A stretch of 62,928 nt of DNA, filler included, from Perkinsus chesapeaki ATCC PRA-425 (lineage: Eukaryota; Protista; Perkinsozoa): NCBI GenBank assembly GCA_013115145.1. It is 14 parts of 14 records of this genome, joined end to end, with 100 filler letters (N's around TTAATTAATTAA, not from the genome) between each part and the next. Parts side by side here need not be neighbours in the genome. Positions count along the whole stretch, not along the records: positions 1 to 16,310 come from JAAPAO010000708.1; 13 more parts are not named here. The stretch is one strand, 5' to 3'. The position numbers were made by a program, and so were the translations under genes. The notes beneath the pieces are model-generated. The model saw only the letters and a program-made list of their open reading frames with translations, did not search any database and had not been told where the DNA came from. Each line of letters starts with the position of its first letter. The stretch's first letter is position 1. Below are positions 1 to 62,928 of the stretch, in pieces.

Positions 1-271
1 TAATAGGGAAAGTAAGCTTCCAGACTCGTGTGGATCTGTGCTGCTGTTAAATGAGAAACTGTACCCTCCCGCATCACAAATTCAACTATGTGTGCAGGAT
101 GCCTGTCTCTCATTCGGATCGGCACTTCTCCTTGATGTTCACCTGCAAGGTATATCTCCGAAATATCATCTCGGGGGAACTACAATGAACGCGTGCTCAG
201 TGTAATTACCGGTCTTTTGGATTGTTATGCTGTCTCCCGACATGGTGACTTTATATTTACGGGGGCATCCG

Positions 272-586
272 CTATGGCTGACACATCGATACTGAGAGAC
301 CCCCCCTGTCCTCATTTTTAAACTCATTGATGTATAGGTGGTCGAGGGACAGTCTGCTCATGGCGTCCGCAAAAGGGTTCACTCTGGGACGAGACTGGAA
401 TCTCTCGAAGTGTCTTAAAGGAGTCCACTGAAGTCTGGAAGGCATGGTAGAAATCTTCAAGTGACGGATGAAGAAGGGAACTGTCGAATGATCATAGTTT
501 CGTCCAAGTGAAATGCCCGATTGGATTTCTATTGAAGCCTTAGAAGCAAACCTCGTGCTGGTGTGCTGAGCGCCAATAAGGGCCAC
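272..586 (-). pseudogene. Degenerate Ty3/Gypsy-like RNase H C-terminal fragment
   Basis: Translation contains LGRNYDH...PSRLQWTPLRHF...RPRVNPFADAMSRL, resembling the gypsy RNase H tail (LG..TDH..RL.RW...F..RPG..N..ADALSRL). Flanks are broken by stops and frameshifts. Confidence 0.35.
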
Positions 587-2055
587 TTGCTGCTAACGGA
601 ACGACGGTACTCACAGCATGTTCAGCATGCCATGTTGCCTCAGGGCCTGAGGCTCAGGCAACTTGCCTGGGTCAAAGTGTTCTACTGTATAACTTCTACA
701 TCATTCTTCATTTCGAAGTGAAGGGTTGTTTGAAACAACTTGTTTCTCTTCCGACATTAATCAGCGTCCTCGCAGCCGAGATAACACGATGTCGTCTCGA
801 AAATGGTGCTGTGTGGAAATTGTTGGGTCATTTCGGACGTTGTAATTTCATCTGGAAATTTTCATGAAAACTGTTTAACAGAAGGAGAACTGTTTTCCCG
901 TTCCGCCGGCAAGCGGCGGAATTCCCGCTTGATAGAGCTGAGCATTTGGTTATCTCAGGATACGAAAACCAGATAGCCTATATATAGGTCGAAAAAGTCG
1001 CTAAAAGACACACTTTGTTTTAAGCATAAAAACAAAAATACAACTTCTCCCGAGAATAAGTCTGGCAAGGAGTAACATAGTATTCTGTAAAAGTTTCCGG
1101 AAATCGATTTTGAAAAACGATCCTAAGTTGGTGTTCAACTAACACAATTTTCAAAGCCGCAAACGATTCCGGAAAGAATTGCAGCAACAATTCTGAGTGC
1201 CGGAATTGAAAATCTCTGAGAGATTTTCTCTCAGAGACGTTAAGGTGGTAGTTTAGCCACTTCTTGCTCACTACAGAAGGGAGTCCCCTCAGCGGACTAG
1301 ACTCTACAGTCACTAGAGTGCTAAAGCGGTAGGTTCAGTCTCTTATTGGTACCGCCATCCCCAAGAGAGTCGCATTTCCTTAATCATTGTTAAATTCCCA
1401 TGGGTTGCTTTCATGTTGAATTTCCATTTTCGACAACCCCAAATCTCGGAGATGATACAACTCTGGTTATATAACTGACCAACTCAAGTTTTGTTCTTTC
1501 AGCCAGAAACGATATGTATTATGCGGGCTCCGTATACTCCCCTTCCAACTCTTTTCTTCCTTCTCCTTCACCATCTACATGTCTTTTCGACTCAAGTCGC
1601 CACTTGTCAACAAATTCCATATCACACTGGACGTTAACAAACTCAATCACGGTGTCGGTCTCAATCTCCAGACGAGCTGCATGATTAGTGGAAAGAATCC
1701 AACAATCGACTTGGGAAGGAGTATAGCTGTCATTACCGAGCTACCGACATACTATAGTATGTCGGTAGCTTGGATTATGGTTTTAGAGCTTGGATTTCCC
1801 CATCTTGCTTGGATTACCACACATAGCTTGGCTTACAGTGGTCAGCCCTCAACACGGAAGAAGCAGTATTGATGAAAAATTGCCAGCCAGACTCGAGTCG
1901 AGTCACCCGACCGAAGTGAGGGACTCTCATTAAGGGCACGGTCAGATCATCTGACTTGCATGGCTGTTGACTCGACAGTACCGATAAAAACGCTCAAAGT
2001 TGCGAAGGAAATAAATAAAACAGCAGACCGTCAAAGGAAAGAATCATCGACGCAC

Positions 2056-4838
2056 TCAGTTCTTCTTGGACATAATGTCCCGATAGTATTTTTTAGGACG
2101 GATACGCTTGGCAGCGAGTCTGCGTTGAACATCTAGACCGACTTTGATAAGCTTGTCATCCTGCCAGTGTGGAGCCATTATCTGATAAGATATTAATGAA
2201 GATGCATCCTAGTTGTTATATAAGTGACTGACCTGAATGCCGAGGGGCATTCCTTCCTTGTTCTGGCCAACTGGAATGGTTATGGATGGAAAGCCAACCA
2301 GATTGGTCGGCCATATAAAGCGTAACATTTCCGAAACTCTTGTCGGATTGAATTCACCTGATGAACAAAAATAACAAACTCATAGTTGATAATAATCTAT
2401 GAGCGTGAGGCCCCAGAGTGGTGTTAAGTACACGGAACGTTAGCTTACCATATTGAAAGACACCCGAGGGGATCTCCGGGGCACCGTAGGCGATAGTCGG
2501 CGTGATAATGAAATCAACACCTTTGAAAACTTCATTCCTAAGCGAATCCGGCTGTACCCCAGCAGACGGCTTATGGGCTCACCATTGTTGGATAGCCCAA
2601 CCACGCAGCTTAGGTATAGCATCGACTACATCCTTTTTCTTAACAATATCTCGACCAAGAGCGAGAGATATCTAACAACACGGGGTGTTCCAAGTTACCG
2701 CAATTGATCGAGTCTAACCTGTGTATTGTACTCGTAGCCATCCAGTGGCTGGTCAGGATGAGTATCGGCGAACTCCGTGGCGATAGCGAAAGCTGAAAGA
2801 GCGCAGCAATCACGGATTGAACCGATACGGATGTCACTTACTATGAGAGAGAGCCTGATCCTGCATATCTTTCATACGAAACTCATGACGATCCCATTGA
2901 TCCTTCATAGCTTCTAGTGCAGTATTGAAGGCCTGAGACGATAAGAATAGACAAACTCGATAGCCGAAGGGACCGTTCATACGGATTGCGCTTCTTCACT
3001 GCTGAACTTCACCCAGTCATCAAAGACGCCAACTTTATATTTGCCTTTAGGAGAGGGAGTTAGGAGAGCATTAAGATGCATCGGTGGCATTGTTTTCTTG
3101 CCAGCGGCTTTTTGGTAGAGACCATCGTAGAACTTCTACGGTAGAAGTGCTGACCTCCTAACAGGTGATGTCTCGCAGCAATCTGAGCTGCTAGTAGACG
3201 TACTTTTGTATTGAACATTCCCAATAACACTCATAACGTGCGCGACATCGGCTACATTAGCAGCGATTGGTCCACAGTGCAGGGTGGTGAAAACTTTTAG
3301 TTCTTCATTGTCATAACGAACCTAGCGGAATCTTTATTGTGAGATCGGGAACGAGATGGTGAACTCACTCTGCCGAAGGTAGGAGCAAGCCCAACAACTC
3401 CAGACCAAACAGAAGGGATACGAATAGAACCACCACCATCAAAGCCAATGAAGAATAGAGCCTGATCAATAATACATTAAAACACTGCTGGGGCTGTCTA
3501 TACCATTCCAGCTGCTGCAGCAGTAGCAGCACCCGAGGAGCTTCCACCAGTGAAGCGGCGGGTGTCAAAGGCATTGAGGGGTCCTTGGTACCAACCTAAA
3601 AATGCGTCAATATAGAGCTTCTGTTAACCGTAAACCACCTACTGTTGTATCCCAGCGGGCTGATGCCTAACTCATGCATCGTTGTAGTTCCGATGAGAAT
3701 AGCGCCAGCATCGAGAAGGGCATCAATAACGGGATCGTTTGTCGTCTAATCACAGAACAAAGTTGCCCAAGCATCCAAGCTGGATGTTGTGAACGATCCA
3801 GCTCACCTTTATCGGCAGAGACTTCGCCATTCTCCCCTTTGGATTAATGTCATCAAGCAGCTTTTGGCCGATAACCTACAGAGAAAATTCTCGGATGTGC
3901 GAGTAACAATGGTCTCACATTCATTTCATCTTTAACACCAAATGGTATGCCATCAAGCATGGATTTTGGTTTGCCTTGTCTAAACCTCTCGGCGCTAGCT
4001 TTGGCCAAGCGATTGATCTCTTTAACACTATAAAGCTCTTTGAAAGCTTTTAGAGTTGGATTAAAGTCTCTTACGGCTTGAAGAACATTCTAATCAGAAC
4101 ACCATAGCTATTTGAGAAGGCTTATCTGTGTACATCAATGATGTCCACTGGATTGGCTTCGCCCTTCATATAGGCCGTGTGCAAATCCTCAATGGACCTG
4201 TACGGACTGCCAATGCCCGAACCAAAGTACCGAGATACATTCTGAGCGAGGGGATAACGACCCAACATAATTTAATCGAATATTCCGTTTTACCTTCTTG
4301 AGTTGGGCTTCTTCTTTACTATAGTATTCCTGCGCCTTCTCATAATCTCGATTGCCTGAGCGGGCGAAGTCAGGCCAAATGATAAGTCTACCCGAACTGA
4401 CTCAGTGGTATCATGGGGAACTTGACGGGAGCGATTTTTGGGCTGACCTCCTTGGCGACCGTTGGAATACATTTTATCTGGCAAGAGACTCTCACGGTTC
4501 AGAAGCAAACCTACGCCATTCATATTGAGCATCAAGTTACGTAGTGCCGAACCTGTGGTCTTCGATGTTGCTAGTCCGGCGTAACTCTGAAAGTGAACCA
4601 CAGTCAGGAACACAAATAAAGATTGCTCTTAATTTACCTTAAGTTGCCATCCGGACATGCTAGGGGCGGATATTGGTCTCATGTTAAAAGTAGTGACGTC
4701 AAGTGGATTGCATGTGTAACCACCACCAGCTTGACCCTGAAGGTCAAACAAAAAGCGATTTCACGTGATAGCCTGTTGGCTTCGTACCTCTTGCATTAAG
4801 AACGGCGCTATGATCCAGATAAGACGAGAAGAGCACAT
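2056..4838 (-). CDS. FAAH: Amidase-signature enzyme, plant-type fatty acid amide hydrolase homolog, multi-exon
   Basis: Exons read by hand: [95 protein letters not shown], ending [10 protein letters not shown] (stop 2056-2058). Short GT-AG introns. N-terminal [17 protein letters not shown] resembles the plant FAAH N-terminus. Start at 4838 ([15 protein letters not shown]) is tentative. Confidence 0.85.
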
Positions 4839-6173
4839 TACGAAGCAACCTGAGACTAGAATCTAAGGACGTGGATCACAATTCGATCATCTTAACTGAT
4901 AAATTGTATCCAGAGACTAGGGAAAGTGTGACCTCTTCTAAGCGCCTTGGCCTCCACTGCACACACGTGCAAGTAAATCGAAGGAACTCTGGTCTTTTGG
5001 GAGGTTTTCTGAGGGTAAAAGCCTCAGTTGAGCGGATAGCGACTAGTCTGGACGAATTTAATCATTGAGTGGTGACGCTAGACCAAGACGTAACCATAGG
5101 ACTCATAAGCGGGTAATTTCGATTCAGAGTTCGAGGAGCGCGCATTGTGTTGACCGGGGATGAGCGCCCATAAACAGCAGGTGAAGCTCCGGCGACTATG
5201 CCTGACACATGCAGCATATTTGAGCGTGTATGGCTATCTTGCTCTGCCTACCTATGCACTTGGATCTCACGGCTTTCTCGAAGTTGCTTGAGTGATACCG
5301 TAGTGCCGCACTACTAGTGCGTAGTCTACTCGTCTGATGCAGGCCAAGTAGCGCGCAGATTCTGGGCCCCAGAACAGCGCCGGTGCCAGGTTGGCACTGC
5401 CACTGGCAGTTGTGCCAGCACAAGGTGCGATGCCCAATACCTTACAAGTAATTGAATATGCAATACTAGGTTTAGAAAAGTAGGAAGCTGAGAGCCGTCA
5501 GTAATGGCTACGCTTTTGGAAGGGCTTTTATTCGCTCCGACAGCAAGACGAGTTTTTCATAACTCCCGATTCACAAGCCTCACGAGTATCGTAAGCCCCG
5601 GAGCGTCATGAGCGGAGCACCGCACGGCAAGTCCGGTACCTCAAGAGAGCTTGGGCATGCCAGGACTTAACTGATAAATCAGGATACGGACCACACGGCC
5701 CAGTCATTTGATAAGTTACTTGTACTTACGGATATGATACGTCCTATCATATCCGTAATTAAAATTACTTCTTGTGCTGGTGAGCCTTGGATATGATCTT
5801 CCATGTGTCTGTGGGTCGCAGTGATCGGTTTCTAATCGTTGTGAATCTGCAGACATGGTCTAGAGGCTATCAAGTATATTTTCATGATGGCTAGGTAAAA
5901 ATGCCGTACCATTACCTCGCCAGGCCTTAGGCCATGCCCTAAACTGAAACTGACGAGTTCTGATGATTCAGAAGTTCTGAGTCAGAACTCGTACTCCCTT
6001 CTGGACTCCAAGTTGGGCAGTCCAACTACGACGTCATGTTCCCAGCAGCCATCGAGTTCCTTCAAGCTAACCATGCAACAACTAATGACCATGACAGAGT
6101 ATTCGGACACCTGTCGACTATCAACTTGATGGCAACTAGAGGGCGTTAGGTCGTGTAACATGACTCATGGACC

Positions 6174-6548
6174 ATGAGTCGTGGTTCAGTTCTTGAGTAC
6201 CTGGACGACTTGGAAACCGCCATATCTATGGGGAACTCCGTTCTTTACATTCTTCATTGTTCATGCCAGGCAAGTCCTCCACGAGGTCTCACTGATCATC
6301 TGCGTAAGGTCTCCAATCAGCAACAGTTTAGCATCCGTGATGTTTCTGAGCTTGCTATGGCTCTTCAATATTGGCAAGGTCTTCTCTGCAAGAAGCTAAC
6401 CCTCTTGCTTCTACATTTTTTCCGCCTACCACGACTCCCAACAACTGCACTGTATAGCTCACGCAATTGCTGTCTATCGCATAACTTTCGTACCGCCGTA
6501 TTACTAGCTTTCTTTACTCTCAAAAGAAAGCTATACTCGTATACGTGA
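6174..6548 (+). pseudogene. Possible retrotransposon gag remnant
   Basis: SVLEYLDDLETAI...PRGLTDHLR resembles a gag capsid segment. No pol nearby. Confidence 0.25.
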
Positions 6549-7337
6549 TATTCTGCTCGTTACTCAGTGAGTAATACTCACTCTCTCTACTGCCCTACTC
6601 GTTAACTATGAGCCCAATCTATAATTGTTGTGTTACCATTACGCTATCCCTAACGAGATAGTGCACAACCCTACTCTCAACGCAGACTAGGCGTCGCGGA
6701 GTCTCCAACTTCATATATCTTGAGGATATCTGGAAGTTCCATCAGTCCGACTAGACTTCAATTAATGATTGACGAATCTATCATTGCACTGAAGAGCGCG
6801 CCGAGCCTTCTCGGCTCCGGGCACGGCTCCTAAGGAGTCGCTCCTTATGCCTCTCTGACAAAGACATTGTTAGTTGTTCACTGTTACTTTGATACATCTT
6901 CTATTGGGTTTTTTTGTAAGAACGGTTGCGTTTTTCGGGTGTTTAACTTTCATAAACTTCATTGTCGTGTACTTGCACTTCGTACCCCAAGTGCGACCCG
7001 TTATAGTCATACACTAAATCATCATACACCGTATGATCATACACTGTAACTTCATACACTTGGTCTTAATTCTACCATAGTGCTAGAGTTGCTAGTAGCC
7101 GTTCCCTGAGTTAACGCAAGGTTTAAATATATAAAAGCTTTAATACAACTTTACAGTATTTAGCTAGAGCTAGTTAAAGTCGCGTCGCGCTAGGGAGACA
7201 TCGCTTGAAACACAAAAGTGGCAAGGCGACACAATTCACACAACACATAGTTCATACACTGCACGTTCGTACACTTCAACTTCTTTCACCGAAGTGGTAT
7301 ACACTTTCATTTCATCCACCGACTGATTTCGTACACT

Positions 7338-7426
7338 CCTCGATGGTCCAGCTCAAATCCGTCTCAAAAAACGTTGGGAGGTGAGCAACGGAGACGAGCG
7401 TCAACCAACTTGAGTGAGTGACTCCC
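7338..7426. repeat. Split direct repeat B2 (partner B1 at 7749-7837)
   Basis: cctcgatggtccagctc...gagtgagtgactccc occurs at both positions. Confidence 0.95.
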
Positions 7427-7522
7427 GGAGACGAGCGTCAACCAACTTGGGAGACGAGCGTCAACCAACTTGAGTGAGTGACAACGGAGACGAGCGTCAA
7501 CCAACTTGAGTGAGTGACTCCC
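7390..7522. repeat. Tandem amplification of a 23-nt unit GGAGACGAGCGTCAACCAACTTG (4 copies)
   Basis: Copies start at 7390, 7427, 7450 and 7486. A fifth copy lies in B1 at 7801. Confidence 0.9.
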
Positions 7523-7572
7523 CCTTTACCGAGGGAGTGGAGGGTGGGACAATTTGAAGGTATACTAAGCCC

Positions 7573-7748
7573 GTCGGCACGACCAGGCTTGATACCAAGA
7601 GATCTCAGACAGAGACTTCTAACATTCTGTCGATTCTAACAACCGTACGCATACGCACCGTGACATGGATCTGACGTGGCGCTCGGCGAGCGCTGCTTCC
7701 CCATCAGAGTGTATGATAGCACAAGCGTTGTCGTGCAGCGCATACACT
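7573..7748. repeat. Split direct repeat A2 of the YR retrotransposon
   Basis: Matches 13127-13302 except ccgtgAcatgg vs ccgtgTcatgg. Confidence 0.95.
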
Positions 7749-8244
7749 CCTCGATGGTCCAGCTCAAATCCGTCTCAAAAAACGTTGGGAGGTGAGCAAC
7801 GGAGACGAGCGTCAACCAACTTGAGTGAGTGACTCCCATCGTGTGACACTCAGAATCAAGTTGTTGGAAGAGAGCTCTCATTCCAAAAAGATTCGAGTCA
7901 CCAAAAGGAGTTGCTCACCTTGCTCCCACAAAACAATCAAGTTGTGTCAAACCATATAAATTGTTTCATCCATTTCAGTTATACCTCGGTTACTCACCGT
8001 ACTACGGCGCTACCAAGCCTAACTTTCTAGTTCGACGCACTAGTAGTGTGGCACTACCGAACCGAACTTCCCCATGTCAAGGAGAAGAGGTGAGGTAGAT
8101 GATACTCGTAGAATATGGCAAGGTGGTATAAGATGTCGAAGACATATGGTCCAGAACCTGTGACTAACGCAACCGCTTACATAGGGAAACTGTAACTGAG
8201 AGAAGTGCCCGCAGTAGATCGTGATCAACCAATAGTTGACTCAG

Positions 8245-9360
8245 CTAATGCCGCTTGCTCTGTAGACATTTACGAGCACATCGATTTAAGTAATGAAGCT
8301 TGGTAGTGGAAGATTTCCAGCCACCGAATTTGTCAATTGTAGAGCCTGGGACATTAGCGAGGACCAGATCAGTTGTGAAACCCCGGCGGAAAGCATGAGA
8401 ACTAGCATGACCCGAGATATCGGGTAGAGCTTTGGAACAATGTTTGAGAAGCCGATTGAAGGTAGACAACGAGATTGATTCGAGTTGATGGTCAACAACT
8501 ATCCGTGCAGCCTCTACAGGGCACAAGTCGCTTCCCGTAGAGGAGCATGTACATGACCGATGCAGGTGGGAAGGAACTGAACTATTCTTTCGGCGATGTA
8601 GTGTCAAGTACACAGAAGACCCCGAGAATAGAATGTCCCGATTACTAACATCCAAGAGTTCAGATGGTATCCGTAGGCCAAAGCTGTAACCAAGAACGCA
8701 CAAGGCACTGAAGAGGATTAAGTTGTTAGATCGAGCTATGTCAACGATTCCACGAAGGTGACGAAAGGATAGAAAAACCTTCGGATTACGACGTTGATTC
8801 AGCACCTTTAATGCGCCTTTGACCATCAGGTTGGTTAAAGGATCATCAAAGTTGATACGGAGAGATAATATTTCATGTATTTTCTTTATAACTGAGACAT
8901 AGCGGACATGCGCCTGCTTGGTGGTAATGAATGATCGAATAGCATTAGACGACACCGGGAAAATCGTGGTTCGCGGAAAGTGTGACCAATGCCAAAGTAG
9001 GAAGCATTTGAGTGCCGATCGATAAGACTTCCAAGTCGTAGGAGACAAGTGGGCCAGTAAGAGGGAGTGCTCTTGGAAGGGTAAAAACGGCAAATCTTCA
9101 GCTAACAAAGCCGCCTTGAAGTCGGGATGAGTGGTAAGGATCTGCCAACGTATCTCTGAAGAACGAGATAGACCACGTGGGGCCCACGCCCAAAGGTCTC
9201 GAACAGTGAAGACAGATTCCAAGCGAAGTGCATCCAAGAGCTTTGTAGGGTTCTTGATTATTCCCAGAATCAAGGGAGCCACCAGAAGTGGGGGTGAACG
9301 GTGAGACATCTGATGTAGTCTGCTTAAAGTACTGAATAACTGAAACCACCAGTAGTTCAC
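8245..9360 (-). CDS. Tyrosine recombinase of the retrotransposon (probable ATG at 9309)
   Basis: Catalytic set GLRIPSE (R), RRKNS (K), HAFRRG (HxxR), GGW (W), LHY (Y). Confidence 0.92.
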   Translation of the reverse strand: MNYWWFQLFSTLSRLHQMSHRSPPLLVAPLILGIIKNPTKLLDALRLESVFTVRDLWAWAPRGLSRSSEIRWQILTTHPDFKAALLAEDLPFLPFQEHSLLLAHLSPTTWKSYRSALKCFLLWHWSHFPRTTIFPVSSNAIRSFITTKQAHVRYVSVIKKIHEILSLRINFDDPLTNLMVKGALKVLNQRRNPKVFLSFRHLRGIVDIARSNNLILFSALCVLGYSFGLRIPSELLDVSNRDILFSGSSVYLTLHRRKNSSVPSHLHRSCTCSSTGSDLCPVEAARIVVDHQLESISLSTFNRLLKHCSKALPDISGHASSHAFRRGFTTDLVLANVPGSTIDKFGGWKSSTTKLHYLNRCARKCLQSKRH

Positions 9361-9423
9361 AAAATATGAAGAGAAAAAAAACCATTAATCTCAGTTGGAA
9401 AAGAATATTTCAGAAGTCATTAA

Positions 9424-11601
9424 CTATAGTCCCGTAACACTTTTTACCGATTGCAGTCCAAGCCCGCTATCGACAGCCCAGGCGGGTACAATACCCGGCA
9501 ACTTTACAGCACCCCGAAGCCACGGTGTGTTATAATCACCTCGAGACGGAGCGTCGGCGGGATTGGCTGAAGAAGAGACATGAGCAATGTAAAACTGAAG
9601 TTGATGCAATGAAGCTACGCGTAACCAGAGAGAATGGACAGCCAGACCAAGAGCATCAGATGTGCTCGATCCCTTAAGCAAGGCATGTTCAGCAACCCTG
9701 CTATCGGAGAATATCAAGAGTGGTCTGTTTGCAGCCATAGTGTGGAAAGTCTCGAGTGCTATACCTATCCCAATCAGTTCTAAAACGTTGATGTGACCAG
9801 AAGAGGAAGTTTGAACTACAGAGAATTGGGCTGGAAGGTTAAGTTGGGGAGGGGCATAGACTGCTATCTTGCCAGAGGAAGTAGCAGCGTCCGTGTAACA
9901 AATGTACGGACTGCGGGTATTCAACAGCCTTGCGGACAAATCGTTACAAGTTTGTGACGATGAGAAAATGTCCAATAGAAGTTTCACTGCAGAACGCACG
10001 TTCTCGTCGGAAACCTCTATACCCAAAGCTTTGCGTATTAGGACGCGAGCGGGACCCCGACCTGCTCGGCCGTAGAGAGCCTCACACGCAAAGGACACTT
10101 TGCCCGCCAGTTTGGAATCAACCTGCGACTCACGAAGAAGCACAGATGTCAATGCCGACCGCAAGCTCTTTCGTCTGTCATCCGTCAAGGCGACTCGGAC
10201 TTTTCCTTCAACCAGATCGACTAAAAGTCCCAACAAGACGACAGATGAGGATGGTGGGACGTCTTTTTCACGCTTTATCTCTGCTCCAATGAGGTGATTG
10301 ATGAATAAGAAAAAATCATGTGCACCATTACCAGAGAGAGTGTGTTCGACAGCAAAAAAATCATCCATATAGGCTAATTGATTGATCCAGCCAAGGGAGC
10401 GACTGAAATGTGTAATCATCTCTGATAATCTCAAATAGTTAGAAACCGATGCTACCGCCCCAAAGGGGCATCTTAGGGGCACCACCACCTTGGGCTCTGA
10501 TGTCGCAGTTAAGAACATCCCACAAGCGCGCCAAGCATCTTCGCATTTTATAGGTAGCTGCCTATACGCCGACTTATGGTCGGATCGAAATATAGTCTGT
10601 GGTCCCCTGTGCTGGAGTTTCCTGGAAACTTCTGCCACGTGTAACAGTCTAGGGAACTGTACCTTGTGGTATATAGTGGCAGTGTCGTTGAGTTTAACTC
10701 CTGAGGTCCTGTAAGAGTAGTTAGATATAAGACGAACTTTATCGTGCTGCTGTACCGCAAAGAGGGGAGATATGAAATTGACGGCGGCCGGGATGTCTTC
10801 CAAGGAAAAGGGGCCGATGGCTCGAAGTAGGCTAACCTCGTTGTGAACATCTTCAACGATGGCTTCGTTCATCAGTGGATTGTCGAAGTTGTTAATGAGA
10901 TACGAGTGTAAGGCCTTAAGAGCCGGAGTTGTGAGATGGAGATCTTGTGGAGAGTGACGGGCAATCTTCGGCTTAGGGGATACAGGAAATAAACCACCAT
11001 CTGGGATGACCCCCGTTAATGGGAATCCTAAAGCCAAGTCGAAGACGATGTCTTCGTCACGAAACCTAGTCACCTTTACCAATTCGATGATGCGATCGAG
11101 TTTCCAGTTTGAAAGAGTCGGCCTTATAAATCTAGATTTGTAGGCAATTTCTTGGCCACACTTTGTAGTTCCTAACCAGGAATGTAACTTGAGTTTGTTG
11201 TTTGCTCTCAACCAGTTGATATCTTCTGGAGGGAGTTCGTTTTGCACCGCTACCGTGGCCTGCAACATCGATGGCAGCTCTACTCTAGGGGGTTCGATAA
11301 ATTGTTGTTGTAGAGCCCACTCGATGTGTTCTGCGGGTGAAGAGACATCCGAGGCCCGATCTTCTGCGTGTATAATGTTGTACACACTTTGGCGGGCCGA
11401 CGGGTAGCCATATGTAATATTAGGTCCTGCTTCTAGTCGAGGGCGGATTACCAGGATGCCTTGGAAAGCCACAACTTCAACCAAATCAGCCAAACGAGCG
11501 TGGATTAAAGCTTGCTTGGCCTTGCGCAGAATCTCATTCATCTTGCTGCGCCTTCCACCCCGACGTCTTTTTGGGCTGGGAATCTGGTTGTTGGAGGCCA
11601 T
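9424..11601 (-). CDS. Reverse transcriptase-RNase H, DIRS-order type
   Basis: RT motifs DHKSAYRQL, CPFGAVAS, AYMDDFF, LLG. RNase H motifs YTDA, INVLEL, FSDS, NPADAPSR. Confidence 0.95.
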   Translation of the reverse strand: MASNNQIPSPKRRRGGRRSKMNEILRKAKQALIHARLADLVEVVAFQGILVIRPRLEAGPNITYGYPSARQSVYNIIHAEDRASDVSSPAEHIEWALQQQFIEPPRVELPSMLQATVAVQNELPPEDINWLRANNKLKLHSWLGTTKCGQEIAYKSRFIRPTLSNWKLDRIIELVKVTRFRDEDIVFDLALGFPLTGVIPDGGLFPVSPKPKIARHSPQDLHLTTPALKALHSYLINNFDNPLMNEAIVEDVHNEVSLLRAIGPFSLEDIPAAVNFISPLFAVQQHDKVRLISNYSYRTSGVKLNDTATIYHKVQFPRLLHVAEVSRKLQHRGPQTIFRSDHKSAYRQLPIKCEDAWRACGMFLTATSEPKVVVPLRCPFGAVASVSNYLRLSEMITHFSRSLGWINQLAYMDDFFAVEHTLSGNGAHDFFLFINHLIGAEIKREKDVPPSSSVVLLGLLVDLVEGKVRVALTDDRRKSLRSALTSVLLRESQVDSKLAGKVSFACEALYGRAGRGPARVLIRKALGIEVSDENVRSAVKLLLDIFSSSQTCNDLSARLLNTRSPYICYTDAATSSGKIAVYAPPQLNLPAQFSVVQTSSSGHINVLELIGIGIALETFHTMAANRPLLIFSDSRVAEHALLKGSSTSDALGLAVHSLWLRVASLHQLQFYIAHVSSSANPADAPSRGDYNTPWLRGAVKLPGIVPAWAVDSGLGLQSVKSVTGL

Positions 11602-11797
11602 TATGTCGTAGTGTTAAGAAAATTTTTTCTGACTTAAAGCCGACTGCTCGGAATCCTGTGGAACTCAAAACTGATGGTTCGATGGGTTGATAATTATCTG
11701 ATGATCTACTAAGTGATGATCTAATAAGTGATGTCATCACTTGATCATTGATCAATTTGTTGAGCTAAGTTAGGTGTCGTAGGCGGCCATGGAGAAG

Positions 11798-12823
11798 CTA
11801 TTCCTTCTCTTCATTGGCCTTCTCATTCTTTTCCTCGGACTGCCCTTTCTTTTTTCCGGAAGAATTCCACCCGTACCAACTGTTCCAGTTGCTATAGTGA
11901 TTCCCAGCGGAAGAAGAGTTCCAACGATCATTTCTTCCAAATCTCTTTGGGAAGGTTGACGACCCTCCTACTTTGGTAGGCGGGAGTGAGAAGCCTTCGA
12001 ACCGGCTAAGTGCAGAGTTGAGGGTGTAGTTGACGGGCTGTGGTTTAGATAGGTCACAGTTGAACACTTGGTTAGACTGTACCAGTCCGAGTGCTAGAGT
12101 CGTCATCTTCTCAAGTTCATGACGGGCATTTTGGGTGCCGTTAGTTCCGAAAGACTTGTCGGCCACGTTGCCAGCTATGCTGATAGCCGTCGCACCAGTA
12201 ATGACCCCTGCCTGAGCCAATCTTGCCCCGAAACCTATGGCCGCCATGTTGACTGACGCTAGCGGGAAAACCTCAGTTGTGCCATCAATCGTGACACCTT
12301 TCACGCGGAGCCAAGAGCTAGGAATGTAAGCGTACCATGCTTGATCGAGATAGGACTCGAGGGTACACCAGCGGTGGTGTAAGGGGGCGAGAAGGTGACC
12401 GGGCATAGGGTTATCAGGAGTGGTGGCTGTTTGCCTCTGGTACAGGGGCTGCTTATGATGGTCTTGAGGCTGGCGGACTTGTGGATCGGCAAGGAAATCA
12501 CGGATCTGTGAATCAACGTCTGATAGTGATATATCACTTCTGCGGTTGGGCTTGGCAGACGGAGTCAGAGGAAGGAGGGGCGGAGGTTGCTCCTGTCTGC
12601 CTCGAGGGGAGAGTCCGGACATGTCCTGCAAGGGGGGTAGTTCAGAATCGTCCGAGGAAATAGGAGTAGGGGGCTGCTTTCTTATAGGCTTGGTAGTAGG
12701 AGGCTTCTTAGGTGCCGGTTTCTTCGCCACGGTCTTCTTTCTCATGGGCTTGTTGACCAAGGGTCCGGCGGGCAGAGCTGCCTTGCGTTTCAGAGTAGGA
12801 GATTTAGTTGTCTTGGTAGGCAT
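11798..12823 (-). CDS. Gag-like ORF1 of the YR retrotransposon
   Basis: 341-aa ORF in the first position of the element, with a basic Pro/Lys-rich N-terminus. No CCHC seen; assignment is positional. Confidence 0.75.
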   Translation of the reverse strand: MPTKTTKSPTLKRKAALPAGPLVNKPMRKKTVAKKPAPKKPPTTKPIRKQPPTPISSDDSELPPLQDMSGLSPRGRQEQPPPLLPLTPSAKPNRRSDISLSDVDSQIRDFLADPQVRQPQDHHKQPLYQRQTATTPDNPMPGHLLAPLHHRWCTLESYLDQAWYAYIPSSWLRVKGVTIDGTTEVFPLASVNMAAIGFGARLAQAGVITGATAISIAGNVADKSFGTNGTQNARHELEKMTTLALGLVQSNQVFNCDLSKPQPVNYTLNSALSRFEGFSLPPTKVGGSSTFPKRFGRNDRWNSSSAGNHYSNWNSWYGWNSSGKKKGQSEEKNEKANEEKE

Positions 12824-13126
12824 TGATTAAACCCAGGGGGGAAAAGGAGGGGACTGAGAGGGGGGGCAATCTCCCAAAGTTTCTGAGTGAAGCGAAGAGG
12901 GGGGAAAGGGGGGGCTGAGGCGTGAGCCTCGTAGGCCGAATGGATTGGCGAAATAGCACCGTCAAGCGGCCTAGCCGCATCAGGCAGTGCTACGAACACC
13001 GATCCATGGATGAGGAGGGGGGGGCAAGGTTGCCCCAGGAGCTCAGTGTAAGAGCTGGCCACGGCACATGGCAAGTAATACATGGAAGTATTCCTGAAGT
13101 ATCGTGTGAGCCCAGGCAAGGGGCTG

Positions 13127-13302
13127 GTCGGCACGACCAGGCTTGATACCAAGAGATCTCAGACAGAGACTTCTAACATTCTGTCGATTCTAACAACCGT
13201 ACGCATACGCACCGTGTCATGGATCTGACGTGGCGCTCGGCGAGCGCTGCTTCCCCATCAGAGTGTATGATAGCACAAGCGTTGTCGTGCAGCGCATACA
13301 CT
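13127..13302. repeat. Split direct repeat A1
   Basis: See A2. Confidence 0.95.
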
Positions 13303-13367
13303 AACAAAAATTCCGAAGACTCATTCAAATTTTACATACTGAATGGTAGGATCGAACCTGATATCTT

Positions 13368-14338
13368 GGGTGTATAACGATTGGTACACATAAATTACGT
13401 ACACATGAAACTCGTACACAGAATTTTTGACTTTCGACTGGTACACCAAATTCCCGTACACTCAAATCTCTGATCGACAAAATGTGATACACCAAAAATA
13501 GGTTCAGGGCCAAGTAGTACACAAAAATTCCGTTCATATGAGTGTCGTACACTAAGATTTGGTTCAGTTTGATTTCGTACTCCTCGAACTCGTACACCCG
13601 ATGACTCGTACATTTTTTCGTACGTTTTTTTCAGTTCAGTAGGGAGATTACTAATTTGTCAATGCAAAGGCTGAGCGTTCAGTCCCCAGAGGCGACATAA
13701 CTGGCAAACTTTGTCTGTACGGCGGAGCAATTAGCACTTCTGGGGAGATCAATATTGAGTCAATGCGACATTGAATTTTGTAGTCGGATTGCTCTAGTGG
13801 TATATTATACCATATGTCCATGTCAGATAGCACTTATTAAGTGCTATCTGACATGGACAAGGTTCTAGGTTCGGATCTAACCCGGGGTATTTTCAGTTCA
13901 TGGGAGTGTGAGGATCTGAAAGCCTGGGGTGAGTAAGCTTGGAGTTGGAGCGCCCGCGGAGCCGGGGCGAAAAATTTTAAAAAGCAGTTGATGCGGCCGC
14001 ATCAACTGGCTTTTAAAAGTTTTGGAGTGTACGAGACGAAAGTATACGAGATATGCGTGTACGGAAAAAGTGTGGATTGAGATTTTGGTGTATGAAATGG
14101 GGGTGAACGGAATGAAAGTGTACGAACCTTTAGTGAACTGAATACAAGTGTACCGAGCTTATGGAAACGAGATAATAGTGAACGTACTACTTTTGGTGGT
14201 CGAACTGCCGATGATCTGAATAGGAGCGAACGAGCTGACTGTGTACGTGTTTCAAGCAATCGAGTTGAGTATGAACGTGATTTATGGAGATTGAACATTA
14301 AGTGTACGTGTTTTTTGTGTACCAATCGTTAACATCCC
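13368..14338. mobile_element. Non-autonomous TIR element (MITE-like, 971 bp) with subterminal TCRTACAC arrays
   Basis: TIRs GGGTGTATAACGATTGGTACAC and GTGTACCAATCGTTAACATCCC. 8-bp TSD GATATCTT at 13360-13367 and 14339-14346. CGTACAC motifs on + in the left arm and GTGTACG in the right arm. Confidence 0.9.
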
Positions 14339-14403
14339 GATATCTTAAGTTCGTAAGATGCAAGCGTAGCGCTCTACCTACTCAACTATAGTTAGGTATA
14401 ATA

Positions 14404-14906
14404 CAGGTTAACGTAGTTGACCCAGTTTACTCGGGGATTACCGTCCGGAGCGTGTTACTTGGATATTTATAGTGTGATAGCATGCGCAGCGCCGTGTCAC
14501 CACGCGTTTTTGTGATAACACAATCATTTGTGTTTCGCCCCAATATCAGTGATACCGTATTATGTGGAAGCCGTTCAGACTGGTTGTAGCACGCATGAGA
14601 AGTGCGGCGTGCACTATGGCAGCCATATGTGCTGTTGTTATTGTTATTTCTTTACCCACCCGCCCTAACTAGTGAAGCGTCTCTCCATCAGGCTACTGAT
14701 GCCTCTAACTAGCACCTTAACTATCCAATGCAGTAGGCTATTTTCGGGGCTAGTTCGGGGTCAGTTACCAGACTGGCTGAGCGCTATATACCTCAAAAAT
14801 TGGGAACCCACTGGCTTAACCTAGCCAACCAGCGAACGTTTCGCGGGTCGCGGGTTACAATTGAGGTATTCGACACCCTACCGCTCGGGAGGAAGGACTC
14901 GGGTAA
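14404..14906. repeat. Dispersed structured repeat, copy 1 (others 42421-42887 and partial 44921-45095)
   Basis: Collinear similarity, e.g. gtgaagcgtctctccatcaggctactgatgcctctaactagc and cagttaccagactggctgagcgctatatacc in all three copies. Confidence 0.9.
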
Positions 14907-15864
14907 ACTTATCAGTTTACCTAGTATGGGTGACGCAATAACAGCGACGCTGTCAGTGACAGCCTGTCACCGTGACACCAACTCAAGCCACGTTTAGCAT
15001 TCATGCCTATCCAGCTGGAGGGTGGCGGTTCGATCCTAGTGAGGTGGGTTTTGTGAGTCAGCACCGCTGACTCAGCAGGGATAGGGAGAAAAACTCGAGG
15101 AATCGGGGGTACCCAGTACCCGATGGTGACCGGCAGAAAAATTCTGGGAGCATAGGAGGATCCGAGACAATTTTGTAGGCCCTACAAAACGCTACAATGT
15201 AGGGTTGGAGCCGAGCTCCCCTTATAAGTAATGTAGGAGTTTGAATTTCATTTTTCTAGAGACGATTTGGTTTCATTTTTTTCTTTTCTTTTTTCCCTCC
15301 CAGCCTCCCGGTTTGGAACTTTTGCAACAGGCGATTTCGGTTGATTGTTGTCGGCTTCATATATTGGATCCTGGATCTGTCAGCCATGGTCGAAGTTAGC
15401 GACTTTCACGATACACACGATGTCACGATTTAATGTTTTCGGCTGATAGGGTTCAGGATCGGTAATCGACAATCCAATTGAGAATTGCTGCCCGACTTCT
15501 TGACGAATTAATCACGAATTATTCTGTATTTCACAATTTAGCGTACGGGCTTCGGTTTTCAGGCTTCGGATTCAAGATAATTATTCAGTCATCGAATTGT
15601 AGCTGCGTTTTTGTTGTAAATTATTATGAAAGTGAGGGTTGCACGGAATAAAAGTGCGACATTAGTGTGTATGATCTTCGTGTTGCTCCTGGTCGATCTC
15701 ATAGTAACCCAACACTACCCTCTCAAGTGATAATGACGATAACAATGGAGTGACCAAAGGGAAAAGTTATTCTATTCTAACCATCTAACCTATGTACTTG
15801 CGTGCCCTTTAGCTACAAATGGAAAATGCAAGTAAGTACAAGTAAACAAGTTGGAGTCCGCGCA

Positions 15865-16094
15865 CAGCAACATTCGTGTGTATGAACTTTGTGTGTATGA
15901 AAATTGTGTGTATGACGATAAAGTGTATGAACCTTATGTGTATCCCTTTGTCGTGTATCGTATAACTGTGTATAACCTTGTGGTGTATGAATCGGAGGTG
16001 TACGACAAAAAAGTGTATGAATTTTTTGTGTACGAAGAAAAGTGTATGGTACAAACCTGAACGAAGATTAGGTACATGAAACAGAAACACCCCC
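15865..16094. repeat. Right arm of a related TIR element: about 12 GTGTAYGA motifs at 15-bp period, ending in ...ACACCCCC
   Basis: Directly visible 15-nt periodic motif with variable spacers. Matching left end not identified. Confidence 0.7.
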
Positions 16095-16310
16095 AAAGCT
16101 CGTGAGTTTCGCGAATTTTCTATTATGGAATACGAATTCGTGCGACACTGCTTGCCAATTAACAACGCAGTGATGGTGTCACATCCTCACAGTAACACAA
16201 GGTCGAATGAAACGAATGAAACTCAGTCGACTAAGCTTCTGAAAGGACATCACGCCAATTTGTATCAGGTCGCCTTCTTTTAAAAGCGACGGCCTTCTCG
16301 ATATCCTGGG

Positions 16311-16410
16311 NNNNNNNNNNNNNNNNNNNNNNNNNNNNNNNNNNNNNNNNNNNNTTAATTAATTAANNNNNNNNNNNNNNNNNNNNNNNNNNNNNNNNNN
16401 NNNNNNNNNN
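16311..16410. other. Assembly linker N-TTAATTAATTAA-N (13 such 100-bp linkers in the window, plus a plain N gap at 26097-26189)
   Basis: Identical 12-mer with stops in all six frames, centred in each N run. Confidence 0.97.
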
Positions 16411-17179
16411 AGAGCATCATACTATTTAAAGCTTGCCGTATAATCCTTTTTGCCTCTGGCAATAGCCCCTTCGCCTTGCTTAAAGTCTCTAAGCAAGGCT
16501 GCTTGCCACAGGCAAGGAAATAAAAGCGGTCCGAAAAAAAGCAGTATATCTTCAAGTTAAAGATATACTGATTGTTCCCCAGTCTTCCACTGGAAGACGG
16601 GGCTTTCGATTACTCCTCATGGCCAATGAGGTGGAGCACGAATCGTGCTGCACGATGCTCCACGTTTGCACCAGATGCCGGATGAGAACGGTGCTGCGAA
16701 AGTTCCACCCTTGTATTATACCAATGCTAATATCACGACTATCACGTGAAAGCTCAGTTACAAGAAGGCTTAGGCCGACTTAGTCGCCCAAATTTTTTTA
16801 TTCGGAAGCCTGGTTTTCAGTGTGGTGGAGCCGTCATTTTGTCGCACCGAGTCCAATCAGTAAAGCCTTCCGTGATTAACAGGAGTCCTGTTACAGGACA
16901 AAGACTACGATCATACCGATAGGAGAGGCAAAAAGTCTACTTCGTCCAGTGGAATCTACCGGGTCGTCATCTGATGACGTCCTTAGGTAATCCTACGGTA
17001 GTCCTTAAAATACTGAGGTAGACAAAGACTCGCTCTCACAACTTTCCACTTGTAGTGGAGCCCGTACACGCATGCACAATGGAGCGAGTGGCACCTAATG
17101 TGCTCTACGAATACTGGGGTTTCTGTCGTATCGCACCAGTAGGGCCGGTCGTTATTATTTACCTGTCAACTCAGTTGCG

Positions 17180-17803
17180 ATGAATTATGCCAGTGCCTTC
17201 TCCGACTCGGAGAATCCGAGGACTCGCTCGCTCCCAGGAAGTGCGTTAGCAACTCTGCTCGTTTGCTTCATCTTCGCGACAATGCTTATTATCGTTGCGG
17301 ACCTACCCGATATAATAACCAGGATGATTCTGGTGGTCTCATCTGTTGTCGTTGTCCCGATATTCCTCGCACTATTGCCGATTTGGAGGAGCAGTCCTCC
17401 ACCAGACTCATCATGGTCTGACTGGATGAAGGAACACATCATAGTCACCACTCTTACCTCTGTCAATAACCAGAAAACCATTCTCAATCCAACATGTGCC
17501 ATCTGCCTCACGGATTTCGAGCTGAGCGAGGAAGTAGCCGAACTTCCCTGTGATCATTTATTTCACAGCCAGTGCTTTGGTGCTTGCATTGCCAAAATGA
17601 CGCCCAAAGAGAGATATCATCAATGTCCCGTCTGCCGGTATGAGCTAGGCCCCAGAGTCTTGTCTGCTGCTCAGTGTTTGATGCACCACCTTCAAGGCAG
17701 GCATCGGTCATCCTCAAATCCAGCCATACTGGGCAAATCTAGGTTCGAGCCGTACCACATCGGCTTAGCGCTGCCTGGCTCGCCTTTGTCAGCTATGGTG
17801 TAG
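17180..17803 (+). CDS. Membrane-anchored RING-H2 E3 ubiquitin ligase
   Basis: Two hydrophobic helices followed by C-x2-C...CDHLFH-x2-C...CPVC. Confidence 0.85.
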   Translation: MNYASAFSDSENPRTRSLPGSALATLLVCFIFATMLIIVADLPDIITRMILVVSSVVVVPIFLALLPIWRSSPPPDSSWSDWMKEHIIVTTLTSVNNQKTILNPTCAICLTDFELSEEVAELPCDHLFHSQCFGACIAKMTPKERYHQCPVCRYELGPRVLSAAQCLMHHLQGRHRSSSNPAILGKSRFEPYHIGLALPGSPLSAMV

Positions 17804-18135
17804 AAAAAAAGAGCAAGGAATCCGGTTATCAAGGTACTGAGCTGAATCAACCCGGCCAAGCCCCACACAGATGGGAGCCATCCGCACAGTACTCGTGGCA
17901 GCTAGCTTAAGTGACGTGGTCACACTATCATAAAAGTTGATCCCGTTTGTGCGGGTGGGGGTAGTAACCCACTATGACTCATAGTCTATGAGTCTTTCCA
18001 CATTGGTGTGAGAGTTATCTGTTGTCTACTCTCAACCTTAGATCTTCCCCCGCGTTCCGCAAGACTGGTGTCGCCAGTAACAGGACAGCTTCCGCTTTTA
18101 TTGTTGCGAAAGGTGTTATTCGAACCCTCCACATA

Positions 18136-18549
18136 ATGTCACAATCTCGCATCATCATCTCTGCTCTCTTGTTGGCCTTTATGATGGTGTATGCTCTCGG
18201 TGGCTTCCCTCAAGGGAAGTACATTGGTGGTGAAGTATCTCCCAAACCTTACTTGCGCGTTGAAGGCGATTTCAACGTTAAGACAATCCATTTGTCTGTC
18301 TCTTGCGGGCCGGAGCGTGCTAAATGGGATGCCTGGTTTGATCTCGTAGAGGCGACCCAGAAGGATACGTACAAGCTGAAGGGTTACGTAACCGATCCGA
18401 AATACGAGAAGCTTCTGACCTTTTTGACTGATAACTGCGGACGTGCACAAGGCCAGTCAGGCGATTTGGCCACTTTTTTGGTGCGAAGTGACAGGAGGTC
18501 GATGGTCACCCTTCTTGATTTCGACATCATTACTCTATATAAAGCATGA
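18136..18549 (+). CDS. Small secreted protein, paralog 1
   Basis: Signal peptide MSQSRIIISALLLAFMMVYALG, two Cys, paralog at 19978. Confidence 0.75.
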   Translation: MSQSRIIISALLLAFMMVYALGGFPQGKYIGGEVSPKPYLRVEGDFNVKTIHLSVSCGPERAKWDAWFDLVEATQKDTYKLKGYVTDPKYEKLLTFLTDNCGRAQGQSGDLATFLVRSDRRSMVTLLDFDIITLYKA

Positions 18550-19977
18550 ATGGCAGCCTTTAGTACTACTACTCCGAAGCCTCATACTTTTCCGAACCCC
18601 CATTTAGTGGTGTTTACACCCAGCTACTTGATCAGCCACAACTGCCATCACAAGCATCGAGGCTGAGCGGCAGAACTCGTATCGAGTGCACCTTTGTTGG
18701 TACTGCCTTGCTGATAGGCTCTCTATAGCAGGATGACAAATACAATTTCTTATCAAAAACATGTGAGAATTCGGAGACACTCCACACGTCTCGCATTTTA
18801 CGCAGAAAGCCAGTAACTGGATGTAGCGTGAGAGTCCAAGTTATCTACCAGCGACTAGTATCATACTCATAATATGGCCTCGAGTTCTACAGTGCGGCGC
18901 GCACTCACATCACATCCACCTTAGAAAGGTGAAATAATACACAATCTTCTTTTGCCTTTCATCTTCTCACCCAGGTATTCATGTGACACTGTAATGCTCG
19001 AATCCTCGTCGACGAGGCTCCAAACGATAGTTTCTTCAGTGAAATCCGTGAAACTGAGAAAGTAAAAGTCGGAAACTCACACAGGCTGTAGCTTCGATTG
19101 CTTTCTGATCCAAACAAGAGTCCAGTGTGCTAACAAGGTCAAGTTGACTGAGTTAAATGAAGTGTCCCAGGCTGAGACTCTCAGCCACATAAAATACTAC
19201 CGCAGCTGCTTTATGCTGCTTAGTAGCTTCCGCTTCCCTCAGTTGGGCAATCTTCCGCTTCTTAGCTCCAGTCAAACATTTGCGGTTTTCAGTTATTTTA
19301 TAAAGACGAACAAGGGAGTAGCGGAAGTGCGGTATCGTGTAACCGGTGGGTAATATATCGCTGGTCCACCGATATATTTATTGTATGAACACGATGTATG
19401 AGAATTACATGTATTTTATAAATATCTCTGCAGCATCTTGTGGCTCTAAACCGAGACTTCCCAGTGGCAACTCTAACACTTGGGGGATTTTTGGTTGCTC
19501 ATTAGGAAATGGGAGACACAACGACTAATGCGAGCACAGATATCAAGCACAGCGACTACGACTACCCGAACTATGAATTACTACAGAGTGTTCTTATACA
19601 CGCAAGCGCATCGCCTAAGCTCAGCGCAGGGCGGCCATGGAGCAGCGCATCGCGCCTGTGGGCGAAGGACCTTGCCCGCGAAAAAAGGGATCTCGAATGC
19701 ACGAGCCATCAACAAACAGATAACAACAAAAGACGGGCCACTAGCGAGTCGCTAGTAGCGACTCAACGCGGTAGTTAGAATTCCTGATGTCAAACTCGCT
19801 ATCTTGAGGTCTTTAACAAACAGGAGGGGAAGGGGTAGACAGCAGGCGCAGGGACGTTGTAGGCGTTGTCTGAAGACTTAATTTCGATCTTTGAATAACG
19901 TTTATTACCGTGGATTGATGTAGACATGTCAGCTTGAGTAACCTTATTCGAAAGGTGTTATTCGGACCCTCCACATA

Positions 19978-20403
19978 ATGTCACAATCTCGCATCATCAC
20001 CTCTGCTCTCTTGTTGGCCTTTATGATGGTGTATGCTCTCGGTGGCTTCCCTCAAGGGAGGTACATTGGTGGTGAAGTATCTCCCAAACCTTACTTGCGC
20101 ATTGAAGGCGATTTCCAGGAGTCTGGTCAGATCCATCTCTCCGTCGCATGCGGGCCACAACGTGCTAACTGGGATGCTTGGTTTGATCTTGTGAACGCGG
20201 GTGCTCCTTCTATGTTCAGGCTGAAGGATTACGAGACCGATCCTAAGTATAAGAAGTATTTGAATTTCTTCACTCAAAACTGTGGACGTGGTAGAGGTTA
20301 CGATGGGGATTTAACAGTTTTTATTGTCGCCGCTGCCTGGATATCTGTCACAGTCAATCATAAAGCTATCATTCTCTACGAGAGCAGCAATCAAGTACAG
20401 TGA
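19978..20403 (+). CDS. Small secreted protein, paralog 2
   Basis: First 46 aa differ from paralog 1 at 3 positions; the rest is diverged but keeps both Cys, WDAWFDLV and TDPKY. Confidence 0.75.
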   Translation: MSQSRIITSALLLAFMMVYALGGFPQGRYIGGEVSPKPYLRIEGDFQESGQIHLSVACGPQRANWDAWFDLVNAGAPSMFRLKDYETDPKYKKYLNFFTQNCGRGRGYDGDLTVFIVAAAWISVTVNHKAIILYESSNQVQ

Positions 20404-21000
20404 TATTGCAGTGTTTGCCGCCCCTCCACTCTACCTCGCTGACAACTGGGGCGTAATAGTTTATTCATGGTGCTTCCAAGGTTCGGAGATGCTTCTTTCG
20501 TGCCAGAAGCTGTATCTCCAGTCTGGCTAGTCCTAAAAATCCCGAGATGTATTGGCTGTTTCAAACAACGGACAGCTCTTCCTGCGATTGATTTACCATT
20601 AGGCGAGCTGCAGAAGCACAGCCGCTCTTTGTTATCACTCCTTAATATTTCCACTGCCTCCGCATTGCGTTCGCTCTTGATGGATGCTTCAATTCACCCC
20701 AAATTCGGTTGCTGTTACACCTGGATACCGACTTCGATCAACATGAGCTATACATCCCTATAGCGTTATTTGGCATTGCCACCCTCTGGGCTTGGCAGCA
20801 CCGGCGACCAAACAAGAGTTGTTACAACATTGCTTCGTTCCATTGTCAGACAAGGCTTGTCTGTAACTTCCTCAGCAATGGGCCATCGCCAAATGAGCCC
20901 AGCATGGCCCGTGTCCACCGACCGTATAACAGAAGAGACCAGAACACCACCATCACTCGGAAGACCTATGACGAACGCAACTCTCCGCTCTACGCGCAAA
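20330..21000 (+). pseudogene. Possible degenerate LINE RT-thumb/RNase H remnant
   Basis: Frame-broken peptides PLYLADNWG, RCIGCFKQ..LPAIDLPLGEL and MDASIHPKFG resemble the LINE thumb-to-RNase H region. Confidence 0.3.
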
Positions 21001-21614
21001 AATATGTGAACGCACGATGACTGGGCTGATGGGGCCGGTGTGACGCAAGATGCATTACGTAACTGGTGAAGAGCTAACCTTCTTCATGCTGCGTGAAGAT
21101 CACCTGAGTCTGGTCGGCGACCAATGGTCGCTGATCACTGGTTAATAGAGAGCTGTTTAACAGGCTGCCCATGGTAATTGCCCGCTGCGGGAAGACGACC
21201 AGAGTACTGTAAAACAGTCGCGGGGATCAATGTTGTCGTATGCTGTTACACGTGAATGCATATAGTGATTACAGATGTGTTGAGGGTGATCAGAATTAAC
21301 CGGCAGCATCGGTCATCCTCAAATACAATTATCGCTCAGCCTCGTATTATTTCCCACCCTGTGAATATGTAACACAATTCACTTCCACCCTTGGCAAACA
21401 TGTAACTCGCTACCTGGCCTGGGGAAGGGCCACACTACAGCTTAACTACATTGATACTATCTGGGCCACTCTCCCCAGTACACCCCCACTGATCGTAGCG
21501 AGTCACATGTAGCCTTGGGTGACCTCTGGATCTATGAACCACCCTTGTGGATCCGCATCCTCTGGTCTTATCAACCAGTAGTGATCCACAGCCTTCTCCT
21601 TCCTTGTTCCACTC

Positions 21615-22781
21615 TCAGTCATATCCTTTACCGAATTTCCTTCGGACAATGTACCTTGCACCGTCTGGCCAATGGCCAATGGCCCGTGGCCATATTGTTG
21701 CTGTGCCTCTACATTTTCTCTCTCTCTTATCCAACTGGTCTCTCACCATGCGGCCCGAATATTCCTGGCTATCCTGTATGATGCGGTCGCATACATCTCT
21801 GGCGTATAGACTAATAGCCTCTGAACTCCATCTCCCAAATCTTTGCACTCTGTGCCTTTCCACTCCTGCACGTAGCATCCACTGTGTTCCACCCACTCGC
21901 ATACTATGTAGACCGAACTTGTCCACTTGAGTGACACCTGCCCTTCTCAAATCCTTAAGCAGCCGGTATCGCAGTCTGTCTGTGTACCACGCTACCCCAT
22001 CCTCATCTCTGAACAGCTTGTCTGTACCTACAACACCCTCCCGCTTTCTCAAAGTAACAACATTCTTCAAAAGGTGCACAGGACATAACGTCCTCCCTAC
22101 CTCACCGTTCGCACAAATGCAGCCGTGCACTCTAATTGCCCCCTCGCCTCGTTGGTCGGTTTTCGACTCCCTCACAGTCACTTTCACCACCTCTGCCGCT
22201 GTTTTTTCGACTTGTCCCAGACCACTCTCCGCGTCCAAGGACTGTATATCTCTCATCTCCAACTCCACCGCTTCTTCCCCGCGAAGCAAAAACCAACACC
22301 CGATGGTATACAATGCCGCTCTCGATCGCGCATTTGTCCCGATTGCACTCCTGTGCAATTCCAATAATAAATCTATTGTTAACGGGTCCCTGCCTTCTGG
22401 CTGTCCTTGGCCCCTTGTACATGCCCGTTTCCACTTTCTTACCATCGACTTATCCGCATTTGTCAACTCGTATCCTCTCGCTTCGTTTTCCGCCACCACC
22501 GCATCCAAGTACTGATTCACAGACTTGTACCCCGAAGCGCATAAGACCGCTGCAAAACACTCCAATTTCTCTCGATCAATCGGGAATGCCTGTTTATTCA
22601 CACCATCTCCCGCCATGACCTCTTCGTACTTCCGTACTCTCGAACAATTCGACTTCTTCGTCGATTCTGCATATATTTTCTCCCGCAGAGACTCCACCGC
22701 TTCCTGCACTTTCTCCCCACCACTTTCGTTCACGATACACTTCAACAGAGCCGCATTTCCTCGTCGCCTTTTGTTCGACAT
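21615..22781 (-). CDS. Second, unrelated DIRS/Crypton-like tyrosine recombinase
   Basis: FLLRGEE (R), ESKTD (K), C-x-C...LCPVH, HSMRVGG (HxxR), FGRWSS (W), SLYA (Y). The contig ends about 170 bp upstream, so the parent element cannot be seen. Confidence 0.88.
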   Translation of the reverse strand: MSNKRRRGNAALLKCIVNESGGEKVQEAVESLREKIYAESTKKSNCSRVRKYEEVMAGDGVNKQAFPIDREKLECFAAVLCASGYKSVNQYLDAVVAENEARGYELTNADKSMVRKWKRACTRGQGQPEGRDPLTIDLLLELHRSAIGTNARSRAALYTIGCWFLLRGEEAVELEMRDIQSLDAESGLGQVEKTAAEVVKVTVRESKTDQRGEGAIRVHGCICANGEVGRTLCPVHLLKNVVTLRKREGVVGTDKLFRDEDGVAWYTDRLRYRLLKDLRRAGVTQVDKFGLHSMRVGGTQWMLRAGVERHRVQRFGRWSSEAISLYARDVCDRIIQDSQEYSGRMVRDQLDKRERKCRGTATIWPRAIGHWPDGARYIVRRKFGKGYD

Positions 22782-23086
22782 TACACCAACTTAACTAAGC
22801 AGAACCAACCTGCAGGACCTACGCCCAACTTCGCCGATCAACCGGCCTAAAAGGCCCTGCAGGTATACCTCACCTGGGGAATCCACTTTTGGACCAATCC
22901 ACTATTGGACCAAAAACGGTTATTGCGATAAATACTCACACACACGGANNNNNNNNNNNNNNNNNNNNNNNNNNNNNNNNNNNNNNNNNNNNTTAATTAA
23001 TTAANNNNNNNNNNNNNNNNNNNNNNNNNNNNNNNNNNNNNNNNNNNNGCTAGTATTCTTAGCGTTATATCAACCCTTGGTCTTTA

Positions 23087-23572
23087 ATGTCCATCTTATT
23101 CTGGCCGGTCTTCTTATGTGTGGCGCTCGGGGTGAGCTTTTTCGACGGTATAAATCTCGACTGGTTTGAAGACGCTCTCGAGGGGCACGGCGACGATAAT
23201 GGTACCACCACCGCTTTGACTAGCTCTACGGTCAGTCCAACGACATCTACCCAGTCGTTGGCTGATTGTCTGGATCAACTAACCTTATCGCCTCCTCCCG
23301 GCCCGCTCGAGCAGCTGCAGCTGAGCCTCGACCTGGCTGATGCCCTGATGGATGTGGAGAGCTCTTCCACAACAACGAAGGAGCCATCGGCGCTGGAGGT
23401 GTTCAATGCGATGACCTTTTCCAAAGAGGAGTCACCAGTGACAACTGAAAGCATCACTACTTCTCCTACGGGAAGTTTGAGGGCGAAGAATTCCACCAAT
23501 ATGTGTGGTGTGCCTTCAAGTGGTTGGCTGGCATTGGTACTGACAGCAGTTTTGTATCTCAGTGGTAGTTGA
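23087..23572 (+). CDS. Ser/Thr-rich surface protein, putative signal peptide plus GPI anchor
   Basis: Hydrophobic N-terminus, S/T-rich low-complexity core, hydrophobic C-terminus WLALVLTAVLYLSGS. Confidence 0.6.
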   Translation: MSILFWPVFLCVALGVSFFDGINLDWFEDALEGHGDDNGTTTALTSSTVSPTTSTQSLADCLDQLTLSPPPGPLEQLQLSLDLADALMDVESSSTTTKEPSALEVFNAMTFSKEESPVTTESITTSPTGSLRAKNSTNMCGVPSSGWLALVLTAVLYLSGS

Positions 23573-26500
23573 GGTCAGAGTATATGCCCGGGAAGCCCAC
23601 GAGGCTACCGGGGAGGGGTGATAATTAATATATGGTGATTATTATTTTTGCATGTCTATAGATTGATATGAATCCGATGTCGGGTTTAAGTTTGTTAATA
23701 GTATGCTGAAGTAGCTAACCAATGCTAGTACTCCAACTCATTCTCTTCAATAGACGAGGTGGGGATTTGGACTCACAGTCAGTGACTAAATTAAGTCAGT
23801 CAATGACTTAACTTCCTCGCAAACCTTAACTTCATGTCGTACACTTGGATTAACATCAAGTTTATAAAATGATTCCCACTGAGCTTTTAAACTTGGCTGT
23901 CATTCGCAGTTTTCGGCTAGCCCCGTGGTCTAACCCTTTAGCTTCGATTCTGCAGGTTTTTACTTTAGTAATTTTGTCTCGAAATAATACGCGCTTTCAT
24001 TTCTCGAGTTCAATTGCCCATCCCTCTGCGCATTCTCACCTCGATGAATGATGGCCACGTTTCCACATCCTATCAAAGTAGGATGAAGGCTCCGATTCAT
24101 CATCAGCAGTGAGCTCTCGAAGCTCCACCGAATCCCACAGGCCTAAAACAACCAAGAATTCCAACAATACTGTGAATCTCCTCTAATTCCCACCTGATAG
24201 CTTTTCTAGTTCAGTTCGAACCGTTATAAGATACTGTTCATTATCTGATACAATACGTAACGTAGACGAACCACGACAGAGCTTATGGAGGATGTTGAAG
24301 AAGTCCGATGTAAGGAGATGATCACCGCCTGTGCCTAAACAAAAGAAAATGGTACTGGAGATAATGAAAACTGTCGAGGAGTTAGCATGCTCGAATGTTT
24401 GAGGGAACTTGTCAGCGGTATACGCCAAGCTACTATCAAAAAAATGTCAAAGATCAGTTATCGACTCGAAAATATCGAGAGTCATATGATATGACTCATA
24501 TCGGTTTTTAGTAAAAATTCAAATGAACTGTTTAATACTGTAGCTCTCCGCATAATTCAGCAAGACTGCAAAATCCCATCTCACCCTCTCGAGCACAATT
24601 GTCATGCCACACTGGCGGTTCCGGAAAGTTGATGTGAACCTCGGAAACACAGCTGGGAGGCAGAAGCCTGAGATGAGACCACTTCGGCAATTTCGTGGCG
24701 CGCAAGATTCTCACATGGGTAAAGCTTCCCTCGCATCCCCACCAATAATATGTACATTCCTCGGCCCTTCTAGGAGGCACTTTTGCCGGATAGCCGCACA
24801 CCTAAATGAAAGAACAATTNNNNNNNNNNNNNNNNNNNNNNNNNNNNNNNNNNNNNNNNNNNNTTAATTAATTAANNNNNNNNNNNNNNNNNNNNNNNNN
24901 NNNNNNNNNNNNNNNNNNNGAGATGGTACCGTGGCTACTCAATCTTGTGGAGTACGAACGACATAGCATTCTCCGAAGATACAATTTGCCTTGTAAGTGT
25001 TGGGGGTTTGAAAATGCCCACTGCCCGGCCCTCGTAGTTGGATCAATGAAGGTACATTTCGGTGTTGCGGTGGATTCAGCAGCCGATTGTCGCGTGGGCC
25101 CTCTAGGTGGAATACCCGGCTGACGGCCACCGGCAGGCCAAGCGATGCAGCGGCTCTTCGGGTGTTACCGGCAGCGGAGTCAATGAGGCTAGCGAAACGG
25201 GCGGAAGATAGCCTGAAGGAAGCATCGCGGTTGTGAGAGCGAGTAGTTTGAGCGTTGGGTGGCAAGCTTCGTTTGCCTAGATACTGCAGACTGATGCTGA
25301 GAATATCTACTTTGGGACAGAAGCGACCGGGATGTGGGGGACGGCATCAGGCGTGGCGTACTTGTATGGAGGATAGTCTGATTAATCAAAACTTATTTGA
25401 GAATTTGTAATAGATGCGGCTTGGAAGTCAGCGATTGCATTCCAGGTATTTCCTGATTTGCCGAGTGGTAGTTGGGTGCTTGCGAGATTACCACCCGCCG
25501 CGGAGCATTTTCACCGCCGCAAGAATCGACCAGCTCGTGGCGGCCGATCTGGGGAGACTCTTGCGGTCGACAAGGTGATATCGGGAGCGGAGATGGTCTG
25601 ATCTTTGTTTTCCATCGCGCTGAACAGTTTCAATCTACATGGGCGTACTCTTAAGGCGAGGAGGCTTCTTGGGTCCAACGAAGGCCGCATGGAAAGTGCC
25701 TCTGAAGACTCTGAAGAGGACCAGGGGGCAGCGGAAAATCGAGCGCGCGGAATGCCTCCCCGAGCAAAAGGTAGCGGCCTGGTATTACTACAGGCAGCAC
25801 TGATGAAGGGTAGTAGGCCAGATGGGGGAGACCAGGAGCATCAACGACCATGAATTACGGATCACGTCGCCGGTAACCCAGGAGCTTATAAAGGCTACAC
25901 GAAAACGAGTGAAGGCGTCTCGGAGACAGCGGCGGTCGTCGGTTGATGGTTTGCTTGGCGATAAGAAGGTGAGAGGTCAAGCGGGGAGATACGGGTACTT
26001 TCGGTTTCTCAGATGCTAGAGCAGGGAATTGATGGTAGCAAGTTTGTAGACTTCAATAATTTGATCCCTCTACAAGACCGCCGGTCCCCGCTTATGNNNN
26101 NNNNNNNNNNNNNNNNNNNNNNNNNNNNNNNNNNNNNNNNNNNNNNNNNNNNNNNNNNNNNNNNNNNNNNNNNNNNNNNNNNNNNNNNCTTAATGAGCAT
26201 CTTACTACCAAGTCCCAGGGAAGTGGCATTAAAAATACCAGACTTCAATTCTGGTAAGCATCGTGAGGTCTTCTAGTAACGTCGAATGGTTTCTGCTTCC
26301 TTGGTAGCTCGCACCAGCTCCTATGATCAACGGTCAGTGGGGTCCTTGGTACAGTCTGCTCGTACAACAGCCAAGTTGATGCCGTCCAGTGACTGGATGG
26401 TTGCTACTCCCCGATTGCATAGCGCGAGGATTAGGTACAGGAAAGTTGTGGCCGTGGAGCTTTGTAGACGCGGCTGGCGTAAGCCTCCGAGTGAGAAACA

Positions 26501-26645
26501 GCCTTCTCGGCCGCAGTGGGTTAATCCCTCATGATTCAACATGCAGCTTTTGCCATCTACATACTTGCATACATAAGAGGATTAGTTGTCGAGTTGCAGT
26601 CTTCATCCTCAATTTTTATGGCATAGTTCTTGGTCTTCCTCTGGA

Positions 26646-28083
<1,438 letters not shown>

Positions 28084-28183
28084 NNNNNNNNNNNNNNNNN
28101 NNNNNNNNNNNNNNNNNNNNNNNNNNNTTAATTAATTAANNNNNNNNNNNNNNNNNNNNNNNNNNNNNNNNNNNNNNNNNNNN

Positions 28184-29121
28184 TTCCGAATACGACAACA
28201 TTATCGTTAATCGGGTCTTCACTGCCCGAAAAACCTGGACACGAACGCTTATCAACGCGGAAAACGTCAGAAGAAGCGTGACCGCCGGAAGATGTTATAT
28301 TTCAGGAGCAGACTTTGCCGAGAGCGACGTCTCCCGTGACAAAAGATAGCAAGTTCCATCTACAGACTCTGTAGTACAAAGTCCGGCACGCAAATTGGTG
28401 ATGGCTAGAAGTCTTGGAACGTTGTAGATCACAATACCCAAGCGTTACATCAGGTGATGGAAGATGATTTTCCCCCACTGGAATCGTTTCGTAAAGCATT
28501 TTTTTCTAAAACAGCTATCACGTTGTTGCCAAGGATTCGTGGGAACCATCAGAAGTTGGAATGTAAAGAATAGGATACGAAAAGACCTGTGGGTTTGGTA
28601 TCTCTAACACTGAGCTAGAATACGTGCGGCATACTTCAGTGCCGCTGTGACACAGATTGAGTGGCACTGCGAAATGTGTTACTGTAGCTTTGGATGCCAG
28701 TTCCGAATATAACAACGTTATCGTTCATCGGGCCTTCACTGCTCGAAAAACCTGGACACGAACGCTTATCAACGCGGAAAACGTCAGAAGAAGCGTGCCA
28801 GCTGGAAGATGTTATATTTCAGGAGCAGACTTTGCCGAGAGCGACGTCTCCTATGACAAAAGATAACAAGTTCCATCTACAGACTCTCTAGTACAGAGTC
28901 CGGCATGCAAAGTGGTGATGGCTAGAAGTCTTGGAACGTTGTAGATCGCAATACCCAAGCGTTACACCAGGCCATGCAAGATGGTTTTCTCCCACTGGAA
29001 TAGTTTTGTAAAGCAATTTTTTATAAAACAGCTATCACGTTGTTGCCAAGGATTCGTGGGAACCATCAGAAGTTGGAATGTAAAGAATAGGATACGAAAA
29101 GACCTGTGGGTTTGGTATCTC
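28184..29121. repeat. Tandem duplication, about 420-bp unit (28184-28604 and 28701-29121)
   Basis: Collinear, highly similar copies with scattered substitutions; stop-interrupted reading frames. Confidence 0.9.
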
Positions 29122-29587
29122 GATTGCACCGGTATTCCGATCTCTCAGCCGTTATCCAACCTCACCGGCTCTACCGCGTGGTATCAGTCTCATCACGCCT
29201 CTCGTCAAGGATATTTACTGCCTTCACTTGAGGTTCGGAGATAATGACGATTAGACTAATTCCTCTCATTGTCGTTCAGTCGCTAGACCGTGGTGGAGAA
29301 GGTGGTTTTTTTCGTGAGACTCCCACGCAACGCTTAACACTTATTTAGGTGCTAATACACCTATAGCAGTAGCAGTGGACGTACTGAAATAGAACACTTA
29401 TTCTTCATACTGTTACATGTCCCTTCTTGAACGGCTGTCTGTTCGTCATGACTCTACGGCATAGAAGCTTTGCGTTACTCAGCGCTCTCCGCAGCGGGTA
29501 TTCTTACGTGATTGTTATAGAAACACAAAAATACTATAAGAAACGGAACGTGAACAATGCGGTCGCCATTGAGATGAAAGGTCTTCC

Positions 29588-30497
29588 CTAATGAAGGCCA
29601 TTAAAGTTTATGTTGTCGGCCGGCTGCTTTATAAATCGTTACCACAGCTGCTCCGCCGAAGCCGAAGTTGTGCTGGAGTCCCACTCGGGCAGCAGGGACC
29701 TTCTTCGAAACTGGATCAGTGCGCAATGGTCAACCCACCTGTCTTTTACCGGCCCCCCTCGTCAATTGGCGATGAAGCTCAACACATTGTGCTACTCCAG
29801 TCGCTGCTATTGGATGCCCCTTTGACTCTAGGCCTCCCGAAGGGTTTATAACAATCGGAGATCCGGAGTCTGTTCGTTGCTGGCAGAACCTAGTATCACA
29901 AAGTGCGAGCTACCGAACCAACCTCACCCACTTGCCGCCTTGGTTGTTCTCTCGCCACGACATTGTATCGATCATCTTCAGGCCGGCGCCCTCGGCGCAG
30001 GAACCGAGGGCCTCGTATCTTAACTCAAAGTGCATCTGTTCGGGGAGCAGATCGATGCCTATTACAGCAACAGCTCGTTGATAGAAAAGCAGTCATGAAG
30101 CTCAACAATCTGAGTGACAAAAATTCTAGTTAATACTGCCGACTGTTGGTACATCAACATCTCGCGCTTCAAGCTGAGATTCTCGATAGCAATTTTCTGC
30201 TGCTTTCCTGGCCATATCAATACCGCATAGTGCTGCGTACCTAAAGAGAATGTCTTAGGGGGAGGTGCAGACAGAGAGTATCACGTGTCTCCGAAACTCG
30301 AGGGAAGATCAGTTACCATACTCTGGGCGCAGATCTCAGCTGCACGACCGTTCTCTATGAACCTGGGATAGCGGTAGAGGACAGGGCAAATACAGGGATA
30401 TGTCGATTCGCTTTTGATCGCTTTGGTATTACTCATTGCAGCGATACCAGCGTTCTGAACATATGATGACAGCGGCTGCTCCATCGGCCGTTGGAGC
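29588..30497 (-). CDS. SCP2: SCP2/SCP-x type thiolase, 3' exons only
   Basis: [74 protein letters not shown], stop at 29588-29590. Confidence 0.88.
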
Positions 30498-31980
30498 CTG
30501 AAATTACCCGGGCAGACAAAGCCTCGTGGATACATGATTCAAGCCCGTCTAGGGAGGTAGCCACGACCGCCCGCGAAGCGGGCGGTCGTGGGTAACTCCG
30601 TGCTAGAGGTCGTGGGTAATGCAAANNNNNNNNNNNNNNNNNNNNNNNNNNNNNNNNNNNNNNNNNNNNTTAATTAATTAANNNNNNNNNNNNNNNNNNN
30701 NNNNNNNNNNNNNNNNNNNNNNNNNTCTTGGGTCCTCAGCCATGTATTTACACTGGCTGGAGTCCCCCCACGCCAAACCTGAGGATCGGAGGTTTCATAA
30801 TGGTGAAACAAAGTCGGATTTTTGTTACGGTTGACAACTCAAAAAGTAAAGGAGCCTTGTTATCCAAGCACTAAAAACCATACCCCGTGAAAGGTGATCC
30901 AACTGCGCTGCATGGGCCTTCTCCATGGCTTTTCAAGTAGTTCGGAATGAAATTGGCTTGCCACGAATGAACCCTGTCACGAGTGTTTCAAGCTGTACGC
31001 GTGAGATTGCCCACCAATGTACCTACCGTGGAAGAAAGTTGACGCCGATCTACAAGGTTTGGTCAGCAGAGGGAAACAGCTCAGGCGCGCAGTATACCAG
31101 AGCTCCATGCACCGTAGTTTCGACACCCACGGGTTCGGCAAGGATAATGAAAATTGTAAATCCAACTGGTGATGAAGAAAATGGTGGAGGCATCACTGGG
31201 CGCCACTAGAGCTAACTCTACCGGTCGTTGGAGACTATTCGGGAAGATCCATGGTTTGATTTTCTAAATCAGCGGAGACGATATACCATGAGATCAACAC
31301 CCTGCTCTTAAGCTTGGGTTCTATCCCATGAATGGATGACACTGGGGCATCGGATACGCTCCCGGCTACGCTGCTCACTTTGATATGAAGCGACTTGTCC
31401 CTGGCGAGGATCTTGGGACAGGCAGCTCCGTGATGGAGCTCCCTTTCTGGCCCTTGGGTAAACACTAGCCACTTTACAAGACTGCAGAGTCAGACGGGGC
31501 TGCCAATGGTATGTCTTAAACAGTAGTCCCAAATGGATCCTATGAAATTGCAATAGCTCTAACTGTAAAACTCTCGTAGCTTCACATGTCCCACATAATC
31601 TGGTGACGCGCGAGGTCACAGGTGGTCAGTTTAAAAGAAGCTGGCTACGTTTGATGAAATAGTGACATTCAGCACCACCCTGCTGACTAAACAAGGAACG
31701 AAACTCTTGTACCACACGCGCTCAGTATCGGTGATGATTCCTCCTCGAGTTGCACTCCGATATACGCGCTTGGAAGTAAAGTCCGGCTCAGCGGGGCCAA
31801 GTCCTCTTCTTGAGTCGTCTACGCTGCACACCTGATTCGGTGTCACGTTTGCTTCAAGTTCGCTGCTCAGTCACTAAGCCTTAATACTGCTGAAAGTGTG
31901 TAACAATAGCGCGGAACCCAAGTCCTGCCAGGGGCTATGAATGTGAAATTCATTCGGTTTGTGGTCTGGCATAATTTTTC

Positions 31981-32101
31981 GGGTGTACGGAATGAAAGTG
32001 TACGAAATATGCGTGTGAAAAAAGTGTGGATTGAGATTTTGGTGTATGAAATTGCGGTGAACGGAATGAAGACGTACGAACTTTTAGTGTACTGAATGCA
32101 A
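31981..32101. repeat. Fragment of the 13368-14338 TIR element right arm
   Basis: Matches 14030-14150 (gtgtggattgagattttggtgtatgaaat...). Confidence 0.8.
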
Positions 32102-34401
32102 GTTGTTGAAGGTCGTAGTGGGAACACAATACAAAGAAGGTTGCGTGGAAGAATAATCCAACTGAGACATTTGCCNNNNNNNNNNNNNNNNNNNNNNNNN
32201 NNNNNNNNNNNNNNNNNNNTTAATTAATTAANNNNNNNNNNNNNNNNNNNNNNNNNNNNNNNNNNNNNNNNNNNNCCGTTATAACTAATAAAGTGGCATC
32301 TAAGCATGGTTCTGTGGAGAAGCTATGTTCATCACTTCGATCAACTTTTGGTGTGCGCAATGTATCTAGACGCCTTCTTCTAACCGGTCTCTCCATTATA
32401 ACATATCCTACTGTATTAGCGGTTGCCCTAGGTGCTAGTCATTGGTATGTGCTTATTGAAATGTCTGGAAGGGTTCTAGTCCATTTACTGTTTTACAATG
32501 TCCCTGTGACGAAGCTTTTGGCATTCGCGCTTGCATCTCACATTGTGCTGGTTGTGATTGTTGCTATTGTTGTGCCTGTCTTATTCAATGTATCAGTCAC
32601 ATCAGTTACACTGTCACTAGGTGGCTTAGTCGGGTACTTGCTTTTCCATGATACTCTTATCAACTCCATGTTTGGACGTGGTTTTCAACATGGATGGCAA
32701 CGTTAGTACTTTCTTATAGAGAGCCTCAGGTGTCTTAGATCTCTTGATGTTTACGACTGTCACGTCTGTTCTCGTCCATATAGCGGCGTTGGCTGCGACT
32801 GCGGTCTTCTTCTCGTTATCCGGATTGGTTGAGTTATCTACCGTCACGTACATGCATCTACCTGAGTGTTGATGCAACCGATCGCTCTCTTGCACCAAGA
32901 CAAAATCAGTTACTGTATCTCACGAGGTATTCCCGGTTGCCTAAGATCGGTAAGTTAATAACTCTTTGTTTGTTTTGCACGAGCGTCGCATGTGTTTGGA
33001 GGTTTGCCACTAAACTCTTTACTGGGCCTTCATACGCGAAAGAGTAGAGTCATTCGAGTAGTCCATAGGTCTGAAACGCTAATTTTGATGAACTTTGACG
33101 TGTTTTGAGACAGCTTTTACAGCTCGCGGAGTGAAGAATCGTACTCCGGGTTCGTAGTAGATTGCTCAAACTTATCGTATGTGGGGTATTTTAGGCTGGC
33201 TTGTGACTCACAAGTTGTGAGATATATCCGTCGATCGGGCGATTCAACCAGGTCGAATGGTGATCTTTCCCGAGAATGGCAGATACTCTCGATTTGTTCC
33301 AACTCTTGACGGTTGGATTCAATAAGCTTTGGAGAGAAACTGGTGCTGACTCCTGTTGGGGGTAGTGACGGGCTGTCACTGATAGTACTGCCAGTAACTG
33401 ATGTTGCACGCATTCTTTGAGATAACGCAAGCCAATAACCTTAACTCTTAGAGGCTCTAAGTTATGTGAGTGCACGTTATGTGCAACACGCAACAGCACG
33501 CAACACCCGCCGCACATCCACTTTGTGTCGAGATGTGCAAATAAGTGTTAACGTAGCAGGCCTCTGCGAGTGTAGGCGAAATGACATAGACTAAGGGAGT
33601 GTACCCAGCCATCCCTGTGTCCCAATAACACAACGCACACGATTGTTGTCTCCGCTAAGCTGCAGTGCTCCCGGAGAGGAACAAGTCAGCCGTTAACTAA
33701 GGAGTACAGTAACAAAATTTTTTTTTCTAAATAAATACCCTAGGTACGGAGGTGGCCCACCAATCACTTGAGTGCCTGCAGGCATCAGGTCGAGACCCTC
33801 CAAGTGGTTGGTGAGGCACTAGCACGCTGTACAGGCTATGCCTGTAACAGTGCGCCCTACCCACAATCCCATGCCTTTTGGGATTTCACCTCTTGTGCAT
33901 GCGCAATGCCTACATGTGTGATAAATTATCACTGATATCGTGATCTGAGGGGACGCGTGCTCTCTTAGGGTTGGGAGTCATACTTGGTGTAACGCAACCA
34001 AAGCCGGTNNNNNNNNNNNNNNNNNNNNNNNNNNNNNNNNNNNNNNNNNNNNTTAATTAATTAANNNNNNNNNNNNNNNNNNNNNNNNNNNNNNNNNNNN
34101 NNNNNNNNCTTGTACGGGGACAAGAAGCGTCAAGTTAATACGAATAAAACGTATACTTACGTACACGATCTAGTGCACTTATACGAGTATATTGCAGCAC
34201 CTAAGCTACAGCTAGCCTAGCAGAGCTGAGCTACAAAGATACGTTACTCAAAATCGTCACAATAGTTGTCTACTCAATTCGGGCCAAAGGTTTTCTAGGC
34301 GCGTGACGGAGTGCGGCGCGTGACGAACGAATTCATCCCACAACAGGCCTTTGATAATGGGTATCTAGACGATATAGATCTGAAGATAGTTGAATATGAG
34401 C

Positions 34402-34560
34402 GGGCTGTTCAGTAAACTTGGCCAAAATACATTCCAGAATTAATTCTCAGAATCTATTCTTGAATCGTGTTCAGAGGAATCCATTCCGAAAAAATCTTGG
34501 AATGTATTCCGGAATTGATTCTGAAACGTGTTCAACAAATTACAGAATCCTGATTCCGAG
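34402..34560. repeat. End of a second putative TIR family with GAATNNATTC motifs (related end at 55741-55812)
   Basis: Shared start GGGCTGTTCAGTAAAC followed by repeated palindromic GAATNNATTC. Confidence 0.55.
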
Positions 34561-35149
34561 AGAGAAGTTGTACGCGGCTTTGACTACCGCGCGCGCCACA
34601 AGTCATCGCAGGATTCTAAAACGGTGAAACTACTGAAACGGTTGGATACTACTGGACGTCTGTATTTGACTAGATAGATTCTAGTGGTTGGAGTTGAGAG
34701 ACTCTAGGTTGTTGGAACTAGATAGTTGGAAATACTAGCATGTCTAGGAACTAGTTATCTGGTTCTAAGACTACTTTGTCTGTTCTCGACTTAGTGATTA
34801 CACTAGAGAATTGATACTACTAACACTTGATTAACTATGGTTTTGGGTTTCAAGATATTAGTAGTAAGGATTGCTAGGATTCGGTTCGTCCACGGGCCTA
34901 GGCGCTCCGTCGCTCCGCTAGGCCGTTTCAGGCAGCCGCAGCAGCTGCGGATTACTGTCAGATTGGTGATGATTGAGTAGTCTTTTCGGTTGCTATAGTT
35001 AGTAATTGCTACTCTCGCTTCCCTTGTGCTCTCTGCTTCTCTTGTGCTCACTACTCTCGCTTCCCTTGACACTCAGTGTGGCTCTTTGGCGTTGCTGGTC
35101 CTCGGGACCGATTAGTCGGGAGTTACTCTGAGTTGCCTTGTGAGCGGAT

Positions 35150-35168
35150 GTAGCCATCTTGGCTCAAG
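35150..35168 (+). other. Spliced-leader relic GTAGCCATCTTGGCTCAAG
   Basis: Exact match to the last 19 nt of the Perkinsus-type SL (ACCGTAGCCATCTTGGCTCAAG). Followed by TTCG rather than the GT of an SL-RNA gene. Confidence 0.85.
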
Positions 35169-35303
35169 TTCGTAGTTGGTTCTACCCCTTATCCTTTGTG
35201 ATCTCTCCCCAACCTTCTACAGCTCTACTCTCGGCTACCCTGACGACTCATCTCTACTCATCTACTACTACACCTACGATAACTTAGCAACCATCCTAAC
35301 ATA

Positions 35304-38300
35304 ATGCCAGGTTCTTGTGTTGATGAAACTACTGTTACGTCTCGGGATGACTTGCTACATTCTACCGGGATCCCTAAGGACTCTCAAGACGAGACTTTGG
35401 CCGGCGACCTCTCCCCCAAGTCCACCACTTCTGAGGCCAACCGCCACTCTGCGCGGGTGGCCAAGCTACCCCCCGGCCCTGGACTCGTCTTCTCTAAGGA
35501 CAAGCTTGTGTCCAGCTTCCCTTCTAAGATCCCCAAGCCCCCTGGTACTCAACTCCCTCCTCAGGACCTCGCCTTGCGCGAGGAGCTCAACGCTCTTCAG
35601 TGCGACTTTCAAGCTACTACCGACCGTTTCGAGTCCGTTGAGGAACGGTTCGACCAACAAGAAGCTCGATTTGACTATATGGAGCAACAAATTAATTCCT
35701 TATCGACTACGGTAACTACTCTATCAACTAATGTGAACTCTATTCTCAACAAGCTTGACCTCGCTCTTCAAGAACAAGCTGTGAAGGCCACCATCCCTCA
35801 AGAGCAGTCACGACCCTTACCTACCCCGGCCACTACGACCCCTGAGCCTACACCCATCAAGGATACTCAGAAGGCTGGAATCGAACTTACAGCGGAGGCC
35901 ATCCAAGCTCAGGAAGGGCGAAGACTTCCAGGACAAGATGGACAGGTGCCGTACTACCTGCAATGACTCGCCTCCGGTAGAAGGAGGCCCCTTCATTGGT
36001 AACAAGGACCCGCGTTCCTTCGCGGAGCTCTCACAGTTGGTTAGACAGTACAACATGTACCTGTACGGTGACGCCGTGACCAGATACTTCTTTCTTCTGA
36101 GAAATCTCTCCGACAGTGTTCACAACTTCACTATCTTTAGTCTACAGTACGGTGACGCTGAGGATACTCCTCTAATGACCTCTGTCAGTCACTTTCAGAA
36201 TCAGCTAGACAAGGTGTGGGGATATCTGCATATCTGGAGTTTGCAAAGTCTTCTGGTCTCTTCGATCACTATAAAGCCATCAGGCAGCTCAGCTTGGTTC
36301 CGGACGGTGACTTCGATATCCATCTGAGCCGCTTTACTACCCTGATAAGAGCGGTGCAGCGTGAGAAAGGCTCTATCGATGGGATGTTAACGATTGGTAC
36401 ACAAAAAAACATGTACACTTAGTGTTCAATCTCCATAAATCACGTTCATACTCAACTCGATTGCTTGAAACACGTACACAGTCAGCTCGTTCGCTCCTAT
36501 TCAGATCATCGGCAGTTCGACCACCATCACGTTCACTATTATCTCGTTTCCATAAGCTCGGTACACTTGCATTCAGTACACTAAAGGTTCGTACACTTTC
36601 ATTCCGTTCACCCCCATTTCATACACCAAAATCTCAATCCACACTTTCTCCGTACACGCATATCTCGTACAATTTCATTTCGTACACTCCAAAAATTTTA
36701 AAAGGCAGCCTTTTAACTGCCTTTTAAAATTTTTCGCGCCGGCCCCGCCGGCGCTTCAACTCCCAGCTTGCTCACCCCAGGCTTTCAGCTCCTCACACTC
36801 CCATGAACTTATGGGAATACCCCGGGTGAGATTCGAACCTATAACCTTGCCCATGTCAGATAGCACTTACACCACTAGAGCAATCTGACAACACAACTCA
36901 ATGTCGCATTGACTCAATATTGATCTCCCCAGAAGTGCTAATTGCTCCGCCGGACGGACAACGTTTGCCAGTTATGTCGCCTCTGGGGATTGAACGCTCA
37001 ACCTTTGGATTAACGAATTAGTAATCTCCTTACTGGACTAAAAAAATTTCGCATAAGTGTACGAGTCATCGGGTGCACGAGTTCGAGGAGTACGAATTCA
37101 AACTGAACCAAATCTTAGTGTGCGACACTCATTTGAACGGAATTTTTGTGTACTACTTGGCCCTGAACCTATTTTTGGTGTATCACATTTTGTCGACAGA
37201 GATTTGAGTGTAGGGGAATTTGGTGTACCAGTCGAAAGTCAAAAATTCCGTGTACGAGTTTCATGTGTACGTAATTCACGTGTACCAATCATTATACACC
37301 GTATCGATGACCGTGAGACTGCGGCACACTGGTATAACAGTCTCAGTGATGAAGGCCAACGTGATATTACCGAGCCCCCGCGGAAGAGGCTAAGAGTTTC
37401 GCGAAAATGCGCGAGAGATCGCGCGGCTTCTATCGGTCTCTGGGTGCGGACAAGGCCAATGGGAACTCTATGAAGTCTGTTACTACTCATATGGCAACTA
37501 CTAGCCCGGCGACTACCCCCTCCGACCCCGCCCAAGGAAGTCAACAACCTCCACACCTACGTCAAAATTGGTCTCGTCCGAAGGTCTCCTCCTTCCGGGA
37601 TGCTACAGCTAAATGTCCCGCTGAAGACACCTCTGACGGCTCGGTCTTCTCTCTAGACTTCCTGAGGAAGTTCAGATGCCAACGCTGCCTATCTCATGAT
37701 CACTCCACTGGCTCTTGTAAGCTTCCTAAGATGGCCTTCCACTCACTGCGCTGTCCTCAGCGCGGTTTAAACCACGGTGCTCTACGCTTCCCAGACTCTC
37801 AAACCAGGGACAGCATCTCCTACCGGTGTGGAAAACGAGGCCATATGAGCCGGGCCTGTCCCGAAGGGGCACCACAAAAGGCCAACGGTAACTCCTCTCA
37901 GTTCAACTCTGTCCAGGTCACCGAATCCAAAGACGCCGGTCTCCCGAAGAACTACTAAATGGTGGGAAAACCCGCGATGCTCTGTGTCTATTGCTTACCC
38001 CAGACGCCCAGGGTACATCCACAATAAGTAAAAGGATTATTTGTACGAGTTACGTGATAATCTAGAGTCTCTACATGATCACTGGAGACGGATCACTGCA
38101 CAACGAAGAGTTGCTGGTCTCGCTGAACGGCCGCGCGTCGAGCCGCCCGTCGACGTAGGTGACAGGGTATGTCGTGTTTTTGTTGATGGCTTGCACGAAA
38201 AGAGGGCCACTGGGCCTTTTCTAATTGACTCCGTCAACGAAACACGTACAATGGCCAAGTTCACCAATGGTAATGAAGCCCCGCTTTGGCAGTTTTTCAC

Positions 38301-38690
38301 TGTACCAACAGCTCACCTATCCAACTCCTACGGTGATTTCGCCCTTCCATTGTCTAGGGAACTTCGGCAGACTCCAGTTGATGACTTGGTGCCAGAAGAC
38401 CGGGTGGCATTCAGGACAATGGATGACACTGACGACGATACTACTTCTATCTAGCAGAGGTCGTATGTAATGGTGTCGAAGACGGAGTGCTTGAATTGCG
38501 CTGGCTCCTTGTCGATGACAAAGGAAAATGGCATCGGCTCACGGTCGACCATCCCAGTGCCGGCGTCTTCCGCGGTGATTATGCGGCCGTGGTATGCTGT
38601 GGACCTGATATGAAGATCAACAAGAGGTTTGGCTCACAGCTTACGCATCTTACTTCAGAAGGCTGGTGTTCCTATTTGAGGTCTTCATAG
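35304..38690 (+). mobile_element. Internally deleted Ty3/Gypsy-like retroelement: frameshifted gag with zinc knuckles and integrase C-terminal remnant, interrupted by a MITE
   Basis: Coiled-coil gag N-terminus 35304-35966. Knuckles CQRCLSHDHSTGSC and (S)YRCGKRGHMSRAC in 37407-37958. VGDRVCRV...GPFLIDSV (GPY/F motif) in 38041-38454. No PR/RT seen and no LTR pair found. Confidence 0.7.
36381..37301. mobile_element. Second copy (inverted) of the 13368-14338 TIR element
   Basis: End-to-end reverse-complement similarity. TSD TATCGAT(G) at 36374 and 37302. Removing it rejoins the gag frame as ...GSIDDRETAAHW.... Confidence 0.9.
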
Positions 38691-39281
38691 GTCTATTTCT
38701 ATTCCCTTTTACTTATTGTTAAGCCGTGCCTGTCTAAGACTGGACAACGGTGCCAGCTACAGCTAAGCTATGCTTTCATCCGTTCTACCCCTCACTTGTA
38801 TTCGCACTGTACTTGTATGTACGTTACGAAGATACACCTGCCAGGCAAGATGAATATATCAATTAGAGGGCGAGCGCGGTCGAGAGTGATGATGCGTTGC
38901 GCCTAAAATTCCATGTCTCATGCTTTTGTGTCTCATGCTTTTGTTATAAGCTGTTATTGTTAACCTCGAACATATCCTTTGATTATGCCAAGTCCCAAAC
39001 ATCACACAGACAATGCCGATGGGGAGCAGGAGCATATCAGCCTGATATTACCAGGTTAGTGTTGATTAATGGGGTTAACAACGGGTGGTCAACAAACAAC
39101 CAAATGAGATCGCGAGACGGAAATGACTGATCGTGGGACAGAACATGCATTACATGCAATATGTGCGAACGCCCCCACACTGGTGACGCTTACGCCCGTC
39201 GAACAAGCTACTCTAGAGAGTACAGAACCTAACAGGTTCAACCTATATACAAGGTGAACTTGTACTGAGTTCTCTAGTGGC

Positions 39282-40037
39282 GGGGTACCTCGGTTCGTAC
39301 ATTTTTGTTTCGTACATGGTATGTTTCTTTCATGAGTATTTCATACGCTTCGGTGTTCGCAGACTTTTTTCGTGCATGCTTGTCTCGTACAGTACGGTTC
39401 ATCCACTTGTAGTTCGTACATGCTCGTTTCGTACAAAATCGTTTCATACATGCCGTTTCATACAGCTATGCTCCACTGGGCTTTTGGCTTATTATGTTTC
39501 GGCTGGGCATTCATCGTTCATGTTAGCTTCGACTTACCATATCATTATTGTTAGCTGGGATAGGCAGACTACTAGTTGGAAATTAGTAGAAGGCAGCTAG
39601 TGGTATTCAGGCATTTTGGGGAAGTAGTTAAGGGAAATGTGCTTGTATGCCGGCGGTCCAGACCTGCGTATGTTCGAATCCCAAAGGGATAAAGTGCTAA
39701 ATCGCCAGAATGAAATTCAACTACAGTAGTCGTATCACGACAGTCCTCACTATACGAAAAGTTAGTGTATGGATCGCGATTGTACGAACCGAGAGGAACA
39801 TCACCTAAATTGTATGAAAAAATCGTGTACGAAACGAGCGTAAACTCAAAATCTTTATCTGAAACGCTCATGTATGAAAAACACTCAGTCCGAATAGTAC
39901 GTGCACGAAAATAATGCGGACGAAATAATAATTTTTTTTGTATGAAAAGATTCTGTGCGAACTGCAAATTGGATGAAATAATCTTGGACGAAGCATACCA
40001 TGTACGAACCGATCGTTTACGAACCGTGGTACACCCC
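39282..40037. mobile_element. Related TIR element with TCRTACA subterminal arrays
   Basis: Ends GGGGTACCTCGGTTCGTAC and GTTTACGAACCGTGGTACACCCC, with motifs pointing inward. TSD not convincing. Confidence 0.65.
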
Positions 40038-40225
40038 TCTAAGCGAACTTATATTGCGTTCTATCTGAACTATCCTGCGATACATGATATGTCGAGCTTC
40101 TAATTAGTCTATTTTAATCCATTAGCTGTGGTATCCATTTTTTAGTATTTGCATCTTGCGCGATGCGGTGGTCTGAAATCATAGGCGGAAGCGAATTACC
40201 AGTAGGCATACCGCAAGGCGGAGTG

Positions 40226-41321
40226 GGGTGTATCATGTCTCGTACACCGGAAACTCGTACACTCTCACTTCGCTCACCACTCGTACACTGAATATCCGTA
40301 CAGTGTACGAGTCGGACTCGTATCGGCGTACGTACGTATGCATACGGCGTACACCCCTCGGACCCGTCCATCGTCAATTCGTACACCCCCAACTCATACA
40401 CATAAAACCCGGACACTAAAAACCCGTATACTGAAGACCCGTACACCGTCAATTCGTACACAACGAGAGCTCGTACACTTCGCAGCCAGTGGCTGCCAGC
40501 CACGCAACCCCAATCTTGGGTTTCCTAGCATCATGGTTTCATGGCTATCATGGTGGCGGTGTCAGAATGTGTTGCTACTTCACGAAAGGTCGTGAGTTGA
40601 AACCTCAGGGAAACTAAACTTAATCATTTTAATTTGAACATCGATTTCAGGTTCAGCACGTTACGTGGTTTGGGCTGTGCTACTCTTTTGCACTCGGTAT
40701 GCCGAATCGGCAATGCCGATGTTCGATCCTTGCCGATGTTTCTATTCCGAAGTAGCATACCTCGAATGCTATTTTATGTACCGCGTTCGAGTGTTCAATG
40801 CTGGCAAAGTCGGCAGGTCGACTCTGATTTTTCCATGTTGCACATGTAGCGTAGACGTTAGTGTTCAAGGCTGTCAACCGTGAGGTCGCGGGTTCCATTT
40901 CCGTTAGTCCGTGGTGAGTGCCACTTACTAAGTGGCTCATTTGGTAAGAAGCCCACTGGCTGTGCGTGACCGTCGAAGCCGGCGCGAAAAAAATTCACCT
41001 CAAAAAAGTATACGAGATGACGGTGTACAGTTTAAAAGTGGGGGTGTGAACGAAGTGAAACTTCGGAAGTTTAACTTCCCCTGTGAAAGTGTACGGGCTT
41101 TCGGTGTACAGTGGTACACCGTACCACTTGAAATGGTACGAGTCTTTTGTAAACGAGTTTAAAGTGTACTGTTATTATGTGTACGAGTATTCGGTGCATG
41201 ATTATTATGTGCATGAGTGTTCGATTTATGAGTATTTAGTGTACGAGTTGAAAGTGTACGGCTTTATTCTAGACATGAGTCGAAGATGTACGAGTTTTTA
41301 GTGTACGAGACGTGAACACCC
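40226..41321. mobile_element. Related TIR element (1,096 bp) with 15-bp-phased TCGTACAC arrays
   Basis: TIRs GGGTGTATCATGTCTCGTACAC and GTGTACGAGACGTGAACACCC. Flanks share GCGGAGTG (8 bp; 9 bp with one mismatch). Confidence 0.85.
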
Positions 41322-41714
41322 TGCGGAGTGATTGGGATCACTCAGAACAGGACTCGATATCTTAGCACGAATGAGTCTCGAGAAAGGCTTCCTAACCTTT
41401 GTTACTCTCTTACTCGAGATGATACGATTTGGTAAGTTTATATCCTTATGGGAACTCTTGCTGCTACGTGTCAACACCATAGTTACTAGTGAACACAATG
41501 CCTAACTCTATAGACAATTGCCGAAATCAGACCTTCAACTATGTTACTAACGTACGAAGTATAACCACTAGCGGCTAGTAAGCCTCATCACAGTCTACCA
41601 ACTCAATCTCTGGCCTAAGTCCCAGGCTAGTGAAAATCAGAAGCTCAACTCACTCCTGTCCCTAATCTAACCTTAAAGAACACTAGGCAAGTGTCAGTGC
41701 AAGAGTCTCAGCAT

Positions 41715-42081
41715 GGGGTGAGTATTATATCGTACAGCGCGAGCTGATACAGAGTTAAACTCGTACACGGTCAAACTGGTACAAGCTTATTTCGTACAGC
41801 ATAGTTCATGTTAGTGTCGTATCGTACAGTTGAAACTCGTACAGTGACAAATTTCAGAGAATTTCAAATTCTTGACAAATCACAGTTTCAGCTGTGTTTG
41901 CGTCAGTTGGTACAGTATTATTCCGTCCCGTTGCACTTGATATAGTATTATTCCGTACAACTTCATCAGGTACAGTTACAGCTGATACAGTGCCATTCCG
42001 TGCAGTTTCCGCTCGTTCAGTACCATTTCGTACAGTGTTCAGTGTCACATCGTACAGCTGCTGTCCAGAGGAATTTCGTAC
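41715..42081. repeat. Left arm of another related TIR element (GGGGTG start, TCGTACAG array)
   Basis: Repeated cgtacag/gatacag motifs. No right arm found. Confidence 0.55.
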
Positions 42082-42420
42082 AGGTCGCACTTTTTTTGAC
42101 TAGGTAGTAGCTGGCCGACTAGTGGCGGGGCTAAGCTAGCTAACCAGCCAACTAGCAGTTCACTGAGAGTCCGTCAGTTTAGCAACACGCCTAACACGAT
42201 TCTAACACTTTTACTTGCGCCCACCATGGTTTGACCCGGATTCGTTAGTGTGACAAGTAGGAATTATGGCCACTGGAGTACAACGGCTGGACCATGACGG
42301 TGATTATGTGACGCGACATGCCTATGCTAGGTGGCCAAGCATAGTGTGTGGGACATGACTGACTTATGTTGAGCCTTGTTATGGCTGCAACAGTGTTGAC
42401 CCAGCACCTAACGAAGACTA

Positions 42421-42887
42421 CAGGTCAACGTAGTTGACCCAGTTTACTCGGGATTACCGTCTGGAGCGTGTTACTTGAATATTTACAGTGTGATAGCATG
42501 CGCAGCGCATGACACGTTGTATCACAACACAATCATTTCTTGCTCCCCCCAATATCAATGATACCGTATCATGTGAAAGTCGTTCAGACAGGTCGTAGCA
42601 CGCATGCATTATGGCAGCCATATGTGCTGTTGTTATTGTTGTTTCTTTACGTACCCGCCCTCCCTGGTGAAGCGTCTCTCCATCAGGCTACTGATGCCTC
42701 TAACTAGCGCCTTACCCATCCAATGCAGTGTGCTAGATTCGAGCGATCAGTTACCAGACTGGCTGAGCGCTATATACCTTAAAAAATTCGGAACTAGCTG
42801 GGCTTAACCCAGCCAACCAGCGAACGGTTCGCGGGTTCCAATTTAGGTATTCGACACCCTACCGCCCGGGAGGAAGGACTCGGGTAA
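42421..42887. repeat. Dispersed structured repeat, copy 2
   Basis: See 14404-14906. Confidence 0.9.
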
Positions 42888-42997
42888 TCATTTGTAATTG
42901 AGCGTAATTCACCTAGCGCTGGCGAAGATGTCTTCGGAGGATGGTCTAGCGTGTGAGAACCCCCGTTATCATACGCGAGTCCAAGGTTCGATCCCGG

Positions 42998-42999
<2 letters not shown>

Positions 43000-43028
<29 letters not shown>

Positions 43029-43270
43029 GTAGTTTTAGTTGTAGTTGTACTTTTAGTTGTAGTTGTTGTGTTTGATGAGTATAACTAGCCGACGTAATGA
43101 TAGAAAAGTATAGTTTTCTTTCCTTTCTTTTCTTGTCTTTACCTTTCTTATTATTTTTTTCCTTTCTCATTATTTTTTTTCCTTTTTTTCTTTTTTTTTC
43201 CTTTCTTATTATTTTTTTTCCTTTTTTTCCTTTTTTTTCCTTTCTTATTATTTCTTTTCCTTTTTTTAGC
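43000..43270. repeat. (TTG)n microsatellite and T/C-rich low-complexity tract (LINE 3' tail and UTR on minus strand)
   Basis: Directly visible. Confidence 0.9.
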
Positions 43271-44920
43271 ACTCCTTCAATCTCAGCACCCCTTCAATAA
43301 ATGACAATATCTCCCCCTTTGTGCAGGGGGAGATAGCTACTTCACATTATCCGTTAACCAGTCGCTATTTGACCCACTTAGAATGTCCCTAGTTACCGTA
43401 ACGGGCATAGGAACTATCACCGATTGCCCTAACAAACGGCTTTGTTTGTTAGGGCACAAGTGATACAGTGATTGTCGTTCTTCGGGCTGATAATAGCGAC
43501 TTGAGGCCTGCTTGACTATCGGAGAAGACCGTTACTATCTGGGGTGTTTCAAACTCAGCGGCTCTTCCCAGGACATATTCCAATGCCCGGTCAATCGCAG
43601 TGAGTTCCGCTTGGAAGATAGAGTTAAAAGGGTTGAGACGGTACGTAGCATAATGCTCTTGATAGTCCGACATCACCGACAGAAAGGCCGCCCCCGTGCT
43701 GCCCTCCAAATTGTAGGTGGTGTTGCTGGGAACCCTGCTTCCGTCCGTATATATACACCATGTGCCCGATCGTCCCAGGCTGAATGCAGCCGCTTCCTCT
43801 TTGTCATGGGCTATAAATACCTTCGGTGGCACTTCGCCGTATGATAGGTCCCTGCGGGTAGTCTCCCCCTGGGAAGACACCGAGACACGTCTCGAGATGA
43901 TCTCGTTCTCCCACTTAGACCTATTCACAACTGCTCTCTTGCTGCACAGGTTTGCGACTGACACTTTGTGGAAGTGCTGAGTGATAATCTCATCTATGAT
44001 AGATCGGCTGAGAGGTGGCCGGTTACTTAGCGTATACAAAAAGGCCTTCGGAGTCGACTTTCTGAGCCTATAGGCACGTCTTAGGGAATCGTAGGACGCT
44101 GTATCCACGGCATTCTTGTAAGAATCTTACGCGAAATGCATCGGGCATAGGTGTAGTCTATAGCTTGTGATTGGTTTCAGCATCTTGTATACAATCATAA
44201 GACGTGACTCCGCATCCAGCCCATATAGCCTCTGAGCCAGGTATACCAGTCGGTTCCCCATCTGACGAGCTTTGAGTAGACGCTGCTTCAGGTGGGTCGT
44301 GAAATTGCCATTAGATGATAATGTTATACCGAGAATCTTCATGTGCTTGCTGAAATTTGGGCTGTTCTCGATAGCCTCGCCCAGATTGCCTACAATGCAT
44401 GTCTTATCTTGGTTCAGGATTAAGCCGGCGCTCGCAAAGCATTCCGTCACCACTCTCAGGCACTTCTCGCCCTTGACCGGCGTCTGATAGGCCTTTGTCA
44501 CTTTTGATCAGGACGTAAGTGTCGTCGGCATAAGCCAGCACCTCCGGAGACACTCTTAGGTTCACGAGCTTCGTTGCCATTTCCTGCATCAATATATGAG
44601 TTGCCAGGATGAAAAGACATGGCGAGATTATAGCGCCTTGAGGGCATCCACGACTCTCCGTCCTGTACCTGGTTCTCATCTGCTCTCCCAAAGAGGTTGG
44701 TTGCTTTTCTATGATGCAGTCAGCTCAGTATCCAGTTAGTTATGCGCCAATTGGCGCCTAGCTTTGCGAGACCATCCCGTATCGCGTCGTGTCGAATACT
44801 GCCAAAAGCATCCGAATAATCAATACTTACAGCTACCCATTCTGCGGTGCGGCTTTGAAATTCTATTATTCTCCAACCAGGCCGGTTGTCGACCCTCTTT
44901 TGAAAAACAACCCATACTGC

Positions 44921-45095
44921 TTACGTACCCGCCCTCCCTGGTGAAGCGTCTCTCCATCAGGCTACTGATGCCTCTAACTAGCACCTTAACTATCCAATGC
45001 AGTGTGCTAGTTTCGAGCGATCAGTTACCAGACTGGCTGAGCGCTATATACCTTGAAAAATTCGGAACTGGCTGGGCTTAACCCAGCCATCCAGC
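44921..45095. repeat. Truncated copy 3 of the structured repeat, inserted in the LINE RT
   Basis: Lies between the RT peptides LAPQLD and QYG. Confidence 0.85.
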
Positions 45096-48000
45096 TGTGG
45101 TGCGAGACATTTGGCGACAAGCGCTTCCATCACTTTTCCTATACAGCAGTTGAGGCTCACAGGTCTAAGACCCTTAAGGGCTATTAGACGGCTGATTACT
45201 CTTTGTTAGGAGCACAGCATTTGAGCTTTTCCAGGACTTACGTATGCCCCGTTGATAGAGTAGTTAGCAATCCGTACCAGAGTCTACTCGACCCATAGAG
45301 GAGCGGAGGCTACGTGTCTCACCCTTATTCCATTCTTGCCTGGGCTTTTATCCCACTTACGTTTTCTCTCTCCCAGAGCACTTTCGATATCATTGGCCGT
45401 AAACGTGAACGAAGCATCTACCCGGGAGGGGGGAAGGTGCCACGCCGGTGGCAGATCGGGCGGTAGTTGATCCGTATCTGCTAGATAATGATCTGCCACC
45501 CTGTCGGCAGACTCCTCCATTGTTGTACATTCCTCGAGCGGTGTTATGGGCTCGAAAGGAGCTTTCTTCTTGAAAGCACGGTATATATCCTTACTGTTGC
45601 CGGCCCAAAGCATCCCTTTTCTTGTTACGAATAGCTACAGGGTACTCCTCTCTGAGTTGCCTCGAGGTTATCTCCTCGCTCAACTTTCTTCAGCTTAGCC
45701 CGTAACTGCCTTAGTTCGTCATCCCACTAGTCATTGTTCAGTTTTGTAGGGTTAGACGCTCTGCTGGCTCGCGCCTTCATCCTCCTAGAGGACTTCTTAA
45801 AGGCTATTTGCATGCTCGAAGTGAACAATTCAATCGCCTATTCGCGTTCCCTGTCTTGTGTTATATGAGGCAACACAGATGGTTCCATGTCCTGTAAATA
45901 CGCCGTATAATCTTGCCAATCACATGTTGAATATGCGTATTCTTCCAAGTCATGCTGAGCCGGCAGTGGCGGCTGAAAGCAGGTACTCGGATTCTGGTAT
46001 GATAGAATACCGTATAGGAAAGTGATCCGACAGACCTTTATCGTGGAGAACTTCCCAATCGGTAACAGTCACACCCTTACTAAAGGTTGTATCGATCCAG
46101 GAGGAACCTCTTCCGTTGAGTTGTACAAAAGTTGGCTTTGCTATTCTATTGTCACAGGCGAAACCATGAGATAGAATGAGATCGGAGAATAACTGTAGTC
46201 CAAGCTTTCGGCTGTACGCAAGATATACTTACCGCCGAATTCGACGATAGTGAGCCATTCGCACGATTCCTGCGATCTAATAACTACTGATTCATATATA
46301 CACCTTTTGAATAATATTGCAGTTCGTGCCGAAGGCGAGGCACGGGCGACGATGTAGCCTGCTAACCACAGGCTCCTTGGCGGCTCACTGATTAATATAA
46401 AATCTGGGTCACTACTTAGAACTATAGGGTGTACTACGCTATCGAAAATAACCGAAGATCTACGTGCATTGCACTGCACGAAAGATTAATTAATCATAAT
46501 CACCAATAATCTCTCCAAGATTGAAAGCGGCCGCAAAAGGTGCCGGATTATTTCCGAAGTTAGTCTTGTGATATTTCGCCCTCAAACCCCCTAGTTTTGC
46601 CGGGCACAACTTACCTCTGTGTGCTGTATGTCCCTATTCTCCACACAAAGTGCATTTCACCTTTGAAATGTTGAGAGACTTGTCCTTGTTCGGACAGTCC
46701 CTTCTACAATGCCCGCTTTCTCCGCAGTGTATACACTTTAACATATGCGTACCATCCTCTCCCTTGCAGCATCCTTTGGGTTCGCCATTCCGCTTCGGTG
46801 CATGGATTTATCCACAATCATAACAAACCGGTATTCCCACGTAGTCCTTGATGCTGAGTCTGCACGCTTTCACGAACAGAGACCCTTTGTGGTCGGCAAT
46901 ACAACGATTTCGGTCCTCAGGTTCCTTTGGGTTCGCCATTTCCGAGTTCACCTGATGACAGGTGAACTCGGAAGATATGGAAACCACGGCCGTTACGTAC
47001 GTGGATCCATGATTCCGTATTAAGTCCGGGTTGATACGCCTTTACCTGGCAGAGGAGATCCTCACTCGTTATTGGATCAGGGAGAGCCTTCGTGAATATT
47101 ATTATTTCAGGATCAAGCTCCTTTGATATTTTAGCACATGTAATGCATGTTACCACCAGTAATGCCCTCCAGAAGGCGATGTACTGGGGATAATTCTTGG
47201 CTGTCCGGAACAGATATAACCAAATTGTCCCCGCGGACTTTCACTGTATTTATCTTATATACATTTGATCCAATACAGTCGATAACTTTGCGATGTAGGC
47301 TCCTTGAAGATGCTTCCTTCTCCATAGAGTTCGATTCATTTATAGTTGGTCTCATGGTAATAGTTTTCGACTTTCCTTGTTTGATAGGTTTCGGTACCGG
47401 AGTAGCTGACGGAACTCTTTGAAGGTGTGCCGTAACAGCGTCTCTATATGATCTGGGAATGTATTTCTCCTCTTCCCTTTCAATAAGCATACTTGCCAGT
47501 TTCCTGCTTTCTTCCAGAAGGTACATGTGCATGGAACACATCGCATTTATCGATGTGTATATTCTGCTGCAATAGTGGCCGTGATTTTCTTGTTAGCATT
47601 CGACGACCATTTCATGATCCTTCTAACTCTCTCAGCTTGCTTGGCGAAGTCCGCACAAGCAAGAACGTCACCCTTCATGACATTTTCGCCCTCGTTTTCC
47701 ATTATCCTCATTTCACTATCTCCTGCTGCGTCGTCGCCTCCATACACAGTCATATCGTTCCGATCTCCTTCGGTAGTGACCTTGGTGCTGCATCGTTTCT
47801 GCTTGGCTCTAGCCCCGCGGATTGGGGGGGCGGACGTCGAGGATGACGAAGTGTGGGAAGTCATGGGCCGAGGTGGCCGGTAGGTAAATTAGGGGAAAAC
47901 CAACTACCTCGATCCCGGGCGATGTAGGTTTGAGGAGTAGTTGATCGGGTTCTTGATAGCACCCCTGTCACGCCTATAACAATAAGCACTATTTTAATTG

Positions 48001-48352
48001 AATACCCTAGGAACATTGAAGCTAACTCTTGAAGTACAGGCTGATATTTACGGCGTTTCTCATATTCTCTGCGAATAACAGCAAAGTCACTACAAAACAG
48101 CAATTATAACTTTGAGAACATTCAGAACACACACGATATCAGGCTTATAATGATATAAACGTCCACATTGCCAATAACGTTCCTGAGAGGACCACTACCT
48201 CCTAAACTCGGTGAACTTTCGAGGCTCTGAGGACTATACAGGTGGCGGGATANNNNNNNNNNNNNNNNNNNNNNNNNNNNNNNNNNNNNNNNNNNNTTAA
48301 TTAATTAANNNNNNNNNNNNNNNNNNNNNNNNNNNNNNNNNNNNNNNNNNNN

Positions 48353-48741
48353 ATGGTTATAGAGGTGGTTATGATAGATATAATAAAGTTATAAGTGATG
48401 TAGATAAGATTGATTTAACACATTCCTATTATTGGTATCCATGTATTGTCTATATGTTATATGGTTATGGTGATTCAATTGTTCAAACATTCTCTTATTG
48501 GATTATGGGTGCTATATCAGCTGCTAATGCAACATTAGCTGCTAGATATACTGGGTTCTATAAAGGCTTCCAATGCCTAGGAGGAGGAATATCCGCTATC
48601 ATAGATCTTCCTGGGCTAGGAGTTCCTTATACCACCCAGTTCTTGCTGTGTTGGGGTATCTTCTTACTTGGAATGCCCACGGCATGGGTTGTTGTAAAGA
48701 CTATCGATAAGAGGATATCTAAAGCCCGTGGCCTCGTGTAG
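48353..48741 (+). CDS. UNC93-like/DUF895-type MFS membrane protein, C-terminal part
   Basis: YMLYGYGDSIVQTFSYWIMGAIS...LAARYTGFYKGFQCLGGGIS. Confidence 0.75.
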
Positions 48742-49315
48742 TTAGTCGATAGATATTCACTCGGTGAGGCCTTCTTGGGGTAAGCTCTGATCGCATTGAA
48801 ATAGTAAGCAGTATTCGTTACACCGTATTATTCATTGATTCGATCCTCAATCGCTTGTATGTTTGGACTCGCGTTGTTTTCTCCCTCGGACTAGCACTAG
48901 CTTTCTCAGCCGTATGTGCCTTACTCGATCACTCACAGGTTTGTGCATACGATCGGCATACATCATCCAGTTTTAAGTGTCTCAGGATGAGCTGTAGTGC
49001 ATGCCACTATGGGTCAGACCTATCGCGTTATATAAGTTAGGTTTCAGTAACTCAGCATTCATTTCAGCGGTGATTGTTGCGTTGTGAAGGGTGCGTTGTT
49101 CTGGAGGTTTCTCGTGAATTAATCTTAACCATAAGGGTGACTGCTTTCAGAGATTCCCATTGCACTTGTTCGTCCAAATCAGTTGCCACAATTAATTCCG
49201 TATAAGTAGTATCAATGGTATTGCCCCTAACAGTTGGTAAATCTTCCGAATGCAGTGACATAGTCGGAAGTCGTGATCATGGAAGTCATAACCCCTCTAC
49301 ACCAATCCCGAGAGT

Positions 49316-49549
49316 AATGTTCTTGAACAAAGGTTTCGCTCAAGTGGTAATCACAGGATTGATCGCCTTCTGTTGTCCTGGCTTTTTCAATGCTCTACAA
49401 GGCTTGGGTGGTGCTGGCAATGCTAACCCTTCTGCGAATGATCCTGCTAATATTGCTCTTTACTCCTGCTTTGCCGTATTCGGTTATTTTGGTGGATTCT
49501 TCTTTAACCTATTAGGACCAAAAATCCTTATGGGTTGTGGTGGATTCAC
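49316..49549 (+). CDS. UNC93-like MFS protein, N-terminal part of a tandem paralog
   Basis: QVVITGLIAFCCPGFFNALQGLGGAG...ANIALYSCFAVFGYFGG..FNLLGPK. Cut by the gap. Confidence 0.75.
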
Positions 49550-49649
49550 NNNNNNNNNNNNNNNNNNNNNNNNNNNNNNNNNNNNNNNNNNNNTTAATTA
49601 ATTAANNNNNNNNNNNNNNNNNNNNNNNNNNNNNNNNNNNNNNNNNNNN

Positions 49650-52600
49650 ATAGATATATATATTATTAATCTATGGCATTTATATATGTTTTAATAATAT
49701 CATTACATTAATATATATAATAGATACAGATCACTAATAATTTATTATAATATATTGTATATTCATATTTAATGTGATCTGTATATTAATAATATTATAT
49801 AAATATGTGATATCGGGACCAGCACTAGTTATAATATTAATATTTATATGGTCTTTATTCTATATTTATCTATATATTGATATTATATATATGTTGATAT
49901 GATATCTATTAGTTAATATATTGTATTTCTATAATATATATATATCTCTATAGTATATTAAATGATATTATCTTATGAAATCTATAGTGTTTATCTACTT
50001 ATAATAATATGTTAATATATACTTATACTTATAATAATATGATAATATTGATAATCCTTAATTATATATATTAATAAATCTAATAGATTAAATATAATTA
50101 ATATCTGCTGAGATAAACAACTGACGTTATACTACATATTATATAGTTTATATTTATAATAATACTTATAGTGATACATATATTAATGAAATATCTATTC
50201 TTTATATAATAATATAGTATAAGTTCATAATATAGATAAATTATATAATATAATATCGATATACAGATCAATAATACCTATTATTGATAATTAACCAGCT
50301 ATAGATTATCTACCCTTAGGAATATATATAATTAATAATACCAGGTGAATAGATAATATATACATTAAATAATTATATAATATATCTTATATTGGAATAA
50401 TTCCCTATCTTTAGCTAGCTTATATTATACTGAATATTATTAATTTATAGATAATCTTATCATTAGATTTATAAATACCTAATATAATCATATATACATT
50501 ATTAACTATTATTTATATATAGATATATGTAATTATTATATTTATTTATTATATCTGTATACAATATATATATTATTTATAACTAGATCTATTAATATTA
50601 TATCTATTATATTATAAATTAATTATTATATATTAAATAGATAATATTATATATAGTCTATATTTATTATATTATTAAATATCTATTTTATATACTTATA
50701 ATACTATATGGTATAAATATAATAATATAAGATAATTTATATATATATGGTATATCTAGCTATTATTAATTATATTAGGGCAGGTTATATAATATTATAA
50801 TATATAAAGATATAATACCTATTAAATGTATATTTTAATATATATAATAACTAGCTATAATGAATGATTATAAATAATATATTATATGCTAATCTGATAT
50901 TAATAATAGGTATTTAATATTGTATATTTGTTTATATATAATTAAATAATATTATCTTATAGCCAGCAGACCATAATATTTATATAAATACTGTATTAAT
51001 AGTATACTGCTGGCCCATGATTATATTATAATATCTTAACTATAGCCAGCCTTATATTTATACAGATATTAATAGCTATAGAATTAGTTATATAAATATA
51101 TTATATCATTATATATCTAGATAGGTTTATAATATATTATCATTATCTATAGGCTAATATAATGTATATTTTATAGGTATTTATATCTAATTTATATCTT
51201 AATGTATAATATATATAATATATAGTTAATTATAGATAAATAATAGAAATATATATATAAATATTTACCATTAATTACTAATATTAATACAATAGATATC
51301 TTATGCCTGCCTTTTTATTAATAATATATTAAACTATAATGATAATTATATGGAATAGCTAACTAGTGTGAATTATTATATATAATTAATATACAAATAA
51401 TCTATTATATGTTATATTACCATTAATTATATATCTATTTATACTAGTCATAAGTATATTATTAATTATATTATAATCTATATTGATAATCTTTATATAT
51501 TTATTTATTTATAATTAATATAACCAATATACAATAATTTATATATGATAGATTGATATTCCTTTAATATTTATATTATATGAGTATTAGCATTATATTT
51601 ATATTATCTATAATAATTACATATAATAATATATCTATAGCACACTGTATTAGTTATAGGCATATAATATCATTAATTATATATAACAGTGTGCATTATT
51701 AAATATTAATTATTTATATTATAGATATATAACTAATAGAAGATATTGTATATATTATGAATATAACCTAATAGATATCATTAAATTTATAATAATGCCC
51801 TTTAGATATAATCAATAGCTATAATTAGATAACCCCAGCAATAGACATATAAATAATAAATATACATTAGATGCTGGGGTCTTTATTAATAGTTAAATAT
51901 ACATATAAAGTATACATTTATCTATTATTTATATTAAAGGATGGCATTATCTTTATTATTTTTATCTTTATATTTTATTATACAAATATTTATAGATTTA
52001 TAATGTCTATTTAATATTATATATTTATATTATGTTATATCATTGGTTATCTAGGTATTATTCTTAATATTATATATATTATTAGATTATATTACAAATA
52101 CACTATTTTATATATTATATGTATATTTAACTATTAATAAAGACCCCAGCATCTAATGTATATTTATTATTTATATGTCTATTGCTGGGGTTATCTAATT
52201 ATAGCTATTGATTATATCTAAAGGGCATTATTATAAATTTAATGATATCTATTAGGTTATATTCATAATATATACAATATCTTCTATTAGTTATATATCT
52301 ATAATATAAATAATTAATATTTAATAATGCACACTGTTATATATAATTAATGATATTATATGCCTATAACTAATACAGTGTGCTATAGATATATTATTAT
52401 ATGTAATTATTATAGATAATATAAATATAATGCTAATACTCATATAATATAAATATTAAAGGAATATCAATCTATCATATATAAATTATTGTATATTGGT
52501 TATATTAATTATAAATAAATAAATATATAAAGATTATCAATATAGATTATAATATAATTAATAATATACTTATGACTAGTATAAATAGATATATAATTAA

Positions 52601-54373
52601 TGGTAATATAACATATAATAGATTATTTGTATATTAATTATATATAATAATTCACACTAGTTAGCTATTCCATATAATTATCATTATAGTTTAATATATT
52701 ATTAATAAAAAGGCAGGCATAAGATATCTATTGTATTAATATTAGTAATTAATGGTAAATATTTATATATATATTTCTATTATTTATCTATAATTAACTA
52801 TATATTATATATATTATACATTAAGATATAAATTAGATATAAATACCTATAAAATATACATTATATTAGCCTATAGATAATGATAATATATTATAAACCT
52901 ATCTAGATATATAATGATATAATATATTTATATAACTAATTCTATAGCTATTAATATCTGTATAAATATAAGGCTGGCTATAGTTAAGATATTATAATAT
53001 AATCATGGGCCAGCAGTATACTATTAATACAGTATTTATATAAATATTATGGTCTGCTGGCTATAAGATAATATTATTTAATTATATATAAACAAATATA
53101 CAATATTAAATACCTATTATTAATATCAGATTAGCATATAATATATTATTTATAATCATTCATTATAGCTAGTTATTATATATATTAAAATATACATTTA
53201 ATAGGTATTATATCTTTATATATTATAATATTATATAACCTGCCCTAATATAATTAATAATAGCTAGATATACCATATATATATAAATTATCTTATATTA
53301 TTATATTTATACCATATAGTATTATAAGTATATAAAATAGATATTTAATAATATAATAAATATAGACTATATATAATATTATCTATTTAATATATAATAA
53401 TTAATTTATAATATAATAGATATAATATTAATAGATCTAGTTATAAATAATATATATATTGTATACAGATATAATAAATAAATATAATAATTACATATAT
53501 CTATATATAAATAATAGTTAATAATGTATATATGATTATATTAGGTATTTATAAATCTAATGATAAGATTATCTATAAATTAATAATATTCAGTATAATA
53601 TAAGCTAGCTAAAGATAGGGAATTATTCCAATATAAGATATATTATATAATTATTTAATGTATATATTATCTATTCACCTGGTATTATTAATTATATATA
53701 TTCCTAAGGGTAGATAATCTATAGCTGGTTAATTATCAATAATAGGTATTATTGATCTGTATATCGATATTATATTATATAATTTATCTATATTATGAAC
53801 TTATACTATATTATTATATAAAGAATAGATATTTCATTAATATATGTATCACTATAAGTATTATTATAAATATAAACTATATAATATGTAGTATAACGTC
53901 AGTTGTTTATCTCAGCAGATATTAATTATATTTAATCTATTAGATTTATTAATATATATAATTAAGGATTATCAATATTATCATATTATTATAAGTATAA
54001 GTATATATTAACATATTATTATAAGTAGATAAACACTATAGATTTCATAAGATAATATCATTTAATATACTATAGAGATATATATATATTATAGAAATAC
54101 AATATATTAACTAATAGATATCATATCAACATATATATAATATCAATATATAGATAAATATAGAATAAAGACCATATAAATATTAATATTATAACTAGTG
54201 CTGGTCCCGATATCACATATTTATATAATATTATTAATATACAGATCACATTAAATATGAATATACAATATATTATAATAAATTATTAGTGATCTGTATC
54301 TATTATATATATTAATGTAATGATATTATTAAAACATATATAAATGCCATAGATTAATAATATATATATCTAT
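49650..54373. repeat. AT-rich contig that is one large inverted repeat (2,259-bp arms, 206-bp spacer 51909-52114); probable mitochondrial non-coding DNA
   Basis: Both contig ends and the arm/spacer boundaries give the same coordinate sum (104023), and all spot-checked segments are exact reverse complements. Composition is far more AT-rich than the rest of the window. No cox1/cox3/cob motif recognised, so the mitochondrial origin is inference. Confidence 0.8.
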
Positions 54374-54473
54374 NNNNNNNNNNNNNNNNNNNNNNNNNNN
54401 NNNNNNNNNNNNNNNNNTTAATTAATTAANNNNNNNNNNNNNNNNNNNNNNNNNNNNNNNNNNNNNNNNNNNN

Positions 54474-54750
54474 CCCTCCGTGGGAAGTATATCTGTTCGA
54501 CTGCGAGTTCCTGAAATTCTTACCAACCCTAAATGTCGGGCTTGGTAATGCAGGCTCGGAGGTGACCGTTGAAATCGCCCATAATGGATACTCCTTTGGA
54601 GAGTCCAGTAAACTCGGTCGCTGCATTCTTGGTTTAGCTGTCGAACAACGTCCAGTCTGGTACCTTCCTGATACATCTCTTGTTGGTAATTACTTTGAAT
54701 TTCAACCCGTCGAAGGAAGAGTTGGATATTCGAAGCTAAAGGCCCGCTAG
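54474..54750 (+). CDS. Pepsin-like (A1) aspartic protease, C-terminal exon, possibly non-catalytic
   Basis: YLFDCEFLKFLPTLNVGLG...GRCILGL...WYLPDTSLVGNYFEFQPVEGRVGY matches the A1 C-terminal pattern. Catalytic motifs are not in view. Confidence 0.65.
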
Positions 54751-57319
54751 GTGCCAGTCTGTTAGTACTCATTTGGTACTACTAGCAGTTACAGATAACC
54801 CTAAATCTCTGATCATTGAAGATTATGTCATTGAAGTTATCACGGGTTTTTAAATGTCAGTGGGCACTTCGCCGAAGTGGCTTTAGCAATCAGTATTATG
54901 TAAAGTACTCTGAAAGCACTCTGTAAAGCTCACTATTATCTTACTGTGATTACTTCAACATCAGTTCGCATAGAGCTCCTAGTGGAAGCCTTCTACTGTT
55001 GTGTTACCCAGTTCAATGTTGGCCTTCCTGTTAGGCTGCCCCCTCATCAAATTTCTACGACCAAGTGTGAACTTGTCGGATGGGTCATCAGGTCACATAA
55101 TGTGACACCCACAATGTGAGTCATATTATGCCCATCATAAGCCCTCAGAGTCTAAGCCTTAGACGAGTTCATACAGCGGAGATGTGTTAGAGTTTGAAGC
55201 TCAATGCCGAGGAGGCTTCATTATACTTCCACATCAACGTACAATATTCCATTCCGAATGTATTAGCTAACAAACGAGGAGCTCTACAAATGTATGATAA
55301 GACTCTTGTTTAGGTCATCTGGAAAACATCAGAAGTGTTCCACTATCCGAGTGCCGCCTTGACTGAAGTTCAGTCACTGAACTTCAGTCACTGAAGTGAC
55401 TTCATTCATATGCAGTATCACCCTGGCACAATGTGTAACACAAAGCATGTCCCCCTCTCCTAGTACTTCCTCGTTAGCTGTGTTTTTCCTATCCTCTACC
55501 TAGTATAGAGTCTAACTCTATTGTGTTATCAGTGCAGAATAGCAGCTCCTTGTCATTAAAAGATGGTCGACGCGAACACCAATGAGCCCACTCTCTACTA
55601 CACTTCACCGGAGTGCTACGCCCGATTACTACACCTTTTTAACATCAAGTTCACACTTAGGAACATCAATTTCTTCTCGACAGGTGAACCTGAGCGCACG
55701 AATCTGAAACCGGAAGATCCAATTCACCGTTAGGATTTTCGGGCTGTTCAGTAAACGAATTCTGAAATTCAGAATTGATTCCAGAATGAGTTTCGCGAAA
55801 AACGCGTTCAGANNNNNNNNNNNNNNNNNNNNNNNNNNNNNNNNNNNNNNNNNNNNTTAATTAATTAANNNNNNNNNNNNNNNNNNNNNNNNNNNNNNNN
55901 NNNNNNNNNNNNTAGCCGGATCACTTGAACTCAAATCAGGGAATTCTGATGATTGTGGATTGACCATAGAGGCGCCAGCCTCAATCATTAGAAGCGTAAC
56001 AATCCGGCTGAGGTATAAACATCACCACTCCTAGCAAAGGAAAAACCCATCTACCAGTCTAATTAGTACAGCACAGCGATCACAGCGCGGGCTTGGGATC
56101 CTAATCATGCTTCCTACCAGGATCACCTCCGGCACGCATGGGATCACAAAGCACGGCGCAGAAATACAAGACTGTCTGGGGCCTCTAGGCTCCCCTTAGC
56201 CACAATTTGGACACAGACATCATCATGGAGTGGCTCAACCAGAGCCTCGACATAAATAGGATGGATAACGATCAAAACAGGAAGAGATCAACCACAGGCC
56301 AGCGGCGTCACAAAACGCGCGCACAGCCAAGTAGTTAAACCGCGAGAGAGGGAGCGAATAGACCAACGTGGAGTCTTAGGCGAGGCGCAGGTGGCCACAG
56401 GAGTCCTGTGGCGTCCGACGCCTTGACCGCGCGTAGGAAGGGACGCTGCGGGGGCATGACCGCCAATCGAAGAGTCCCGAGAAATACCGGATCTGCTGAG
56501 ACGCGGGGCACGCGTGCAGGCATAGCCACCCACTACAGACATCGTTGGGCGGTCTTGAAGAGAAGTGGCACTTCTGAAGTGTGCACGTTGCAAAAACGAA
56601 TTTCAAAATCAACCCCTTCATCATTGAATCAGCGAGCAGTGTTCGCCGAACACTTAACACCATCAACGCGGTTCATTGCAATAATCGCTTGTGACTTTGT
56701 GTAGGGTCTACACTGTAGACACTGTAGACTGCAAGTCGTGTGATTGAATCGATCCAAGCACGCCCGAAAGTAAGAAGATTACGCCTATCCAGTCTGAAAT
56801 GATAATCAAATGCACATAGCGTACCAGGCCTAAAGCAGCACTAAAACTCTAATAGGTAATTTCGGCAAAACGAATGTAGATCTCCGGCCACAGGATCCGG
56901 TATATGTACAGTATTATCTAGGTCCTCTCTACAGTCCTCCAAATAAATTTGGAGGACTGCAGTTACCGTCGAACGCTCGTAGTACTTTATTGTGGAACAA
57001 TAACGCGTAGTAACCTACTGCGCCATATACGAGCCTCGTATTACAAGGTGTACATAGCTTTTCTTGAAGAAGAAATTCCTTTCATCTACCGGAAAATTTG
57101 AGCCTGAAATCTAATCTCTAGTTGAGGCCCTTAACTCAAGGGACCCTTCCACAGGGCCCCTGTGGCGAAGCCATTGCCTGAGGCCATTTGCCTCATGAAA
57201 CAGGCTGTTTCAAACAGTNNNNNNNNNNNNNNNNNNNNNNNNNNNNNNNNNNNNNNNNNNNNTTAATTAATTAANNNNNNNNNNNNNNNNNNNNNNNNNN
57301 NNNNNNNNNNNNNNNNNNA

Positions 57320-58443
57320 TGTAAATACAAACATGCAGAGGTTGTTCGATGTGTACAAGAAGCTCAACAAATAACCACGTCTACTACAAGTACAACTACA
57401 CTCAGGTCTCCTTTACTGGACAACACAGAGTACAACGTCATACCTGATACTGGATGCTCACTATCTATCATCACATGGAAACTTGCTGGTCATCTTCTTT
57501 GCAATATCCCTGATGCTAAGGTTACACCGGCTATGTCCGAGTTCGACACTGCGACTGAGTCTCAATCTTTCAGTTCACATTTCAGGTTGCATGTAGAACT
57601 CCCCATCTCTGATGGTACTACCGACTCCTTCTTCAGCTGGCATCCCGCCATTGTGGATAATGGTTTACTACTTCATTCACATGGTCTTCTAGGTATGGAC
57701 TCCCTCTCCTTCGAGCCCGAAGGTTTATGTCTACAACTGAATGGTTCTAAGGTCCAAATATCCCCTTTCTTGCATGGTATCATTAACACCTCATCTACTC
57801 CATCAACAACATCATCTATTACCTTACAGGACACCACACCTGACCCATCATCTCAACAGTCTATACTGAATTCTGAAGTGGTTAGACCCCTTGTGTCCAA
57901 ATCTAATAAAAAGGAAGAACCCTATGATTTATCTTCATTATCTAATACTACTCCCACCTTTTCTACTATTCCAAATGGATATGAACTAGCCGAGACTGTC
58001 TTCAGCAATGAATGGTGCACTGTGGGTATACTTGTTAATGGAGAAGGACAGAAGACATTCTATCTTGATTACAGCAATCAGCTCCTAGACATCGTGCTCA
58101 ATACTAATATAAAACCCGTTCGCCCCAAGCACTACAAGCTCATTACTGCCTCAGACGCTGACCGTCGAGATGCAGAACAACGATTAGACGACTTGATAGC
58201 CAACAAGAAGTTAATACCTACACCAGCGGCTGATAAGAATGACCTTTATTCTAATTGGTATCCTGTCAGAGGTAGGAAAAGGTGCAGACCTGTCGTCCCA
58301 TCTCTGCGTACCAACTCCATTCTCCAACAAGCTCAAAAGGCATTCCCTATCAAGGACAGGCAGATAAAAATCGATCGTCTTCTCAACAAGTTCAGATGCT
58401 TCAAAACTGCTATAGGTTACGATGTTAAAGATGCTTATCGAAG
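57320..58443 (+). mobile_element. Ty3/Gypsy-like pol fragment (protease and RT N-terminus), cut by gaps
   Basis: VIPDTGCSLSII (DTG protease) in frame with YSNWYPV...CRPVVPSLRTN...GYDVKDAYR. Confidence 0.65.
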
Positions 58444-59559
58444 NNNNNNNNNNNNNNNNNNNNNNNNNNNNNNNNNNNNNNNNNNNNTTAATTAATTAAN
58501 NNNNNNNNNNNNNNNNNNNNNNNNNNNNNNNNNNNNNNNNNNNAGGTGGACCAATTCTCACTCCGAGCACATCATAGTACTTGATTTCCTGTCTTAACAC
58601 AGTAGCTCCACTGACTGCATAGGTGCTGACAGTAGATATCAGGAGTACGTTGACCGTGGGAACTATCATGTTTCAAAATTTCAAACTCCTACAAAGCTGA
58701 ATTACTTTTGAATCGCACTAGTTGGTCCCCAGCCTTCCGGAAGAGTTAATCTTTCTATTCTTCTCGTACGTATGCGCTCAGAGTGACAGTCACGAACCGT
58801 GACATCGGCTACGCATAAATATAATGAACTCCCAGGGATTATAGAGTCATGAAGGAACAGTAGACGTTCCCCGATAGAATGCACTTGGCTTTATTTCAGC
58901 TATAGAAGCATGCACTGCGCAACATATTCTCAGAAAGCTTTTCTGAGGATTAGTTGGTCCCCAGCGGTTGGGGCCCAGCCTCCCGCAATAGTTATCTGCG
59001 ATATAGTGACTTCTCGCGCACGGTGCATGCGTAGAACCAATAGTAGCAGCTAACACTTTGGTATCGATCGAGCGATCGACTGCTGGCGCCTCGCGGCCCA
59101 TCGCTGGGTGCACGCATGCACCGCGCGCGAGAAGTCACTATATCGGGTGTATCTCAATTCGTCCAGTGCCAACTCGTCCAGTGATCAGCTGGTCCATGGT
59201 CCATGATGCAGGATCGCACGAACCTTGTGCCTCTCGTCCTCTTTGACCTCAACCAGCCAACCACGACTTCCCCAATCTTTCAGCTCGGCTTAGCCGAGTC
59301 GGCTACCAAGTCGTTGTACTCGTTGTCTGTCAATGACTCGAGTAGACGAGGCAGCTCTCAAGGCCCCGGAACATAAGAGGGTGCATCAGAAGTTTCGCTC
59401 GGCTGGTGCTTCCACTTCCAACCAACAACCCATTTATAGGTTTCGCCACCGGGTGGCGGCCACCCTCGGTGTTCTTAGGGGGTACCATTTCTCGGCGTGC
59501 CCAACCATCTGGAGCATCTAAGACCACAGACGCTACCGTTGCTCCGATGTGCTCCTCAG

Positions 59560-60842
59560 TCACATCACATGAGGGTAACCTGGACGATACACTGGAGAAT
59601 GGATGCTGGAGAACGATGAGGCTGATGGCCCCAGAGTACCGAGGAGGGTTTGAGGCTTGCCCTCGCGGTCGACGTTGAGTGTCACACGGGACAGAGTCTC
59701 TCGAAAGTAATCATAACCAATAAATAACTCAACATTGCCCGGAATGCTATCGACAACGACAGCATCTACCTTGGCTGACCGGGTTGCTTGGGACTTGATA
59801 GTAACATTAATGTTGACCCAACCTCTGGCCGGTAATTTGTGGAGAGACAGCGTTATAAGACCAGACGGTTCGGCCCTCGGGGACAGGCCTAGTTTTTGGG
59901 CCATTGTGTTAGAAATCAGAGAATGACCACAGCAGAAATCAGCAATAGCTTTAGTCTCCAACGACCGACTCGATAAGGATGACTTAATAGTACAGGCCAC
60001 TGTAGGCAGCATTGTCGAATCGACAACGGGCTGCGCGGTGCCGGCGCCGCCTACTGCTGCGGTGACACCGCCTCCCAGTTTCCCGGTGAGGCTATCTCTC
60101 TCCCAGGGCGGCCTTGACTCAAGGCCCTAGGCCTCAAGGCCCTTGAGGCCTCGGGCAGAAGCGTTGAATGTGACCTGTTTGACCACAACCATAACAGGTG
60201 ATATTAGTGTAGTCACGAGTTCCTCCTCGTTGTCTAGGACGACCTTTACCCTTTCCTCGACGACCTTTGCCTTTCCCTTTAGCTGTAGAGCTTGCCATCA
60301 TTGCGCCCGCGTGCAACCCGCCTTCGTCCAGTCTAGAAGCTCGGGGTTGATCTCGTACTGTCTCCGTAAGCTGACCCAGGGAAGTAGCAGCGGAATCCTT
60401 AGCCAGAGCTTGGACTTAACATTGGAACCCGTGGGCAAACCGCTAAGAAGTTGGAGCTTCAGAAGGGCTACATGATTAGCTATGGGCAGGCAGCAGGCTA
60501 GATCGTGCCGGAGGAGAGGGATGTGGGAGTCCACATTATCATTAACTGACATCTTTCGACCTTTGAATCGATTGTAAGCTTCCAAAGGGTCCAGTCCATA
60601 AGCCGTGGGTAGGGCTTGTGTAATTAGTTCATAGCTGGTTTGGGCTTCTTGGGGAAGACTATATACCAGTGCCGCTGCTTGATCTTTTTAAGAGCGGCTT
60701 TTAGTAATCCCACCCTTTTCCGCTCATATCGTTGTATGGCCTCGGCATCATCCAAAGCAGAGACGAAACCTGCTCTTAACTTTATGAGCACAGCGGGAGA
60801 TACAGGCTTAGCTATGCAGAACGCTAAGCATGAAAAGCGCAC
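59560..60842 (-). mobile_element. Degenerate Ty3/Gypsy-like gag-protease remnant
   Basis: Zinc knuckle CYGCGQTGHIQRFC; protease-like AIADFCCGHSLIS...ELFIGYDYF; frames broken. Confidence 0.6.
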
Positions 60843-62928
60843 AATTGCGCTGTCTACTATAGGTATCTCGCTAGGGCACTACAATCCACAAAGGCCTTCT
60901 CAATGCCTCCACACATCCTGAGAATGAATATAATGTACGTACGCGCCGAAGGCGAGCATTTTTCCAAACCTTCAAGTTCCTCAATACCAAAGAAAGATGT
61001 AAAATGGCTCACGTCGATAGTCGGTTCCCAATATTAAGGCAAGATGAGGAACTCACCAATGACGATGTATCTAACCGCAGTAGCGAATTGCTTGCTACTT
61101 GCTACTAGCAAGTGCCCTGCGGGTTTCGTTAATCCTTCGCCATTATCCAATACATGAAGTATTTCGAAGTAAAACCGACCCACATTCCGACTACGTATCG
61201 CGTGACACGTACGCAGGCCCATTGGTTAAGCCAATTTGGTTTCGGTCTCACGTTTACCGGTGCCTTTTGCGAACCCCCACCCTCCAAAGCCACCCTTTAG
61301 TGAGCCTTCATTATGAAGGCTTCATATAGGAAAGAATCATCTCGTCTAATGGATAATGATAGCGGTGTGTGTGCCCTATGTGCATTCTTGTGTGCGACGC
61401 ACACTGTGCGTGACACTACGGAGACAGTCTGTTGTGCCACAGGGATAGGAATTGTAGGAATTGTGGAAAGCCACCGTTATTGTCGCTGCTTTTCGCCCTA
61501 AGTTGGAGGTTCATTTTAACTTCAATAGATCTACTGCTGGCTTATATTGGGGGAATGTTGCCTCTAAAGAATCCGATTTCGGTATAGGCCCTGTAGTACA
61601 GGGTAATTGCTTCACCAATATTCATATGGGAATCATGTTTAAAGCCCAATAGTAACCGATTCCCAATGAATAGTTAGAAATGTTCTAGGAACACGTCCCC
61701 TACTTCGAAATGCGTAGTCAGCGGTTCGGCAGCGGCCCTGCTGCTGAAACTCTGGCAATCATTCATGCCGCCTGAGTAACGCGACTAAGACCCCAATTCA
61801 ACTGTCAAATCAATGTTGCTCAGCAGCTGAGGCGATTCCAGACGTTCCGCCTTGGGGATAGCCATGTCCTGTGAGCGACGAATGAACAAATAACAGAACG
61901 GCCACCTCTCGCAGTCTGTTGACTGATAACTTCGCACTGGTCACCTAAATACGGCCAGAAGTTCGTGATATATCGTTTATCTCAGTCAACAAAGTGTCTG
62001 CACGTTTCGGTCTCGAGCCATGTATTCAGTGAATACTATTCACCCCAGATGGATTCCCCCATCGAAGGTTTTCGTTTATTGCGCGCTCGTTTGCTGTATA
62101 ATATACATATACAGTGTATATCGGAGCATCTATTGTGCATGCGTGCACGACTGAAAAATATTCAGTGAAAATCCTCCTGCAAAAATAGAAGTAAGAAAGC
62201 TTCGTTGACCCCCTTCTGAACTTGCGTCCATCATTATAATAATGTTGTGAATGTTTAATGCTCAGAATTCGAGTTCGTTAGTGCGGAGTCACTCAAGTTT
62301 CGCCCACCAAAGCATTGATCCCATTCACACAATCATGTATCACTTCTGTTGTTTGAACCAGAGTGGTTATCAATGAGGCTTAGAGTTACCGGCAAAAGTC
62401 ACCAGATAAACAAGATCAACTGAGAGCATTACTCTCAAAGCAACCGCATCACCCTGCATGTTTCAGCGCAATGCCAAGGTGGATTTCCTGCGGGAATATT
62501 CGGAAAAAAATTTACCTCCGCGCGAACAAATGAAAGACTCGACAGGGACCACTTTACAACATCAAACTTAACTTGAGTGAAAGCTCATACATGGAAATAT
62601 GTTTTACATTGCTCTCGTCACGAGCCTCGTGCTGACCAAATTCCGTGGCGCTTTGAAGGAAGAATTTATGGCGCCAAGTTTGCGTTCACGCACGAACTGA
62701 GGGATTCGATTCCAACCAGTACAGGCACCAGAAGCATGCATTGAAAAACGACGAACCTTCATGCAGTCCACCTTACGAGGTAAAATATTGGGAGTCCAGC
62801 CGCATAGATTCTTCTTAGATTATGCCAGCTATCCTAATAGGGCCACTGACGAACAAGTGTCGCTTTTCGTCCCGTGATTTTCGATCGTCCGCCATTGTGC
62901 GCTGCTTGCACCATTGTACATAGGTGCC

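Follow-up and report, generated by a model that had tools for sequence, protein, structure and literature searches.

A predicted Ngaro-type retrotransposon of Perkinsus chesapeaki inserted at a TACACT word in the arm of a probable Mutator-like transposon

The window analyzed here is a stretch of 62,928 nucleotides, comprising 14 joined parts of the genome of Perkinsus chesapeaki, a perkinsozoan parasite of clams. It contains a tyrosine recombinase (YR) retrotransposon of 5965 bp, counting its TACACT core once, whose ORFs lie on the minus strand between split direct repeats (A1-[ORFs]-B1A2-B2). Its components are:

7338-13302, minus strand: the intact YR retrotransposon, predicted to be Ngaro-type from its split direct repeats and three intact ORFs
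7332-7337, plus strand: left copy of the TACACT core at the element 3' end (from repeat analysis and the paralogs C1928 and C570)
7338-7522, plus strand: repeat A1, the first 89 bp of which equal A2
7573-7748, plus strand: repeat B1, holding the inverted 8-mers AGTGTATG (7707-7714) and CATACACT (7741-7748)
7743-7748, plus strand: TACACT at the inner B1/A2 boundary, presumed to template the circle junction
7749-7837, plus strand: repeat A2 (from repeat analysis)
8245-9360, minus strand: tyrosine recombinase ORF, 371 aa (PF00589 and motifs)
9424-11601, minus strand: highly divergent RT/RNase H ORF of 725 aa (motifs read by eye)
11798-12823, minus strand: ORF1, 341 aa, an ORF call that is gag-like by position only
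13127-13302, plus strand: repeat B2, 99% identical to B1
13297-13302, plus strand: right copy of the TACACT core at the element 5' end (from repeat analysis)

An earlier note on this DNA had read the locus as a split-direct-repeat YR retrotransposon, and both that anatomy and the junctions quoted for it are present in the sequence: the left junction ...tttcgTACACT/cctcg (7332-7337), the internal B1/A2 junction gcaTACACTcctcg (7743-7748), and the right junction gcaTACACT/aacaa (13297-13302). In a repeat search the A copies align over 95 bp each (7332-7426 and 7743-7837, 100% identity) and the B copies over 176 bp each (7573-7748 and 13127-13302, 99%), with the two repeats overlapping by exactly 6 bp, namely TACACT at 7743-7748. 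The part of A1 at 7386-7522 is a 37/23-bp tandem expansion (repeat families D3 and D4) that is missing from A2. A search for inverted repeats of at least 20 bp within 6800-13800 found none.

The YR ORF matches PF00589 (E = 2e-7, 31.4 bits, cut-off 27.1), and its translation displays the R...HxxR...Y catalytic signature (GLRIPSE, HAFRRG, and WKSSTTKLHY, i.e., W..(7)..HY). The translation of the RT/RNase H ORF has readable RT motifs (SDHKSAYRQLPI (D..AYRQLP), CPFG, YMDD) and RNase H motifs (YTDAA, E, DS, ADAPSR), and its atlas look-alikes bear RVT_1 / RT_RNaseH domains. Pfam and PDB sequence searches with this ORF gave no match, its exact protein was absent from the public assemblies looked up, and a homology search returned nothing beyond the annotated protein of the window itself and one match at 25% identity. 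The source gene model joins this ORF and the YR into a 1082-aa protein. ORF1 found no family match in Pfam and PDB sequence searches. No methyltransferase domain was found, and the RNase H region stops ~25 aa short of the end of the RT ORF. The lack of both a methyltransferase and inverted terminal repeats separates Ngaro-type elements from DIRS1-like and PAT-like ones. Taken together, the YR, the RT/RNase H, the repeat layout, and the TSD-free insertion mark the element as a predicted Ngaro-type member of the DIRS order.

The element is young and intact, and is single-copy in the assembly, where its sole matches at 99-100% identity are in its own window; the source run has a contig depth of ~125 inside the element vs ~150-159 in the flank. 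A second sample (X2-X4) contains the element in pieces at 100% identity, along with an additional ~91% variant of higher contig depth. The window flank of the element was not found in this sample, in which the loose ends are only 30 nt long and mostly mixed, and one clean flank from it had no match in the P. chesapeaki genome when searched for its empty site.

The sequence around the element is rich in a short repeat, CRTACAC, which occurs 33 times in the window vs 3.1 expected (0 of 200 shuffles reached 33), with clusters on the plus strand at 7008-7336 and 13398-13597 and on the minus strand at 14027-14308 and 15878-16048. The features around the element are:

6937-7081, plus strand: left terminus of the MULE-like host, with the TIR GGGTGTTTAAC followed by the first CATACAC block at 15-bp spacing
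7082-7251, no strand assigned: a distinct 164-bp repeat that has inserted into the arm, with CATAGT flanks at 7076-7081 and 7246-7251
7252-7337, plus strand: inner block of the arm array, with the YR element in its last unit
13303-13367, plus strand: the rest of the host arm beyond the YR element on the right, directly joined to 7337 in paralogs
13368-14338, plus strand: a MITE of the same superfamily, with a TIR of ~35 bp (GGGTGTATAACGATTGGTACAC) and CGTACAC arrays in both arms
15878-16092, minus strand: an inverted CATACAC/CGTACAC array with a GGGTGTTT end, a candidate right arm of the host element

The C(A/G)TACAC array has a period of 15 bp, and the YR element lies in its innermost unit. 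In the paralog C1928, the left end of the host recurs as GGGTGT followed by the same array, while the 164-bp repeat has copies on C3, C3320, and C3252 at 74-76% and an empty site on C570. The MITE is bounded by a TSD (GATATCTT at 13360-13367 and 14339-14346). The array at 15878-16092 may represent the right-hand arm of the host, and the ends at 6937 and ~16092 may come from different copies. At least four TEs are nested at this locus, the YR-bearing arm having also taken the 164-bp repeat and the MITE; on C29, a MULE of the host family is itself inserted inside the YR ORF of another YR element.

The host family is characterized by GGGTGT TIRs, which are ~35 bp long and imperfect when termini are aligned, by 8-bp TSDs (GATATCTT/GATATCTT in the window and TCTCCGAT/CCTCCGAT on C2842, with no match at a third checked copy), and by at least 40 MITE copies in the genome at 77-96%. 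One copy, on C29, combines a GGGGTGTT end and an array at 5171-5449 with an open frame matching the MULE transposase domain (PF10551, E = 2e-7, above cut-off), the contig ending within the MULE gene and short of the right end. The conjunction of TIR, 8-bp TSDs, MITEs, and a MULE-domain copy points to a Mutator-like (MULE) family, of which the element carrying the YR insertion would be a non-autonomous member. The 8-bp TSD had also suggested a hAT identity, and the genome has 11 hAT dimerization-domain matches; this reading was dropped, as the six hAT contigs fetched carried neither arrays nor matching TIRs and a MULE domain adjoins an array instead. The claim that the insertion lies in a subterminal repeat unit of a genuine TIR DNA-transposon family is upheld. 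Given their 15-bp periodicity, location in the arms, and inverted orientation, these repeats may be transposase-binding sites.

The empty site, as built from the host flanks only, reads TTTCG-TACACT-AACAAAAA, and the reconstruction is borne out independently by two arm paralogs, C570 (89% over 121 bp) and C1928, which align without gaps across it and show TAAACT and one TACACT, respectively, at the homologous position. The insertion lacks a TSD: TACACT is present in one copy at the empty site, at each element end, and at the internal B1/A2 junction, and the copy at this junction agrees with the earlier proposal that TACACT is a crossover-type common core and not a TSD. The match of 8 of 9 positions formerly given for the circle junction holds for other units of the array; at the site actually used 7 of 9 are identical, i.e., the 6-bp core and the C at -2. 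The used unit is a CG variant, and four CATACACT units, which match the circle junction better, are present in the same arm.

A related family, with termini ~80% identical to those of the window element and the internal junction cacaTACACTcctYg, furnishes 18 outer junctions (7 A-side and 11 B-side) at 12 insertion loci. Mismatches to TACACT number 4 of 42 in the A-side hexamers and 25 of 66 in the B-side ones (Fisher p = 0.0015): next to the 3' end (A side) the hexamer is, with few exceptions, the TACACT of the element itself, whereas at the 5' end (B side) it varies and seems to derive from the target. This asymmetry suggests strand exchange at the B-proximal edge of the hexamer. The B-side hexamers match TACACT at 62% per position vs 25% by chance (p = 3e-10), a resemblance so far above chance as to indicate that sequence matters in target choice. 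The -1 base is a purine in 8 of 8 related-family sites (p = 0.005), while -2 and -3 vary and no conserved TC was found upstream of the core. A CRTACAC array within 300 bp was found at none of the 12 loci; the flanks of the window element hold 5 and 4 motifs. As the YRs of these relatives are only ~45-49% identical to that of the window element, their target behavior may differ from it. One relative, on C356, sits in a tandem repeat bearing GGGATACACT, which hints that repeated cores may attract insertions.

We consider it probable that the insertion arose by TSD-free, short-homology integration of a Ngaro-type element at a TACACT word in a MULE arm, without dedicated recognition of that arm. 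In the published model of YR integration, circle junction and target share an identical core of only 3 bp, and no TSD is formed (PMC3266345, PMC7192593, PMC9210276). The earlier note had taken this circle and crossover mechanism as established; it is a bioinformatic model tested only in part, and DIRS-1 cDNA is mostly linear and single-stranded (PMC7192593). By this model, the element would have integrated via a circular intermediate, with YR crossover between its B/A junction (...GCA-TACACT-CCTCG...) and the genomic TACACT word. Target choice would require only a short and degenerate match, comprising a purine and then a W-A-C-A-C-like word. How often MULE arms are struck would then depend on how many such words they contain and on how far selection is relaxed there. 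Arms of this kind hold several perfect cores per 300 bp and are situated in a tolerated TE nest. The occurrence of the 12 related insertions at similar words outside arrays argues for such ordinary short-homology integration over special targeting.

An evolved preference, as the earlier note had envisaged, would have the YR or ORF1 recognize the TCR-TACACT units of the MULE family, with the non-genic MITE arms serving as safe harbors. We regard this as unlikely, even though the insertion did fall in an array unit whose core is perfect, the B repeat carries CATACACT twice in inverted orientation, and other YR retroelements favor mobile elements (PMC8547959, PMC5006619). Genome-wide, RTACACT occurs 10,713 times vs 10,021 for a control pattern, and adjacent CRTACAC pairs 288 times vs 7 for the control. 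With ~3-6.5% of RTACACT words within arrays (at most ~6.5%), the chance of one perfect 6/6 core match inside an array is ~0.03-0.065 if any RTACACT can be used (~1-in-15 to 1-in-30). This value is low enough that some real array preference is possible; however, the single array insertion is weak evidence, given this share of the words and that it was noticed post hoc. The claimed specificity for TCR-TACACT is not supported, as it relies on one insertion of a single-copy element, the upstream constraint in relatives extends only to the -1 purine (8/8), with no conservation of TC, and the identity at the used site is confined to the 6-bp core and the C at -2, the CG-variant unit having been used despite the four better-matching CATACACT units in the arm. 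Relatives with an identical core have 0 of 12 insertions in CRTACAC arrays, the very outcome that the earlier note had named as refuting its reading. Three right-junction flanks from the second sample likewise lack CRTACAC within 30 nt, a weak observation with mixed consensus.

Less probable still is that integration was sequence-random and the element merely survived in dead TE DNA, with TACACT being a coincidence or a 6-bp duplication. The nested locus and the many YR element fragments that this genome carries on short contigs of repeats would accord with such a retention bias, but the occurrence of TACACT at the internal B1/A2 junction is compatible with a crossover core and not with a TSD, and the B-side hexamers of the relatives resemble TACACT. 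A bolder reading, which we regard as unlikely, is that in this lineage of Perkinsus Ngaro-like elements the core is unusually long (6-7 bp, R-TACACT) and coincides with the resident MULE subterminal repeat, so that the arms are preferred, harmless landing pads, with the hexamer asymmetry separately marking the position of strand exchange.

To our knowledge, no retroelement order is less well understood than the YR retrotransposons, whose integration has yet to be reconstituted. The present locus provides a clean, young, and intact element with an exact empty site and a 6-bp common core, and the 18 related junctions illustrate both the looseness of the target match and the end-to-end asymmetry, all of which could guide a recombination assay. 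It also documents that Perkinsus harbors elements of the Ngaro type and a MULE/MITE family whose subterminal repeats are periodic. A new targeting strategy, which if true would be a retroelement parasitizing the binding-site arrays of a DNA transposon, is not demonstrated by the locus as it stands.

Nor would such a preference be without precedent: in Cafeteria burkhardae, 91% of the type 1 Ngaro copies are in EMALE virophages, some of them in the TIRs (PMC8547959), and DIRS-1 of Dictyostelium favors insertion into repeats that are its own copies (PMC5006619). The Cafeteria Ngaros resemble the window element in their A1-[gag, RT/RH, YR]-B1A2B2 organization, length of ~6 kb, lack of a methyltransferase, solo A-B units, and nesting in a mobile element. 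The window element differs in belonging to a perkinsozoan, in an RT too divergent for Pfam, in its 6-bp core, in being a single copy with no demonstrated preference, and in being hosted by a MULE/MITE arm instead of a virophage. With DIRS-1 it shares a TSD-free YR integration thought to use a short sequence common to the circle junction and the target; self-insertion is not seen for it, and its direct split repeats and lack of a methyltransferase set it apart from DIRS1-like elements, which are marked by inverted terminal repeats, an internal complementary region, and a methyltransferase domain. The host family, for its part, is akin to MULEs and their MITEs in its TIRs beginning with GGG, its 8-bp TSDs, and the PF10551 domain encoded by its relative on C29, whereas its short TIR and long 15-bp-periodic C(A/G)TACAC arrays recall subterminal binding sites of the hAT/CACTA style.

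The element under study, a tyrosine recombinase (YR) retrotransposon on the minus strand (7338-13302), is a single copy in the 41.7-Mb assembly searched (3544 contigs), where it sits on contig C3180; all of the junctions quoted for it in the earlier note were found in the sequence. A repeat search recovered two families of split direct repeats, A (7332-7426 = 7743-7837; 100% identity) and B (7573-7748 = 13127-13302; 99%), which abut and have exactly six bases, TACACT, in common. Compared with the internal junction, the left flank ceases to be identical at TACACT on one side, and the right flank does so on the other. In the orientation of the element its features read A1-[gag, RT/RH, YR]-B1A2-B2, with neither a methyltransferase domain nor inverted repeats found in it, which is the Ngaro-type layout (PMC8547959, PMC3266345). 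The coding and terminal features are:

Minus strand, ORF1, 341 aa: gag-like from position alone
Minus strand, 725 aa: RT/RNase H ORF, motifs readable in translation
Minus strand, 371 aa: tyrosine recombinase ORF, PF00589 at E = 2e-7 (over the cut-off), with HxxR and Y motifs
7707-7714 and 7741-7748, also 13261-13268 and 13295-13302: inverted 8-mers of the B repeat

Pfam and PDB sequence searches with the 725-aa ORF returned no match; it displays RT (D..AYRQLP, PFG, YMDD) and RNase H (TDA, E, DS, ADAPSR) motifs, and its language-model look-alikes bear RVT_1 / RT_RNaseH. The sole close database protein, FOL47_009789 (hypothetical protein, Perkinsus chesapeaki, 1082 aa), is a gene model in which the element's own RT and YR ORFs are joined. 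The near-identity of the repeats and the intact ORFs point to a recent insertion. In the source run, contig depth falls from 150-159 in the flank to ~125 inside the element. A1 harbors a tandem expansion (7386-7522) of a 37/23-bp unit (GGAGACGAGCGTCAACCAACTTG...) that occurs once in A2, and also elsewhere in a second sample with unrelated flanks (loose ends 7389, 7424). The inverted 8-mers at the end of the B repeat, AGTGTATG and CATACACT, are spaced by 26 bp, with the second holding the crossover core and the first being AGCGTATG in most relatives; they may be a recombinase-binding pair.

The empty site reconstructed in the earlier note is real: two paralogs of the flank, on contigs C570 (89% over 121 bp) and C1928, run gapless across ...CCACCGACTGATTTCG-TACACT-AACAAAAATTCCGAAG..., indicating that the insertion was precise, with no duplication besides the shared hexamer, and that the target held one TACACT. 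Also borne out is the placement of the element within a motif array shared with TIR elements, including the MITE at 13368:

From 6937: receiving arm, related TIR GGGTGTTTAAC followed by about ten motif units
13368-14338: MITE, imperfect TIRs of ~35 bp (GGGTGTATAACGATTGGTACAC...), inverted arrays in both arms

The window contains 33 CRTACAC motifs (3.1 expected), in oriented clusters with a spacing of 15 bp, and adjacent motif pairs number 288 genome-wide vs 7 with a control pattern; the YR element occupies the innermost unit of the receiving arm. The MITE shows a perfect 8-bp TSD (GATATCTT; 7/8 in a second copy) and belongs to a family of at least 40 genomic copies (77-96% identity); its interior includes a long perfect palindrome (tatgtccatgtcagatagcacttaATTAagtgctatctgacatggaca-like; 13812-13858). 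The 8-bp TSD had raised the suspicion of a hAT identity, which was rejected as the six contigs with hAT domains that were examined are devoid of arrays. On contig C29, a same-type end (GGGGTGTT...) and a 280-bp array precede an open frame in which a MULE transposase domain was recognized (PF10551, E = 2e-7, over the cut-off), and the host family is thus best called Mutator-like, with the CRTACAC repeats as putative transposase-binding sites.

The earlier note further inferred that the element targets these repeats, a reading that we consider unlikely and for which we found no support. The element itself offers one insertion, and the test was made on a related family with the same junction (cacaTACACTcctYg; termini ~80%, YR ~45-49% identical), represented in the assembly by a single copy with an internal deletion and by several each of solo A-B units and isolated ends. 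Together these define 12 insertion loci and provide 7 outer junctions on the A side and 11 on the B side. No CRTACAC array is present within 300 bp of any of the 12, against 5 and 4 motifs in the window flanks. One locus, on contig C356, lies within a different tandem repeat containing GGGATACACT; there a solo A-B unit (3300-4087) is embedded in a satellite whose unit resembles AAAGGGATACACTACACTATATACTATAC, which makes it the second insertion at a TACACT word that belongs to a tandem repeat. The B-end hexamers (TACACT, TTCACA, AACACT, AACACG, TACACC, TAATAC, TAAAAC, AACCCA, TATGAT, CACAAT, AATATA) match TACACT at 62% per position (25% expected, p = 3e-10), a clear but loose likeness, whereas the A-end hexamers are nearly always TACACT (mismatches 4/42 vs 25/66; Fisher p = 0.0015). 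The base directly 5' of the A-side hexamer is a purine in 8/8 cases (p = 0.005), with positions -2 and -3 varying among the relatives, so that the upstream TC proposed earlier is not conserved. The window site has the 6-bp core and the C at -2 in common with the circle junction; the arm also offered four CATACACT units that match the junction better, and these were left unused.

Genome-wide, RTACACT occurs at 10,713 sites and its reversed control at 10,021, so that at most ~6.5% are attributable to arrays, and an estimate from the pair count with the window's motif-to-pair ratio gives ~3%; if any RTACACT served, one array insertion would thus be a ~1-in-15 to 1-in-30 event, its location having been noticed post hoc. 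Moreover, the receiving arm also took in the MITE and a 164-bp repeat (7082-7251; TSD-like CATAGT at 7076-7081 and 7246-7251), and on C29 the nesting is reversed, with a MULE within a YR gene; the locus is a TE nest, and survival in dead DNA adds to the odds of the observed insertion. The 164-bp repeat has related copies (74-76%) on C3, C3320 and C3252, and its empty site, with one CATAGT, is seen in the C570 paralog. On C29 (1622-7516), the retroelement has a 742-aa RT-like ORF and a YR ORF (PF00589 at 6e-7) broken ~5 codons past the catalytic Tyr by the array-bearing MULE, within whose transposase gene the contig stops.

The second sample (four runs from a study of 2022, same organism label) contains fragments 100% identical to the element together with a ~91% variant at ~three-fold higher contig depth, lacks the window's unique flank, and has one or more old insertions of the related family in common with the assembly, all of which fits recent mobility. 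Its B-end loose ends (30 nt) are mostly mixed and without CRTACAC; one clean flank searched against the assembly had no counterpart. As evidence on mobility and target choice, this sample is weak and not independent. Over 8075-8300, runs X2-X4 carry two versions of the YR 3' region, one of them window-identical; the other, which the source run lacks, shows 20 differences over 226 bp and ~three-fold higher contig depth.

We propose as the likeliest course that transcription would proceed from the 13302 side toward the 7338 side, that the internal B1/A2 copy would be used in reverse transcription, restoring the junction, and that YR-mediated recombination would join this junction to a brief, degenerate word of R-TACACT type. 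The asymmetry between the ends of the relatives suggests strand exchange at the B-proximal hexamer edge, possibly limited to ~3 bp (purine, W, A), as would fit the trinucleotide model published for YR integration (PMC3266345, PMC7192593, PMC9210276); the remaining hexamer would then act as a flanking preference. The model would include a circle intermediate; in DIRS-1 the ICR is required, yet the cDNA is mostly linear and single-stranded (PMC7192593).

In Perkinsus marinus, DIRS-like sequences have been listed (PMC3266345) and Merlin remnants reported (PMC8101967); the Perkinsus literature searched yielded no description of an Ngaro-type element or of the present MULE family. YR retroelements are already known to favor other mobile DNA as insertion sites: DIRS-1 goes into DIRS-1 copies (PMC5006619, PMC7192593) and Cafeteria Ngaro types 1 and 2a into endogenous virophages, TIRs included (PMC8547959). 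The well-resolved YR element described here adds to the known Ngaro-type elements.
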